Origin: Deltaproteobacteria bacterium
Lineage (GTDB): Bacteria > Bdellovibrionota > FAC87 > UBA2466
DNA: 64,000 nt
Direction: 5' to 3'
NCBI GenBank assembly: GCA_016196825.1
Contig: JACPWY010000019.1
Span: 22,644 to 86,643 of the forward strand
Below the pieces are notes generated by a model that was not told the origin of the DNA, searched no databases, and saw nothing but the letters and a program-made list of their open reading frames with translations. The position numbers and the translations under genes are program-made. This document shows positions 1 through 64,000 of this stretch, piece by piece. The first letter of the stretch is position 1, and every line of letters starts with the position of its first letter.

Positions 1-162
1 CCGGAGATCGAATGGGCCAAATCCGGCGCCGAACTCCACCATCTTCTCAAGGCGCCCAAACCTATCAACATCGAAGACAACTACTTCAAACTCGACGCCA
101 ATCTCACCGAGTGGAAAACCCTGTTGGAGCTTCAGGCCCCTAGCGCGCCTTCGAGTGGCTGA
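1..162 (+). CDS. 3' end of an upstream gene (partial; open from window start, TGA at 160-162)
   Basis: Frame-1 is open from position 1 to a stop at 160-162 (…LTEWKTLLELQAPSAPSSG*). No start codon lies in the window. Function unknown. Confidence 0.3.
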   Translation, partial: PEIEWAKSGAELHHLLKAPKPINIEDNYFKLDANLTEWKTLLELQAPSAPSSG

Positions 163-238
163 GATTGGGCTTGGGACGTTGCGTCATGCGGCCTGTTTGA
201 TTGACGATCCCGAGGGGGTTCCCTATCTTAGCGATGGA

Positions 239-1216
239 ATGGACAAGATTCTTATCACTGGGGCGGACGGCTTCATCGGGAGCCATCTGACGGAGAAGGC
301 CGTGCGTTCGGGTCTTTCGGTCCGCGCTCTCGTTCAGTACAACTGTCGTAACCATTGGGGCTGGCTCGAGGATCTTCCCCAACAGTTTTTGAATTCGGTC
401 GAGGTGATCTCGGGCGACCTGCGTGATCCCTTTTGCATGGAAAAGGCGATGAGCGGGTGTCAAAAGGTCTTCCACCTTGGCGCCCTGATCGCGATTCCGT
501 ATTCCTATGTTGCGCCCCATGAATATATCGCGACTAACGTGGCAGGGACGCTGAATGTGCTCGAGGCGGCTCGCAAAGCGGGCGTGGAGAGATTCATTCA
601 CACCTCCACGAGCGAGGTGTACGGCACTGCTCAATATGTGCCAATCGACGAAAAGCACCCCCTCCAGGGTCAGTCGCCCTATTCAGCGAGTAAGATTGCG
701 GCCGACAAGTTGGCGGAGAGCTTTCACCTTTCGTTTGGGCTGCCGGTGGTGACCGTGCGCCCTTTCAATACCTATGGCCCGCGCCAATCGGCGCGCGCGG
801 TGATTCCGACGATTGTGAGCCAGGCTTTCGACAACCCGGAGATCCGACTGGGATCGCTGACACCGGTCCGGGATCTCACTTTTGTCGAGGACACGGTGAA
901 TGGATTTCTCCTCGCTGCGAAGGCAAGCGGTGGAGTGGGTGAGGTGATCAACCTAGGCGTTGGCAGTGGCGTGACCGTGGGTGATCTGGCGAATCAGATT
1001 CTTGCTCTCATGAAGATGCAAAAGCCGATCGTTCAGGCGGATGAACGGATGCGCCCCGAGAAGAGTGAAGTGATGCGTCTGGTGAGCGACAACAGCAAGG
1101 CGCGCTCGCTCATCGGCTGGGCCCCGCAGGTGACACTCGAAAAGGGACTTTCTCAAACCATTGATTGGATCAGCCAGCACCGCAGCATCTATAAAAGTGG
1201 ACTTTACAATGTGTGA
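239..1216 (+). CDS. NAD-dependent epimerase/dehydratase (extended SDR, nucleotide-sugar 4,6-dehydratase/epimerase family)
   Basis: The ORF 155..1216 has an internal ATG at 239 giving MDKILITGADGFIGSHL, the classic GxxGxxG Rossmann N-terminus. A YxxxK-like SPYSASK motif is present. The 239 start was chosen over 155 because the SDR fold begins there. Confidence 0.75.
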   Translation: MDKILITGADGFIGSHLTEKAVRSGLSVRALVQYNCRNHWGWLEDLPQQFLNSVEVISGDLRDPFCMEKAMSGCQKVFHLGALIAIPYSYVAPHEYIATNVAGTLNVLEAARKAGVERFIHTSTSEVYGTAQYVPIDEKHPLQGQSPYSASKIAADKLAESFHLSFGLPVVTVRPFNTYGPRQSARAVIPTIVSQAFDNPEIRLGSLTPVRDLTFVEDTVNGFLLAAKASGGVGEVINLGVGSGVTVGDLANQILALMKMQKPIVQADERMRPEKSEVMRLVSDNSKARSLIGWAPQVTLEKGLSQTIDWISQHRSIYKSGLYNV

Positions 1217-1225
1217 GGGGAAGCG

Positions 1226-1939
1226 ATGAGGGCGGTGATCTTGGCGGGTGGCCTCGGCACTCGGCTCAGGCCGTATACGACGGTGTTGCCCAAGCCGCTG
1301 ATGCCGATCGGCGATACGCCGATTCTCGAGGTGTTGGTGCGGCAACTCGCTCGCCACAAGATCTGCGAACTGACGGTGACGCTGGGCCACCTGGGAAAAT
1401 TGATCCGCACCTACTTTGGTGATGGGAGCCATTTGGGCGTTCGAATAGACTACTCGATGGAGAGCCAACCACTGGGCACGATGGGGCCGCTCAAGCTCAT
1501 CCCCGATCTGCCCGAGGATTTTCTAGTGTTGAATGGCGATATCCTGACGGATCTCTCCTTCTCAGATTTTTTCCGAAAGCACCGCGAGAGTGGCGCGGGC
1601 TTTACGATCTCCTCTTTTCCGCGCGAAGTGGAGACCAACCTCGGCGTGCTCGAGACGAATGAGACGGGCCAGCTCGTTGGATTTCGCGAGAAGCCAAAGC
1701 TTCCATTTGAGGCCAGTATGGGGATCTACGCGCTGAAACGCTCGGTTGTCGATGACATCCCTGCGGGGCGGCCTTTCGGTTTCGATGATTTGATGCTCCA
1801 GCTCATTCAGTATGGAAAGTTTCCCAATGTGATTCGCCACGAAGGTTTTTGGCTCGATGTGGGTCGCCACGAAGATTTTGAAAGGGCCCAGGTCTATTTC
1901 ACGGATCTGAAATCGTCTCTTTTGGAGGCGGGTGAGTAA
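1226..1939 (+). CDS. sugar-phosphate nucleotidyltransferase (NTP_transferase family)
   Basis: N-terminus MRAVILAGGLGTRLRPYTTVLPKPLMPI is the G-x-G-T-R-L signature of sugar-1-P nucleotidylyltransferases. It lies 10 bp after the upstream epimerase and is translationally coupled to the next gene. Confidence 0.75.
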   Translation: MRAVILAGGLGTRLRPYTTVLPKPLMPIGDTPILEVLVRQLARHKICELTVTLGHLGKLIRTYFGDGSHLGVRIDYSMESQPLGTMGPLKLIPDLPEDFLVLNGDILTDLSFSDFFRKHRESGAGFTISSFPREVETNLGVLETNETGQLVGFREKPKLPFEASMGIYALKRSVVDDIPAGRPFGFDDLMLQLIQYGKFPNVIRHEGFWLDVGRHEDFERAQVYFTDLKSSLLEAGE

Positions 1940-2795
1940 TTCCATTCTTGTGACGGGATCCGAGGGTTTTATCGGCCGCGCTCTCTGCCGGCGACTTCAG
2001 GCTGAGGAGTTTGAGGTTCACCGCTTTTCGCGATCGCTGGGCCACCAGATTCTCTCGGAAGAGGCCTTTCGCCCCTTTTACGACAAACCCATCGGTCAGG
2101 TCGTTCACTTGGCCGGGGAATCTTTTATTCCGACGAGCTGGGAGACACCTGGGCCGTTTTACGCGATGAATACGCTGGGCACGCAAAGAGTGCTGGATTT
2201 TTGTCGACGGATGGGGTCACGGCTGATCTATTTCTCTTCGTTTGTGTACGGGGCCCCAAAGTATTTGCCCATCGATGAAGAACACCCCATCGCGCCGCTC
2301 AACCCTTACACCCATTCACGCTGGTTGGCGGAGGAGCTTTGCGAGTTTTACTCCCAGCGATTCTCCGTCGATTCGGCGATTCTCAGGCCTTTTAACATTT
2401 ATGGGCCTGGTCAGGACGAGCGGTTTTTAATCTCGCAGTGTGTAGGGCAATGGAAGCGGGGCGAGAGGGTGCAGGTGAAGAGCCTGACCCCGCGGCGGGA
2501 TTATCTTTATCTGGATGATCTGGTGGAAGCGACTCTGCTGGTGATCCGGAATCGCGAACTCTCGGGTGTATTTAATATCGGATCGGGGCAATCCTACTCG
2601 GTGCAAGAGATCCTCACGACCCTGCAGGAGCTGATCGGCCCCACCTTCACCTTTGAATGTGTGAATCAGGAGCGCATCGACGAGGTCCCCGAGACGAGGA
2701 GCAGCAGCCGGCTCCAGACGACGGGGCTTTGGAATCCGCGGGTCTCCTTGCGAGAGGGGCTTACGCGTATTCTTCGTGAAGGGGCGATTCTTTGA
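1932..2795 (+). CDS. NAD-dependent epimerase/dehydratase family protein
   Basis: GTG start overlaps the upstream stop. N-terminus SILVTGSEGFIGRAL is a Rossmann motif, and the YxxSK-like YTHSR region fits the SDR family. Confidence 0.7.
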   Translation: MSNSILVTGSEGFIGRALCRRLQAEEFEVHRFSRSLGHQILSEEAFRPFYDKPIGQVVHLAGESFIPTSWETPGPFYAMNTLGTQRVLDFCRRMGSRLIYFSSFVYGAPKYLPIDEEHPIAPLNPYTHSRWLAEELCEFYSQRFSVDSAILRPFNIYGPGQDERFLISQCVGQWKRGERVQVKSLTPRRDYLYLDDLVEATLLVIRNRELSGVFNIGSGQSYSVQEILTTLQELIGPTFTFECVNQERIDEVPETRSSSRLQTTGLWNPRVSLREGLTRILREGAIL

Positions 2796-4018
2796 AACCG
2801 CGCCTTAAGATTTTTCATATCATCACGCGTCTGAATGTTGGTGGGGCGGCGCTCTACAATATCCTTCTGGCCGATGGACTGGCGGATCTGGGGCACGAGG
2901 TGTGGCTTGTGTACGGAACGGTCGAGTCGTCAGAGAGCGAGATGTTCGATTACATGGACCGGAAGGAGTATCGGTTTGTGAAACGATATATCCCCGAGCT
3001 CATGAGAGAAATTCGATTGGGGAAGGACCTCATCGCTTTCTGGAAACTTTTTGTCCTGATCGCGCATGAGCGGCCCGATGTGATCCATACACACACATCG
3101 AAAGCAGGGCTTCTGGGTCGGCTGGCGGCTTGGCTATTGCGCGTGCCGGTCAAGATTCATTCGTATCATGGGACGGTCTTTCAGGGGTATTTCGGCGGAT
3201 TGGCGAGTCGAGCGATTGGCTCATTCGAAAAATTCCTGGGGCAACGGTGTGAAGCCATCTTTGCCGACACAGAGACCGTCGTGAAGCAGGCGACGAGTCG
3301 AGGTGTTGTGCCCAGCGATCGTGCCTTTTCCATGCCGCTGGGACTGGAGCTTGAGCCCTTCGCGGATCTGGCGGGTTTTCGGGGGCGGTTGCGCCGCCAT
3401 TTGGGGATCGGGAAGAGCACGCCTCTCGTCGGTATTGTGGCCCGTCTCACGCAGATCAAAGACGTCGAGACCTTTTTGCGCTCGGTCCCTGCGATTCTCA
3501 AAGCCCATCCCGAGACCCACATCGCCTCAGTGGGCAATGGTGAGCTTCGGATGCAGCTCGAGGAAGAGGCTCGCCGCATGGGGATTGCGGAGCGAGTCCA
3601 CTTTCTGGGTTTTTGGAGAGAGCTCCGCGAAATTTATGCCGACATCGATCTCTTGGCGCTCTCATCGCTTTCAGAGGGGTGCCCGGTCGCAATTCTCGAG
3701 GCGATGGCTTCCGGACTTGCCGTCGTGTCGACGAGCGTCGGCGGCGTCCCCGATGTTGTTCGGGATGGTAAGAACGGACTTCTGGTGCCTTCGCAAGATT
3801 CTGAGGCGATGGCGCAAGCCGTGAATCGATTGCTCTCGGATCGCGATCTCGCCCGACAAATGGGCGCGGCCGGCCAGCGTCTTGTTCTGGAGAAGTTCAC
3901 CGTTGCAGCGTCAGTCACCGCGACCGAAAGCCACTATGTGCGGCTGGTGGGGGAGAAGGCCCGAATCCCAGTTATGGGTGGTCTGATCGGGGGTAAAACT
4001 CTTTCCCATGATTCCTGA
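2792..4018 (+). CDS. glycosyltransferase, GT4/GT1 (GT-B) family
   Basis: TTG start overlaps the upstream stop (TTGA). N-terminus KIFHIITRLNVGGAALY and C-terminal EGCPVAILEAMASGLAVVSTSVGGVPDVV (E-x7-E like) are typical of GT4 enzymes. Confidence 0.75.
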   Translation: MKPRLKIFHIITRLNVGGAALYNILLADGLADLGHEVWLVYGTVESSESEMFDYMDRKEYRFVKRYIPELMREIRLGKDLIAFWKLFVLIAHERPDVIHTHTSKAGLLGRLAAWLLRVPVKIHSYHGTVFQGYFGGLASRAIGSFEKFLGQRCEAIFADTETVVKQATSRGVVPSDRAFSMPLGLELEPFADLAGFRGRLRRHLGIGKSTPLVGIVARLTQIKDVETFLRSVPAILKAHPETHIASVGNGELRMQLEEEARRMGIAERVHFLGFWRELREIYADIDLLALSSLSEGCPVAILEAMASGLAVVSTSVGGVPDVVRDGKNGLLVPSQDSEAMAQAVNRLLSDRDLARQMGAAGQRLVLEKFTVAASVTATESHYVRLVGEKARIPVMGGLIGGKTLSHDS

Positions 4019-5711
4019 CGTGGTCGACGGGCTCGTAAAGATTGTAGAACGGTGGGACGGGGATTTGTGTCCAGTGATTGTTGGTAAGTCCGGCGGCGGC
4101 GGCTTCGAATTCGGCAGAGATTTGCCAGCTCTGATCGCCTTTGTTTTCGTCCCAGTGGTGGGAGAGGCGGGCGGCGCGGGATGGGGTTTCAGCTGGAAGT
4201 TCTGAGCGGCGGGCGACGAGGACTCCGCACGCTTTGTGTTTCTGGGCGTGGTCGAGAATTTTTTCCGTTGTGTCGAGTTTTTGCGTGAGAAGACGCGGCG
4301 CGAGGCGATTTGCGCGAGAGAAATTGCGGCCGAGGTGGGTGGATACGACCCAGTCAGTGATGTCGTCGGTGATGAGTTCACAGGTGAGAATCCCAGGCCG
4401 GTTCTCTTTTATCCACCTGGCAGTTTGGTCGAGATGAGTGAACTCACGGACGGCAGGGGCGCGATAAAGGAGGAAGGCGAGCCTGCCTCGCCACGGAAAG
4501 GCCGGAGGAAACGCGAGAGCGGCGACGAGCAGACCAGCGGCCCAGAAAGGGAGCGCGCGGAGAAGCGAGCTCACTAAAATGAAACCAAACGGCAGGACAT
4601 AGAAAATTCGGTATAGGATGTAGCCGGTAGGCATGAGCCAGCAGAGAAGGAGTGCCGTTGCCGGACAGAGGACCACAAAAAACGGGGCGATGGTGAGCGC
4701 CCCTTCGATCGGAAATTGTCGGAAAAAGACCAGTGCGAGGAGGAGGCTCACTACTCCCGAAATGCCGATCGTGTCGGCGAAGGGGCCGGTGCGTGACCAA
4801 ATCTTAAGGGACCCGTATCGGGTGAGTTCGGGGACCGTGTTGCGAATGTGGGCGATGAAGAAGTAGCCATTGATCCGCATCGCCACCCAACCCGCGACTG
4901 CCGATAGAATGCAGGCAATGAGGAAGGCTCGGAGGAAGAGACGCCTCTTGGGGGCGGGGGCCTTCTCGTACCAATGGCCGATGAGGATCGCCGCTGAGGC
5001 GAGGGCAGTGAGGATGATCTCTTCGGCGTGGTTGAGGGCCATCACCGCCAGGAGGAGGGGAATGGTCCACAGCACCTTTCGCCGGCGTTGAAGGAAATCG
5101 AGGAGCGTGGTTTCGACCTGCACAAATGCGATAAGTGCGAGAATAGTGGAGGAGGTCGAGTAATAACGGAGACCAAAGATATTTGATCCGAAAAGGCCGA
5201 GATACGCGAACGTCTTGAGTGCGGGGGCTCTTTTGTCGTCGCTGAGCCTGAGCGCAAATCTGTAAATCATGCGGGCCGTGAAGGTGAGCCAAAAACTGCT
5301 GTAAAGGCCGAGGGCGAATCGACGGTACGGGATAGGAATCGAGCCCAAGATTGTCCAGCCCCAGAAATAGGAGAACTTGTGCCAGGTCTCACTCGTTCCT
5401 ATGGTTGGGATCGTCTGCCAGCTGTAGAGGCGTCGAAAATGCTCCCAGGCATCGGACGGGTACTCAAGATACGCGCCGGGCAGCGCCAGAACGACAAAAA
5501 CCGCGAGCCACGGAAGGAGCGTTTGCAGGCCAGCCTCCCGAGCGGCTGTGAAGAACCATGCCAAGTAAAGAGCGTGGAGCCCCCAAAAGATTATTGTGAC
5601 AGCGGGAACTGGGATCTGGAGCGCCCAGGCGATGATATAGACCGCCAAATAGGGAAGAAAGAGGAGGGCCCCCGCTTCGTCAGGTCGCGGCAGAGATCGC
5701 GTGAGATTCAT
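3972..5711 (-). CDS. polytopic integral membrane protein (>=12 predicted TM helices) with a C-terminal soluble domain; possible GT-C-like glycosyltransferase or polymerase
   Basis: 579-aa ORF, very hydrophobic with many W/F/L-rich helices over about 430 aa, then a hydrophilic 150-aa tail. Its 3' end overlaps the GT4 gene convergently by 47 bp. Function inferred only from topology and context. Confidence 0.4.
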   Translation of the reverse strand: MNLTRSLPRPDEAGALLFLPYLAVYIIAWALQIPVPAVTIIFWGLHALYLAWFFTAAREAGLQTLLPWLAVFVVLALPGAYLEYPSDAWEHFRRLYSWQTIPTIGTSETWHKFSYFWGWTILGSIPIPYRRFALGLYSSFWLTFTARMIYRFALRLSDDKRAPALKTFAYLGLFGSNIFGLRYYSTSSTILALIAFVQVETTLLDFLQRRRKVLWTIPLLLAVMALNHAEEIILTALASAAILIGHWYEKAPAPKRRLFLRAFLIACILSAVAGWVAMRINGYFFIAHIRNTVPELTRYGSLKIWSRTGPFADTIGISGVVSLLLALVFFRQFPIEGALTIAPFFVVLCPATALLLCWLMPTGYILYRIFYVLPFGFILVSSLLRALPFWAAGLLVAALAFPPAFPWRGRLAFLLYRAPAVREFTHLDQTARWIKENRPGILTCELITDDITDWVVSTHLGRNFSRANRLAPRLLTQKLDTTEKILDHAQKHKACGVLVARRSELPAETPSRAARLSHHWDENKGDQSWQISAEFEAAAAGLTNNHWTQIPVPPFYNLYEPVDHVRNHGKEFYPRSDHP

Positions 5712-5749
5712 CTGGCCGACAGATTATCACCCGGATTATACATTCAGCC

Positions 5750-6403
5750 ATGATTCTTCTGTCGTATCCCCTCTCCCCAACGACGCCCGCTTACGGCGGT
5801 GGAAAGCGCCCGCAATTTGAACAAGTGCGCTCACTCGAAAAGGGGGACAGTTGCAACATGCTCGAGCTTTTGCTCACCAACCATTCCGGCACCCACATCG
5901 ATATGCCAGCCCACTTTATTAAGAGCGGACCAACGGTGACCCAGGCCCCATTGGATTTTTGGTTTACGACCAACGTGGGCGTGATGGATCTGAAACGGTG
6001 CCCGGCCCCCGGGCAATTGCTCGGATCAGAGGATCTTCCCCTAGCCTCAATCTCTGCTGATTGCGAGGCTCTTCTCCTTAAGACGGGGTGGGGCGGGCAT
6101 AGAGGTGAAAACGTGTATTGGCAAAACCCTCCCGGGTTTCAGCCTGAGCTCGCGGCTGACTTGCGCCAGCAGTGTCCGCGTCTGAGATTCTTCGGATTCG
6201 ATCTCATCTCGCTCTCGAGCTTTGTGAACCGAGAGGAGGGACGAAGGGCCCACCGAGCCTTCTTGGGTGGTGACCAGCCGATTCATCCGATCGAAGACAT
6301 GGACCTTTCGGCACTTCCAGCCCCCATTCACAGCCTTCTCGTTTCTCCGTTTTTCCTCGAAGGGGGGGACGGAGCCCCTGTGACGGTCTGGGCCAATCTC
6401 TAG
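5750..6403 (+). CDS. cyclase family protein (kynurenine-formamidase-like fold)
   Basis: Contains HSGTHIDMPAHF, matching the HxGTHxDxPxH motif of the putative cyclase family. Confidence 0.6.
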   Translation: MILLSYPLSPTTPAYGGGKRPQFEQVRSLEKGDSCNMLELLLTNHSGTHIDMPAHFIKSGPTVTQAPLDFWFTTNVGVMDLKRCPAPGQLLGSEDLPLASISADCEALLLKTGWGGHRGENVYWQNPPGFQPELAADLRQQCPRLRFFGFDLISLSSFVNREEGRRAHRAFLGGDQPIHPIEDMDLSALPAPIHSLLVSPFFLEGGDGAPVTVWANL

Positions 6404-6592
6404 CCTGAAAGTGACAATAAATTTCGAGGAAAAATGCGTCAGGTGGGCTACTACAGCGACGTACTCACTTTTTTAAGCCGAGTCGTATCCATAGATACGG
6501 GGAGGTTTAAAAAAGTGAGTACGTCGCTGTAGTAGCCCACCTGACGCAAGCCTTGGCGGTTTTTACCGAAATTTATTGTCACTTTCAGGCTA
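6401..6592. repeat. 192-bp nested near-perfect palindromic element (MITE-like or large structured RNA)
   Basis: Outer arms tagcctgaaagtgacaataaattt (6401-6424) and aaatttattgtcactttcaggcta (6569-6592) are perfect inverted repeats. Inner 38-nt arms at 6437-6474 and 6508-6545 are perfect inverted repeats. The central loop contains gtatccatagatac. The element is AT-richer than its surroundings and intergenic between the cyclase and FkbM genes. Confidence 0.6.
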
Positions 6593-6654
6593 GGGGCCAG
6601 CCATTTGACATTGGTCGCGCCCGAAAACCATTATAGACAGATCAAAGGGGTCGT

Positions 6655-7500
6655 ATGAGCTCAACATCCGAAACGTTCTCAAGGAGAGTGTTTAGGTTTT
6701 TCGCGGATTCGGTTGTGAATGGTTTGGCGCTGAACAAGGCCAACCGTGTGACATGCCAGCTGGCTGGCCGTCTCTCCCCCACGTTTCATCTCACTCACAA
6801 TGGAATCGACTACGTCTTCGCTTGTCCGAATCCTCTCACCCGCTGGCGAGCGGAAACGTTTGCGGACAAGGAGCCCGAAACCCTGGAGTGGATCGATACA
6901 TTCCAAAAGGGTGCGACGCTGTTCGACATCGGAGCCAATGTTGGAATTTATGCGATCTACGCCGCGAAACGCGGGATCAACGTGATGGCCTTTGAGCCGG
7001 AATCTCAAAATTACGCGCTGATCAATAAGAACGTCTATCTGAATGGTGTGGCCGATCGCGTGAAGTGCCTCAGTGTCGCGCTCTCGGACTGCGATGGCAT
7101 CGACTACCTCTACATTCCGGAATTTCAGGCTGGCGGTGCGCTCAACAACTTTGGTTCGGCCATCGATCTTAACCACCAAGAGTTCAGCCCCGCCTTCAAG
7201 CAGGGCGGACTGTCCTACTCGCTGGATTCCTTCGTGCAGAAGTACACTGAATCCTTTCCCAACCACATCAAGATCGATGTGGATGGGATCGAATTTGCCA
7301 TCGTCCGAGGAGCCGAAAAGACCCTGAGGGATCTGCGGCTTCGATCGCTCTCGATAGAACTCAACGAGGTTTTGCCCGAGTCACCGGCCATACAGACCTT
7401 CATTGAAGGAACGGGTCTTAAGTTTGTCCAAAAGAAACACGCCGCGATGTTCGACGACACCCAGTACAAACAAATTTTTAACTACGTGTTCGGTCGCTGA
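6655..7500 (+). CDS. FkbM family methyltransferase
   Basis: Motif LFDIGANVGIYAIYAAKRGINVMAFEPESQNYALINKNV matches the FkbM-family SAM-binding core (DIGAN.G…FEP). Confidence 0.75.
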   Translation: MSSTSETFSRRVFRFFADSVVNGLALNKANRVTCQLAGRLSPTFHLTHNGIDYVFACPNPLTRWRAETFADKEPETLEWIDTFQKGATLFDIGANVGIYAIYAAKRGINVMAFEPESQNYALINKNVYLNGVADRVKCLSVALSDCDGIDYLYIPEFQAGGALNNFGSAIDLNHQEFSPAFKQGGLSYSLDSFVQKYTESFPNHIKIDVDGIEFAIVRGAEKTLRDLRLRSLSIELNEVLPESPAIQTFIEGTGLKFVQKKHAAMFDDTQYKQIFNYVFGR

Positions 7501-8822
7501 CGAAAAAGCCCAAAGGGATCCACTACCAAGGCTTGGCGGCGTCTCAAATCCTGTGCGTCCGTCACCAAAAAAGGCAGGCTGAGTAGAAGCGCAAAGAGCG
7601 GCGACAGGAATTCAGAGGTGAAGAGGAGCTGCCAGATCAGCGTGACCGAAAGCACGACCCCGAACCCCCAGCGCAATTTCCAGTCGTTCGAACTCCGAAT
7701 ACTCGAGACACACTGTCCAGCGAATAGAAAGAAAAGTGTGATCTGGAGGAGGACCCCAGCGAGTCCAAAGCGGACGAGATTCAAGAGAAGGCCAGCGGCA
7801 TAATGCCTTTCGGCTGGCGACCGGATTCCCATGCCAAACAGCCCGGCCCGGTCCCAGGGTATCCAGGTGTAGGTGTTGACGGTGGTGTTGAAAAACGCCT
7901 CCAGGCGGGCGCCGACGAAGGGGTTCAGCGGCACCTTTTTCTGGAGAACCAAGACGATGAGGACAGCAGCGAAAATGCCGCTGAGGATCGCCAATCGTCG
8001 AAAGAGCCGATTGCGAAACAGCACAATCATCATTGCGATAAAGACCGTTCCGAAGGCGGCGTAAGAATGGTTGATGAAGAGAGCCGCCGCGTGGAGTGGC
8101 AGTGAAATCCAGAGAAAGAGCGGCCAGTCGGCGACCGTGAGCAGAAGACAGGCTACCCCCGCGAGAATGATCAGAGAACCGTATTTCGACTCTGTCGTGT
8201 AGCCGAAGGCTCGATTGAATTCGAGGGGGCCATACTTTACCTCGGCCTCTTTGCGCAGATACCCCAGGCGGTAAGGGTTGATATAGCCTTCGTTGGCGCG
8301 GCCATCGATTTCGGTGTTGGAGAGCTCCGTGAATTTTTCGAGGTTGCCTTGATCGAACGTGTGAAGGATGAGGCATTGAGTGAGAAGGGCAAAGCTCGCG
8401 ATCGTCGTGCCCCAGGCGAAATAGAATCCAGCTCGCTTCACACGATCCGACTGGGAAAAGAGCGAAAGGCAGAAGAGGAGATAGGCCGCCATTTTGAGCG
8501 CCATGCCTCCATCCTCTTCGATGAGCTCGTGCAGCAATAGGTAGACAATGAGACTTCCCAGGATCGCCATGAACCATGCGCCACGCCGGGTCTGGGAGAA
8601 TAGAAGAGTGTGTCGCAGAAAGAGGGTTGCCCCTCTTCGTTCCACTAAGCAGGAGAGAAACCAAATGGCGAGAAGCACGCCGACGACGGCATTGAATCCA
8701 CTCGTCCCGATGACCCCCTTGAACCAGACCGCCTCTTTACTGGTGAGCAGTATGAAAAGCAGAAGGTAGAAAAAGGGAATCATGCCGACGGCCCCCCGGC
8801 ACGGAAGGCCCTGTAAATACAC
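7482..8822 (-). CDS. O-antigen ligase/polymerase-like (Wzy/WaaL family) integral membrane protein
   Basis: 446 aa, multi-TM throughout, with a larger loop in the C-terminal third. It is embedded in a glycan locus. The family assignment is tentative. Confidence 0.45.
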   Translation of the reverse strand: MYLQGLPCRGAVGMIPFFYLLLFILLTSKEAVWFKGVIGTSGFNAVVGVLLAIWFLSCLVERRGATLFLRHTLLFSQTRRGAWFMAILGSLIVYLLLHELIEEDGGMALKMAAYLLFCLSLFSQSDRVKRAGFYFAWGTTIASFALLTQCLILHTFDQGNLEKFTELSNTEIDGRANEGYINPYRLGYLRKEAEVKYGPLEFNRAFGYTTESKYGSLIILAGVACLLLTVADWPLFLWISLPLHAAALFINHSYAAFGTVFIAMMIVLFRNRLFRRLAILSGIFAAVLIVLVLQKKVPLNPFVGARLEAFFNTTVNTYTWIPWDRAGLFGMGIRSPAERHYAAGLLLNLVRFGLAGVLLQITLFFLFAGQCVSSIRSSNDWKLRWGFGVVLSVTLIWQLLFTSEFLSPLFALLLSLPFLVTDAQDLRRRQALVVDPFGLFRQRPNT

Positions 8823-8871
8823 ATCTACTCACAATCCTACAGTCGCTAATGTAGCGTCAATATTCCTGTGA

Positions 8872-10632
8872 TCAAAAGGCTAGGAGCTCGGTTCTCCAGA
8901 TCGAGGCCCAAGCAAGATCGGCGCGGGCGTAGTGCTCGCAGAGCTCTTTTCGTGCCTCCTGCACAATGGTTTGGCTCCACCACGCTGTTGCATCGGAGCC
9001 GATGCGATTGAGCTGGTGGGCCGCTGCCTCCGGGGTAGTCCAAAGAACGCCAGCCTGAATCAATTTTTCAAAAACCGCTTCGGCCTCGGGTTGGAATAGA
9101 AATGTGCCGGGGCGCCAGTAGAGGAGCGTGGGTGCGTTGGCGGCGAATGCCTCGAGGATCGTCGTGGCCGGATGGTTCACAATGATGAGGCCGGCCGAGC
9201 GCAGGTGATGGGAAAACGTGGGCGCGGAATCGAAAGGGATGGCGAGGCGCTGCCAGTGCTCGCTCAGGTTCCAACCGAAATCGGGATTCAATGAGACCCG
9301 GACGATCATTTTTTGGCGGACCTTGTCATCGAGAGCCTCCACGAACCGAGCTTCATCGTCGTAGACCCTTTCCCATTGTGGGCCAGCGGGGTGGCTCTGG
9401 AAGCGCAGAAGCACACGCGGGTGGATCGTAGAAACATGGACGATAGGCCTTGAAGCGGGGGCGCCCTTTTTCCGCTGTCCGATCTTGAGCGCGGCCGAGA
9501 GTTTGAAGGAGGGCATCGGGCGCACGTCGGCTCTGGGCCAAAGCCCCTTCGAAACGCCCCAACTGTAGAAACGATCGGTACACTTTTGTTCGTGTGTCTC
9601 CAGACAATTGAAAGCGAGAACTCCATAGTAGCCGCCGTGCTGGAGCGAGCAGAGGTGGGCGCCGCGATTGGCGGCGGCCTCGGCCGCGAGAATCTTGAAC
9701 ATCTCATCACCGCACCAGCTGGTGCCCGAGACGATGGTGCGGGCCTTGAGAGGTCGATTCTTGGCACATTTTCTCCACTCCTCGAAGTTTTCCACGTAGA
9801 GCGTCGGGATCTCCCTCTCTATCAGGCTGGCAAGAATACTTTCGAAGCGATCTTGGCTGGACCAACCACGAAAGAGCTCGCCGCGCAGCGTGGGGTCCTT
9901 CTGCGCCTTGCCGACGGAGACAGGCGGCAGCCTTTCACTGTAGACTACACCGAGACCCTGCTTCAGGAACTCACAAGAGGCCGCGCGTGGCATCGCTCCG
10001 CCAACTATGATCGCCTCGGCTCTTCGAAGAAATACCAACCAAACTTGTGCCTCAAACGATCGCAAAGTGTTCTTCCACGAGAACGTCTTTGGGAGGGTGT
10101 GGAGCCTGCTTTGCCGTTTGATCTGAGCCCCTAGCTTTTCCGCGAGTAGGGTCGAGATCTGGAGATTGTAATGGTCCGAAAGAAGATGATCGAGGGAGGT
10201 GGTTGAAAAGTCGGGCAGGAGAAGAAAGTCCTTTTCCGCTAGGCCGATGCACTTCACGGAGGAATTATTCTGAAAGATAGGTTCGAGTGCCCGGTACCGA
10301 TCGTAAAGAGCCTCGGTGAAATAGAGTAGCCATGGGCCGATGAGAATACGCCAGTAGCGCTCGTTTCGATCGAGCCCGTGAAGCGCGTTGAGCCGAGGTG
10401 TCAGCTCCCTGAGGACGCGATCGACGAGCACCTCTGTATAGCGGGCCGCCGCTCGAAATTGCTCCGGATCATCCCACGGGTAGGGGGAGATCGAAACGCG
10501 GCCGGAACGCAAAAGCTCTTCGTAATGGGGCAGTGGCTTTCGCGGCAAACACCACCGGCCGGGCGCGGTCACCGGGCCTTCGCGGGGCCAAAAATTGGGA
10601 TCATCGCAAAGGACGAGCTGAATCTCTTTCAC
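8872..10632 (-). CDS. hypothetical protein of glycan locus (586 aa); possibly a large O-antigen-cluster transferase
   Basis: GTG start overlaps the upstream gene stop (GTGA). No motif I can name with confidence. Size and context resemble the 'LIC12162-type' putative transferases of O-antigen loci, but that is speculation. Confidence 0.35.
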   Translation of the reverse strand: MKEIQLVLCDDPNFWPREGPVTAPGRWCLPRKPLPHYEELLRSGRVSISPYPWDDPEQFRAAARYTEVLVDRVLRELTPRLNALHGLDRNERYWRILIGPWLLYFTEALYDRYRALEPIFQNNSSVKCIGLAEKDFLLLPDFSTTSLDHLLSDHYNLQISTLLAEKLGAQIKRQSRLHTLPKTFSWKNTLRSFEAQVWLVFLRRAEAIIVGGAMPRAASCEFLKQGLGVVYSERLPPVSVGKAQKDPTLRGELFRGWSSQDRFESILASLIEREIPTLYVENFEEWRKCAKNRPLKARTIVSGTSWCGDEMFKILAAEAAANRGAHLCSLQHGGYYGVLAFNCLETHEQKCTDRFYSWGVSKGLWPRADVRPMPSFKLSAALKIGQRKKGAPASRPIVHVSTIHPRVLLRFQSHPAGPQWERVYDDEARFVEALDDKVRQKMIVRVSLNPDFGWNLSEHWQRLAIPFDSAPTFSHHLRSAGLIIVNHPATTILEAFAANAPTLLYWRPGTFLFQPEAEAVFEKLIQAGVLWTTPEAAAHQLNRIGSDATAWWSQTIVQEARKELCEHYARADLAWASIWRTELLAF

Positions 10633-12398
10633 AGCGAGTGGTCTTCGGCGACCTGGATGAACTCCGCCGCCTTGGCACCGATCCCGAGAGCTTCGCCCAT
10701 GGGGCCGAGGCGGGCGAGATCGGAGCCGGTGTCGATGTCGAACCTCAAATCTTCACGCGCCAACGCATCGGGGGCTGGGAAGGTGGCGATCTCAAATTCG
10801 TGCGCATGATCCCAAAGGTAGCTCGTCACGTGTTCGCGGTGGGCTGGGCAAGTGGCCACCCGATCGATCTCGCCCAGAATCTGAGCAGAGAGGACCTCGG
10901 CTCCAAACCCATCGGCATAGCCATTCCCCAACCGGCTCACGTGATTGAACGCGTAGTCGGGGCGCTGGTGGAGGAAATGTGTCACCACGCGATCGATCTC
11001 TTCGGGCTCGATGAATGGGTTATCAGCGCAAACTCTCACGACGATATCGGCGCCGCCCACCTGCGCGGCCAGGACAAAACGCGAAAGGACATCGTTTTCA
11101 TCGCCCCGAACAGTCTGAATTCCCAACTCAGTTGCGACGGTCTCGAGGGCGTCGTTGCGCGGGTCGCTCGAGGACGCAAGAATGACTTGGTTCACGAGTT
11201 TCGACCGCTGAACTCGTTCGAGAACCCAGGAGATCAGCGGGCGGTCGCCGATCTTGGCCATCATTTTCCCCGGGAAGCGAGTGGAACCCATGCGAGCCTG
11301 AACCACCGCCACAACCTTGTCTTTCCAGGGGGAGAGGTCGAGATCCTTCCACTGAAGAACATGGTCTTCAGTGAGGTCAGTGGTCACTCGAGTGCCCAAG
11401 ATTCTATCCCAGTGAAGAGGGCTCACGCCGAGGCCGGGCCTTTTGTATGTGATATCGAGCTCGCTGAGGGGCTGTCCCTTCTTGACACTTTTTGCGAGGA
11501 CGATGCTCCGGCGAGCGTTTTTGCGGGAAACCTCTTCCGAAGGGAGTGGGGCCTTTTCACGGCTGCCCAAAAGCACTTGAATCCGCCGGGCGTTTCTGAC
11601 GAACACAGCGCAATCACACGAATCCATGGCATGGTAGTGGTCATTCCCCGGAAGGGATTTGTCGTTTGTGAAGTGCTTTTCGATAATTCGGGCCCCCATC
11701 GAGTAGGCCGCTGTGAGCGTGGTCATCGTCGAATCGGGGAGAGAATGGTCAGAGTAGCCCACGATCAAATTGGGGTAGCGCTCCATCAGAGACGGAATCA
11801 TGTTGAGGTGAACATGCGGATCGGGCGTGGGGTAGTTCAGCACGCAGTGGAGCAACGCAATTTCGCGGCACCCCGCCTCTGTGAGGGTCCGGATCGCCTC
11901 ATCCACCTCACCGAGTCGGCTGGCACCGGTCGAGAGCACTATGGGTTTCCCGAAGCGAGCCACTCGACGGAGAAGCGGGGTCGTCGTGAGATCTGCCGAG
12001 GCGACTTTAAAAAACGGCATCAGCGGTGCGAGCAGATCCACTGCTTCGTCATCAAATGGGGTCGAAAGAAAATCGATTCCGACCTGTTCGCAGTGTTTGG
12101 CCAGAAGGCGGTATTCTTCGGGGCCAAACGCATCGAGTTTGCTGAAGAGATCAAATTGATTGGTGGTGGGCTCTTTCGAGAGGTCCCAATAGGATGGGCT
12201 GTGTTTCGAGGCGAGCTTGCCCGCTTTGTAGGTCTGGAATTTTGCAGCGTCGGCTCCGCCCTCTTGGGCCAGCTCGATGAGCTTTTTGGCGCGCTCGAGG
12301 GATCCTTCGTGGTTCACACCGATTTCGGCGATGACGTAGGGCAAGGAGTTTTCCGAAAGGTCGCAGGAGCCAAGTCGAATCTGTCGCATATCAAACAC
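10629..12398 (-). CDS. bifunctional nonulosonic-acid synthase (NeuB/PseI/LegI-like, N-terminal) fused to acylneuraminate cytidylyltransferase-like domain (C-terminal)
   Basis: N-terminus LPYVIAEIGVNHEGSLERAKKLIELAQEGGADAAKFQTY is the NeuB-family signature, followed by a SAF domain. From about aa 350, KVVAVVQARMGSTRFPGKMMAKIGDRPLISWVLERV is the CMP-sugar synthetase (CTP_transf_3) signature. Confidence 0.75.
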   Translation of the reverse strand: MFDMRQIRLGSCDLSENSLPYVIAEIGVNHEGSLERAKKLIELAQEGGADAAKFQTYKAGKLASKHSPSYWDLSKEPTTNQFDLFSKLDAFGPEEYRLLAKHCEQVGIDFLSTPFDDEAVDLLAPLMPFFKVASADLTTTPLLRRVARFGKPIVLSTGASRLGEVDEAIRTLTEAGCREIALLHCVLNYPTPDPHVHLNMIPSLMERYPNLIVGYSDHSLPDSTMTTLTAAYSMGARIIEKHFTNDKSLPGNDHYHAMDSCDCAVFVRNARRIQVLLGSREKAPLPSEEVSRKNARRSIVLAKSVKKGQPLSELDITYKRPGLGVSPLHWDRILGTRVTTDLTEDHVLQWKDLDLSPWKDKVVAVVQARMGSTRFPGKMMAKIGDRPLISWVLERVQRSKLVNQVILASSSDPRNDALETVATELGIQTVRGDENDVLSRFVLAAQVGGADIVVRVCADNPFIEPEEIDRVVTHFLHQRPDYAFNHVSRLGNGYADGFGAEVLSAQILGEIDRVATCPAHREHVTSYLWDHAHEFEIATFPAPDALAREDLRFDIDTGSDLARLGPMGEALGIGAKAAEFIQVAEDHSL

Positions 12399-13599
12399 CC
12401 CGTCGGGATCGAAATTGATCTAGGATCCCTTTGAGGCTCGAGATCAGGTAGCCCTCTTGCTCTTCCGTCATCCAGTGCTGGAAGGGGAGCGAGATCATAT
12501 TGTCGAAGATAGAATTGGCGTTGGGGCACTGGGCCGCTCCAAATCCGGCCTTTTGGAAAAGCGGATAGCGATTGAGCGGGCAGTACCGCACGTCGGAGCG
12601 AATGCCGTACTCAAACACCAACATATCCATGAATTCGTTTCGAGAGCGGCCCAGCGCTTGGGGATCCACGATCATCGGCAGGAGATGGTAGCTGTGGCCG
12701 CAGTCGTCGGGCTGCTTCTGGAAGCGCACCTCCGGGTAATCCTTGAGAGCTGATCGGACCCTCTCGGCGCGGGCGGCGCGATCGGCGTTCATGGATGCCA
12801 CTCGATCGATCAAGGCCGATCCCAGGCCACATTGAATCTCTCCGAGACAGAAATTGTAGGGCCAGAATCCTTCGAAATCGAAATCGATATTGGACATCGC
12901 GGGGACCCAGTAGCGTTCGCGGGCCCCTTCGAACGGGCGCATGCCATTGTGCCGAAGGCCGGGTACAAGCTTGGCCTTCTCCGCATCGCGCACCGTGAGG
13001 ACTCCCCCCTCACCGAGGGTGCTGATGTTTTTGTGGGTGTGGAGACTGTAGCAACCGAAGTCGCCCAACGTTCCCGAAGGGCGTCCTTTGTAGGCGGCGC
13101 CGATCGATTGGGCGGCGTCTTCGACGACCAGGAGATTGTGTTTCCTGGCAAGCAGAAGAATCGGATCCATGTCGGAGACAAGGCCGTAGAGGTGAACCAC
13201 CACGATAGCGCGTGTTTTGGGCGTGATGAGGGGTTCGAGAGTGGCGGCGGTGGCGAGAAAGGTGTCGCGATCGGAGTCGGCCCAGACCAGCTTGGCGCCA
13301 GTGCGCCCGAAGGGAATGGCGGAGGCGGCAAAGGTGTGGACCGGAAGAATGACCTCATCGCCGGGCTTCAGGCGGCACAGAATGGCCGAAAGTTCGAGCG
13401 CGGCCGTTCCTGTGGCAACGGCAAAGGCGTGTTCGGCGTTGAACACGCGGCAAAACTTTTTCTCAAACTCATCCTGGTGGCGCCCCTGGGTCATCGGGTC
13501 CGCCTGTCGCATCAGATCGGCGACGAGGCGCACCTCTTCATCCGTGTATTGGTGTCCTCGGCCACTCAAAGGAACTCGATAGGTCGGTGGCGAGGTCAC
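12391..13599 (-). CDS. DegT/DnrJ/EryC1/StrS family PLP-dependent sugar aminotransferase
   Basis: …[25 protein letters not shown]… is typical of the family. It overlaps both neighbours by 4-8 bp, indicating an operon. Confidence 0.8.
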
Positions 13600-14264
13600 A
13601 ATGAGATCTCCCCGTGTTTAGCCTCAAGCTTTTTTTGGTAGTGGGCCAATTGAGCTAGGTCGTTAGTCATATTTTCTGAGTGTCGACGATAGCGATACAG
13701 AGGAAGCTCGAGCCTGTGGATCTTGTATTTTTGTTCGAAGCGCAGGCGGAGATCCTTGTCTTCATGGTAGAGGAAATTATCGTCGTAAAGGCCGATTTCG
13801 AGCAGGTGTTCAATTCGGAACATGATCCCGCACCCAAGCGGATCCTGCATGCAGTTCTTGCGGGCGATGACGTCTTCGCGGTCGTCGACGAGAAGATAGT
13901 CGCACGCGATAGCATCCATGTAGGGGTTCATTTTCAGAAAAAGGGCCAGAAGCCGGATGTATTCGGCCGAAACGTAGTCATCGGCGTCGAGTCTAACGAC
14001 GAATTGGCCCCGGGCGGCCTTAATGCCGATGTTGAGTGATTTGGGAAGCCCCTGTTGTTCGTTGTTCCGGATCACGAGGACATCTTCGCCAAAGAGCTCC
14101 AGCGCGTACTGCGTGCGATCGGAGCTCGCATCGTCAATGACAATGATCTCAAAGTCCTGGGGAGCGAGCGTCTGCCCGAGAAGCGAACGAATGCAGCGCC
14201 CGATATAGCGCTCTTCGTTGCGGGCGGGGACGATGATCGAGACTTCGGGATTGTGTTTGCGCAT
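13596..14264 (-). CDS. glycosyltransferase family 2
   Basis: [25 protein letters not shown]…[14 protein letters not shown] is a GT-A DxD region. The ATG at 14264 ([12 protein letters not shown]) is preferred over the longer ORF, which would overlap the upstream gene by 145 bp. Confidence 0.7.
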
Positions 14265-14266
14265 CG

Positions 14267-15376
14267 TTAGATCCGTTGGAACAGCTCCCGGACTTTGCGG
14301 AGGGTGAGAGTGTCTTTGTAGTGCACCCCCAAAGCATTGGTCAGGGGCCGTTCGTGAATCACCGTCGACTGATAGAGCCGCTCCATCTGCCCGTCGGACA
14401 ACCCTCGGCAAACATCACTGGGAAGGGTGATTCCCTGCGCCTTTAACATCTTTTTGAAGTGGGCGGTCTCGCGGGGGTAGTAGTCCTGCATTTGGTTCAT
14501 GACGAGGCAGTTGGCGAGGCAATGGTGAATCCCGAGCACGACACTGAGGCCGGCCGAGAATGGGTGGACCACTCCAACGTAGCTATTCGCGATAGCGCAC
14601 CCACCGAGATAGGAGGCGACCATCAGCTTTTCGCGGTTGGCGAGCGCCATCATTTCGTTCGAATCGAAAACTTCCGAGACCAAGCGCAACGCCTCGTGGG
14701 AAAAGGCATCCCCTACGGGGTGCCGATAACTCCCCGCGAGGGATTCGATGCAATGGATGTAGGTGTCCATCCCTGTGTAGAAATACTGCTCTTTTGGCAC
14801 CGACTCGGTGAGGTCGGGATCGAGGATGAGTTGGTCATAGAGCGTAAATTCGCTGTTCATCCCGAGCTTCAGGTTTTTCTTCTCGTTCATGAGAACGCAG
14901 GTGCGTGAGGCCTCGGCCCCCGTCCCAGAAACGGTGGGGATCCCAATCTTGTAGAGGGCCGGTTTTTTGACGAGGTCCCAACCCTGGAAGTCTTCCGCCT
15001 TTCCTCCGTTGGTGAGGAGATTGGCGACCGCCTTGGCGACGTCGAGAGTGATTCCTCCGCCCATTCCGACGACGCAGCAGGGGGCTTTCGCCGAATGTTT
15101 GCGAACGTTTGCGGTCATGTGGTCCGCGAGATCGGTGGTGGGTTCGAGGGCGGTCTCAACGAAAACGAGAAGATCCTGAGGGCGGACCGGGAACGCCAAG
15201 GAACCTAACCTTCCTCGGAAAAAGGCGTCTACGAAAAAGACCACAAAATCGTCAGCCGTGGTTCGGCGGGCGGCCAGCAGAGTCTCAAGCCCCCGAACAG
15301 CCCCGCGGCCAAAGGCGTAGCGGGCGATGTTTTTTGAGTTGGTAAATGTCTCCACCTTCGCCGCAAAGGTAATCAA
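14267..15376 (-). CDS. iron-containing alcohol dehydrogenase / dehydroquinate-synthase-like oxidoreductase
   Basis: [20 protein letters not shown] matches the GGGSxxDxAK motif of Fe-ADH/DHQS-like enzymes. First gene of the minus-strand glycan operon. Confidence 0.65.
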
Positions 15377-15435
15377 TCAGATTAGCCTTGTCACCCCATT
15401 TGCCCTGATTTACCCTGCAGCCGCAGAGGTTTCCC

Positions 15436-16323
15436 TTGGACGAAAAAATGAAATTTGCGGTCGATTTTGCGGTGGTGCCCCGGCTTGTGAAGGCCCACTT
15501 TCTGACGCTGAGTTTGATATTGGCGGCGGGAATGGTGCTATGCGTTATCGCCATCAGGCGCCAGCCGAATCTCTCTGCGTACCGATCGGTCATCCAGTTG
15601 GGAACCGTCTGGGAAGAAGACTCCACGGAGCTTCTGGAGCCGATTGGCATGTCGGCGTTGCGGGTCAATCAGCACTACATCAGTCCGATACTGGAGGAAT
15701 ACCGACGCACTCATCCTGACGACAAAGAGACGACGATGGCGGTCTATATCTTTGCGGGTGCCCAAAGCCTCGAGATCACCGGCACTGCGCGCGAAGGGGC
15801 TGAGGCCGACTACATTCGGATGAATGGGGAGGTCTTTAAGCGTCTTGCCAACGACCAGGAGCGATTGGCAGCGGAGCACCAACTTCCTCTGAAGCGAAGC
15901 CTTTCGGTGGTCGAGAATCGACTTGAGGCGCTCAAGGTGCGTCAGGCGATGATTTTGAAAAGTCAGGCGAACGTGAACGACGAACTACCGAAATTGGCCA
16001 AAGGGTTCAACGACAAAAACGTGACCGGGCAGCTTTTCCTCCTTCTCCTGCAATCGCAGCTCGACGCCCACTCGAAGGAGCTTTTGGAAAATACGCAGCA
16101 GCAACACTCGCTTTCCGGGGAGCGCGATAAGTTGAGCTATGAGATCGCCAGCGTGCGTGAGCCCAGTGTATTCTTGGCCCCGACGAAACAGACGACCGTT
16201 CGCCGAGCCTCGATGGGGATTCGCCTGTCGGTGGGGCTTCTTCTCAGCGCTTTGGCTGCGGCTCTTGCGATTGTCGTGATGGAGCGAGTCAGGCCTCGTG
16301 TTCTGATTCCGACCTCTGCGTAA
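15436..16323 (+). CDS. polysaccharide chain-length determinant (Wzz/PCP-like) protein
   Basis: N-terminal TM (LTLSLILAAGMVLCVIAI), a long hydrophilic coiled-coil-like middle, and a C-terminal TM (LSVGLLLSALAAALAIVV) give PCP topology. TTG start at 15436; an alternative ATG is at 15448. Confidence 0.5.
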   Translation: MDEKMKFAVDFAVVPRLVKAHFLTLSLILAAGMVLCVIAIRRQPNLSAYRSVIQLGTVWEEDSTELLEPIGMSALRVNQHYISPILEEYRRTHPDDKETTMAVYIFAGAQSLEITGTAREGAEADYIRMNGEVFKRLANDQERLAAEHQLPLKRSLSVVENRLEALKVRQAMILKSQANVNDELPKLAKGFNDKNVTGQLFLLLLQSQLDAHSKELLENTQQQHSLSGERDKLSYEIASVREPSVFLAPTKQTTVRRASMGIRLSVGLLLSALAAALAIVVMERVRPRVLIPTSA

Positions 16324-16468
16324 CGACGCTGGCAAACCTGGCAAAAGAAAACCAGTAAGGTTGTATTTCAGACCACATCTACGGAAAATCACCACCTATC
16401 ACGGGAAATCCTCAAGTGAATATCTATCTGGGTGAACTATCGCTCACCGACATTCGTTAAGCGACGAA

Positions 16469-16822
16469 CTAAATAGTGATCACCGGGCCCGTTCTCTTCT
16501 TCACGCGCCACTGATCCTCCCAATGAAGATAACTATGGTGATTGGAACAAAGCGTGGTCAGATTCTCTAGGACATCCTGTCCACCGAGGTACACCGGTAG
16601 GATGTGGTGAATGTGGAGGAAGCGCCGCTCCTCGCATCTGGTGCCATCCGAGTGAACGTGAGTGCACTGGTGCTTGTCTCTAAGGACGACGTCATAACGC
16701 AGTTGCCAGCGGATAGAGTTGCGTTTGTACGGAGTCAGCGGTCGGGTGGGTGGCGCAACAGTAGCCACTGGCCGCTCAGGCGCTGAAGCCTGGGCTTTTT
16801 TCTTTCTGGCGGCACTTCTCAT
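16469..16822 (-). CDS. HNH endonuclease domain protein (stand-alone, 117 aa)
   Basis: CTHVHSDGTRCEERRFLHIHHILPVYLGGQDVLENLTTLCSNHHSYLH has the HNH Cys/His pattern and the H-N-H triad. Confidence 0.6.
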   Translation of the reverse strand: MRSAARKKKAQASAPERPVATVAPPTRPLTPYKRNSIRWQLRYDVVLRDKHQCTHVHSDGTRCEERRFLHIHHILPVYLGGQDVLENLTTLCSNHHSYLHWEDQWRVKKRTGPVITI

Positions 16823-16885
16823 TGCCCGGGCAATGGACTGCGCGTCAGCATTCTACAAATGTGCGAAGGTCAAGAAACTTGGCGC

Positions 16886-18380
16886 TCATACCGGATCGGA
16901 CGTTCTTACGCTGCAAGATGGTGTGAAGCTGCATTCGCGCGACGGGCCGAGGGGGCGTGTGGGGAACGAGAGGAAAAAGGTGCTTCCCTTTCCGAGTCGG
17001 GAATCTACCCAAATTGTACCGCCGTGATTTTCCATCACCTTTTTGCAGCTGGCTAGCCCGATACCGGTGCCCGGAAATTGAGATTGGCTGTGTCCGCGCT
17101 GGAATATTTCAAAGACCTTTTTGGTGTCCGCTTCGTCAATGCCGATTCCATTGTCTGAAAATGAAATCACAAAGTGATCTCCCTCGGTCGAGGCGGCAAT
17201 GTGGATCTTGGGCTTTCTGCGCGAGTATTTAAGGGCGTTGTCGACGATATTCATGAAGAGACGCCGCAGTTGAACCTCGCTCCCAACTACCTCCGGCAGA
17301 AGATCGAAGGAGATGTCGGCTCTCTTCTCGGTGATTTCGGGGGCCAGAATGGCGAGCACGTCGCGCGCCACTTTGACGAGCGAGATGACCTTCATCTCGG
17401 GCTTTGAGTAGGACACAGATGAGTATTCGAGGAGGTCTTCAACAACTTCCTGCATCCGCTTCGATTCCGAAAGGATGGTTCCCAGGTACTCCTGGCCGCG
17501 ATCGTCTAGTCGATCGCCGTACTCCCGGGCGAGGAGAGCCGCGTAATGGTTAGCGGTGCGGGCGGGTGCTTTCATATCATGTGAAGCGATCGAGGTGAAA
17601 TGTTGAAGTTGCTCATTGGAATCCGAAAGGCTCTGGGCCCGATCAGAGAGGACGGTTTCGAAGGCCTTTTGGGCGGTGATGTCGGAATAGATGTGGAGAC
17701 GAATGTCCAGGCTGGTGGAGGTGTCTTGGATTTTGCGGGATTCTCCCTTAAGCCAAACTATTCGCCCCCGGGGAAGGACAACCCGAAATTCCTGAGCCGC
17801 ATTGCCCCCTTCCCAAGTCCCTGGCTCGAGGAGGTCTTCTAATTTCCTGTCTTTCAGCTCAGTCGACGATGGCCGCTGAAAAAGACGGGCCATGGCATCG
17901 TTGGCTCGCAAAATGCGATCCTCAGTATCCACCTCCACCATGGCGACCGGCGCGAGGTCGAAGAGGGAGCGAAAATTTTTCTCGCTTTCCTCGAGTCGTT
18001 TTTCAAGGCGATAGGCATTCAGGGCGATCTCTATCGTTGTTTTTATGGAATGGTCCCGGTAGGGCTTCATCAAATAGCCAAAGGGGTGCGTCTTTTTGGC
18101 CTTTTCAATAGTTTGATCGTCAGAAAAGGCCGTGACAAAAATCACGGGGATATCGAAACGGTCGTGAATGATCTGAGCGGCGGCCGTCCCATCGGGCATT
18201 CCCCGCAGCTGGATATCCATCAAAACGAGATCGGGCCTTTCTTTTTCCGCCGTCGCGATGGCCTCTTCCGCCGTGAAGGCTATTCCAGCGCTCCGATACC
18301 CCAACTCCAATAGTTTTTCTTCGAGGTTCATGGCCGCGAGGCTTTCGTCCTCCACGATGAGAATTCTCTCATTGGACATG
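16886..18380 (-). CDS. hybrid response regulator / sensor histidine kinase (REC-PAS-HisKA-HATPase_c)
   Basis: ATG at 18380 gives MSNERILIVEDESLAAMNL…DLVLMDIQLRG (REC domain). C-terminal H-box FTSIASHDMKAP and G-boxes DNGIGI / GTGIGL follow. It starts 9 bp after the upstream kinase gene. Confidence 0.75.
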
Positions 18381-21300
18381 GTGTTCCCCTGTTTGATGAT
18401 GAGAAGGACTTCCAAAAAAGATGGAAAACTTAGCGCCGTGATCGATATCCATGTGAACCCTCCCACCGATCTGGCGGGTGAGCGTCTTCACTAATCGCAG
18501 GCCAAGCGACCTCGAGCGGTCAATGTCGAAGGCCTCGGGAAAGCCGACGCCGTCGTCCTCGACAACCAGCTCATAATCTCCCTCGACACGATTTTTATGG
18601 ATTCCCACCCGAATCGTCCCCTTCTCTTTGTTGTGAAACGCGTATTTCAGGGAGTTGGAGACCAGCTCGTTGATGATCAAACTGCATGGGATGGCGGTGT
18701 CGATTTCAAAGTCCGCGTCGTGGATGTCGAGCTTCACGGTCACGCGATTAGGGTCGACTCCGTAAGAATGGAACAGGGTACCGAGGAGATCTCTCACGTA
18801 CTCTTCGAAGTCGATTCGAGTCAGATTCTTCGACTGGTAGAGCTTTTCGTGAACCATCGCCATCGATACCACGCGATTCTGCGCCTCTCGAAAAGCGCCC
18901 CCCAGAGACTGGTCTTTGATGGATCTGAGCTGAAGGTCGAGCAGGCTTGAGATGACGTTGAGATTGTTTTTCACCCTGTGGTGAATCTCACGCAACAGAA
19001 TTTCCTTTTCCGCCAGTGCCGTGCGAATTCTCTCCTCAGACTCCTTAACGCGGTTGAGGTTGGGACTTACAGTCGCCCAGGCCATGGCCTTGCCCGAGCG
19101 ATCCCTGATCAGGAAGGCGTTCCAGATCGTGTGAATGGATGCTCCGGTCGTAAAGTGCCTGAATCGCACCTCACCGGACCACCGCCCCTTTGATTCCAGA
19201 GCTGGAATCGCTGTGGATTGAATGAGGGCTCGATCGTCCGGATGGAAGTAGTCGAGCAGAGCGGTCTTACTGATATCGTCGACAGATGTGAGCCCCACCA
19301 TCTCTCTGCCCGCCTCATTCACATAGATCGGCGCCATTTCGGGCGTACAGATGCCGATAAAATCATTGCTCCCCTCCACTACGGCGGCGAGAGTTCGCAT
19401 TTGGGAATCCATCTCCTTCTTGACGGTGATATCTCTCACGGCGACAATCACATAGGCATCAGCATCAGCATCAGCATCAGCATCAGCATGGATCGCCCCT
19501 TGTCCGGGGCTCAAGCTGATCTCCACCGGAAAGAACCGGCCATCCTTCCTCACCCCGAGAAGGTCCTTTCCAGCTCCCATGGCGCGGATGGTGGCATTCT
19601 GAAAATAGCTTTCCCTGAGAGAGACATGCTGCGCGCGGATGCTCTCGGGAACCAGAATCTCAACGGGCTGACCGATCAGCTCGCTCTTGGAATAACCAAA
19701 CATCCTTTCGGTTTCATTATTGACGTAGGTGATCTGACCTCGGAAACCCACGATCATCATGGCGTCGGGGGCTGACTCGAGAACCGCCCGAAACCGCCGC
19801 TCGTGCGCCAGCGCCTCGGCCTCGACTCTTTTTCGCTTCGACATGTCCCAACACACGCCAACCAGTCGGATGGGGTTGCCCTGTTCGTCGTTGTAACTCC
19901 TGCCCCGGACCTGGACGGTGTGGACCGAACCATCGGGCCAGCACGCGCGGTATTCGTCGTCCAATTGGAGGGTTGTGCCCGCAATAGACCGAACCTTCGT
20001 GTCCGCGCGCGAGCGATCCTCCGGGTGCAGCAAGGAAAGAAAATGCGAGTAGCTTGTCTCAAAGGTCTCGGGAGCTGTTCCGAAGATCTTGTGCATTCTC
20101 GCATCCCACGAAACCACTCCCGCGTTGATGTCCAACTCCCATCTCCCCATTTCCGAGGAAGAGAGAGACAAAGCAAGCTGAGATTCGCTGGTTGCGAGCA
20201 ATCGGGTCCTCTCTTCAACCTTTTTTTCCAGATTTCCAGCCAGGTCTCTGAGTGCGTGAGTCTGCTCCTGAACCCGTACCTCTAGGCGATCAGAATCCCC
20301 TTTCCGCAGTCTCCACAAATGAGCAAGGAGGGAGAGTAAAAGAGAGAAAAAAATCCCCCCCGAAAGCACCTTCCAGCGGGTGAGCGAGACCATCGCTTCA
20401 GCCTCGGCGCGCAAGGGAAGGATGACCATTTCCCATTTGGTGTCTTCATCCAACGGGAAGGTGACGTGCTGCCACCAATCAGCAGAGGAGGGCACGTTCG
20501 TAGGGGAGCGCCGATAAATCTCATGAGCATCTGAGAGAACCAGAAACCCAGAGCTCTCCTCCGCTGAGCTAGGAAGCAAATCCCGAATGAGAGAGTTAGC
20601 CCCAAACTCCGCCACCACGGCCCCGAGCCCTTTGACCGGAACTACAAAGAGAAGCGTTGTTGCCGTTTCATCAGGAACCCACACTGGGTGCTTTTGCCTC
20701 GTGGCAGTCGCTACCGCCCGCGGGAGGAAATGATCGAGATTGGAGAGCGGAAAGAGATTGGTTGAGATCAAGCTTTGCGATCCATTGCCTTGAGGCAACA
20801 GGCGAATGGAGCGAAGGGCGGTGTAATCTGGAAAATATTGAGTGGAGTCTTCCCTCCAAAATTTCAGATAGCTATCTCCGGCGATCTCCCACCTCCTGGC
20901 GATCCGCTTGATGGCTCTCTCTTTTTCTCGCAGGCCCAGCTGAACAATTCTCTGGGCCCCTTCCACCTTTTTTGAAAAAACATGTTGAATCTGGTCTCTT
21001 TCGTTCGCGGTCACGGCCTGCCACATAATGACCGAAACCGTCAGCCCCGAGATTCCCACCGAGATGGCGAGCCAGGACGGAATCTGCCGGGATTCTCGCC
21101 AGCTTTGGAAAAACGCGCGAGTGCCCAACGCGACGCTCAAGAGAAGGAAGAGGCCCGCCGTGTGAATGGCCATCCCAGTCAGCCCGGCCCACTGATGCGA
21201 GGGCGGGATTCCTGCCAGATAACCGTAGAGTGCGGCCACGGCCGATGCGCCCACAAATCCCGCCAGCGTGCTCGAAAACCAGCTCCTTTTTAGGGGAGAG

Positions 21301-21770
21301 AGCCGGCGACTCAGGGCACATATTTCGGCAACGCTCAGCAAGGCAAAGCTCAGGGCGGTCGGCGCGTCCATTCTGCCTGGGTAGGGAGCCCAGGGGAGAG
21401 GAAATGCCGACACAAAAAACTGATCGATTCCCAGGTTTTTTCCCGTGATGTATTCGAGGAGCGTGAGCCCTGAAATCACGAACGTGACGGCCACGAGCCC
21501 CCAGGCGAGAAGTTTGCGGAGAGGGGGGCGGCCGTCGAGAAGAGCGAGAATGCCCAAGGCCAGGAAACAAATCGCCGTGTTGAATTGCATCGGAGCCGAA
21601 TTGGGAAAGAGCTGAATCAACCCCGCGCTATGGATATGCCATGCGTAGACACCCAGGGCCCCGAAGAAAATCGTGATGATCCCGGTCGCTCGGTGAAGCA
21701 CGCATTCAAAACGCGACATCTGCGCTAAAAACATGCCTGCATTTTCATCTTTCTCGATCCACGAACGCAA
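18369..21770 (-). CDS. membrane-anchored multi-PAS sensor histidine kinase (HisKA_2/HWE-type H-box)
   Basis: The N-terminal about 330 aa are polytopic membrane. Several PAS/PAC blocks follow. H-box [27 protein letters not shown] is of HisKA_2 type, followed by an ATPase domain ([11 protein letters not shown]…DDGVGFP). Confidence 0.75.
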   Translation of the reverse strand: MRSWIEKDENAGMFLAQMSRFECVLHRATGIITIFFGALGVYAWHIHSAGLIQLFPNSAPMQFNTAICFLALGILALLDGRPPLRKLLAWGLVAVTFVISGLTLLEYITGKNLGIDQFFVSAFPLPWAPYPGRMDAPTALSFALLSVAEICALSRRLSPLKRSWFSSTLAGFVGASAVAALYGYLAGIPPSHQWAGLTGMAIHTAGLFLLLSVALGTRAFFQSWRESRQIPSWLAISVGISGLTVSVIMWQAVTANERDQIQHVFSKKVEGAQRIVQLGLREKERAIKRIARRWEIAGDSYLKFWREDSTQYFPDYTALRSIRLLPQGNGSQSLISTNLFPLSNLDHFLPRAVATATRQKHPVWVPDETATTLLFVVPVKGLGAVVAEFGANSLIRDLLPSSAEESSGFLVLSDAHEIYRRSPTNVPSSADWWQHVTFPLDEDTKWEMVILPLRAEAEAMVSLTRWKVLSGGIFFSLLLSLLAHLWRLRKGDSDRLEVRVQEQTHALRDLAGNLEKKVEERTRLLATSESQLALSLSSSEMGRWELDINAGVVSWDARMHKIFGTAPETFETSYSHFLSLLHPEDRSRADTKVRSIAGTTLQLDDEYRACWPDGSVHTVQVRGRSYNDEQGNPIRLVGVCWDMSKRKRVEAEALAHERRFRAVLESAPDAMMIVGFRGQITYVNNETERMFGYSKSELIGQPVEILVPESIRAQHVSLRESYFQNATIRAMGAGKDLLGVRKDGRFFPVEISLSPGQGAIHADADADADADAYVIVAVRDITVKKEMDSQMRTLAAVVEGSNDFIGICTPEMAPIYVNEAGREMVGLTSVDDISKTALLDYFHPDDRALIQSTAIPALESKGRWSGEVRFRHFTTGASIHTIWNAFLIRDRSGKAMAWATVSPNLNRVKESEERIRTALAEKEILLREIHHRVKNNLNVISSLLDLQLRSIKDQSLGGAFREAQNRVVSMAMVHEKLYQSKNLTRIDFEEYVRDLLGTLFHSYGVDPNRVTVKLDIHDADFEIDTAIPCSLIINELVSNSLKYAFHNKEKGTIRVGIHKNRVEGDYELVVEDDGVGFPEAFDIDRSRSLGLRLVKTLTRQIGGRVHMDIDHGAKFSIFFGSPSHHQTGEHHVQ
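19456..19490. repeat. hexanucleotide SSR (gcatca)x5-6 inside the kinase CDS, encoding (Ala-Asp)n
   Basis: gcatcagcatcagcatcagcatcagcatcagcatg is read directly. The minus-strand translation is HADADADADADAY, in a PAS-PAS linker. Confidence 0.8.
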
Positions 21771-21843
21771 AAGAAAACCAGTTGCGCAGGTCGTCAGAAC
21801 GTGGCGGAGAGTTAACGACGCCGGCCCACCACGGCCATGCGCG

Positions 21844-22134
21844 TCATGCCTGCAGGGCCTCCGGGGGGGGGGCCAAAAGAACCGCCGAATGAGATACCTT
21901 GCCTTTATTCACCGAAATCTCGATTCGATAGCGATCGAATTCAAGGGTTTGGTGGTCTTGCTTCGCATCCACATCATCGAACGTGACTCCCTGAAGATCG
22001 CCATTCTGCGCAAAGAAACCTACTCCATCACCCTTTTTCGCCTCCGTGGCATCCCCAAAGGGGCCAGGTTGAAAATCAAGGTGAAGAGCACCTGAACCGC
22101 CAATTGAAATAAAGTTGACCTTAGCTTTTTGCAT
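21844..22134 (-). CDS. small hypothetical protein (96 aa), possible DUF2283-like antitoxin partner
   Basis: Overlaps the upstream small gene by 14 bp. Its 3' region contains a G10/C10 homopolymer encoding PPP. Family similarity is weak and from memory only. Confidence 0.3.
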   Translation of the reverse strand: MQKAKVNFISIGGSGALHLDFQPGPFGDATEAKKGDGVGFFAQNGDLQGVTFDDVDAKQDHQTLEFDRYRIEISVNKGKVSHSAVLLAPPPEALQA

Positions 22135-22405
22135 AATGAACCTTCTTCAGATTTTTGTGTTTACGACGAACGGTCACCAGCAGGTAATGGAGGGAATCGA
22201 AGCGATAAAAAAGGTGAAATAGGTGTTTCTTTTGCTCTTGGAACACTTCCGATGGATCCCGCAGCACCCGCTCGACAAGTTCTAGAACTATTTCCTCGGG
22301 GAAAAGGGGAAAGTGACGGGCCATAGTGTGTCCCAAGGCTTCCGTGAGTACTACCACTCTATCGCCAAGAACATCGGTAATAACTGCTGTCACTTTCTTG
22401 TTCAT
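22121..22405 (-). CDS. small hypothetical protein (94 aa), possible DUF4258-like toxin
   Basis: LGHTMARHFPLFPEEIVLELVE resembles the H-A-x-x-R-M-x-x-R-x-I motif region of DUF4258-type toxins. The assignment is uncertain. It forms a two-gene module with 21844..22134. Confidence 0.3.
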   Translation of the reverse strand: MNKKVTAVITDVLGDRVVVLTEALGHTMARHFPLFPEEIVLELVERVLRDPSEVFQEQKKHLFHLFYRFDSLHYLLVTVRRKHKNLKKVHYAKS

Positions 22406-22492
22406 GTCGCGATCCTCAAAAAATTGTCCAGACTAAGGGGGCTCCGACTGGTGGAGGGTATGTCATAAGAGTAATATTACCTCTGAACATGC

Positions 22493-23683
22493 TCACCCCC
22501 TAAGCGAACAGACGTCAATCCCGCCCTCTCGATAGCTCTCATTGGTGTGGGTTAGCATCATCAGTCGCGGTTTCTCGGAGCGTGCTCTTTCTTGGAAAGC
22601 AATCAGACTGGCCCAATCCCGACGTGTCGGAGCTTCACCATCAAAAGGACGAATGGCAAGTGGTGGTGGACTGTTTCTCGCCTTTGGAAAACTGATGACC
22701 ACTGGAATCCTAGAGGATTTCTCATTTCGATAATACTCCAGTCTCGGTCGACCGAAACCGTGATACTCCAAAGTGGATAAGGCCTGAACGGCTACGAATG
22801 TCCGCAACTGCGTGTCGCGGTTGGCTCCGAGAGAGTGGGCGATTCCACTGTCACACAAGATGTATTCTGATTTCCCGACGCCGGCTTGGTGCGGTCTTAA
22901 TTCTCTCAGGACGAATATTCTGGTGAATGCGTCTAGATATCGTTGAACCACTCGCCTGTCACGACCTACGACTATGGCAATGGCCGCCGCGGTGGGCTCT
23001 TCCTGTCTCGCCACCGCGCTCAGGATATCTTGAGCCAGTTCTCCATCAAACTTTCCGGAACCGGCCCTGGAAATGTCTCTTTGGCACGTGGTCTCAATCC
23101 AAACGGAGACCGCGCTTGAAAACTCGGAATCGGTTCTCAGAAAGCAGATCCCGGGCATCCCACCTCGCTCCAGTGTCCTATCAAATTGCGTCAAAGAAAT
23201 TTGGCTTTCCGATTTCCGAAAAGTCAGAAAATATTTCCCCATTTTCTTTTCATGAAGTTCGGAACAATTGAGAGGGTATAACTGAATCAGCCCGATTCGC
23301 CCCGTCAATGACTCTCTCACGCCGGTGTACCGGGAAAATTCAGTCGAACCGCTGATGACATACATTCCGGGGCGCCGCCTTTCATCAACATGCAACTTAA
23401 TCGCGTCAAAGAGATCGGGGACCTTTTGTATCTCATCAATGAAAAGCGCCTCCCCCTTGATTCTCGGGGCACTGAAACTCTCGGGTGCTCTCGTGGCCCG
23501 TTCCCGATCCTTCTTTGAGTCCATCGTGTGATAGTCGCCCGACACGCAGGGAGCTAGAAGCTCCCTTAGCAATAGGCTTTTACCGCACTGCCTGACTCCC
23601 ACCACACCCAAAACAGGCCACAACCGAATTCGTTTCTTGAGTAACTCCAGAACGTCGCGCTCTCTTCTGTGTGCCATTGACAA
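22493..23683 (-). CDS. AAA_14/DUF4143 family ATP-binding protein
   Basis: Walker A GVRQCGKSLLLRELL and Walker B/arch region ALFIDEIQKVPDLFDAIKL, with a C-terminal DUF4143-like region. It is a paralog of 40535..41677 and of the fragment at 24478..24969. Confidence 0.65.
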   Translation of the reverse strand: MSMAHRRERDVLELLKKRIRLWPVLGVVGVRQCGKSLLLRELLAPCVSGDYHTMDSKKDRERATRAPESFSAPRIKGEALFIDEIQKVPDLFDAIKLHVDERRRPGMYVISGSTEFSRYTGVRESLTGRIGLIQLYPLNCSELHEKKMGKYFLTFRKSESQISLTQFDRTLERGGMPGICFLRTDSEFSSAVSVWIETTCQRDISRAGSGKFDGELAQDILSAVARQEEPTAAAIAIVVGRDRRVVQRYLDAFTRIFVLRELRPHQAGVGKSEYILCDSGIAHSLGANRDTQLRTFVAVQALSTLEYHGFGRPRLEYYRNEKSSRIPVVISFPKARNSPPPLAIRPFDGEAPTRRDWASLIAFQERARSEKPRLMMLTHTNESYREGGIDVCSLRG

Positions 23684-23765
23684 AGCATACCGTTTTTTAC
23701 GTGTAGACGCAATTATCGGTATGATATGAGCGCTTCGTTCAAGGCGCCGATTCAGTTCTAGAGCA

Positions 23766-24140
23766 TCACCACATAGCCTTCCCGAAGTGCCTGAGAATAG
23801 ACCGGTCCTTGGTCACAAGTCTTGCATTGCCGATGATGGCCTGTGCGACGAGTAGGCGATCAAATGGATCTCTCGTCCACGATTGCTCTATGGCCGCTTC
23901 GCTGATCAGCTCGAACGATTCTGAGGCCAAAACCAAGCCCACGCGCATCTCAAGGTCTCTCAAAATCTCTTTGGAACCGACCGATACCTTTCCGGCCTCG
24001 TGGAGATACTCCAACTCGAGCGAAACCATCGGGGAAATGCTGAGGTCGTTGACCTCAATCAGTTTTTTCGCTTTATCGGAAATGAGCTCGCTGCGCCCGT
24101 AATAGAGCCAAACCACCACGTGGGTGTCGAGGTGAATCAT
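23766..24140 (-). CDS. vapC: PIN-domain ribonuclease toxin VapC
   Basis: IHLDTHVVVW…DPFDRLLVAQAIIGNARLVTKDRSI is the PIN acidic-residue pattern. ATG at 24140 overlaps the antitoxin stop (ATGA). Confidence 0.7.
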   Translation of the reverse strand: MIHLDTHVVVWLYYGRSELISDKAKKLIEVNDLSISPMVSLELEYLHEAGKVSVGSKEILRDLEMRVGLVLASESFELISEAAIEQSWTRDPFDRLLVAQAIIGNARLVTKDRSILRHFGKAMW

Positions 24141-24367
24141 GGAAGCTTTGGCTTCCAGTGTTTCGACCAATCCATGTGAACAAGCTCTTCGGGGTCGCCA
24201 CTCAACCCTTCACGTCGCTCTAGCCGATCTAGCTTGCTGACACGCTCGAGAGCCGAAATCCGTATGGTCCTTCCCTTCCGCACGATCTCGATGGGACGCC
24301 CGGTCTTCAAGACCTGGTCCAGTAACCGATAGATATTGGCCCTCAGGCGCGAGGCGTTCAGCTTCAT
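24137..24367 (-). CDS. Phd/YefM-type antitoxin (VapB-like)
   Basis: MKLNASRLRANIYRLLDQVLKTGRPIEIVRKGRTIRI is a typical Phd/YefM N-terminal fold sequence. It is 4-bp coupled to vapC. Confidence 0.55.
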   Translation of the reverse strand: MKLNASRLRANIYRLLDQVLKTGRPIEIVRKGRTIRISALERVSKLDRLERREGLSGDPEELVHMDWSKHWKPKLP

Positions 24368-24477
24368 CCCAAAAGAATAGCAAAAAAGCGTACGTATTTT
24401 CAATATTAAAACGTACGTATTCGATGACGTCTACAGGCGTTTTGACAAGACTCCAAAAACGTTGAGAATTTTGGAGT

Positions 24478-24969
24478 ATGGTCCATCGACTTTGTAACCC
24501 TTTGATGTCACGATCTTTTTTTCTCTTCGGGGCGCGCTCCACCGGAAAGAGCACGCTCATCCGGCAGCTTCCCGCGTTTGACGAACGCCATTACGTTGAC
24601 CTGCTCGACGATGAGGTTTTGAACGAGTATTCACGGGATCCGAAAAAGCTGGAGATGCTGGCGTCAGAAAGTGATTGGGTCTTCATTGATGAAGTTCAAA
24701 AATCGACAAAACTTCTCAATACTGTGCACAAGCTGATCGAAAAGAAGAAAACCAAATTTGCTCTGACCGGGTCTAGCGCACGCAAGCTGAAGCGCGGCGG
24801 TGCAAACCTGTTAGGCGGGCGGGCCAATGTGTTTCATCTCTACCCCTTGACCGCCAGGGAAGCGTTTCTATCTCTCCCAGGACCACAAGACCGGCGAGTC
24901 AGAGGGCGTTCAGTGTCTTCATTGGGAAGAATTTCTAGCCAAAGTTTTTGTCTGAACAGGTTTCAGTAA
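24478..24969 (+). pseudogene. truncated AAA_14/DUF4143 ATPase (N-terminal 163 aa only)
   Basis: Walker A GARSTGKSTLIRQL and Walker B WVFIDEVQKSTKLLNTVHKL are present. The ORF stops after about 160 aa, whereas full-length paralogs are 380-396 aa, and it runs convergently into the REC gene. It is either a fragment or a different short-form protein. Confidence 0.45.
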
Positions 24970-25651
24970 CGGCGGGGTGGACTCCACCTCGCGATTCCGC
25001 CCCTTGTTCTTTTCTGAGGTTTAGAAGAAAGTCGTCAATCAATTCCCCCACTTTCCGAGCGCCATCGACTGAAACCTGAAGGAGTCGCTCCAGTTCCGGG
25101 TCAGATCTCTCTGTGCCCTTTCTCTGAAGGAGTGAAAGGTGGGTTGAAAGCATTCGAAGGGGCTGTTTCAAATCATGGGAGGTAATCGATGCGAATTGTT
25201 CGAGCGCGCGGTTGGATCGGCTAAGCTGTTCCTCCAAAGCCCGTTGTTTTTCCAGAGAAATCAGGAGGCCCTTTTCGAGGCGAATTTTTTCAAGTGCAAT
25301 CTCAATGGTCGAGCGAATGGCGGTGTCACGCACTGGTTTCACGAGGTATCCGTAGGGAGCTGTATTCTGGGCGCGGAAGAGCGTTGCGTCGTCTGAGAAC
25401 GCTGTCAGATACACAATCGGGGTGTTGTTCGATTCTTTGATCTGGATCGCAGCCTCAATCCCATCCATTTCTCCTTTGAGCTTAATGTCCATCAAGATGA
25501 GATCCGGCACGGTCTCCGCCGCCTTCTTGATGGCCTCGGCACCGGAAAAGGCTATGCCAGCACATTCGTAGCCCAGCTGGACCAATTTGGTTTCTAGATT
25601 CATCGCCGCGACGGCTTCGTCTTCGACGACTAAGATGCGCGTTTTATTCAT
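24935..25651 (-). CDS. response-regulator receiver protein with C-terminal HisKA (DHp) segment but no ATPase domain
   Basis: [18 protein letters not shown]…[11 protein letters not shown] is a REC domain. [16 protein letters not shown] is an H-box. The ORF ends about 90 aa later with no N/G boxes. It is 4-bp coupled to the upstream kinase. Confidence 0.6.
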
Positions 25652-28185
25652 TGCTGACCCCCCACGGCGGCAGCCCTTTCGGGTGAAGGAAATCGAATTT
25701 GATAATGGGTTCCGGCTATCCCGGTGGGAGGGCTCATCAATTCCGCGTCAAGCTGACGACTGAGCATTGTGACGAGCTTCAGTCCCAAGGAGCGGGCTTT
25801 CGTTACGTCGAACCCACTCGGAATGCCAACGCCATCATCAGAAACCGCCAATTCGAGATTCTCACCATTTGGGGACTGACGCATTGATATACACACTTTC
25901 CCTGTTTTCCTTCCCTTGAATGCGTGCTTGAGCGAATTCGACACCAGTTCGTTAATGATGAGACTGCAAGGAACAGCGGTATCTATAGGCAGAGAAATAC
26001 TCTCTGTCTGGAGAACGGGCTCAAATTTCGAAGGGTCAACCCCATAGGAATGGTAGAGATTCAGGACCAACTCCCTCACATAGGAATGAAAATCAATCTC
26101 TGCAATGCTCTTGGATTGGTAAAGTTTTTCGTGGATGAGAACCATCGAGATGATGCGATTCTTACTCTCGGCGAATGCTTCATGGAGTTCGGGGTCAGCA
26201 ACATGGGTGGATTGGAGGTCGAGAAGGCTCGAGATGATATTGAGGTTGTTCTTCACACGGTGATGGATTTCACGGAGAAGAACCTCCTTTTCTCTGAGTG
26301 AGGCCTCAACTTGTTTCTGCGCATTCTTGCGACTCGTAATATCGCGAATGGTACTGGAAATAATAACACCAGCCGGAGTTTGCAAAGGGCTGAGGCTGAT
26401 CTCAACGGGAAACTCACTTCCATCTTTCCGCAAACCGTACAACTCCATTCCGCTTCCCATGGGGCGTGCCTTGGGATTTGCGAAATAATTGTTGCGATGC
26501 GCGGGATGTTTTTGTCGAAAACGCTCCGGTATGAGTGCCTCGACATATTGGCCGAGTAGCTCATTGCGCTGATACCTGAAGACCTCCTCCGTCTGTGCGT
26601 TGATTAAGACAATCTTACCTGCCCTGTCTGTAATCACCATGGCATCGGGTGCCGATTCGACGAGGCCCCTGAGGTTTTCTTCTGCTCTCTTTTGTGCCGT
26701 GATATCCCGAGCGATCTTGGAGGCCCCGACAATGTTCCCGCTTGCGTCTTTTATGGGAGAAACGGTGATGGACATCTCCACAATAGTCCCATCTTTTCGA
26801 ATGCGCGCGGTTTCATAATGCTCAATCCGCTCCCCGTGCTTGAGCCTTTCCAAAATATGAGCCTCTTCATCGGCAAGGGAAGAGGGAACTAACAAAGAGA
26901 TGGGTTTTCCCAATATCTCATCATTTGCATAACCAAAAATTCGTTGGGCACCTTCGTTCCAGCTAGTCACTTTGCCGTCCAGTGTTTTTCCGATAATCGC
27001 ATCGTCGGAGAAAGTGACAATCGCCGCAAGCTTGGCAAGTTCCCCTTCGGCTCGCTCACGCTCCCTTACCTCAAGCTTCAGTTTCTCTTTTTCTGAATTC
27101 AAATCCTCCAGGATATTGAAGGCGGCCCGTTGCAGGTCTTCCATTTTTTCGCGTTCAGCACTAAAGTCTTCCAAAATGTTGAAAGTCGCAGCTTGGGTGT
27201 CCTCAATCTTCGATTTCTCAGACGCAAAGTCTTCAAGAATATTGAAGGTAGCATGTTGAGTGCTTTCGCTTTTCAACCGTTCCTGAGCGAAGTCATCCAG
27301 AATATTGAAGGTTGCCCGCTGATTTTCCTCAAGACGTAGTCTTTCAGTGGCAAAGTCTTCAAGAATATTCACGGCCGCCCGCTGCATATCTTCCAACGAC
27401 TGGACTTGCTTGCTTTCGGTGAGATCACGAGTGATCTTGGAGAATCCGATGAGATTGCCCGTATTATCTCTGATCGCGGAGATAATGATATTAGCCGAGA
27501 ACCTTGAGCCGTCTTTCCTGACTCGCCAACCCTCGTCTTCGAATCTCCCTACCCGTGCAGCGACATCAAGCTCGTGTTGGGGTTTACCATGATTAACATC
27601 TTCCTCTGTGTAGAACTTTGAAAAGTGTTGGCCGATAATCTCATCGGCCGGATACCCTTTGATCCGCTCCCCACCGGCGTTCCAACTGAGAACGGTGCCT
27701 TTTGTATCAAGTATGAAGATGGCATAGTCTTTGACGCTCTCAACGAGAAGACGGAGCTTTTCCTCGCTTTCACGGAGGGCAGCATCGGCGTGCATTCTTT
27801 CCGTGAGATCCCGGATGACTTTACCAAACCCCACGAGCCGACCGTCGCTATCACGAATGGCCCCAATGACGGCATTCGCCCAAAAACGGCTGCCGTCTTT
27901 GCGAACCCGCCAACCCAGATCCTCGGAGCGTCCTGTTTCCTTGGCAATTTTAAGCTCTCGTTCGGGTTTTCCGGCCTCGATATCCCCCTTGGGATAGAAC
28001 TGAGAGAAATGGCTGCCCAGGATCTCTTCGGATCGGTAACCTTTGAGTCGCTCCGCGCCCGCGTTCCAGCTCACAACCCTTCCTTCGGGATCGAGCATGA
28101 CAATGGCGTAGTCGACGACAGTGGATGCAAAGAGGCGAAAACGTTCTTCAGCCCTGTGCGGATCTTCGTGATGAGGTGAAAGCAT
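25648..28185 (-). CDS. cytoplasmic multi-PAS sensor histidine kinase (HisKA_2-type) with internal 21-aa tandem repeats
   Basis: Multiple PAS/PAC blocks ([12 protein letters not shown]…). H-box [27 protein letters not shown] and ATPase domain [11 protein letters not shown]…DDGVGIP. Five repeats of ..[10 protein letters not shown].. lie at aa 266-372. Confidence 0.75.
27070..27400. repeat. five tandem ~63-bp in-frame repeats inside kinase CDS
   Basis: DNA units of the type gtcttc(c/a)a(g/a)aatattgaag(g/t)… recur. They are translated as (Q/T)xA(A/T)FNILEDFxxE(R/K)x(K/R)xE(D/E) x5. Confidence 0.75.
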
Positions 28186-28200
28186 GACAAAGCTAATGAA

Positions 28201-29865
28201 TTACGCCGCTGGTCCCGAGCTCCTTTTCAGTTCCTCGATCTCCTTTTTAAGCTCAATCATCTTGAGCTCGCGTCCCACGGTGAGCTTTTGAAATCGCTCG
28301 AGTTCGGCCAGACGAACAAGCTCTCTGGTTCGTTGTTCCGCGACCTCTTTCTCGGCGCGTTTTTGGGCGGTCACGTCACGAGCAGCGGCGAAAACCCCCA
28401 ATACGTTTCCACGGACATCCTTATAAACGGAGGCGTTGTAAAGAACGTCGGTCAGCTTTCCATATTTGTGTCGAATCGTGAGCGGGTAATCAGATACGAA
28501 GCTTTTTGCAAATACCTGTTTGTAGCCCTCCCGCGCCTTCCCAGGCTCCGTGAAATAGTTCGAGAAGTCGGAGCCGATCAACTCCTGTCGCGAGGTGCCC
28601 GTGACTCTCATGGTCGCTTCATTAACGTCCATGATTTTGCCGTCAGGACTGATGGTCACGAGTGGATCTAAAGAGGCCTCAATCAAGCTTCGCGAATATT
28701 GTGACGCTTGTTTCTGCGCGGTCACGTCACGAGCAGCGGCGAATACGCCTGACACATTCGCGGTTCCATCCTTATAAACGGAGGCGTTGTAAAGAACGTC
28801 GCTCAGCTTTCCGTCTCTGTGCCGAATCGTGAGCGGATAGTCAGCGACAAACCCTTTGGCAAAGACTTGTTGATAACCTTCTCGTGCTTTCTCAGGCTCC
28901 GTGAAATAGTTCGAGAAGTCGGACCCGATCAATTCTTCTTGGGAAACACCGGTAACCTTGGTTGTGGCCTCGTTAACGTCCGTGATCTTACCATCGGCGC
29001 TAATGGTCACGAGTGGATCTAAGGAAGCCTCGATCAAGCTGCGGGCGTATTGCGACGCTTGTTTCTGCGCGGTCACGTCGCGAGCGGCGGCAAACACGCC
29101 CAGCACATTTCCGCGAACGTTCTTATAAACAGACGCATTGTAAAGAACATCGGTCAGCTTTCCGTCCTTGTGCCGAATCGTGAGGGGATAGTCGGAGACA
29201 AACCCTTGAGCGAATACCTGCTTATATCCCTCTCGCGCTTTCTCAGGCTCCGTGAAATAGTTCGAGAAGTCGGACCCGATCAATTCTTCTCGGGAAATAC
29301 CCGTAACCTTGGTTGTGGCCTCGTTAACGTCTGTGATCTTACCATCGGCGCTAATGGTCACGAGTGGATCTAAGGACGCCTCGATCAAGCTTCGGGCATA
29401 TTGAGCAGCTTGCTGCGAAGCCTCTTTCTGGGCCGTCACATCGCGTGTAATGGACGAGACACCCACGACGTCGCCTATTTTATTCTTAATTGGCGACACC
29501 GTCAGGGAGACGTCGATAATCACGCCATCTTTTTTAATGCGCTTCGTATCGTAATGCTCAGTTTTCTCACCTCGTTTAATCTTTTCTATGACGGGCGCCA
29601 ATTCGTTGGAATGGTCTTTCGGCACCAGGGTGTAAATTGATTGGCCGATCATCTCATCTGTTGTGAATCCGTAAATTCGTTCGGCGCCTTCGTTCCAGCT
29701 GGTGATCGTGCCGTCCAGATCCTTGCCTACGATCCCATCGTCGGCGGACTCGACAAGTGATGCGAGCCGGTCGCGATCATCCTCGAAACTGCTCGCCATC
29801 GATCCTTTTTCCTTCGAATACTTTCTGTATTGTGATTTTATCGGCACTTGGGTTTGCTCATGCAT
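28201..29865 (-). CDS. PAS-domain-only signalling protein with three near-identical tandem PAS repeats and C-terminal coiled coil
   Basis: An N-terminal PAS block is followed by three copies of a ~106-aa PAS unit (TAQKQASQYARSLIEASLDPLVTISADGKITDVNEAT…VFAAARDV). The tail is ELVRLAELERFQKL… with no output domain. Confidence 0.7.
   Translation of the reverse strand: MHEQTQVPIKSQYRKYSKEKGSMASSFEDDRDRLASLVESADDGIVGKDLDGTITSWNEGAERIYGFTTDEMIGQSIYTLVPKDHSNELAPVIEKIKRGEKTEHYDTKRIKKDGVIIDVSLTVSPIKNKIGDVVGVSSITRDVTAQKEASQQAAQYARSLIEASLDPLVTISADGKITDVNEATTKVTGISREELIGSDFSNYFTEPEKAREGYKQVFAQGFVSDYPLTIRHKDGKLTDVLYNASVYKNVRGNVLGVFAAARDVTAQKQASQYARSLIEASLDPLVTISADGKITDVNEATTKVTGVSQEELIGSDFSNYFTEPEKAREGYQQVFAKGFVADYPLTIRHRDGKLSDVLYNASVYKDGTANVSGVFAAARDVTAQKQASQYSRSLIEASLDPLVTISPDGKIMDVNEATMRVTGTSRQELIGSDFSNYFTEPGKAREGYKQVFAKSFVSDYPLTIRHKYGKLTDVLYNASVYKDVRGNVLGVFAAARDVTAQKRAEKEVAEQRTRELVRLAELERFQKLTVGRELKMIELKKEIEELKRSSGPAA
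28440..29400. repeat. three tandem ~318-bp near-identical repeats (each encoding one PAS domain)
   Basis: DNA blocks beginning gtcacgtcacgagcagcggcgaa… recur at about 28365, 28715 and 29065 with few substitutions. Protein repeats differ at about 10% of positions. Confidence 0.75.
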
Positions 29866-30013
29866 GGGCCACCTCGCTCAATTTTGTCGGAATTATTCTA
29901 GGCCACACCTTCGCCAAAAGCATTCCTGGATTTTCGTCTTTTCTGGGTCCAACAAAAAAGAAATATTGTTGCGCAGCACGGCAGACCTTCGCTGTGATCA
30001 TTGCCACTTAGAC

Positions 30014-30165
30014 ACTTTCTACTCGGAACGATCAAAACACCCTGGCCCTTCGTTCTCCGGTATCGCTTGATCGCCAACTTTTAAAAGAAAGGGCCCGTTC
30101 TCCCCGGTCCGGGACATTTTGCCTCGCTCCTCCCGACGAAAGGGATTTAGGGATAGGCTCTTAGC
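30014..30165. repeat. MITE-like palindromic repeat, copy A (variant core)
   Basis: Shares the left arm ctttctactcggaacg…cctggcccttcg and right arm ggacattttgcctcgctcctcccgacgaaaggg…taggataggctct with copy D (56697-56874). It has a different central segment. It lies in a divergent intergenic region. Confidence 0.6.
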
Positions 30166-30250
30166 CCAACGCATTAACGCGCTAGACTGCCTAAAACACT
30201 TCAGAATTTCGCCTGTTTTGCCGATAATAGAGAAGTCCTCCACCCAAACC

Positions 30251-31048
30251 ATGCGATCCCTCTGCATCATTCCGGTCTATAACCAGGCGCTTGATCTTTC
30301 TTTGGTGCTTGAGAAGTGTCGAAAGGGAATCGCGTGCGATGAAATTCTTTTGGTTGATGATGGCAGCGATGATGGGTCTGAGACCCTTATCGAGAAGTCG
30401 GGTTTTCGTTTTCTGAAACTCAAGGAGCGAAAGGGGATCGGCCACGCCCTTATCCAGGGAACTCAGTACGCGATCGAGCAGGGATTCGATATCGTGATCC
30501 ACATGGCCGGCAATGGGAAGATGGATCCGGCCGAGATGCCTCGGGTCCTCAATCCCATTTTGGAGGGGAAGGCCGATTACGTGTGGGGGAGTCGATTTTT
30601 GCCGGGCGGACGCTGTGACAATACGCCCGCCATTCGTCGGTACGGGATCCCGTTTTTGTTTAATCTGATTCCACTCATCTTCACGGGTAAGCGGGTGAGT
30701 GATGCCACCTGCGGATTTCGGGCCTACCGGGTCGCTCTTCTCGAGGATATCGCGAAGGGTTGGGATCTGCCGTGGCTCTTCAAATATGAGTTTGAGTATT
30801 TTGTTCTAGCGAAGGTCCTCTTGAGTCGGCGCTACCGCTATCAGGAGGTGCCCATCAGCATGATCTATCCGGCCCGCAGGAAGAACTACTCGAAGATCAC
30901 GCCTGTCATTTCATGGTGGTCGATGCTTAAGCCGTGGATCGTGGTGCGCCTAGGGCTCGAGCCGAAGCGGATTAGTTCCGCGTCGTCGACTCCACTCCCA
31001 AAACGGCCTGATGAACGGCCGGCTTCTCAACAACGGGCCGAGGGTTGA
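30251..31048 (+). CDS. glycosyltransferase family 2 (polyprenyl-phosphate sugar transferase-like)
   Basis: ATG at 30251 gives MRSLCIIPVYNQALDL…ILLVDDGSDDGS (GT-A fold, DxD). The longer ORF from 30119 runs into the repeat element and is unlikely. Confidence 0.7.
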   Translation: MRSLCIIPVYNQALDLSLVLEKCRKGIACDEILLVDDGSDDGSETLIEKSGFRFLKLKERKGIGHALIQGTQYAIEQGFDIVIHMAGNGKMDPAEMPRVLNPILEGKADYVWGSRFLPGGRCDNTPAIRRYGIPFLFNLIPLIFTGKRVSDATCGFRAYRVALLEDIAKGWDLPWLFKYEFEYFVLAKVLLSRRYRYQEVPISMIYPARRKNYSKITPVISWWSMLKPWIVVRLGLEPKRISSASSTPLPKRPDERPASQQRAEG

Positions 31049-31442
31049 TGAGCGTTTTCATGTTTTCTCGCCCCAAGTAGGGCCCCTGCTTCAACTCCAA
31101 AAACTCCGTGTCTTCCAGAAAGTGAAAGGCGTGGCCGCCCCTTAAGAGGAGAAGCGAATCGCCTGGTCCCATTTCGAATTCCTTTAAGAGTGTGTCCGAG
31201 GTGTCATAGACGGAGGCGATCACTTTCCCCCGCTTGACCATGATGAACTCCTGAAACTCTTCAACTACGGCGGCCTTCCCTCTGTGGCGGTGAGGCTCCA
31301 CGCATCCCCCTTTTTTGAAAACGCCGATGCCCAACTGAATGGGCTCGCTCAGAGGTGTGAGGAAGCTCGTCTTCTCAGGGGAGTGCGTGGCTCCAATGAA
31401 AATGGCGATCATCTGGTCGCCTGATGTCAGAATCTCAAGCAT
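30972..31442 (-). CDS. WbuC-like cupin-fold protein
   Basis: MLEILTSGDQMIAIFIGATHSPEKTSF…GGCVEPHRHRG has a cupin His cluster. The start is ambiguous (ATGs at 31463 and 31442), and the upstream ORF region is the other-frame shadow of the methyltransferase. Confidence 0.45.
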   Translation of the reverse strand: MLEILTSGDQMIAIFIGATHSPEKTSFLTPLSEPIQLGIGVFKKGGCVEPHRHRGKAAVVEEFQEFIMVKRGKVIASVYDTSDTLLKEFEMGPGDSLLLLRGGHAFHFLEDTEFLELKQGPYLGRENMKTLINPRPVVEKPAVHQAVLGVESTTRN

Positions 31443-32181
31443 GGCCCACTCCTCGGCAAACATATAACAGATTGTAGTCCGTTGGCGAAACCGGCGCCTC
31501 TCGGTAGGCAGGGAGCATGTCAAGGCACTCCCATTCCGCGGCCCGGAGGTTCGCCAGGAATTCTCTCGGTGTTTGGTAATACATCGTGTGATTTTCAGAG
31601 GCCGAAAATCCATTGCGGCTGGAGAGGTCGATTCGAATCTCAAGTTTTTGTTGAATCCAATCCAGTTCAGCCACGGACTGACGGGTGTAAAGCGCTCCGT
31701 CGGACCCTGGGGCTGAGCGTTCGCGGTAGGAGGCGAACTGAAAAGGCACCGCCGAGCCGTTCCAAACGTCGAAGATGGCAATCCCTCCCGGCTTCAGACA
31801 AAGGCGCAGGCGCTTCAGTGCCGCCAAAAGGGGCTCCCCATGGGGCAGGTAGTTTAAGACAGAAAACAGAGACAGAACGAGATCGGTGGCCCCGTCGGGT
31901 GTGTGGTCCAGAAATGCGATGGGGAGCTCGGTTTTCTTGGCTCGCTCGCGAGCCAGAGCGAGCATGTCGGGGGAGCTGTCGACGCCGGTCACGGTCCAGC
32001 ATTGGCGTGCGAGCTGTTCGCAGTGTCGGCCGGTGCCGCAGCCGTAATCGAGTGCTGTCTTTCCGCCCGAGCGGCCATGGCGATCCCAGAGCGAAAGAAC
32101 GAGGTCGATCTCCTTTTCATAGTCCTTCCCGGCGTAGAAGGCGTCGTACAGGCTCGAGTACCGCTCGCCGAAGGGGGTCAT
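31435..32181 (-). CDS. class I SAM-dependent methyltransferase
   Basis: ALDYGCGTGRHCEQLARQCWTVTGVDSSPDMLALARERA is SAM motif I plus post-I. Confidence 0.7.
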   Translation of the reverse strand: MTPFGERYSSLYDAFYAGKDYEKEIDLVLSLWDRHGRSGGKTALDYGCGTGRHCEQLARQCWTVTGVDSSPDMLALARERAKKTELPIAFLDHTPDGATDLVLSLFSVLNYLPHGEPLLAALKRLRLCLKPGGIAIFDVWNGSAVPFQFASYRERSAPGSDGALYTRQSVAELDWIQQKLEIRIDLSSRNGFSASENHTMYYQTPREFLANLRAAEWECLDMLPAYREAPVSPTDYNLLYVCRGVGHA

Positions 32182-33311
32182 GGGGTGAGCACCCTCCGCA
32201 GCGTCGCTGCAATACGATCGATCTCCGATTCCGTCAGGTGGCTACTCGACGGCAGATAGAGTCCTTTGGCGCCGAGGTGTTCCGCGATCGGGAGCGACTG
32301 ACCGGTTTGGAAGATGGGCTGGGTGTGCATGGGCGAAAAGAAGGGCCGGGATTCGATGCCCCGCTCTTTCAGAAGGGCCATCGCGTCTGAGACGGTCCGC
32401 TTGGTGTAGCTTGGTCGCAAGACGATGCCGTACATCCAATAACAGTTGCGGGCCCACTCTCGCTCGACGGGGAGCTGGATGAGATCCTCGAGTGTGCGGA
32501 GCCGGTCGGAGTAGCGGCGAGCGTTTTGTCGTCGCATTTCGACCAGGCTCTCAAACCGCTCCGTTTGAGCGCAGCCGAGGGCTGCCTGGAGATTGGTCAT
32601 GCGATAATTGAAACCCACCTCTTCGTGGTGGTAGCGCCGCTCGCCCTTCAGGGGAAACGCGAGATTTTTGAGGGAGCGGCAGCGGTCTGCGAGTTCACGA
32701 CGGTTGGTGCAGACCATTCCCCCTTCTCCGGTCGAAATGATCTTGTTGGCGTAAAAGGAGTAGACCGTCACATCGGGGAGGGCGGCGAGCTTTTTGCCCT
32801 GGTAGAGGGCGCCGTGCCCTTCGGCCGCATCTTCCAGCCAGCTCAGGCCGTGTTGACGGCAAAACGAGGCGATCGGATCCAAATCACACGGGTGACCGTA
32901 GATCGTGACCGACATCACCGCTTTGGTGCGCGGGGTGAGGGCGGCCTTGAGTTGAGCGGGATCCATCGTCCAGGTGTCGGGATCGGAATCGATAAACACA
33001 GGAGTGGCGCCGCAGTACTGAATGGCGAGGGCGGAGGCCACCATAGTGAAGGACGGAAGGATTACCTCGTCGCCCCCTCCAATCCCCAAGGCCTTAAGTC
33101 CTAGGTGGAGACCGACGGTTCCGTTGCAGACGGCGATCCCCTCGCGAGCGCCAACCTTTTCGGAAAAGGTCTCCTCAAATCTCGGAATGAATTCGCCCGC
33201 GGAGGAGATCCAGCCGGTCGAGACGGCGCGAGTGACGTATTCGAGCTCGCGGGGGCCGAGGGTGGGCTCACAGACCGGGATGCGCTTCTGATCCATGCGA
33301 GGCTCTCCCAA
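32178..33311 (-). CDS. DegT/DnrJ/EryC1/StrS family sugar aminotransferase
   Basis: IPVCEPTLGPRELEYVTRAVSTGWISSAGEFIPRFEETF…AVCNGTVGLHLGLKALG is typical of the family. Confidence 0.8.
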   Translation of the reverse strand: MGEPRMDQKRIPVCEPTLGPRELEYVTRAVSTGWISSAGEFIPRFEETFSEKVGAREGIAVCNGTVGLHLGLKALGIGGGDEVILPSFTMVASALAIQYCGATPVFIDSDPDTWTMDPAQLKAALTPRTKAVMSVTIYGHPCDLDPIASFCRQHGLSWLEDAAEGHGALYQGKKLAALPDVTVYSFYANKIISTGEGGMVCTNRRELADRCRSLKNLAFPLKGERRYHHEEVGFNYRMTNLQAALGCAQTERFESLVEMRRQNARRYSDRLRTLEDLIQLPVEREWARNCYWMYGIVLRPSYTKRTVSDAMALLKERGIESRPFFSPMHTQPIFQTGQSLPIAEHLGAKGLYLPSSSHLTESEIDRIAATLRRVLTP

Positions 33312-34425
33312 ATAGCTGTGCCCTTGTCGACGATTTCACGCCCAGGGCGTTGGCGATGGCATTGACCACTGTGTGTTGAATCGCGGGTGTCATCTGGGGC
33401 CAAATGGGTAATGACAAAACCTCTTGCGCCGCCTGTTCGGCGATAGGGCACGAAATAGCGAGGTGCTGGTACACCGGCAATTGGTGCACCGGGGTGGGAT
33501 AATAGACGATCGTTGATACGCCGGCCTTTTTGAGGCTTTCGACTACCGCATTTCGCCGCCCGTCCCGAATTCGGATTGTGAACTGATGATAGACATGGCT
33601 TTCAGAATGAGGGGTGCATCCGACGCCCGGCATGTCGCTCAACAGATCTGTGTAAAGGCGAGCAGCCACATTGCGGGCGGCGTTCATCGCCTCGACGCGA
33701 GGGAGCTTGATGCGAAGAATGGCGGCCTGCAGTTCGTCGAGGCGCGAGTTGTACCCGAGTGTCTCATTACGATAGCGTTCGATTGAGCCATGGGTGCGAA
33801 GTTTTCGCGCCTGAAGCGCCAACTCGGGATCGGATGTGACGACCAGCCCCGCATCGCCGAAAGCCCCCAGGTTTTTCGTTGGAAAAAAGGAGAAGCACCC
33901 GACGGTGCCTAAAGAACCCAATCGTCGTCCATGGCGACGACCTCCGAAAGCCTGAGCCACATCTTCAATAATGGGCACATTGGCCTTCTGCCCAATCTCA
34001 ATGATGCGATCCATGTCGGCGCTCTGTCCGAAAAGATGAACCGGAAGGATCGCCTTGGTGCGATTCGTTATCAAAATCTTATCGGGATCGATGTCGAAAA
34101 ACTTGGGCCGAATGTCGGCGAAGACGGGGCGAGCCCCCACTAGGCTAATCGCTTCGGCGGTTCCGAAAAAAGTGAACGGGGTGGTGATCACCTCATCGCC
34201 GGGGCCAACGCCCAGGGCTCTGAGCGCGATCACAAGTGCATCGGTGCCCGAATTGAGGCCGACCGCATAGGGGACTTCCAAAAAATGAGCAACCTCCTGC
34301 TCGAAGCGCGCCCCCTCCTCACCGAGGATGAAATGGCCGCTCCTCACAACTCGTTCGAGGGCGAGCGAAATCTCGGGCCACAGCGCTTCAATTTCAGGTT
34401 TGAGGTCGAGGATCGGTATCATCAC
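33268..34425 (-). CDS. DegT/DnrJ/EryC1/StrS family sugar aminotransferase (second copy)
   Basis: MMIPILDLKPEIEAL…GLNSGTDALVIALRALGV. The downstream partner's start codon lies within its last 44 bp (33268-33311). Confidence 0.8.
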   Translation of the reverse strand: MMIPILDLKPEIEALWPEISLALERVVRSGHFILGEEGARFEQEVAHFLEVPYAVGLNSGTDALVIALRALGVGPGDEVITTPFTFFGTAEAISLVGARPVFADIRPKFFDIDPDKILITNRTKAILPVHLFGQSADMDRIIEIGQKANVPIIEDVAQAFGGRRHGRRLGSLGTVGCFSFFPTKNLGAFGDAGLVVTSDPELALQARKLRTHGSIERYRNETLGYNSRLDELQAAILRIKLPRVEAMNAARNVAARLYTDLLSDMPGVGCTPHSESHVYHQFTIRIRDGRRNAVVESLKKAGVSTIVYYPTPVHQLPVYQHLAISCPIAEQAAQEVLSLPIWPQMTPAIQHTVVNAIANALGVKSSTRAQLFGRASHGSEAHPGL

Positions 34426-34459
34426 GATGCATTCTAGAATACTGGGGAATAACCGAAAC

Positions 34460-34897
34460 TCAAGGTTTCAGGCGGGTGAAGCCCACGGTGATCTTCCCCC
34501 GGGCCACCACCCCGCATTGGGTTAGGTTTCGAATGGTGAGGTGGAGGATGAGCGCCCTTTCCCCCTCGATTCTCTGGGCCACAACGGTTTCAATTTCCAC
34601 CGAGTCTCCAGGATAGGACGGAGCGTGGTAACGCACATCAGCCCCGAGAAGGAGGGCTTGGCGGCCGGGAAAGACCCTCCCAATGAAATGGGACAAAAGG
34701 CCGTGGAGGATGCCACCGTGGATCACCGGTCCCTGAAAGCCAGCCTTTTGGGCAAATTCCTTGTCCGCATGAAGGGGGTTGGTGTCGCCAAAGAGCGCCA
34801 TGAACGATTGGTGGAGCTCCTCGCTGAGTGGGTATTCATGGCTGTGGCGATCGCCGAGATGCACCTGGTCAAAATGAAAATCGGGAGAGATCTCCAT
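34460..34897 (-). CDS. MaoC-like (R)-hydratase/dehydratase, hotdog fold
   Basis: FMALFGDTNPLHADKEFAQKAGFQGPVIHGGILHGLLS is the MaoC signature. Confidence 0.7.
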   Translation of the reverse strand: MEISPDFHFDQVHLGDRHSHEYPLSEELHQSFMALFGDTNPLHADKEFAQKAGFQGPVIHGGILHGLLSHFIGRVFPGRQALLLGADVRYHAPSYPGDSVEIETVVAQRIEGERALILHLTIRNLTQCGVVARGKITVGFTRLKP

Positions 34898-34950
34898 TTC
34901 GTTATTCTACCTGGTTGACGAGAGATCGGGAGTCTTGAGAGCTTCTGCAG

Positions 34951-36063
34951 ATGGCAGTGGCTTTGGTGACCGGCTCCTCCGGGCTTGTGGGGAGCGAGAC
35001 CGTAAAATTCTTGGTTTCTCAGGGGCTGGAGGTTCATGGGCTCGACAACGACATGCGTTCCTATTTTTTTGGAGGCGAAGCCTCGACGCAATGGAACGCT
35101 GAGTGGCTGACGCATCATCTGAAACCCTTTCATCACCACTCGCTCGATATTCGCAATGAGGCGGAGGTCAACGCGCTCTTTGGGCGATTTGGTGGCGCCA
35201 TCGATCTCATTGTGCATGCCGCTGCCCAGCCGAGCCATGACTGGGCGGCGCGCGAGCCGCTCACCGATTTTTCTGTCAACGCAGTGGGGACCTTGGTTTT
35301 GCTGGAGGCCGCCCGCCGCCATTGCCCAGCCGCCACGTTTATTTTTATCTCAACGAATAAGGTCTATGGTGACCGTCCCAATTCTTTGCCGATTCTCGAG
35401 GGGGAATCTCGGTATGAAGTGGATCCCAAACATCCTTTCGCGCAATCCGGCATCGATGAGACGATGCCAATCGATCAGTCGAAGCACAGTCTCTTCGGGG
35501 TGAGCAAGATGGCGGCCGATCTCCTGGTGCAGGAATATGGCCGGTATTTTGGAATGAAGACCGGCGTTTTTCGTGGGGGCTGTCTGGCGGGGCCGGCCCA
35601 TTCTGGCGTCGAGCTCCATGGCTTTTTGCCTTACCTTGTTCGATGCGCAGTAACCGGGATCCCCTATCGCATTTTCGGATATCGAGGGAAGCAGGTTCGC
35701 GACAATATCCATTCCGCTGATCTGGTGAGCGCGTTCTGGCATTTTTATCGGCAGCCGGGTTGCGCAGCCGTCTACAATATCGGTGGCTCGCGCCACAGCC
35801 ACTGTTCGATCCTGGAAGTGATTCAGCTGATTCAGGAGATCGCGGGGCGCGAAATTTCTTACACGATCGAGGATGGGGCGCGGACTGGTGATCACATTTG
35901 GTGGATCAGCGATGTGCGTAAGTTTCAGCATCACTACCCGGGTTGGTCCTACCGTTATGATTTGCGGGGCATCCTCACCGAAATGGTTGAGGCCGCGCGG
36001 GAAAGATATCTCACTCCCCAACACTTCCGACAGAGTTTGGAAACTCCCCCTCTCAACGCATGA
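34951..36063 (+). CDS. NAD-dependent epimerase/dehydratase family protein
   Basis: [21 protein letters not shown] is a Rossmann motif. Extended SDR, 370 aa. Confidence 0.75.
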
Positions 36064-37928
36064 ACCTGGATCATCTGAAGGCTCTTCGGAATGCGAAACC
36101 GGAAGAGTATTGGTCTGAGTACCGCCGCATGGTGGGGTTGGCGCTGTCATTCTCCGATCTTTTTGCGCTCAAGCGGGAAGCCGACCGGGCAAAGGCAATC
36201 GTGGGGAGGGCGGACTGGCTCGCGTTACGATTGGCTCTGATCGGCGGAGCCAACTTTCGACCATTTTGTGATGGCGTGGAGGCGGCCCTTTTGGGTGAAG
36301 GGATTCGGGCGGAGATTTGGGTGGGGGAGATCGATCGCCAGGTTTGGGAGGTGAATGATCCGCAGAGCGAACTCGTCGGGTTTCGCCCTGATGTGGTGGC
36401 TTTTTTCCCGTCGGAAAACCTCCTTCGTTGGGAGGATGGTCTTAGGGTCGCGGAGTCAGTCAGTCGGGGGCGTGTCAATCAGGTCGTGGAGGAAACACTG
36501 GGGCTCTGCCAGCGCATCTTTGATCATTTGGGGGCGGAGGTTTTGCTTTTGAACTATCCGCTTTTTGGAGACTGTGATCTCGGGCCTTATCGAAATCGGC
36601 AGCTCGGTAGCCTTTGGGCTTTTCGTAAGATGGTGAATTTGGAATTGGGCTTGCGGGCACCGGCCTTCGTGCGGGTGTGCGATCTGGAATTTCTCAGCGC
36701 ACGCCTTGGCACCGACTTGAGCCGTGATGCCCGGGGGTGGTTGGAAAGTCGACAACCCTTTTCGCAAGAATTGATGTTTGGGGCGGCAAAAGAGCTCGCT
36801 CACATGATCTCACGTCTTCGACAGACGCCGAAGAAGGTCTTGGTGCTCGATCTCGACAACACGCTTTGGGGCGGGATCCTGGGAGAGGAGGGTGTGGAGG
36901 GGGTTGAACTGGGGCACAATTCGGCGCGGGGGGAGGCCTTCAAAGGGTTTCAGAGCTACGTGAAGACGCTGGCTCAGCGAGGAATCCTGCTCGTTGTGTG
37001 CAGCAAGAACGACGATTCGCTGGCGCGCGAAGCATTTGTGAATCACCCGGAGATGGTGCTGAAAATGGATGACCTGGCCGGGTTCTCAGTCAATTGGGGA
37101 CCAAAATCTGAGGCGATCGCTTCTATCGCCCGGCAGCTGGCGTTGGGGCTGGAATCGTTCGTTTTTGTCGACGATAATCCTGCGGAGATCGCCGAAGTGA
37201 ACCTAGCTCTGCCCGAGGTAGCCACGGTGGTACTGGGGGACGACCCAGTGGATTTTGTTCGTCGGCTCCAGCGGGGACGTCACTTTGAACCCCATTCGCT
37301 ACTGGAAGAAGATTTTGAACGCGGGCAACTCTACCATCAGCAAAGGCAGCGGAAGGATCTGAAAACTTCTGTTTCGGATCTGAAATTCTATCTGCGCTCC
37401 CTTGAAATGGTGGCGGAGGTCCAAGTGGCCGGGGCTTGCGATCTGCCGCGCGTGGCCCAGCTTATCGGTAAGAGCAATCAATTCAACCTCACCGCAAAGC
37501 GGAGGACTTTGGGAGAGATACAGACGCTTCTTAAAAGCGAAGGCTCCGCGGGGGTGACAGTGCGATTGCGGGATCGTTTCGGGGATCAGGGGCTCATCGC
37601 GGCGGTGCTACTGGTGGAGAGCGGCCAGGGCGCGGCGATCGATACGTGGGTGATGAGTTGCCGGGTGTTGGGGCGTCAGGTGGAAGAGCTGACGGTCAAT
37701 GCGTTGGTCGCTTTGGCTGAGCGTCGCGGCTGGAGATGGATTCGAGCGAACTATGTGGAGACTGCGAAAAACCGCCTTGTGAAGGAGCTTCTGCCCAATA
37801 TGGGATTTGTTGAAGGCGAATTGGATGTGCTTGGGTTTACCCCGCGATCGACATTTATAGTTGGGTCAAGCGGAGAATTCGATCGATCTCCGCGAGTGAA
37901 TTCGCAAACAGAAGAAATGTCGCGCTGA
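36060..37928 (+). CDS. FkbH-like HAD-superfamily subfamily IIIC protein
   Basis: [27 protein letters not shown] is the HAD-IIIC/FkbH motif with catalytic DxDxT. There are about 250-aa N-terminal and C-terminal extensions. Start overlaps the epimerase stop (ATGA). Confidence 0.7.
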
Positions 37929-39033
37929 CAAAGAGGAACGTGAGAAGGACTGCCACCGCATGGACAGTCCGGCTCCGCTGGTAGGCTCTCAGTCTTTCTC
38001 TGGGCAGACTCTTGAGACCCAGGCCGTAGAGATAGTTGAAAGTGACCCCGGCGGCATGGGTCAATCCGAATAGGAAGAAGTTCCAGCCGAGGCCGTGCCA
38101 GAGTCCAATGAGAGAAAAGACGACAGTGATTCCTAGGATGATCGCCCAATGGGCGGATTGTGGCCCGAGCCGATGGATGAGGGTTTTAGTGAGCGGCAAA
38201 AACACGATCGTCTGCATGTATTCGGACAGTGTAATGTGTTGTCGATTCCAGAAATCTTTTATATTGCGGGCGGCAAAGGGCTGGTTGAAATTTTCCTTCA
38301 CCCGAATGCCAAGAAGGCCGGCCGTGCCGATGGCGATATCGCAGAAGCCGGAGAAGCTGAGAACGATCTTCAGATAGGTGGCAATGCACGCTACAGCGAG
38401 ATCGATCGGCGGATGAATGGCGTTTTCGGAATAGACCTTCTGGAAGGAAATTTGATCCATGAGAGGGGCTAAGACGAGAAATTTTGCGAGCCCCACCAGA
38501 ACTCGGATAACGGCCTGCGTGGCTAGGCCCTGGGTCTGGGGAAGTGGGGACTGGAAGGTGGTGAGTGGACTGATGGGACCGACATTGAGAGTCGGAGCGA
38601 ACAGCGCGAACGAAATGTAGGCGGCAAAGGAGGGAAAGGTGGCCGTTCCGTTTCGAACCTCGAGCGCTGCGAAGCTGAGACGAAAGGCTAGAAAGGAGAT
38701 TCCCACGAGAAAAAGTCCGAGCGACTTGACCGTTGCCAAAAGGAAAAGTGGGAAAAGGAAAGCCAACCAAAAGGATCTGTCTTGGCGGTGCCCGAATCTC
38801 TTGAGAAGCCCGTAGTGAATCACGACAATGATGATGGAGAGAATGGTGAGATGATCGGCCTCGGTGGGTGAGATCTTCTGTGAGGCGCAGACGATGCGGA
38901 CAATGAAGCGGATCGAAATGAGGTTGAGCGCGGCAAAGAGTGATTCACCGGTAGGTGAGTGAAGCCGCTGCAACGTGCGGCCGGCTCCGACATAGAACAG
39001 CCAACCCACAAAAATGCGGGTCCACGAATACAC
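37855..39033 (-). CDS. MBOAT family membrane-bound O-acyltransferase (AlgI/DltB-like)
   Basis: Polytopic membrane protein. FWNRQHITLSEYMQT and GLWHGLGWNFFLFGLTHAAG resemble the conserved FWRRWH…/WHG histidine region of AlgI/DltB. The 3' end overlaps the FkbH gene convergently by 74 bp. Confidence 0.55.
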   Translation of the reverse strand: MYSWTRIFVGWLFYVGAGRTLQRLHSPTGESLFAALNLISIRFIVRIVCASQKISPTEADHLTILSIIIVVIHYGLLKRFGHRQDRSFWLAFLFPLFLLATVKSLGLFLVGISFLAFRLSFAALEVRNGTATFPSFAAYISFALFAPTLNVGPISPLTTFQSPLPQTQGLATQAVIRVLVGLAKFLVLAPLMDQISFQKVYSENAIHPPIDLAVACIATYLKIVLSFSGFCDIAIGTAGLLGIRVKENFNQPFAARNIKDFWNRQHITLSEYMQTIVFLPLTKTLIHRLGPQSAHWAIILGITVVFSLIGLWHGLGWNFFLFGLTHAAGVTFNYLYGLGLKSLPRERLRAYQRSRTVHAVAVLLTFLFVSATFLLFANSLAEIDRILRLTQL

Positions 39034-39141
39034 TAAAACCCTCCATAGGCGAGGGTGGGGTCAAAGACCTCTCGCGGGATGAGCGCAATGAGCCGGAGGC
39101 TGAGCAGGGTGAGCATCAGGAGCGTTCCCCAGAGGGCGAGC

Positions 39142-40374
39142 TCAGAGAGTCGAGCTTGGTGCTGTTCCATAGATCTCCGCCAGAGTGGGGGTGACAGCTC
39201 GGGTGAAGAGTCTAGCCCCGTTGATGTTGAAATGATTGACGTCGTAATAGAGGCCCCGAACCTCGTCTTCCGAAAGACTGGAGAAAAGATCGGCCGGCAC
39301 AACGCCTGCCACAAAGAGATTGGGAGCGGGAAAGCGCCTCCTCCAGTCTTGGCGCAACACGATTGTGTGATCCGCGCGATCGAGAAACCGAGGCATGTCC
39401 AAGAGCACGACCTTTGTCCCGTGGGTGAGCGCGAGGTCCACCGCCTTGGCGAAAAAATAGGCGTCGTAAGGGGGAAGCGGTCGGTTGAGCGAGGAGAAAT
39501 TGTTTTGTGTGGCGGGGGAAAGAATAGTCCCTGTCGCACCGGTCGAAATATTTTTTTCTTGGAAGGACGGGTCTTCAGGGAAAGTTCTTGCGCTAAGAAG
39601 AGCGCCCGTTGAGGAGATGGTGGGATCGGATGGGTGAGAGTGTCTAGAACCTATCTCATAAATAGTTTCTACTCGGCTGGTCAAAAAGCCCAGGCTCTTC
39701 GTCCTCCGCGCTCGGCTGCTCGACGTGCCCAGAGGGCACGCCTCCGCGGCCTCGCTTGTGCGTCCTTGATCCAGGGCTTTTTGACTCAGCCTCGCTACGA
39801 AACTATTTATGAGATAGGTTCTATTTCTCAGAAGGCCTAAGACATGCCGTGGAGCCCCTAGATAGGAGTAGGCCCAGAGTCTGAATTTCGAGGGAAGATC
39901 GAGGCCGTTGAGCTCCCCGATGTGTTCTCCCGCGATCCACCAGTAGAGCGAGTAGTAGTGGGGTTCCTTTCGGCCCGCATCGCCCTCGGGTGGATCGATG
40001 ACGACCGTGTGCACTCGGCGTCGTTGGAGGAGCTCTTTCAAAAGAAGATAGATCAAATCTTCCCCTCGCCAGTTTGCGCCAAGATTCAAGGTGACCAATT
40101 TTTTTCCAGGCACCAGGGTCTCGGCCAAGAGATCGGTGTTCACTGCGTTCCAGATGTAAGACGATCCCAAAACAAGGAGATCGATGTCGCCGGTTTCTTC
40201 GAATATTGAATGAGCCATGAACTGGTAGTGGCCGCCGTGGCTCGGTGCGGAATGAAACTTTTGCTCCGGTCGATAGCCCGGCAGGCTCGGAAGAGCCCAC
40301 GGCAGAACTAACAGGAATGCGAGCAGAGCGCAGAACAGCCAGCCCTGCATGCGAGTGGAAAAGGCTGGCTCCAT
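39142..40374 (-). CDS. DltD/AlgJ-like (SGNH-type) extracytoplasmic protein carrying an in-frame MITE-like insertion
   Basis: N-terminal signal/TM (WLFCALLAFLLVLPWALP). C-terminal DAYFFAKAVDLALTHGTKVVLLDMP…LYYDVNHFNINGARLF resembles DltD/AlgJ acyltransferase-partner proteins. Residues about 178-245 are encoded by repeat copy B (39645-39823) with no stop. Confidence 0.45.
   Translation of the reverse strand: MEPAFSTRMQGWLFCALLAFLLVLPWALPSLPGYRPEQKFHSAPSHGGHYQFMAHSIFEETGDIDLLVLGSSYIWNAVNTDLLAETLVPGKKLVTLNLGANWRGEDLIYLLLKELLQRRRVHTVVIDPPEGDAGRKEPHYYSLYWWIAGEHIGELNGLDLPSKFRLWAYSYLGAPRHVLGLLRNRTYLINSFVARLSQKALDQGRTSEAAEACPLGTSSSRARRTKSLGFLTSRVETIYEIGSRHSHPSDPTISSTGALLSARTFPEDPSFQEKNISTGATGTILSPATQNNFSSLNRPLPPYDAYFFAKAVDLALTHGTKVVLLDMPRFLDRADHTIVLRQDWRRRFPAPNLFVAGVVPADLFSSLSEDEVRGLYYDVNHFNINGARLFTRAVTPTLAEIYGTAPSSTL
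39645..39823. repeat. MITE-like palindromic repeat, copy B (full)
   Basis: Perfect 24-bp terminal inverted repeats (agaacctatctcataaatagtttc / gaaactatttatgagataggttct). Inner arms are tactcggctggtcaaaaagcccagg / ccagggctttttgactcagcctcg. Conserved core cttcgtcctccgcgctcggctgctcgacgtgcccagagggcacgcctccgcggcctcgcttgtgcgtcct. Confidence 0.7.
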
Positions 40375-40454
40375 GGAGTGAAGTGTACCCTACTGAGGAG
40401 CTCATGGTTAAGGACACCGCAATGTACTGGCTTGTGATCGAAGCCACCGTCACT

Positions 40455-40534
40455 TCAGTCGGCGCAGTTTGAATACTTTTTGGTATACCGATTTGTATTA
40501 AAGAATAGATTTTGGTATACCGAAAAGTATTCAA
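40455..40534 (+). promoter_or_regulatory. AT-rich putative promoter/operator with duplicated palindromic site TTGGTATACCGA
   Basis: gaatactttttGGTATACCGAtttgtattaaagaatagattttGGTATACCGAaaagtattc carries two copies of GGTATACC (self-complementary), flanked by inverted gaatactttt / aaaagtattc. It lies immediately upstream of the AAA_14 gene. Confidence 0.4.
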
Positions 40535-41677
40535 GTGGGGATTCCTTTGAAACGCTATCTGACAACTTGGTTGAAAACGGCACTGAAGGAAAAGATGGTT
40601 TTTGTGGGTGGGCCGCGCCAGGTCGGAAAGACGACTTTAGCATTTCAACTCCTGGGGAACGCGGATCCTGAGCAATCGGCCTATTTCAATTGGGATATTC
40701 ACGGGACAAAGACGCGGATTCTCAACCATGAATTGCCGGTGGATCAGAAACTCTTAGTGTTTGATGAGATTCACAAGTACCGACAATGGCGGAATTTTCT
40801 GAAAGGGCTTTTCGATCAATACAAGTCAAAAAAGGAGATTCTCGTTACCGGGTCTGCGCGACTGGATGTTTTTCGAAGGGGGGGCGACGCTCTCACTGGT
40901 CGGTACCACTATTATCGATTTCATCCCCTGTCGCTCTGTGAGATCAGTCAGCAGCCAAAATCGTCCGATCTTGATCATTTGCTTAAGTTTGGGGGATTTC
41001 CAGAGCCATTTCTCAAGGGAGAAGAGCGCGCTTGGAAGGTGTGGCAGAATGAACGCGTTACTAGAGTCGTTCAAGAGGACCTGATTTCCTTGGAGAGGGT
41101 GAACGAGCTCAGTCAACTCAGTCTCCTTGCGGAAATATTGCCTATCAGAGTCGGAAGTCTCCTCTCACTCAACAACCTTCGAACTGAGCTCAAGGTCTCT
41201 TACGAGGCTGTCGCAAGGTGGATAGAGATCTTCGATAATCTCTATTACTCCTTTCGCATTTCCCCCTTTGGGTTTGCCCCCCTGCGGACGGCCAAGAAGG
41301 AAAAGAAGCTTTACCTCTGGGACTGGTCTTCTGTTCCCAATGAGTCGGCAAGAGTGGAAAATTTTGTGGCCAGCCATCTGTTGAAATATTGTCATGCGAG
41401 ATATGATCACTTTGGAGAACGGTTGGAGCTACTCTTCTTACGCTCACCGATTGGCAAAGAGATCGATTTCCTCGTGTGCGATCGAAAAAAGCCGGTCTTC
41501 GCCGTGGAATGTAAGTCAGGGGATCGGGAGGTGAGCTCGTCGATTAAATACTTTGCCCCACGAATGCCCATCCCGCGCTTTTTTCAGGTCCATCTCGGGA
41601 AAAAGCATGTCGAGGTGAAGGATTATCGCACTGAGATTATCCCCATGACCCAGTTCGGGAAATGGCTGGGTGTCTAG
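40535..41677 (+). CDS. AAA_14/DUF4143 family ATP-binding protein
   Basis: Walker A GGPRQVGKTTLAFQLL and Walker B LLVFDEIHKYRQWRNFLKGLFD. 380 aa. Its stop abuts the ACP gene's GTG start. Confidence 0.65.
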   Translation: MGIPLKRYLTTWLKTALKEKMVFVGGPRQVGKTTLAFQLLGNADPEQSAYFNWDIHGTKTRILNHELPVDQKLLVFDEIHKYRQWRNFLKGLFDQYKSKKEILVTGSARLDVFRRGGDALTGRYHYYRFHPLSLCEISQQPKSSDLDHLLKFGGFPEPFLKGEERAWKVWQNERVTRVVQEDLISLERVNELSQLSLLAEILPIRVGSLLSLNNLRTELKVSYEAVARWIEIFDNLYYSFRISPFGFAPLRTAKKEKKLYLWDWSSVPNESARVENFVASHLLKYCHARYDHFGERLELLFLRSPIGKEIDFLVCDRKKPVFAVECKSGDREVSSSIKYFAPRMPIPRFFQVHLGKKHVEVKDYRTEIIPMTQFGKWLGV

Positions 41678-41929
41678 GTGGATGCAGGCACCGTGCTGTT
41701 GAGGCTCCAGACCATTTTTGACGACCTGCTTCTTCAGCCGGTCACGCTCACGCCAGCGCTCAGCGCCGATGAGGTCGAGGAATGGGATTCCCTGTTACAG
41801 GTGTCGATCGTGGCCGCGGCCGAAGAGAGATTTGGCATTCAGTTTCGCACGGGTGAAGTGGAGGCGACGCGGAATGTGGGTGATCTGGTCGCCTTGATCC
41901 AACGGCATCTTTCCCGTCAGGCAGGTTGA
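41678..41929 (+). CDS. acyl/peptidyl carrier protein (phosphopantetheine-binding)
   Basis: GTG start. …ADEVEEWDSLLQVSIVAAAEERFGIQF…VGDLVALIQ has the DSL Ser motif and four-helix ACP pattern. Confidence 0.65.
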   Translation: MDAGTVLLRLQTIFDDLLLQPVTLTPALSADEVEEWDSLLQVSIVAAAEERFGIQFRTGEVEATRNVGDLVALIQRHLSRQAG

Positions 41930-43383
41930 AGCGTGCCGGTCGGAATGGGGAGTTCTTCCTGGTGTTCGGACCTGAGTCCGAGCTCCGTGATCACGGCCGA
42001 TTCTTGGTAGGATTCGTAGTCGGTGTTGATGTCCCAGAGGTTGTGCTTCGCCCCTTGGTTTATCTTTTCAGCGGCGAGGAGCCCCATGAGGAGGCTGTGA
42101 TCTTGGTTATTGTATTTGAAGGAGCCATACCGACCGATGGGTGTGAGATTGTTGATCCCATTGATCCACTTTGCGATGTGGCTGACCAAGGTCTTGTATC
42201 CTCGTCGATAAACTGGGTAGCAGCGATTGAGCCGCTCGACATGGCCGCGCAGGATATTGGCCTTGCCGATGAGCCCCGTCTTGCGGAGCTCCGCCGAGGC
42301 CGTTGCGGCGAGTGAGTCATGCGAGTCGCTCCAGAGGGTGTCGTCTCTATTGCACCAATATTCGAGGGCCAAGATCGAATTCTCGGATCCTCGGTGGAGC
42401 TCGGGGACCCAGTTGCGAAAATTGGTGATACGACCGGTCTGGAGTTCGGGAGAGTGGACGTAGATCCAGTTGTCGGGGAAGAGGTTTTTCGAGTCGATCT
42501 CGAGATAAACTAGGATCGTGTTGCGAAATGAGAGGCCATCGACGGCGGCGCGGACGGAGTCGGGAACACCGGAAAGGGATTTCACCAAAAGTGTCAGGGG
42601 CATCGTGGAGACGACGTGATCATAAAGACGTTTTTCTCCGGTCGATAGCTCGACACCGGTGACATGGCCGTGGTCAGACATCAGTCTTTGAATCGGTGAG
42701 TTGAGGTAGACCTTGTTGCCCTTTCGCTCTATGAAGTCGGCCATCCGAGTGTAGAGTGCGCCGGAGCCCTCCTTGGGATAAGCGAAGCGATCGACGAGCG
42801 TTTTATGTTGGGTGGTTCCGATCTGAAAAGCGTTTTTGATCGCCTCAAGCAACGAAAGCTTCTTGATTCGTTGAGCCGCGAAATCGGCATCGAGATCTTC
42901 ACAGGAGATGCCCCAGAGCTTTTCGCTGTAGGTCTTGAAAAAAACCTCGAAGAGTCGCCTCCCAAAGCGCGAGGTGACCCATTGTTCAAAGCTCAAATCG
43001 TGCGACGCGGCCCTGGTCCGGAATTTTTCCGTGGCGTAGCTCGCGAGACAGCGCGTCGATTCCCATCCGCCGAGATTCGAAAGCGCGTCGAAAGGCTTGA
43101 GCGGGTAGTGGAAGAATCGCTTTCGGTAATAGATTCGCGTGAGGCGGTCGATCATCGCGTAGTCGCGGCCGATCACCTCGAGCCAGAGGCGGTTGATCCG
43201 GGCGTCGCAGGAGAAGAATCGGTGGGGGCCGAGATCCACGCGTTGTCCCCAGAGGTCGAACGAGCGTCCGAGGCCGCCGACAACGGGGGCGGCCTCAAAC
43301 ACATCGACCGAGTGGCCGGCCTTTGAGAGCTCGTAGGCAGCCGTGATACCAGCCGCGCCGGCTCCGATGACCGCAGTTCTCAT
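41917..43383 (-). CDS. FAD/NAD(P)-binding oxidoreductase (amine-oxidase / UDP-galactopyranose-mutase-like fold)
   Basis: MRTAVIGAGAAGITAAYELSKAGHSVDVFEAAPVVGG is a dinucleotide-binding GxGxxG motif plus the oxidase-family GG motif. Confidence 0.6.
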   Translation of the reverse strand: MRTAVIGAGAAGITAAYELSKAGHSVDVFEAAPVVGGLGRSFDLWGQRVDLGPHRFFSCDARINRLWLEVIGRDYAMIDRLTRIYYRKRFFHYPLKPFDALSNLGGWESTRCLASYATEKFRTRAASHDLSFEQWVTSRFGRRLFEVFFKTYSEKLWGISCEDLDADFAAQRIKKLSLLEAIKNAFQIGTTQHKTLVDRFAYPKEGSGALYTRMADFIERKGNKVYLNSPIQRLMSDHGHVTGVELSTGEKRLYDHVVSTMPLTLLVKSLSGVPDSVRAAVDGLSFRNTILVYLEIDSKNLFPDNWIYVHSPELQTGRITNFRNWVPELHRGSENSILALEYWCNRDDTLWSDSHDSLAATASAELRKTGLIGKANILRGHVERLNRCYPVYRRGYKTLVSHIAKWINGINNLTPIGRYGSFKYNNQDHSLLMGLLAAEKINQGAKHNLWDINTDYESYQESAVITELGLRSEHQEELPIPTGTLQPA

Positions 43384-43467
43384 TCAGACCCCGCAGAGCG
43401 AAACAAAATTTGTTGCGAAAAAATGGCCAGGATTCGCGGGGGACCCCGCAGCTCCAGAAAATGATTT

Positions 43468-43532
43468 TAGAACGTATTTCATAAATAGTTTCTACTCGGC
43501 TGGTCAAAAAGCCCAGGCTCTTCGTCCTCGCG
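43468..43532. repeat. MITE-like repeat, copy C (left half only, solo arm)
   Basis: tagaacgtatttcataaatagtttctactcggctggtcaaaaagcccaggctcttcgtcctcgcg matches the left 65 bp of copy B. No right arm is present. Confidence 0.6.
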
Positions 43533-43574
43533 CCTGGCCTGGGATTTCGGTGGGTTTCATGCTAAGACCAACCG

Positions 43575-44657
43575 ATGACGCAAGCACCAGAAACCCCTTC
43601 GGACGGCCGAGTTCTTCTGATCACGGGCGCGGCGGGTTTCATCGGCGCTAACGCGTGCCGCTATTTTTCCCAACGGGGCTGGCAGGTTGTGGCTCTTGAG
43701 TCGCCCAAAACGATCGGGTGGCGACTCAAAGGAATAGATGGCATTACGCGTCTCAAGGTGGACATCACGGATGCTGTGGCGGTGCGGGAAACACTGCTCC
43801 GTTGCCGGCCGCAATTTGTGATGAATTGCGCGGCCTACGGAAGCTACCCAAGCGATCAACGCCAGGATCTGATCTACCGCGTGAACTTTGATTCGGTTCG
43901 CGCGATGCTCGAGGTCTTGAAGGATTCCCCCGGGCTTCGAGGTTTTATTCAGGCCGGGTCATCCTCCGAATATGGATTCAACTGTGCGGCCCCCCGCGAG
44001 AATATGGCGTGTGAACCGGATAGCCACTTCTCCGTTTCGAAGTTGGGGGCGACTCAACTCGTTCAGTTTTATGGTCGTCGATTCAACGTGCCCGCGTGGT
44101 CATTGCGCTTGTCTTCGGTCTACGGACCACTCGAAGAATTCTCGCGCCTGATTCCTCAGATCTGTTGGAAGGCCTTGAAGGGGACACTGCCCGATCTTGC
44201 TTCCCCTGAGATCTCGCGGGACTTTGTTTACATCGACGATGTGCTTGAGGCCTTCGAGGCTGTGATGATGAAGGCGGACTCGTTGGCCTGCGGAGAGGTC
44301 TACAATATTGGCAGCGGGATCTGCACGACATTGGGGCATCTCGCCGAGACGGCCCGAGAAATATTTGGAATCACGGACCTTCCGCGCTTTGGACAGTTTG
44401 CCGACCGCGGGTGGGATCACCCCTCTTGGTATGCCAACCCGGAGAAGGGGGTGGCGTTCTTGGGGTGGAATGTGCGCGTACCGCTCGTCGACGGGTTGAG
44501 AAAAACCTACGCATGGATGGAGCAGAATCCGGAAACGGTTCTCGCGTCTGAGAAGTACAGCATTATTCAAAGAGGGAAAGGCAATGTCGGCTTTGGCAGA
44601 GACGCTGGCGCGCGACGCTCGGGAAATCCGGAAGCGCCTCCTCAAGCCTCACCTTGA
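43575..44657 (+). CDS. NAD-dependent epimerase/dehydratase family protein
   Basis: VLLITGAAGFIGANACRYF is a Rossmann motif. 360 aa extended SDR. Confidence 0.75.
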   Translation: MTQAPETPSDGRVLLITGAAGFIGANACRYFSQRGWQVVALESPKTIGWRLKGIDGITRLKVDITDAVAVRETLLRCRPQFVMNCAAYGSYPSDQRQDLIYRVNFDSVRAMLEVLKDSPGLRGFIQAGSSSEYGFNCAAPRENMACEPDSHFSVSKLGATQLVQFYGRRFNVPAWSLRLSSVYGPLEEFSRLIPQICWKALKGTLPDLASPEISRDFVYIDDVLEAFEAVMMKADSLACGEVYNIGSGICTTLGHLAETAREIFGITDLPRFGQFADRGWDHPSWYANPEKGVAFLGWNVRVPLVDGLRKTYAWMEQNPETVLASEKYSIIQRGKGNVGFGRDAGARRSGNPEAPPQASP

Positions 44658-44694
44658 CGCCAAGGCGGGTCACATTGGCGGTGGAGTTCATTGA

Positions 44695-44997
44695 CTACTG
44701 GGCGACTGCGGCCTCCCGGGGGCGCGCGATGGTCGGTGCCTCAGGCATGATCTGCACAGCGAAGTAATTGTGAGGTTTGGTGCCGGTGAGTACTCCGAGC
44801 GATCGGGAGCCTACAATCACGATGTTCCCCGAGAACGCGATAGGGGCGAGGTCGTTTACGTGAAAAACAATCGCTCTGTCTTCAATATGATGGCCGTAAA
44901 AGGTGGGTGGCACCTGGAAAGAAACCGTCCGTTTCGTTCCGTCGGGATAGCTCAGGGCTAAACTTTGTTGGGGGACTCCCATGGGTTGTCCGGGCAT
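44695..44997 (-). CDS. hypothetical small protein (100 aa)
   Basis: Same strand as, and 7 bp downstream of, the large lipoprotein gene. No recognisable motifs. Confidence 0.25.
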   Translation of the reverse strand: MPGQPMGVPQQSLALSYPDGTKRTVSFQVPPTFYGHHIEDRAIVFHVNDLAPIAFSGNIVIVGSRSLGVLTGTKPHNYFAVQIMPEAPTIARPREAAVAQ

Positions 44998-45003
44998 TCC
45001 GAC

Positions 45004-47748
45004 TTACGGCCAGTAACGCATGATCGCGAAGTCGTAGCTGGCCGCCTGCGCATTACCCACCGCCACAATCTTGCCGTCGGACTGCAGCGCCAACCCAAAG
45101 ATGCTGTTGTTGTTGGCGGCGCCGCCGAGGCCTGTGTAATCCGTCTCGACCTGGCCGGTGCTGTTGAAGCTCGCGTCGAGGGCGCCGGCTGAGGTGAGCC
45201 GCATCATCGCGAAGTCTTTCTCCGTGTTTGTCGAGTAGCCGCCGATGATGATGTTGCCCGAGCTATCGATCACAAGCGCCGTGCCATCCGCCGCACCCGC
45301 GCCAATCGCGGTGGTGTAGGTGCCGGCAGTGCCGAAGGTGGCATCGACGGCACCCACAGAGGTCAAGCGCGTCACCGTCATCTGGTTCGAACCCGTCGCG
45401 CTCACGCCGCCGAGGACGATGTTACTGCTCGAGTCGATGGCCATTGCCTTCACGATGTCGGTGCCGGCAGTGACATCAACCGTGGTGTAGCCCGAGGTGC
45501 CGAAGTCCGTGTCGATCGCACCGACCGAGCTCACCTGGGCCACCGCGAACTGATAGGTGCCGGAGAGAGCCGTGCCGGCCATCACGATTTTGCCGCTGGA
45601 AAGAATCGAGAGGGCATAGCAATCATTCTGTGAATTTGCGATCGGGCTGAACACCGCTCTACCCGTGGTGTTGAAGGTCGTGTCGGCCGTTCCATCCGTG
45701 CCGTAGCGAGCGATGGCGAAACGCTTCTTGCCCGCGAGAGAGATGCTGTAACCGACGGCAACCGCTTTGCCATTGCTGTCGAGCGCGAGGCCGCGGAGCA
45801 CATCGTCTTGGCCGTTGAACTGCGTTATGGCGATGCCGCTCGTGCCGTAGGCGGTGTCGATCGCACCGGCCGAAGTCAACCGTACCACCGAGAAGTTGAG
45901 GTCACCCGAGGTGGCCGCCGAACCGCCGACTAGAACTTTGCCATCGGCCTGGATGACTACCGCGTAGGCAACATCGTTTCCACCCGCCGAAACATCGATC
46001 GAAACCTTACCGCCCGTACCGAATGAGGCGTCGAGCGCGCCGGCGGTGCTGTAGCGGGCGACCGCGAAATCCGTGTCGGAGCCGTTGTAGCTCGAACCGG
46101 CGACCACAATCTTGCCATCGCTCTGCAGGGCCACAGCGTATCCGTAGGCATCCGCAGAACCTATCGACGAGGCCACTTGGCCCGTGGTGTTGAAGGTCGT
46201 ATCGAGCGAGCCGGGGTTGCCGATGCCTGTGCCGGTCATCGCGCGGGTCGCGCTCGAGGTCGAGGCATCCGGAAGAGTGTAGTTGACCGTTAGCGTATCG
46301 CTCGCGGCACCGAGGGCGGTCGGGCTGAAGCGGACCACGATTGTGCAGGTGGCGAGGCTTCCGATTGAATTGCCACAGGTGCCGCCGGTGCCGGGGTACG
46401 CACCGCCCTTATATGTGTACGGCGCCGAGAGGGCCGCCCCACTCACGACCGTGGCCGAGCCGTGCTGCGAATTGGTCACCGTGAAGGACTTATCCGTATT
46501 TGTGGTGTTGATGTACTTCGAACCGAAGCTGTAGGTCGCGCCATCTGAAATCGAAAGTGAGGCATAGCCGAGGCCCGTGCCAGCCACATCGCGGGAGGCG
46601 GTCTGCGTGGCGACGCCATCATTATAGGTGAGGTTGATGGTGCTGCTCGTGGCGCCCGTAGCCGTTGGGGAGTATGTCACGATGAGCGTGCAGGTCGCGC
46701 TGCCGGCAAGCGAGGCGCCACAGGTGCCGCCAGTGCCGGGATATGAACCACCCTTGTAACCGTACGGAGCGGCGAGGGCCGGAGTTGTGTTCGAGAACGA
46801 AGTTGCCGTTGCGCTACCCGCGTTTGTGACCGTGAACGTCTTGTCGGCCGTGAGTGTCTCGTAGGTGTCGGGGTAGGTGTAGGTGGCGCCGTCCGAAACC
46901 GAGAGAGAGGCCGGGGTTTGGCCCGTGCCCTGCATCGCGCGCGTGGCCGATTGTGTGCTTGTGCCATCATTGTAAGTGAGGCGGAGCGTGTCCGAGCTCA
47001 GCACCGCGGCCGACGGGGTGTAGCGCACAACCACCGTGCAGGTGCCACTGGCCGCGAGGGTCGCGCCGCAGGTGCCCCCGGTGCCGGGGTAGGCGCCGCC
47101 CTTGAAGGTGAACGGGGCCGCCATCGCGGGGGTGCCAGCCGCCATCGCCGTCGCGCCCACCGTGCCCGTGTTAGTCACGGTGAAACTCTTGTCCGAGGTG
47201 TTGCCGATCACAATCGTTCCATAGTCGTAGGTGGCGCCATTCGAAATCGAGAGGACCGCGCCGTCGGAGGCCGCACCAGTCAGCTGCGTGATGTCCGAGG
47301 TGAGGACGGTCTTGCTGTCGACCCCGTTATAGTAGGTCAAGAAGAGCTCGCCTGTCGCGGCGCCACTTGAGGTCGGGCTGAAAGCAAGAACCACGGTGCA
47401 GGTCTCACCGACCTGAATCACAAGGCCGCAAGTTCCGCCGACGCCGGGGTAGTAACCGCCGAGAAAGGTGAACGGGGCAGTGAGCGACTTGGGTTGCGGG
47501 GCACTCGCGAGGAGGCCACCGTTGTTGGAAAGGGTCAGGTTGGCCGTGACCGTTCCGCCCACGCTTGCCGTGCCGAAATCGATCGGTCCGTTTGTCGCCA
47601 CGAGATTGGCCGGACCAGAGATGAGCTTATCGGAATCTTTTTTCTGCTTGCGGCAAGAAACTGCGGACGCAGCTAAGATAAGCGCGAACCCAACGTATTG
47701 GGCGAAGCGCAGAGAGGCTTTAATTTGTGAGCAGCTACCAACGTACAT
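45004..47748 (-). CDS. large secreted/lipoprotein with N-terminal Gly/Thr-rich Ig-like repeats and C-terminal delta-60-type repeat region
   Basis: Signal/lipobox-like N-terminus (ALILAASAVSC). At least five repeats share FTVTN-G…PY.YKGG.YPGTGGTCG…C…V.(R/T)(Y/F).P(T/S). The C-terminal half has repeated TDFAVARY…G.LD..FG..G motifs, which are delta-60/beta-propeller-like. Confidence 0.6.
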   Translation of the reverse strand: MYVGSCSQIKASLRFAQYVGFALILAASAVSCRKQKKDSDKLISGPANLVATNGPIDFGTASVGGTVTANLTLSNNGGLLASAPQPKSLTAPFTFLGGYYPGVGGTCGLVIQVGETCTVVLAFSPTSSGAATGELFLTYYNGVDSKTVLTSDITQLTGAASDGAVLSISNGATYDYGTIVIGNTSDKSFTVTNTGTVGATAMAAGTPAMAAPFTFKGGAYPGTGGTCGATLAASGTCTVVVRYTPSAAVLSSDTLRLTYNDGTSTQSATRAMQGTGQTPASLSVSDGATYTYPDTYETLTADKTFTVTNAGSATATSFSNTTPALAAPYGYKGGSYPGTGGTCGASLAGSATCTLIVTYSPTATGATSSTINLTYNDGVATQTASRDVAGTGLGYASLSISDGATYSFGSKYINTTNTDKSFTVTNSQHGSATVVSGAALSAPYTYKGGAYPGTGGTCGNSIGSLATCTIVVRFSPTALGAASDTLTVNYTLPDASTSSATRAMTGTGIGNPGSLDTTFNTTGQVASSIGSADAYGYAVALQSDGKIVVAGSSYNGSDTDFAVARYSTAGALDASFGTGGKVSIDVSAGGNDVAYAVVIQADGKVLVGGSAATSGDLNFSVVRLTSAGAIDTAYGTSGIAITQFNGQDDVLRGLALDSNGKAVAVGYSISLAGKKRFAIARYGTDGTADTTFNTTGRAVFSPIANSQNDCYALSILSSGKIVMAGTALSGTYQFAVAQVSSVGAIDTDFGTSGYTTVDVTAGTDIVKAMAIDSSSNIVLGGVSATGSNQMTVTRLTSVGAVDATFGTAGTYTTAIGAGAADGTALVIDSSGNIIIGGYSTNTEKDFAMMRLTSAGALDASFNSTGQVETDYTGLGGAANNNSIFGLALQSDGKIVAVGNAQAASYDFAIMRYWP

Positions 47749-47980
47749 CGTTTGCTCCTAAAGATCTGAATGTCTACAGTCTCTAGAGTACTGGGGGAAT
47801 GTGCTGATGGGATGCGGGCATTGTGAAGAATCCCGCACGGTCTGAGCCTGAGGGGAGAATCGGTTCTCGCACGGGCCCACGAAATTGTGTGAACCGACAT
47901 ATTTCCCCCACAGAAGCACCATACATTGTAGGAGCCGGAAAAGCTGTGGACTCGAGCCTATTGGCTCCGATAACGTATTT

Positions 47981-48493
47981 CCGATGTCCCTTCAAAAGAT
48001 CCTGATCACTGTTCACGATAATCTGGAGCGGGAAAACATTGAACACGCTCTCATTGGGGGGTTGGGGCTAGCCTCTCTTGGAATTCAGCGCGCTACCTTT
48101 GACGTTGATCTTCTTGTTGATGGAAAAGACAAAGCGCGCATCAGTCAATTGATGACCTCGTTGGGATGGCAGATTGCGATGGAAACCAGCGAGGTTCTTC
48201 ATTTCTCTGGCAACGGTAGAGTCGACTTCTTGCTAGCAAATCGGCCATTGGGCCTTGAAATGCTTTCTCTTGCCAAGCCAGGCGCACTGGGAATTCGAGT
48301 GGTGGGCCCAGAGGGAATCATCGGTCTGAAAATTCAGGCCTATAAGAATAGTCCTCGCCGGGAGCTGCAGGATAAAGCCGATATTCTCTCTCTCATGGAA
48401 AAGTTTCCCAAACTTGATTGGAAGAGGGTCAAAGAATATGCAGACCTTTTTGATGAATGGCAGGAAATCGAGAGAATAAAAAACACACTATGA
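47981..48493 (+). CDS. nucleotidyltransferase-fold protein (hypothetical)
   Basis: HALIGGLGLASLGIQRATFDVDLLV is the hG[GS]…[DE]h[DE]h minimal NTase motif. ATG at 47981 is preferred over the longer ORF. A 35-aa ORF (48490-48597) overlaps its stop (ATGA). Confidence 0.4.
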   Translation, partial: PMSLQKILITVHDNLERENIEHALIGGLGLASLGIQRATFDVDLLVDGKDKARISQLMTSLGWQIAMETSEVLHFSGNGRVDFLLANRPLGLEMLSLAKPGALGIRVVGPEGIIGLKIQAYKNSPRRELQDKADILSLMEKFPKLDWKRVKEYADLFDEWQEIERIKNTL

Positions 48494-48606
48494 CGTTTGA
48501 GGAATATCTAAAGTGGCTGGATGAGTTCTGGGAGCTCTTCGGCCCGATCCCCAATCCGCCTTCGGATTCGAGTAAGTATCGGGTATTTAGAATATAACGA
48601 GGAACT

Positions 48607-49569
48607 GTGATCGAAAACATTAGTACGAGGAGCGTGAAGAGTCGTGTCCTGAGCCTTTTTGCAGTGGCTGGCCTTGCCCTTCTCTTTTTTCTCGGGAACC
48701 CGTCCCAATCGAACACAGCCGACAATTTTCAATGGGTCGCGATCAATGTGAATGCGAATCCTCGCCAACAGGCGGATGCCCATCTTTTGCGGTTTCCCAG
48801 CGGTCGCTATTTCTTGATCGACGCCGGACGGTCGGGCGAATTTATCGTGCCGGCGCTGAAGCAGCGAGGAGTGAAACGACTGGAGGCGGTGATCATTTCC
48901 CACGTTCACAAGGATCACTACGGTGGCCTACTGGCTATTCAGCAGAGTGGGATTGAGATCGGAACGGTCTATCGCAATTTGCCTTCTCGTGAAGGGTGTG
49001 GGCGTGAAGTGCCCTGGGGCTGTGATCTCCAGGATATAGACAGCATTTTCTCGACGATATTTCGGCTCGGGATTCCGGTGAAAACTATTCAGACCGGTGA
49101 GACTCTTCACCAAGAGGCGAAACATTCTCTCGACGTCTTGGCGGCGTTTGCCCAGAAATCGGGTGAGTATGAAGCTCCGTCGGTGAACGATATGAGTGCT
49201 GTGCTCCGTCTTAGCGCGGGGAACCGACGAATTCTCTTCACGGGTGATCTCGACAGCCCTGGCGGTGATGAGATCCTGCGGCGGGGGATCGATATTCGCG
49301 CCGATGTGCTGAAGGCCCCTCACCATGGGTGCGAAGGGTTGGTGAGCGAGGCTTTCTTGGAAATGGTCGCCCCGCGCTGGATAGTTGTGCCCGCGCCCAC
49401 AAACCTTTGGAACCAGCCCCGCTGCCGGCGCGTGAAGGATTTTGCAACTCGTCATCGAATCCCTCTTCTGGTCAACGCGATCGATGGTGACATCACATTT
49501 GAGGTGACCCAGGACGAGATCGCCGTTTTCACCCAATTTGGGCCCATCTTGAGTGGGCTAACTCGCTGA
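48607..49569 (+). CDS. MBL-fold metallo-hydrolase with N-terminal signal/TM
   Basis: LEAVIISHVHKDHYGGL is the HxHxDH zinc motif. An additional downstream His (KAPHHG) is present. Confidence 0.7.
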   Translation: MIENISTRSVKSRVLSLFAVAGLALLFFLGNPSQSNTADNFQWVAINVNANPRQQADAHLLRFPSGRYFLIDAGRSGEFIVPALKQRGVKRLEAVIISHVHKDHYGGLLAIQQSGIEIGTVYRNLPSREGCGREVPWGCDLQDIDSIFSTIFRLGIPVKTIQTGETLHQEAKHSLDVLAAFAQKSGEYEAPSVNDMSAVLRLSAGNRRILFTGDLDSPGGDEILRRGIDIRADVLKAPHHGCEGLVSEAFLEMVAPRWIVVPAPTNLWNQPRCRRVKDFATRHRIPLLVNAIDGDITFEVTQDEIAVFTQFGPILSGLTR

Positions 49570-49682
49570 CTTCATTCCGCTTTATAACGTCTCCAAATTG
49601 TGAAGATTTTCGAGAAGATTTAGGACCGATATTCCGATGCGTCTTCTGAGGGAGTGAGACCTCTAGGTGTGTATTTGACGCA

Positions 49683-50621
49683 TTGGGTAATTATTTGAGA
49701 CGAAAATTTTCCATTTTGCTCCTGTTGGTCTTGAGCGCGCCGACGTCGTTGTACGCCCGCTCTCCCGAAGAGTCGGAGTTTTATGCGGCCTCTCTTCTGG
49801 GTGATGACATCGCCCGTTGGGTGATGAAGCTCAACCGCGGACCGATGGCGATCGGAATCTTTTCCGTCTACGCGAATCCACCCTTTGAGGCGGACTACTC
49901 CCAGATTGTAGAGACCGAGGTCGTGAAAAGCTTGGCGAAAGCCGGCGTGGAAAAGGTGTCGACCTGCCCTGAGTGCAGCACGCCCCATGTGACTGTGTCT
50001 GAGGAGCGGCTCATCGTGAAAAAGGGGGCGCCGGATCTCGAGACACTCAAGCGAATCGGGATGAAGCAGCCTATAGACGCCTTCATGACGATCGATCTCT
50101 ATCGCACGAAGCTCGCCGTCATGGCGCAGGTGGTGCTCTACCAGAACCCGACAGCCGTGGTCATCGCCGCCGAACGGTTCCGCGTGCCAGCGATGAGCCT
50201 CACCGATGGAGCGGTTCAGGTCTTGCTGACTTTTGGTGGTGGCCAGGCCATCGGTGGCACGAGTACAACGATGCCGCTGGGTTTCGGTCTCTCGCTCTTA
50301 GAGGAGGTCGGCTTTGGAAAAGCCGGTCTCAGCGCCGGCGCGGTGATGGGAACGGGATCGATCATCTATCTCAATCCCACACTCGCCTGGTTTGGCCGAT
50401 ACGGCGCCTCTTCGCTTTCCTATTCGATCAATTTGGGGCTCGGTTTTGGTTTTGCAGGCGCTGACAAGGGGATTGTCGTCAAAGGGGCCTATGAGATCTA
50501 TTTGGGCTCACTGGCGGTAGCCGGTTTCGACGGGGAGTATTTCATACCGTCGGGCACGGCCACTGCTGGGCAGATGAACGGATATTTCGGAGTGCACGTA
50601 GGGTTTGCGTTCGGTCGTTAG
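49683..50621 (+). CDS. secreted hypothetical protein; Gly-rich C-terminal half suggests a beta-barrel or outer-membrane protein
   Basis: Signal peptide KFSILLLLVLSAPTSLYA. Gly/Ala-rich alternating hydrophobic C-terminal half. First gene of a tightly packed five-gene operon. Confidence 0.45.
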   Translation: MGNYLRRKFSILLLLVLSAPTSLYARSPEESEFYAASLLGDDIARWVMKLNRGPMAIGIFSVYANPPFEADYSQIVETEVVKSLAKAGVEKVSTCPECSTPHVTVSEERLIVKKGAPDLETLKRIGMKQPIDAFMTIDLYRTKLAVMAQVVLYQNPTAVVIAAERFRVPAMSLTDGAVQVLLTFGGGQAIGGTSTTMPLGFGLSLLEEVGFGKAGLSAGAVMGTGSIIYLNPTLAWFGRYGASSLSYSINLGLGFGFAGADKGIVVKGAYEIYLGSLAVAGFDGEYFIPSGTATAGQMNGYFGVHVGFAFGR

Positions 50622-50627
50622 ATACGA

Positions 50628-51293
50628 ATGGAGATTGAAGCAAGGATGCTCAGTCGATCAAAAATTCTGATTCTGCTCACGATCTGGGGGAGATTGGTCT
50701 GGGCTCCACCTGAGTACAAGGTCGAAGAGCAGGGCAATAATCTGATTCTTATCACGCCCGACGGGCGCCGAATCCTTTGGGGCGATCACAATCTTCCGTC
50801 TGAAAGGGCGTACGAATTTGAGATTCCGCTTTCGGAGCTAGCCGAGGATACGATCAAGAAAACCCCCGATCGTGCGCCGACCAGTCTCCCGCCCCAAAAC
50901 TTACCGTCCCCATCCCCGACTCCCTTTTATGACGTGGATTGGGATTGGGAGGAGCCGGACGAAGAGATCGTGATCGCGCCCACTCCGTCACCAACACCGG
51001 TAGTTGTCGCCTCCCCCACGCCCACACCCAGTCCTGTTGTGGAATTCGATGAGAGTGATGGCCTGATTCTCAAGGCCAATCGGCTTTTTCACAAAGGTCG
51101 GTACTACGAAGCGGCGTTGTATGTTGATGAGATCTTGCGCAAGCACCCGACGCACCTACGGGCCTGGCTCATGAAGGGCAGCGCGCTCTACAAGATGGGG
51201 CAAAAGGATATGGCTCAGAAGGCCTGGCAGCAGGCCCAGACTCTCGACACGGAAAAGAAAGTGACCCAAGGAATTCTGGAGCGCTATAAGTGA
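50628..51293 (+). CDS. periplasmic TPR-repeat protein with Pro-rich linker
   Basis: N-terminal signal, PTPSPTP linker, and C-terminal ANRLFHKGRYYEAALYVDEILRKHPTHLRAWLMKGSALYKMGQ (TPR-like). Confidence 0.5.
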   Translation: MEIEARMLSRSKILILLTIWGRLVWAPPEYKVEEQGNNLILITPDGRRILWGDHNLPSERAYEFEIPLSELAEDTIKKTPDRAPTSLPPQNLPSPSPTPFYDVDWDWEEPDEEIVIAPTPSPTPVVVASPTPTPSPVVEFDESDGLILKANRLFHKGRYYEAALYVDEILRKHPTHLRAWLMKGSALYKMGQKDMAQKAWQQAQTLDTEKKVTQGILERYK

Positions 51294-53083
51294 TTCAATT
51301 ATCACTCCTACTAGGAATTCTGGCGTTTGCGGCGCCAGACCCCTACCTTGTCGAGTCGAAGGTGCAGCTCGACCTCGACAACGCGCTTTCCAAGATGATC
51401 CCGCATGAGCTCTATCTGGTTCAGATCCACACGGACGTTGTGACAAAGTCGGAGAGAAAGCTCATCGAAGGTGAGAGTATCCAGGAGCCACAGGTCGTCG
51501 AGGACGACCCGGCTAACGAAGAGCCGATGCCGGGCTATATTCCCGAGCCGGAGCCCTTGTCAGCTAAGAAACATGGTCCACGGGTGAGACAGGTCTTCCG
51601 AGTCGTGGACACGCCGGAACTCCAGATGGTCCATGTCTTGGTGAACTTCGATGACACCGTTGCCCTGGACACCATGAACCGCGCGCGCGCGTTTATTCAG
51701 AGCTATCTCCGAGAGGGATATGCAAACAAGTCGACTTTCGTGTTTGCGCAGGTGCCGATGTTGAAACCACCGAAGCCGTCGGTTGCGCCGACCCCTACGC
51801 CGACACCGGTGGAGTTTGACGATGAGGATATGGAGGAGGATGGATTCGAGTATCCCAAGGCGCCGCTCCCACCGCCTCCGCCAGTGAAACCGGAGCCGAC
51901 TTGGCTCGACAAGGTCTGGGAGGCCAAGTGGTTCTGCCTCGCAGCCTTTGGTGCCCTTCTGTATTTCATCCTGCATTGGCGATCGCTTTCAGTGCGCGCG
52001 ATGAAGAAGAAATTCCCGCAGCCTCTGGCGCCACATCCGCTCGAGAATCTCCTTCGCATCCTGATTCCCGGCCATAATCTGGCGAAGGAGCCCGAGAAGG
52101 GAAAGGCAGGGAGCACTGATGGCGCCGGGGGCACCAAGACGCCAGCTACCGCCGAGGAGCTTGATGAAGAGGCGGCCAAGCACAAGCGCCGCGATAAGAT
52201 GCTCGACAAGTTCTTGATGTTCTCCAAGGCCTTTGCGCCTTACTACCGCACACTTTCGGCCGAGCAGAAGGACGAGCTCTATGGTCTGCTCAAAGGGCCC
52301 ACGATGGATGGACTGATGACCGGTCTCGGGTTTCCGAAACCCAAATCGGAGGTGCCAGAGCCAGGCAATCCAGAAGAGGTTTTTGAAAAACACGAACGGG
52401 ACTTTGCTGAGTACCTGAATGCACGCGATTGGCAAGCGAAGCAGTTTTTCGGATTCCTTTCGGAGCTCTCCGAGGAGCAGCTCGTGAGTCTGGTGAATCA
52501 CGAAACTCCCGTCGCGGTCTGCGCAATGCTTCGGTTCATGAAGCCGCAGCAGTCGGCCTCAATCCTCGAGGCTTTGCCCGCCGGGCGTCGCCTTGAGATT
52601 CTGTCGGCTGTCCCCCAGGTTCAGACGACGCCCTTCACAGAATTGGTCAATATTGAGCGAGAGGTTCGCACGGCCGTTCAGATGATGCCCGCCCATCTCT
52701 TTGGAGCGAAAAAACAAGATGTCGAGTACTGGGGGAATGTGCTTGCCGAGTCGACGAACCAAGATGTCATATTGGGCGACCTCGAAAAGACGAACCCCGA
52801 GATCTACCCCGATTTGAGCAAGTTCAAGTTCAAGTTGGAGGATGTCTCCACCCTACCCGACTCGCTGCTACAGACCATTCTTGCCGAGGCGGACAACGAC
52901 GAGCTCGCGATGGCTTTGTCGACCTGTCCGGATGACGTGTGCGAAGTGATTCTCGATGCCATCTCGCCCCGTCGTCAGGAGATGTTGCGCCAGACCATTC
53001 AAGCTTCAAAGACGGCACCGAAGGAACAGACTAAGGCTGCCCGTGTAAACCTGACCAAGAAATTCAGAGAGGCCATGCAATGA
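51290..53083 (+). CDS. membrane-anchored protein with C-terminal FliG-like (MgtE_N/FliG armadillo) domain
   Basis: Signal peptide, a 200-aa periplasmic domain, a Pro-rich segment and a TM (WFCLAAFGALLYFILHW). The cytoplasmic …ASILEALPAGRRLEILSAVP…LPDSLLQTILAEADNDELAMALSTCPDDVCEVILDAISPRRQEMLRQ resembles FliG middle/C-terminal motifs. It overlaps neighbours by 4 bp. Confidence 0.5.
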   Translation: MIQLSLLLGILAFAAPDPYLVESKVQLDLDNALSKMIPHELYLVQIHTDVVTKSERKLIEGESIQEPQVVEDDPANEEPMPGYIPEPEPLSAKKHGPRVRQVFRVVDTPELQMVHVLVNFDDTVALDTMNRARAFIQSYLREGYANKSTFVFAQVPMLKPPKPSVAPTPTPTPVEFDDEDMEEDGFEYPKAPLPPPPPVKPEPTWLDKVWEAKWFCLAAFGALLYFILHWRSLSVRAMKKKFPQPLAPHPLENLLRILIPGHNLAKEPEKGKAGSTDGAGGTKTPATAEELDEEAAKHKRRDKMLDKFLMFSKAFAPYYRTLSAEQKDELYGLLKGPTMDGLMTGLGFPKPKSEVPEPGNPEEVFEKHERDFAEYLNARDWQAKQFFGFLSELSEEQLVSLVNHETPVAVCAMLRFMKPQQSASILEALPAGRRLEILSAVPQVQTTPFTELVNIEREVRTAVQMMPAHLFGAKKQDVEYWGNVLAESTNQDVILGDLEKTNPEIYPDLSKFKFKLEDVSTLPDSLLQTILAEADNDELAMALSTCPDDVCEVILDAISPRRQEMLRQTIQASKTAPKEQTKAARVNLTKKFREAMQ

Positions 53084-53856
53084 TAGTCAAAATGTTCGGA
53101 TTCGCCATATTGGTGGGCTGTCTTTTTATAGTCTTCGAGTTCGAATCCCAATCGGAAGCCACGGGCATCATGCGAATCTTTCACTGGCCGGCTATGGTGT
53201 TGACCGGAATCGGTCCGACGGCCCTCGTGTTTATGTGTTCGGAGGTGCGGGCCTTTTTTCAAACGATTGGATTTGTCTTTGGTCGCTCCGCCATGAAGGT
53301 TAAAAAGAAACATGATGTCGAATTGATGTTGCTGCAGAAGATCTCAAAGGACTTCTACACGCAAGGCCCGAAAGTGTTTGAAACGGTGCAGGTGAAAGGT
53401 CTTTCGGCGTTTATCGTGAAAACGATCGATCGCCTGTCGATCCGAATGCCTACGCCGGACGTTCGCGAGCTCCTGCAATCGGAATGTGAACGGGTGGAGC
53501 ACAACATGAAGAACTGCGTAAGTGTGCTTGGAATGGGTATCAAGCTCACCCCCTCCGTAGGAATGTTGGGAACCATCATGGGAATGGTGAACCTGCTCGC
53601 CAATATGCAGGATCCCTCGACAATCGGCTCCTCAATGAGCTTAGCCCTTCTCACGACATTCTTTGGACTGTTTTTTTCCATGACCGTTTGGACACCGCTT
53701 CAGGCGAAGGTTGATCGGGTCATGACGGCGGAAATCGATGCCTATGAAAAAACGATTCGTTGGCTTGAGACTTTAGAAAAACGCAAACCGGCGACCTACT
53801 TTGCTGACGCGGTCAATATCAAAGTGATCGATGCAGCTCCAGCCGGAAAGAAATAG
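53080..53856 (+). CDS. MotA/TolQ/ExbB family proton-channel protein
   Basis: Four TM helices with a large cytoplasmic loop between TM2 and TM3. Conserved LGMGIKLTPSVGMLGTIMGMVNLL in TM3 resembles the MotA/ExbB signature. 258 aa. Confidence 0.7.
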   Translation: MIVKMFGFAILVGCLFIVFEFESQSEATGIMRIFHWPAMVLTGIGPTALVFMCSEVRAFFQTIGFVFGRSAMKVKKKHDVELMLLQKISKDFYTQGPKVFETVQVKGLSAFIVKTIDRLSIRMPTPDVRELLQSECERVEHNMKNCVSVLGMGIKLTPSVGMLGTIMGMVNLLANMQDPSTIGSSMSLALLTTFFGLFFSMTVWTPLQAKVDRVMTAEIDAYEKTIRWLETLEKRKPATYFADAVNIKVIDAAPAGKK

Positions 53857-53868
53857 AGGACTACTGAA

Positions 53869-54507
53869 ATGAGCGGCGGCGGTGACGATGAGTTTCTGTG
53901 GCTGATGAGTTTGAGCGATCTAATGATTCTGCTCTTCATCTTTTTCGTCGTACTTTTTAGCTTCACCTATAAGAAGGTGAAAAACGTCGACATGTCTCGG
54001 ATCGCGGAGATCATGCGCACCGGGAAGGCCTCCGAGACCCCGGCTGAAAAGCTACAAAAGAAGATGGAAGAGTTCACAAAGCAGGAGCATCTCGACCAGA
54101 TGATCGAGGTGGTCCGTGAGGAAGACACCGTTCGTCTCGAGATCAAGGACAAGGTTCTCTTTGCTAGCGGCGATTATATTCCCACGGAGGGTGGAGTCAT
54201 TGTTCTGGCAAAATTGTCGAAGGTGCTGGAAACAGTCCCCAAGGAGTTTCAGATAGGAATTGAGGGCCACACCGATGACGTCCCCTTGCGAGGCGCCTCG
54301 ATTCGAGACAACTGGGAGCTCGCGGCTCGTCGTTCTCTCGCTGTCTTTTACGTGATGAACGTGACTCCCGAACTGCTCAAAAGAATTGTTGTCATGGCCT
54401 ACGGCGACCAACGCCCACTCGTCCCCAACCGCGACCCCGCCGGCAATTCCCTCCCGGAAAACCAGGCTAAAAACCGCCGTGTCACCGTCCGCATCTTCCA
54501 ACTCTAA
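53869..54507 (+). CDS. MotB-like protein with OmpA-family peptidoglycan-binding domain
   Basis: N-terminal FLWLMSLSDLMILLFIFFVVLF with a conserved Asp, like the MotB plug/TM. C-terminal IEGHTDDVPL…NWELAARRSLAV…NRRVTVRI is the OmpA/MotB PG-binding motif. Confidence 0.7.
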   Translation: MSGGGDDEFLWLMSLSDLMILLFIFFVVLFSFTYKKVKNVDMSRIAEIMRTGKASETPAEKLQKKMEEFTKQEHLDQMIEVVREEDTVRLEIKDKVLFASGDYIPTEGGVIVLAKLSKVLETVPKEFQIGIEGHTDDVPLRGASIRDNWELAARRSLAVFYVMNVTPELLKRIVVMAYGDQRPLVPNRDPAGNSLPENQAKNRRVTVRIFQL

Positions 54508-54519
54508 AGCAACTCTCTA

Positions 54520-56685
54520 TCAGGTACTCTTTTCAGAGGGCCGTGGGGGAAAGGCGGGGGTGCAGGATTCATCCGCCAGTGTGAGGTTGGGATTATAGTA
54601 TGGGTCGTTCGCGAGGGCGTCGCCCCAACGCTTCATCATCCAGTCGTTCTCCCGGCGGAACCGATCGATTCGCTCGGGGGCCTCATCTGATCCACGGGTT
54701 GCGGATTCCAGGTGATAGAGCTCGGCGTAAGGGGTCCATAGGTTGCGATAGCCAGCCTTCCTCAGTCGAATCCCGAGGTCAACGTCATTGAAAGCCACAG
54801 GAAGGTTCACCTCATCAAAACCCGCCACCTCTTGGAAAATAGTCCGTCGGATCACAAGGCACGCTCCGGTCACCGCAGTGTAGGCCTGCATGACATTCGC
54901 TCGCCCGATGAAGCGCCCCGTGTTCGCGGGCTGATGTTTTTGGGGGTGGCCGGCGACGCCACCGATACCCAGGACAATCCCCGCGTGCTGGATCGTGTTG
55001 TCGGCGTAATAGAGCTTGGCCCCCACGGCTCCAACTCCCTTTTGATTCGCGACGCGGACCATCTCATCCAGCCAGTTGGGTGCGATGACCCGAAGGTCAT
55101 TATTGAGAAAGGCCAGAATGTCCCCCCGAGCTTCGCGCGCGGCGAAATTATTCATCGCGGAAAAGTTAAAGGGGTGGTTGAAAGGGAGAACCCGCACTTT
55201 GGGATGGGACGAAATTGCCTTTAGATAGTCGATGGTTTCCGGTTCCGAGCTTTGATTGTCGACAATCAGAATCTCGAGGGGGTCGTAGTCTGTGTTGTGG
55301 AGCAGATCGTGCACAATGGCGGTGAGAAGGTCTTTTTTGTCGCGTGTGCAGATCATGATCGAAACCAGTGGTTGGGAATTGGGTTTCGGGTACACCACCC
55401 GGTGGTAGCTCTCATACCCTTCAGTCACCCGGGCCTCAACGCCTTGCGAGAGTAGGTACTCTCGAATGGATCGCCGGGCGTTTTCATGGGCATACCCCTT
55501 CGCCCCAGGTCCGAGCGCCGTGGAGCCCGCGATCGCCCGCCAGTGGTAGAGAATTTTCGGGATGTGACCGATCCGATCGGGAGATGTGTGCGCGATCACG
55601 CGCAGAAAGAGATCATAGTCCTGGCTCCCCTCATAACCTCGCCGAAATCCACTGACTGCATTCACTAGACTCCGCCGAATGCAGGCCAGGTGAGTGATGA
55701 GGTTGTAGGAGAGAAACAGGTCAGGGTTCCATTCGGTCTTGAAGTGTGGCTCAAACCGGTGGCCAAAGGAATCGATCTTATCCTCGTCGCTGTAAATGAG
55801 GTCGAGATCCGGCTGGCGATCGAGGCGTGCGGCCACCTCAAGCAGAGCATTCTCTGACAGCTCATCATCGTGATCGAGGAAGACGACAAAGTCCCCAGTG
55901 GCCAGCTCCAAGGCGGAGTTTGAAGCCTCTGAAATGTGGCCATTGATCGGGCGTCGGGTGATCTTGATCCGCGGGTGCTCTTCAAACTTTTGGAGAGTGG
56001 CTTTCACCGACGATAGGGAGGAGTTGTCATCGGCGATACAAAGTTCCCAATATGGGTAGAGTTGGCGAGTCACAGATTCAATCGCCCGAGTTAGGTAGGG
56101 CTCAGGCGTGTTGTAGACCGGAAGGATGACTGAAAACTTGGGGTGAGACGAGAGCCTTTCGAACTGTTTCCTCAGGAGGTCCCGCTTTGAGTCATCGATT
56201 GTGTCGTAGTTCTCAACCCAGATCGCGTACTCATTCTTCACGCACTCGCCCGATTGAAAAACCAGATCCTGAATGAGAGCGCGCACCAGCCGCCGTTGGC
56301 CCTGGGTTTCGATAAGCTGGCGGACAAAGGTCACTAGTCTTTTTGGATGCACGAGAAACCGAGCCAGGATCGGCATCAGGCTCAAAGCGAGGCTACCGGC
56401 AGTGGCCAAGGATCGGAAAGAGATGGCCTGCGGAGTTGCACCCTCAACCGCAAGGGTCTCCACCCACCCGGGAAATTTGATAAACGCTTCGCCCCTTTGT
56501 CGAGGTGAAGAAAGAGTCACTCGATAGGGCTCGCGGTTTTTCCCGAAACGTGCCGTCACACAAAGCGTGAAGGGCTGTCGCGAAGCCGAGTTTTCAAAAT
56601 CGACCCGCACCCAGCCGAGGGGAAAATCGACGACGGGCAGCTCCCAGCGGCCTGTGGTTCCGTTATTGCGAAAGTGAAGCGCCAT
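54520..56685 (-). CDS. large glycosyltransferase with two GT2 (GT-A) domains
   Basis: First domain FSVILPVYNTPEPYLTRAIESV…CIADDNSS. Second domain VSIMICTRDKKDLL…ILIVDNQS. A 170-aa N-terminal domain is unknown. Confidence 0.7.
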   Translation of the reverse strand: MALHFRNNGTTGRWELPVVDFPLGWVRVDFENSASRQPFTLCVTARFGKNREPYRVTLSSPRQRGEAFIKFPGWVETLAVEGATPQAISFRSLATAGSLALSLMPILARFLVHPKRLVTFVRQLIETQGQRRLVRALIQDLVFQSGECVKNEYAIWVENYDTIDDSKRDLLRKQFERLSSHPKFSVILPVYNTPEPYLTRAIESVTRQLYPYWELCIADDNSSLSSVKATLQKFEEHPRIKITRRPINGHISEASNSALELATGDFVVFLDHDDELSENALLEVAARLDRQPDLDLIYSDEDKIDSFGHRFEPHFKTEWNPDLFLSYNLITHLACIRRSLVNAVSGFRRGYEGSQDYDLFLRVIAHTSPDRIGHIPKILYHWRAIAGSTALGPGAKGYAHENARRSIREYLLSQGVEARVTEGYESYHRVVYPKPNSQPLVSIMICTRDKKDLLTAIVHDLLHNTDYDPLEILIVDNQSSEPETIDYLKAISSHPKVRVLPFNHPFNFSAMNNFAAREARGDILAFLNNDLRVIAPNWLDEMVRVANQKGVGAVGAKLYYADNTIQHAGIVLGIGGVAGHPQKHQPANTGRFIGRANVMQAYTAVTGACLVIRRTIFQEVAGFDEVNLPVAFNDVDLGIRLRKAGYRNLWTPYAELYHLESATRGSDEAPERIDRFRRENDWMMKRWGDALANDPYYNPNLTLADESCTPAFPPRPSEKST

Positions 56686-56696
56686 TTTTTGGTTTA

Positions 56697-56874
56697 AGAG
56701 CCTATCCTAAAACCCTTTCTACTCGGAACGGTCAAAATGTCCTGGCCCTTCGTCCTCCGCGGTCGGTGTCCTCGACGTGCCCAGGGGGCACGTCTGCGGG
56801 ACCTCCCTTGTGCGTCCTCGGTCCAGGACATTTTGCCTCGCTCCTCCCGACGAAAGGGTTTTAGGATAGGCTCT
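56697..56874. repeat. MITE-like palindromic repeat, copy D (full)
   Basis: Perfect 23-bp termini agagcctatcctaaaaccctttc / gaaagggttttaggataggctct. Core cttcgtcctccgcggtcggtgtcctcgacgtgcccagggggcacgtctgcgggacctcccttgtgcgtcctcg. Confidence 0.7.
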
Positions 56875-58527
56875 AAGCGTGACCCGTTTGATCAAATTCA
56901 ACGCTCGGCGAGCCATTTTCACCGAACGCCTATTGAGAAATGCCTTCATCGCTGCGTTCTCGGCCTCGAGCCCTTGGAGGCGGCTGCGCAAGTGGGCCTC
57001 CACAGCGGGCTGCCTGGGGAAGGCGAGCGGTGGAAAGACCTGACCAAAAAGCTTCCGAAGCTCTGCGCGGTGGTGGTTTCGAGATCCGCCGCCGACGCGC
57101 TCCTGAAACTGGGCCTCTTGCTCCAGGGCCTCCTCGAAACGGGGTGCAACTCCGATGGAGTGGCAAAGAACGGTGTAAAGGTCATGCAAAGTGCGAAATG
57201 GCGCCGACGCACTCAATGTCTCAAAATCTCGAATGCAGGCAAAGACGTTCCGAAACACGAACCAGTGCACGGGAACGGGGCCAGCATTGTCCCATTCGAG
57301 ATCAAAATTGGTGAATCCCTCTCCTTCGACAATGGCGTTGAGGAAGACGGCATCCAGCGCCTCAGCTCTGAGTGCTTCGTTCGACTCTCGATACCGGGCG
57401 GCGGCCCAACGCAGATAGTGCGTGAAAAGGAATTGGAAGCGATCCCATTCCTCGAAATAAGCGGCGCGTGCGAGCTCAAAACGAAAAGGGGTCCCCGGAA
57501 CGAGCGGCGATTCGGTTTTGCCCTTGGTAACGGTGAGCCCCGAGGGTTTTTCCTGGAACCGGGTCTCGGAGTTCCCAAAGTGCCAGGCCAAAAGGTCGCG
57601 AGGCGGCCGGACCGTTTCCAGAATCGATGAATCCGCCTTCGTTGAGGCCATCACCAAAAAGGAGTTGGACATCTCGGCAAGCCAACCTTCACGAGCCGCG
57701 GTCAGCGTGGCCAAAGAATCGGGAAAGGAGCGCACCCGCGGGGTCGTATAGTTTTCATAAGGCCTGTGACACGCCAGCGAGGCCGCGGCCTCGGGGGCCC
57801 GCTCCAGCATCCTTTCCGTGAGCACACAGCTCGGGATCTTATAGTCGGGAAAGGGGTAGAGGAATTCGGCGCATTCAAAACCCGAACTTTGAAGAAGCGA
57901 GGAAAGCCGTTTACGGGAGAAGGTTTTGGCGCCGGGGCGGGAGGAATAGCCCACCATTCCGTCATAAAGCGTTCCATTGTGGTCTTCAGCCGCGCCGCCC
58001 CAATATTTCAGGCCGAGGGCATTTTCGATCGCGAGGATCAATACTCCATCGGGTTTCAAAAACCGTTTCACCTGTTCGAGAAAGATCGGGTGCGCCAACT
58101 CGGTGGGTGTGATGAACCGTTCGGCGTATTCGAGGACGCCGATCACAATGGCCACATCATACTGTCGCCGTGGAGTGCAGGTCGCAAACTCCGCCACCTC
58201 GCCGGTCCAGTTTGAAAGACCCTGCAGACGCAATTCGATTCCACGGTGACGATCTTCCGTCCCCTCGATCGTGTGAAGGGAGCGGGCGTTTTCCGCGAGG
58301 TATCGAGAGACAGCGCCCATGCCAGCGCCGATCTCCACAACATCTAGCCCCTGAAAGTGAAACGGGCGGACAAGATTCGAGCGTTCGCGGCAAAGGTGGT
58401 AGCGGACCGACCACTCCCCATACTGGGTCGCGCCCGGGTTTTCCCCCGAACCTAGATTCGGCGAGTCGGCCAGAATGGCCCTTACGCGCGCCTCTTCAGC
58501 TGCCCCGTCGGTGTACTCGATCGCCAT
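56719..58527 (-). CDS. SAM-dependent methyltransferase domain protein with large C-terminal extension; 3' end encoded by repeat copy D
   Basis: LDVVEIGAGMGAVSRYLAENARSLHTIEG is SAM motif I. 602 aa. The last about 50 codons (…CPLGTSRTPTAEDEGPGHFDRSE*) lie inside the MITE-like element, so the native C-terminus is uncertain. Confidence 0.55.
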   Translation of the reverse strand: MAIEYTDGAAEEARVRAILADSPNLGSGENPGATQYGEWSVRYHLCRERSNLVRPFHFQGLDVVEIGAGMGAVSRYLAENARSLHTIEGTEDRHRGIELRLQGLSNWTGEVAEFATCTPRRQYDVAIVIGVLEYAERFITPTELAHPIFLEQVKRFLKPDGVLILAIENALGLKYWGGAAEDHNGTLYDGMVGYSSRPGAKTFSRKRLSSLLQSSGFECAEFLYPFPDYKIPSCVLTERMLERAPEAAASLACHRPYENYTTPRVRSFPDSLATLTAAREGWLAEMSNSFLVMASTKADSSILETVRPPRDLLAWHFGNSETRFQEKPSGLTVTKGKTESPLVPGTPFRFELARAAYFEEWDRFQFLFTHYLRWAAARYRESNEALRAEALDAVFLNAIVEGEGFTNFDLEWDNAGPVPVHWFVFRNVFACIRDFETLSASAPFRTLHDLYTVLCHSIGVAPRFEEALEQEAQFQERVGGGSRNHHRAELRKLFGQVFPPLAFPRQPAVEAHLRSRLQGLEAENAAMKAFLNRRSVKMARRALNLIKRVTLRAYPKTLSSGGARQNVLDRGRTREVPQTCPLGTSRTPTAEDEGPGHFDRSE

Positions 58528-58567
58528 AGACGACAGAGGCTAGCTCAAAGGCGAAGAGGTGTGAATA

Positions 58568-58750
58568 CTAATCCCTCAGCTCGATTGAATTTGGCCACTG
58601 GGCGGGTGCTTTTGACCGACCACTTCGTCCTCCGCGTTCGGCTCCTCGACGTGTCCAGGGGGCACGCCTCCGGGGCCTCTCTTGTGCGTCCTCGTGGTCG
58701 GCCAAAATCCCCTCGCCGATTGGACCAAATTCAATCGAGCAGAGGGATTA
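58568..58750. repeat. MITE-like palindromic repeat, copy E (full, divergent arms)
   Basis: Termini ctaatccctcagctcgattgaatttgg / ccaaattcaatcgagcagagggattag (1 mismatch). Core cttcgtcctccgcgttcggctcctcgacgtgtccagggggcacgcctccggggcctctcttgtgcgtcctcg. It contains the stop codon of the downstream gene. Confidence 0.7.
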
Positions 58751-59527
58751 GTTTTGGTGTTCCAGCTGGGTCAGCGGGAAAAGCTGCACAGCCATACGGT
58801 AGACCTCGGTCGGCTCATTTTCGACCTCGGCCTGATCCATCAGCTCGTCCTGAAATCGTCGGATCATCTTTTTCGCACTGGCCAGCGTCTTCGGGTTCAT
58901 CGGGAAGGTGATCCAGGTGAAATCACGTTGCGGAACGGGGATCGTCCCAAGCTTTTCCTGGGCCAAAGTGAGGGTGTCGCCGTGTGACTTCTTGATCCAT
59001 TCGTTGGGTGTGTCTTCAGTTGTGGTCAGAGAGGGTTTCGAGCGACGCCAGCCTCCGCTTTCCAGCTGCTCTAAATAGCCGCTTCGGACGAGTCGCTCCA
59101 TCGCGTCGGCCGCCTTCTTACGCGGAATGCCCAGCCGCTGAGCGATCCAATCTGGGTCGCCCTGAAACGCATTCATCGTCGCTAAATTCAAGATCGCGAA
59201 GTTCTCCCACTCAGTGAGGAGAAAATACTTATCTGCCTCCATTCGGAGGTAGCGATCGGAATTGGGGCGCCGGTTCGAGCGGGCCGCCTTTTTCTCGATG
59301 AGATCCAGCAGCGCGCCCCGTTCGGGTGGGGGGAGTGCCATGCTGTCGGTGAGCTTGCGTGCCAGCTTAGCCGAGACCCGACGTTTACCGAGGAGAACCA
59401 GACTGAGGGTTCCGGCGCTGATGCCAAGCCGCCGGGCGTAACCTCTCACCGACATCCTTGGGTTGCGGCTTCTGAGGGCCGTGAGTTGGGACTGAAGGCT
59501 ACTTCGAATGGCCAGTTGTTCTTCCAT
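58748..59527 (-). CDS. HTH-domain protein resembling the TIGR02147 family
   Basis: SVRGYARRLGISAGTLSLVLLGKRRVS is an HTH. The overall 259-aa architecture resembles what I recall of TIGR02147 proteins. Unverified. Confidence 0.45.
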   Translation of the reverse strand: MEEQLAIRSSLQSQLTALRSRNPRMSVRGYARRLGISAGTLSLVLLGKRRVSAKLARKLTDSMALPPPERGALLDLIEKKAARSNRRPNSDRYLRMEADKYFLLTEWENFAILNLATMNAFQGDPDWIAQRLGIPRKKAADAMERLVRSGYLEQLESGGWRRSKPSLTTTEDTPNEWIKKSHGDTLTLAQEKLGTIPVPQRDFTWITFPMNPKTLASAKKMIRRFQDELMDQAEVENEPTEVYRMAVQLFPLTQLEHQN

Positions 59528-59592
59528 GGGGAAGGCCTATACGTGACTCAATGCATCTAAGTCTAGGATTATTGATACAGATCGTATCCGGT

Positions 59593-60243
59593 CTATGGAT
59601 ACAGGGTGTGGTGTACGAAATTATCTTTATGAATTCGATAGTTAACGGAAGGGAGCGGGGCTAGGACGGTGGGGCGGGCGGCCACAAATCGAAGGGCCCA
59701 TTCTCGGTCTTCCCCGCGGGAGAGCCGGGTATCGAAAGGGCCAATCGCATCAGCGGCCGCCTTGCGAAAGAGGCCCAACCACAGACCGCAGGCGACGAGG
59801 TTATCTGCTTTCAGTGTCTCGGGCGTGAGTCGGGCTACGAAGGGTGTTTTTGCCATGGGTGTTTCGATACTCCGCCCGTTTCTGTCGATCACCCGTCCGA
59901 TCTGGCCGAACACCCCATCCCAACCCCCCGACCGGAGCAGCTCCAGACGAGCCGCCACAGAGCCGGCAATGAGTTCATCATCGGAGTCCAGGAAGGTGAA
60001 AAAACGGCGGGTGCAGGCATTGAGCGCGATGTTGCGGGCCGCGGGAATGCCAACCGGCTCCTCCACGCGAATGAGTTGAATGGAGGGACTTCTCCAAATG
60101 ATCGGTTGGATTGAGCCGTCATCCACCAGGATCAACTCCGCGCCGGCCGTTAGGTCATACTCACAACTCGCGATCGCAGTTTCAAGAAAACGCGGCGCCA
60201 CATCTCGCGCCACCATAAGAATGGAAACGTCCCGCAACCCCAT
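59593..60243 (-). CDS. glycosyltransferase family 2
   Basis: ATG at 60243 gives MGLRDVSILMVARDVAPRFLETAIASC…ELILVDDGS (GT-A). The longer ORF to 60408 is possible. Confidence 0.6.
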   Translation of the reverse strand: MGLRDVSILMVARDVAPRFLETAIASCEYDLTAGAELILVDDGSIQPIIWRSPSIQLIRVEEPVGIPAARNIALNACTRRFFTFLDSDDELIAGSVAARLELLRSGGWDGVFGQIGRVIDRNGRSIETPMAKTPFVARLTPETLKADNLVACGLWLGLFRKAAADAIGPFDTRLSRGEDREWALRFVAARPTVLAPLPSVNYRIHKDNFVHHTLYP

Positions 60244-60364
60244 CTTCCCAGCGTCTGCGAGGTCGGACCGGTTGTAAAGGATGGGTGCCTTGTCGAAAGC
60301 AAAGCGTCGTGAGAAGCTGAGCACATGCTTCAGATTAGCCGGGCCGAGTAGAAGGAGTTTAGGG

Positions 60365-61345
60365 ATGGGCTCTCTGCTTTGGTTATGTGTAATCTTTCTT
60401 CCGATCATTGCGAGTGCGCGACCGCTTTGGATGGTGGGAGACGACTACATTCTTCACGCCGATTCCAAGGGCCACGAGGTTCACCGATGGTCGGTCGGCG
60501 CGAAGAGCTGGGGCTTTGACCCCCAAGGGTGTCGCCTGTGGGTGCAGGACGGGGAGTCGGTCGCTCTCTTTTTCCCGACGGGAACCCGCCATTCCGTTCC
60601 ATTGAATGTGACTCTGGTTTCCGATCAGATCGCCAATGCCATTTTTCTCCTTGATGGGACAACACTCATTCGTGCTGACGCTAACGGAGTGCTTCAAGAG
60701 CGATCGACCGATCCTGCGTTTGCCCAATTGAAACGGGTGGTCCCGGCCGCTTGCGGCTTCTGGGGAGTTCAGCGTGAGGGGCGCGGGAGTCTTACAATGC
60801 TGGAGATTTCCCACTCGTTGAAGCTCGCCCAAAAGACCGAACTCGCAAAAGGTCATGAACTTTGGGCGCGAGAAAAGCTTCTGCCCGGACTCGATGGAAT
60901 GGTGTGGCTCGGCTATTCGATTACAACTCCATCGGCGATCTACTCACCGCGCGTGGATCTCATCCGCCCGGGCGGCGATATCGTGGCGACGAGTGCCTTT
61001 CAGGGGAAGGGACTCTTTTTCGACGCATGCGTGGCCCCTGATGATCGTCTCGTCGTTTCGCGCGATCTGGCCGGCTCCAGTGAATTCACAGTCCCCATAT
61101 CTTCCTTCGTAGACGCCATTGATCGTGAGGGTCGCACTGAGACTTTATTCGCGGCGGACACCAACCAATTGATCGACGCAGTGGCTTGCTCGACCCAATC
61201 GGTTTTCCTCGCGCAACATTCCATTTTGGGTGGCGGTAACACGCGGCTTTCCCGGATCGACTTTGCGCACCCGAAAACCGAGACGTTTTTGACATCTTTA
61301 CCGGGCACTGTCCGTGCCCTCTATCTGTGTGAAGGAGGTCCCTAA
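60365..61345 (+). CDS. secreted hypothetical protein (possible beta-propeller-like)
   Basis: Signal peptide MGSLLWLCVIFLPIIASA. No other motifs. The start could also be 60281. Confidence 0.4.
   Translation: MGSLLWLCVIFLPIIASARPLWMVGDDYILHADSKGHEVHRWSVGAKSWGFDPQGCRLWVQDGESVALFFPTGTRHSVPLNVTLVSDQIANAIFLLDGTTLIRADANGVLQERSTDPAFAQLKRVVPAACGFWGVQREGRGSLTMLEISHSLKLAQKTELAKGHELWAREKLLPGLDGMVWLGYSITTPSAIYSPRVDLIRPGGDIVATSAFQGKGLFFDACVAPDDRLVVSRDLAGSSEFTVPISSFVDAIDREGRTETLFAADTNQLIDAVACSTQSVFLAQHSILGGGNTRLSRIDFAHPKTETFLTSLPGTVRALYLCEGGP
61331..61338 (+). promoter_or_regulatory. Shine-Dalgarno sequence gaaggagg, 7 nt upstream of ATG 61346
   Basis: gaaggaggtccctaATG is read directly. This is an unusually strong RBS for this window. 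Confidence 0.6.
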
Positions 61346-61489
61346 TGGCAGGAAAGACAGCAAGAAAAAAGGCCGCGAGAAAGGCCAAGATACGACGCGG
61401 TCGCCAACAACAACGCCAGAACCCAAAGCTTGCTCGTAGGCGGCGGGCCAAAAAGTTGATGCGGGTCAAGAAGATGCGCCGAGCTTAGA
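61346..61489 (+). CDS. small highly basic protein (47 aa, about 50% Lys/Arg)
   Basis: MAGKTARKKAARKAKIRRGRQQQRQNPKLARRRRAKKLMRVKKMRRA. It begins 1 nt after the upstream stop and has a strong SD. It is absent from the ORF track only because it is under 60 aa. Confidence 0.45.
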
Positions 61490-61574
61490 GCTAGTCCGGC
61501 TCCAGCCAGGCTGCCAGTTGACCTTTTCGAAATGGATTCCATACTACCGGCATGTGGGACTATTTTAGTCCCCG

Positions 61575-63998
61575 ATGGGAGTGGGTGTCGTGGATATCGG
61601 AAAAAAGGTCATTGAGATTCCGGAGGTCTTGCCGGTTCTTCCGGTGAGAAACACCGTCCTCTTTCCGAATGCGGCCGTGCCGCTGATCGTCGGCCGATTG
61701 AAAAGCATTGAGGCGGTGAAACTAGCCAAACGAGCGGGTGATCTCATCCTTGTGGTGTCGCAAAAGGACAGCTCCAAGGAGGAGCCTGCCGCCAGTGATC
61801 TCTATACAATTGGTGTCGTTTGTCTCATCTCCAAGATGAATGAAATGGAGGGGGGCGGCTATCAACTCGTCGCCAATGGCCTCATCCGCTTTGAGGTGGC
61901 CGAGTATATTGACAAAGTGAGTCACTTTGAGGCTCGGGGTTTTCAGATGGCCGAGGTTATGCCCAGCCAGACCACCCGAGTCGATGCGTTAGCGGAAGAG
62001 CTGCGGCAACTGGGGAAGGCGATTTTGGCTCTCACGTCGATTCCGGCGGCGGAATCGATTTCAAAACTTCTCACACAGCTCACCGATGCTGGGCAGATTG
62101 CGGATCTGTGCAGCACGTTTCTGCACCTCCCTCTGATCACCAAGCAGACCATTTTGGAAACGCGGGATGTCGACCGTCGCCTCCAGATGTTGTTTGAGCA
62201 AATGGTGGCCGAGAAGGAGAAGGTGACACTCCAAAACGAAATTCAGGCGAAAATGATGGAGCGGCTGACCAAGGATCAGCGGGAGCACCTGCTGCGCGAG
62301 CAGATCAAGACGTTGCATGAAGAGCTGGGTGAAGAGCCCCAGACGCCAGACGATTATACGAAAAAGATTGAAGAGGCGGGCCTTTCTCCTGAAGCGAAAA
62401 AGATCGCCAAGGAGGAGCTCGCTCGCCTCAATGGGATTTCGCGGTCCTCGCCGGAGTACCACGTCATACGCACCTACCTCGACTACATGCTGGCACTGCC
62501 ATGGAGTAAGACGAGCGCGCTGGCCACCGAGGCGATCTCTTTGACCAATGCGAAAAAGATATTGGATCATGAGCATTTTGGGATTGAGAAGGTAAAGAAA
62601 CGGATTATCCAGTTCCTCGCAGTCGCTAAGCTCAAGAAAGATCTGAAGGGGCCGATTCTTTGTCTGGTGGGGCCGCCAGGAGTGGGCAAGACCAGTATCG
62701 CACGAGCTGTGTCGCAGGCGCTGGGACGGAAGTTTATGCGCGCGAGCCTGGGCGGTCTGCGCGACGAGGCCGAAATCCGCGGCCATCGCCGAACTTACGT
62801 TGGGGCTCTCCCCGGTCGGATCATCCAGAGTTTGAAACGGGTGGGTGTGAAAGATCCCGTCATTCTCCTGGACGAGATTGATAAGGTAGGCATCGATTTC
62901 CGCGGCGATCCCGCATCCGCTTTGCTCGAGGTCCTGGATCCCGAACAGAATAATACTTTCCTCGACCACTATCTCGACGTGCCGTTCGATCTCTCGAATG
63001 TTTTTTTCATCACGACGGCGAATGTTGTCGAGACGATCCCGCCGGCTTTACGGGATCGAATGGAGATCATCGAGATGACGAGCTATTCGAAGATCGAAAA
63101 GATCGAGATCGCTCGGCGCCATATTCTTCCCAAGGTGATCACGGAGCACGGTCTCACTTCCGAGCAAGTCCGCGTGGCGGATGAGGCCCTCGAGCTTGTG
63201 GTGGATGGCTACACGCGGGAATCAGGCGTGCGAGAGCTCTCCCGAAAGATGGCCGACCTCTGTCGATTCGCGGCTGAACAACTTGCCGCTGAACAGCCGC
63301 CTCTCTTTGTCGAGATCAAGTCGGAGATGATCGAGGCGATCTTGGGTTCACGCCGATTCTACGCCGAGGAGATTGAGAAGCTCCCGCGTCCTGGAGTCGT
63401 GACGGGGCTCGCCTGGACGCCAGTGGGGGGTGAGATCTTGAAGATCGAGGTCACCCGAATGGAGGGGAAAGGGAACCTGATTCTGACTGGGCAGCTCGGT
63501 GATGTGATGAAGGAGTCGGCCCAAATTGCCCTGAGCTTGATCCGAGCGAATATGGGGCGCCTGCCCTATCGTTTTGACTCGTCAGATTTTCACATCCATG
63601 TCCCATCTGGGGCCATCCCCAAAGATGGACCCTCGGCGGGCGTGGCTCTGTTTCTGGCGCTGACCTCTTTAGTCGAGGGACGCCCCGTGAAGCCCGATCT
63701 GGCGCTAACTGGTGAGATCACTCTGCGAGGGGCCGTCCTTCCCGTGGGTGGTATCAAGGAGAAGGTGATCGCGGCTCATCGAGCCGGCATTCGGACGGTG
63801 ATTCTCCCTGAGCGAAACCAGGGTGATCTGAGAGACGTCACCGATGATGTGAAGAAGCAACTCAAGTTCCACTTAGTGAAGGATATTTCTGAAATTCTCA
63901 CGATTGCCGGTTTTGAAGCGCCAGCCGAGCACCCCGAGTTCATGTCCCCATCGCTTCCGCCGTCAGCGGCCACGGCTCACCCAAGCGCGACTAACTAA
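61575..63998 (+). CDS. lon: ATP-dependent Lon protease (LonA)
   Basis: N-terminal [13 protein letters not shown] (Lon N domain). Walker [10 protein letters not shown], Walker B ILLDEIDK and catalytic-Ser region [18 protein letters not shown] are present. 807 aa. Confidence 0.9.
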
Positions 63999-64000
63999 AC

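Follow-up and report, generated by a model that had tools for sequence, protein, structure and literature searches.

Described small basic proteins and Lon clients

Annotation pipelines routinely overlook very small proteins, and bS22, bL37 and bL38 were found only through unexplained cryo-EM density. Together with bTHX, bL34 and bL37, bS22 (AURKAIP1/COX24/DUF1713, with mS38 and eL41 as analogues) belongs to a class of tiny, helical and lineage-restricted ribosomal proteins of which 50–60% of the residues are lysine or arginine. bS22 itself is about 30 aa long and 61% Lys/Arg, occupies the h2/h27/h44/h45 pocket of the 16S rRNA as a bent helix, is almost invariant in sequence and often goes unannotated, and its discoverers expect more such proteins in bacteria (PMC10618245).

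Two further kinds of small basic protein invite comparison with the locus described here. In the E. coli-type lon–hupB arrangement, the gene for a small basic nucleic-acid-binding protein adjoins lon and has its own promoter. The ARM RNA-binding peptides (lambda N, HIV Rev) are arginine-rich helices with interspersed Gln or Asn that recognise structured RNA, and lambda N is itself a Lon substrate.

The Lon protease degrades HupB and RpsB and, with polyphosphate (polyP) as an adaptor, free ribosomal proteins; in other bacteria it also degrades the nucleoid protein YmoA, and polyP acts more generally as an adaptor for its basic substrates (reviewed in PMC9961632). Lon is, in addition, allosterically regulated by ssDNA and local charge (PMC11719849). 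In Caulobacter it is activated allosterically by LarA, an 89-aa heat-shock protein with a hydrophobic C-terminal degron that ends in His (PMC10665427).

A 47-codon reading frame upstream of lon

Here we analyse a short open reading frame (ORF) that lies directly before lon in a 64,000-nt stretch of a Bdellovibrionota genome, which we refer to as the window. The features of the locus are the following.

60281–61345, + strand: upstream 354-aa ORF, an orphan with a signal-peptide-like N-terminus; its true start is probably internal
61331–61338, + strand: Shine-Dalgarno GAAGGAGG, with a 6-nt spacer before the ATG of the peptide gene
61345–61488 including the stop, + strand: coding sequence of the 47-aa hyper-basic protein (family A), MAGKTARKKAARKAKIRRGRQQQRQNPKLARRRRAKKLMRVKKMRRA
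61518–61545, + strand: lon promoter-like element TTGACC-N16-CATACT, between the peptide stop and lon (promoter scan)
61575–63998, + strand: lon (endopeptidase La; TIGR00763, E=8e-267; Pfam LON_substr_bdg/AAA/Lon_lid/Lon_C)

The encoded peptide has a mass of 5.7 kDa and a pI of about 12, lacks Asp and Glu altogether and has an AKKA-like N-terminal half. Lys and Arg account for 23 of its 47 residues (48.9%), a recount that lowers the 53% given in the initial annotation of this DNA, and at 0.49 its basic fraction is the highest in the window, where 688 ORFs reach 30 aa or more (0.39 for the runner-up). The QQQRQ stretch singled out in that annotation is present, and the ORF and its translation had been given exactly, whereas the coordinates 61346–61489 were one base too high. 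The ATG, which had been placed 1 nt past the upstream stop, in fact overlaps that stop by one base (TAATG; the upstream ORF ends at 61345). The ribosome-binding site had been ranked as the best Shine-Dalgarno in the window at a spacing of 7 nt: GAAGGAGG has five copies in the window, of which only the one at 61331–61338 is followed by a start codon 3–12 nt downstream, and the spacing becomes 6 nt.

Neither the window peptide nor the product of the upstream ORF occurs as an exact sequence in the collections that we queried, and the 354-aa ORF has no match in Pfam, NCBIfam, PHROGs or PADLOC. The peptide had been called unannotated, which is true of the window with its 60-aa cutoff only; orthologues have already been called as genes in NCBI, JGI and ENA, where they are nameless or labelled ‘hypothetical protein’. 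The nearest relative, L001, comes from a metagenome-assembled genome labelled uncultured Pseudobdellovibrionaceae and encodes a Lon 81% identical to that of the window; by homology with L001, the true start of the window lon may be the GTG at 61590.

Evidence for a protein-coding gene

The 47-codon ORF is almost certainly a genuine protein-coding gene. Its frame, start, Shine-Dalgarno and stop are conserved in 14 other loci, and a Shine-Dalgarno-like motif lies 5–8 nt ahead of the ATG in every homologue. A codon-level comparison of six orthologues gave saturated synonymous differences (pS 0.69–0.95) against non-synonymous ones of pN 0.09–0.34, a pattern which indicates that the peptide gene is under strong purifying selection. 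Differences cluster at third codon positions (between the window and L001, those at positions 1, 2 and 3 number 9, 5 and 23), and the indels among the compared orthologues are whole codons throughout. The peptide is 63–89% identical between loci, against 56–83% for the N-terminal 300 aa of Lon in the same loci, and in the upstream 354-aa ORF the window and L001 share only 35% identity.

As the nucleotide sequence of the peptide gene is not conserved between loci, conservation of an RNA or DNA element cannot account for this pattern, and Rfam gave no match in the peptide–lon region. That the ORF opened by chance in the purine-rich 3′ end of the upstream gene might be suspected from its shortness and low complexity, the lack of a database family and the antisense ORFs that overlap it. 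Homologues in 14 loci that keep frame, start, Shine-Dalgarno and stop, with saturated synonymous and constrained non-synonymous sites (a coding-type dN/dS), make such an origin hardly credible. Conservation of the frame in orthologous regions was also the test by which the initial annotation had proposed, beforehand, to refute its own reading, and the frame is clearly kept there.

Distribution and origin of the family

Homologues of the peptide, which we group as family A, are few. A word-indexed search of 5.8 billion proteins returned 5 homologues of 47–79 aa, an exhaustive HMM search across 1.84 billion cluster representatives yielded just 7 clusters, all with the same core of about 47 aa, and a degenerate DNA pattern for K-A-K-x3-G-R-Q-Q-Q-R-Q retrieved 10 metagenome loci. 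Among 80 lon loci of species-representative genomes, where the region upstream of lon was screened for basic mini-ORFs with a Lys/Arg fraction of at least 0.33, family A is present in L001 only; neither viral contigs nor the remaining Bdellovibrionota sampled contain it.

A neighbour-joining tree built on the N-terminal region of Lon places every peptide-linked Lon in a single monophyletic group, whose sister group consists of Lons from peptide-less Bdellovibrionota (L002, L003 and L031). On this topology, family A has a single origin and is confined to one clade of the Bdellovibrionota, within which we observe no loss since that origin. A literature search brought up no account of a small basic protein encoded before lon. 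Judged by these searches, family A is an undescribed orphan family of one predatory-type Bdellovibrionota clade.

The sister clade has a different basic mini-ORF of 47–48 aa, which we call family B (consensus MAKRLSVKHRKxRRDKATAYxxGxAPxxHKVAVERSxKAKKKKA…). The screen at a Lys/Arg fraction of at least 0.33 missed it, the fraction being diluted in the longest-start ORF, and it was later found by reading the sequence. Family B comprises 47 clusters, none of them named beyond ‘hypothetical protein’, and homology between the two families was rejected (hhalign probability 0.4%, A3 against A5 alignments). On one side, most long loci place a divergently transcribed ABC1-kinase gene next to it. On the other side, lon is its immediate neighbour in L003 and L031 (same orientation) and in L107–L110 (convergent), and lies 3 kb off in L002; in L098–L100, a Ppx-GppA exopolyphosphatase gene comes 13 nt after it. 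These loci show that regional synteny can bring a small basic ORF close to lon in this phylum and, by contrast, bring out the strictness of the pairing between family A and lon.

Linkage to lon

In all 13 loci with readable downstream sequence, lon lies directly downstream of the peptide gene and in the same orientation (the window, L001, L081, L084, L085, L088, L090, L091, L092, L093, L095, L096 and L097, of which L091 and L097 are nearly identical). The position directly before lon that the initial annotation had noted on the window is thus kept throughout, and this constancy leaves room for the Lon-substrate as well as the nucleoid- or ribosome-like basic-peptide readings that it had suggested. 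The analysis yielded no direct sign of an interaction with Lon.

The genes outside this pair change. Upstream, the gene for the 354-aa orphan secreted-type protein is found on the same strand in the window, L001 and L095, its homologue on the opposite strand in L088, L089, L093 and L096, and neither elsewhere. A Chalcone_3-like gene takes the upstream position in L081, L084 and L085, a gene whose product resembles glutamate racemase (a by-eye impression only) does so in L090, and other genes in L092 and L097. The gene downstream of lon likewise differs between loci. As a rough inference, the two outer junctions have seen at least seven rearrangements and the peptide–lon junction none, a contrast that is suggestive only (p ~0.06, assuming equal breakpoint probability). 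The adjacency may equally be retained synteny, given that the region is moderately syntenic across the clade and that any break separating the pair would damage the promoter of lon.

Promoters, terminators and transcription units

The peptide gene and lon are separate transcription units. Beyond the window, the promoter scanner calls a lon promoter of the same type in L093 and L096, and a TTGACC...(C)ATACT-type element can be seen by eye in most of the other readable loci, in more divergent form in L084 and L091/L097. Five loci (L088, L089, L090, L093 and L096) have, in addition, a near-consensus promoter of the peptide gene’s own, TTGC(C/A)A-N16-TATACT, behind an AT-rich tract. The same five carry, after the peptide stop, a GC-rich hairpin with flanking A and U tracts, which on direct folding reaches −17 to −23 kcal/mol (z −2.8 to −6.1); the terminator scanner made no call on the hairpins of L093 and L096, where stem extension probably consumed the U-tract.

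The window differs in organisation. Its intergenic region between the peptide gene and lon has neither a terminator nor any significant structure (z = −0.38), so that transcripts could run through into lon. Since the ATG overlaps the upstream stop, the peptide gene is probably co-transcribed with the upstream 354-aa ORF in the window, and its translation may be coupled to that of the ORF. From the strong Shine-Dalgarno, and from the gene’s own promoter and terminator in five lineages, we infer that the peptide is expressed at a high level and independently.

These signals bear on whether the ORF could be a regulatory uORF or leader peptide that controls transcription or translation of lon in cis. 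Polybasic nascent chains can slow ribosomes, the ORF lies immediately 5′ of lon on the same strand, and the intergenic regions of the window and some other loci are short and free of terminators. Such a role is nevertheless very improbable. The conserved lon promoter is situated beyond the stop codon of the peptide gene, and five lineages interpose a strong terminator and then another 150–400 nt before lon; the distance from peptide stop to lon varies widely, from about 30 to 370 nt, across loci. The window intergenic region neither folds significantly nor matches Rfam, and conservation of the amino-acid sequence over its full length despite saturated synonymous change is the signature of a functional protein.

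Promoters and neighbours together inform a second possibility, that the peptide is a dedicated partner of Lon: a substrate, adaptor or modulator that could, for example, tether Lon and its clients on polyP or DNA or, in a variant, titrate the polyanions that activate Lon, the adjacency being kept because the two products act together. Consistent with this, the adjacency and shared orientation hold in all 13 loci, in a clade where Lon identity drops to 53%, where the upstream genes come in at least five arrangements and where the genes beyond lon vary. The single origin with no observed loss, the freedom with which the unrelated family B of the sister clade moves relative to lon, and the chance of read-through in the window, where no terminator separates the genes, all point the same way, as do the regulation of Lon by ssDNA and local charge (PMC11719849) and the role of polyP as an adaptor for its basic substrates (PMC9961632). 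We nonetheless consider a dedicated partnership unlikely, given that the two promoters are separate and differ, that a strong terminator stands between the genes in five lineages, and that no feature of Lon co-varies with the presence of the peptide: a search for a clade-specific acidic patch or insertion in the peptide-linked Lons, a weak test, revealed nothing notable. The peptide also lacks a hydrophobic degron of the kind found in LarA, and is more conserved than Lon, which would be unusual for a co-evolving accessory protein.

Predicted structure and conserved positions

AlphaFold2, run on a six-sequence alignment, predicts two helices (residues 2–24 and 27–46) with a break at Asn26–Pro27, at a mean pLDDT of 88.9. 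Across 12 members, 12 columns are invariant (A6, A10, R12, K13, A14, R20, Q21, Q22, Q23, A30, M39 and K43) and 12 further ones nearly so. The length of the family is 46–53 aa, with indels near the N-terminus only, and the C-termini are basic (KKMRRA, KKMRRK or RKQGR), with no hydrophobic or aromatic Lon degron in the peptide. Conservation of helix 1 spans all of its faces rather than one, which we read as a sign that the helix is enclosed by a specific partner, and does not loosely coat a polyanion.

Such conservation is difficult to reconcile with a nucleoid-associated, DNA-condensing peptide of the protamine or histone-H1 kind that would compact the chromosome. H1-like and protamine-like proteins consist of low-complexity basic repeats that vary in number, their composition being conserved rather than their sequence. 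Family A, for which the initial annotation had raised a protamine-like character, fits this description poorly: what it conserves are particular positions, among them an invariant GRQQQRQ core and a stripe of alanines, its length is near-fixed and shows no expansion or contraction of repeats, and the other sampled Bdellovibrionota lack it. What speaks for a nucleoid role is a composition of 49% Lys/Arg, zero acidic residues and an AKKA-like N-terminal half, expression signals that appear strong, and the lack of an HU gene in the window or any fetched lon locus (tblastn with E. coli HU-beta). The Bdellovibrio nucleoid is, moreover, reportedly highly compacted. Bdellovibrio also reportedly uses unusual chromatin proteins, histones among them (PMC10627809), and Lon degrades HupB and YmoA in other bacteria (PMC9961632). 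On balance, chromosome compaction is an improbable function for the peptide.

Comparison with known families

Family A has no match in Pfam or NCBIfam (both scanned at E ≤ 1), nor in PHROGs or PADLOC. Its profile, compared with all PDB chains including every solved ribosomal protein, gave nothing meaningful, and a Foldseek search of the peptide model against the PDB returned 0 matches, as expected for a two-helix peptide.

Candidate families were also compared one by one. For bS22/mS38 (PF08213 COX24_C, DUF1713), with actinobacterial sequences verified in the PDB as the bS22 reference, hhalign gave a probability of 4% over 9 columns, and Pfam and NCBIfam were negative. For bL34 (PF00468) the hhalign probability was 0.4%, against E. 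coli L34, with no Pfam or NCBIfam match, in agreement with the initial annotation, which had seen no match to the L34 N-terminus. A LarA-type Lon activator was rejected on the basic C-termini of family A, which lack a hydrophobic degron ending in His. An HU/IHF protein (Bac_DNA_binding) was rejected for want of a Pfam match to the peptide and on the empty tblastn search with HU-beta, and a histone-H1-like or protamine-like protein on the 24 invariant or nearly invariant columns and the near-fixed length. The absence of a signal peptide and of a hydrophobic face argues against a predator-derived antimicrobial or cell-penetrating peptide, although this is an argument only.

In kind, family A is closest to the mini ribosomal proteins, whose size class, composition, very high conservation and strong expression signals it shares. 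The predicted helix–break–helix is a shape compatible with the bent helix of bS22 but longer, bS22 having about 30–33 aa against the 47 aa of family A, and homology between them is undetectable. We know of no counterpart, among mini ribosomal proteins, to the fixed position beside lon. An analogue for that position is hupB, which however comes after lon and has a 90-aa HU-fold dimer as its product, whereas the family A gene lies upstream and encodes a 47-aa, predicted-helical peptide without similarity to HU. The ARM peptides are functional analogues and not a homologous family; the RRGRQQQRQ core of family A bears, by eye, what we take to be a resemblance to RRWRERQRQ of Rev. LarA is, like family A, small and lineage-restricted, and is functionally dedicated to Lon (PMC10665427); it is alpha-proteobacterial and induced by sigma-32, whereas the family A promoter is unlike that of lon and the C-terminus carries no degron.

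A candidate role in nucleic-acid binding

Family A is thus a new orphan family within a known kind of hyper-basic mini-proteins. As to function, we tentatively favour the binding of a specific nucleic-acid structure, most likely in the ribosome. Position-specific conservation above that of Lon, the stripe of small residues, the invariant glutamine triplet, the expression signals and the precedent of bS22 all lead us to this preference. Under this proposal, an abundant protein would bind one particular polyanionic structure that evolves slowly, most likely ribosome-embedded rRNA, in a mode that we liken to bS22, bTHX, bL34 and eL41. The Arg and Lys residues would contact phosphates, the invariant Ala6, Ala10, Ala14 and Gly19 would allow a close approach of the backbone, and the invariant Gln21–23 would form specific hydrogen bonds.

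The same proposal could accommodate the neighbouring protease. Surplus copies of so sticky a protein, left unbound, might be degraded by Lon while both sit on a common polyanion (polyP, DNA or RNA), as reported for free ribosomal proteins and HU-beta in E. coli, and the adjacency of the gene to lon may reflect this clearance. Against a place in the ribosome stand the lack of sequence or profile similarity to ribosomal chains in the PDB, to bS22 or to bL34, and the fact that a ribosomal role alone leaves the adjacency to lon unexplained. That the family is specifically either a new lineage-specific ribosomal or ribosome-bound mini-protein, or a dedicated client or adaptor bridged to Lon by a polyanion, is a possibility that we regard as rather doubtful; the second of these, if true, would explain why the gene has stayed beside lon since its origin, and either would make the family a new one with a defined partner, recognised from its sequence alone.

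Implications

From sequence alone, a 47-aa orphan emerges that is under tighter constraint than Lon and fixed beside lon across a deep uncultured clade, and, being a synthesisable peptide, it offers a concrete and cheap target. Should it prove to be neither ribosomal nor linked to Lon, it would be one more conserved hypothetical small protein. If linked to Lon, it would give a universal protease a small partner of a new type. If ribosomal, it would add a lineage-specific component to the ribosome of a phylum without a ribosome structure, our literature search having found none for Bdellovibrio.

The upstream open reading frame and the end of the peptide gene

Two genes on the upstream side and one promoter element frame the family-A peptide gene, which encodes the 47-aa hyper-basic mini-protein:

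58748 to 59527, − strand, DUF4423 + HTH regulator gene (Pfam E = 4.6e-40)
60281 to 61345, + strand, 354-aa open reading frame (ORF) upstream of the peptide gene
61518 to 61545, + strand, promoter element of the TTGACC-N16-CATACT type, preceding lon

The product of the 354-aa ORF has a signal-peptide-like N-terminus, matches nothing in any of the family libraries searched and evolves fast, with 35% identity to its orthologue in L001, the closest related locus. Its stop codon overlaps the peptide start in both the window and L001 (TAATG), and the same overlap apparently occurs in the family-A locus L095, judging from ORF coordinates that share 4 nt. Other relatives have either lost the ORF or carry it in inverted orientation with respect to the peptide gene.

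In five family-A lineages (L088, L089, L090, L093 and L096), a terminator hairpin lies just 3' of the peptide stop codon. Its sequence varies among them, but each keeps a GC stem with A and U tracts on its two sides, and with this layout the terminators look bidirectional. A consensus terminator scanner made no call for the hairpins of L093 and L096, apparently because the U-tract is absorbed by stem extension.

Promoter and start codon of lon

The promoter element is visible before lon in most family-A loci; its versions in L084 and L091/L097 are more divergent. L081 and L085 have CCCCATAC as the −10 region, 13 nt past TTGACC, a spacing that would also suit a sigma-32 (heat-shock) promoter. 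The ORF tool places the lon start at the ATG at 61575 (+ strand); the true start is probably further downstream, and alignment with L001 suggests the GTG at 61590.

A second set of basic mini-proteins and the wider neighbourhood

Sister Bdellovibrionota/Oligoflexia lineages encode a second set of basic mini-proteins (family B; 47–48 aa; consensus MAKRLSVKHRK…HKVAVERS…KKKKA), unrelated to family A:

L002, about 2700 to 2840, + strand, family B gene
L003, about 5752 to 5897, + strand, family B gene
L031, position equivalent to that in L003, family B gene
L098–L110, 4001 to 4147 or elsewhere, depending on the locus, family B gene

The family comprises 47 clusters, whose most specific name is 'hypothetical protein', and has no match in Pfam or NCBIfam. 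Among the loci examined, none carried both families. A divergently transcribed ABC1-kinase gene partners family B in most long loci. Some lineages have lon as the neighbour of family B, in one orientation or the other, and in L098–L100 a Ppx-GppA exopolyphosphatase gene lies 13 nt downstream of it.

A gene similar to the window's DUF4423 regulator is found near lon in L002. The regulator belongs to a paralogous family with expansions in Bdellovibrio and Fibrobacter, in agreement with the assignment of the window to Bdellovibrionota.
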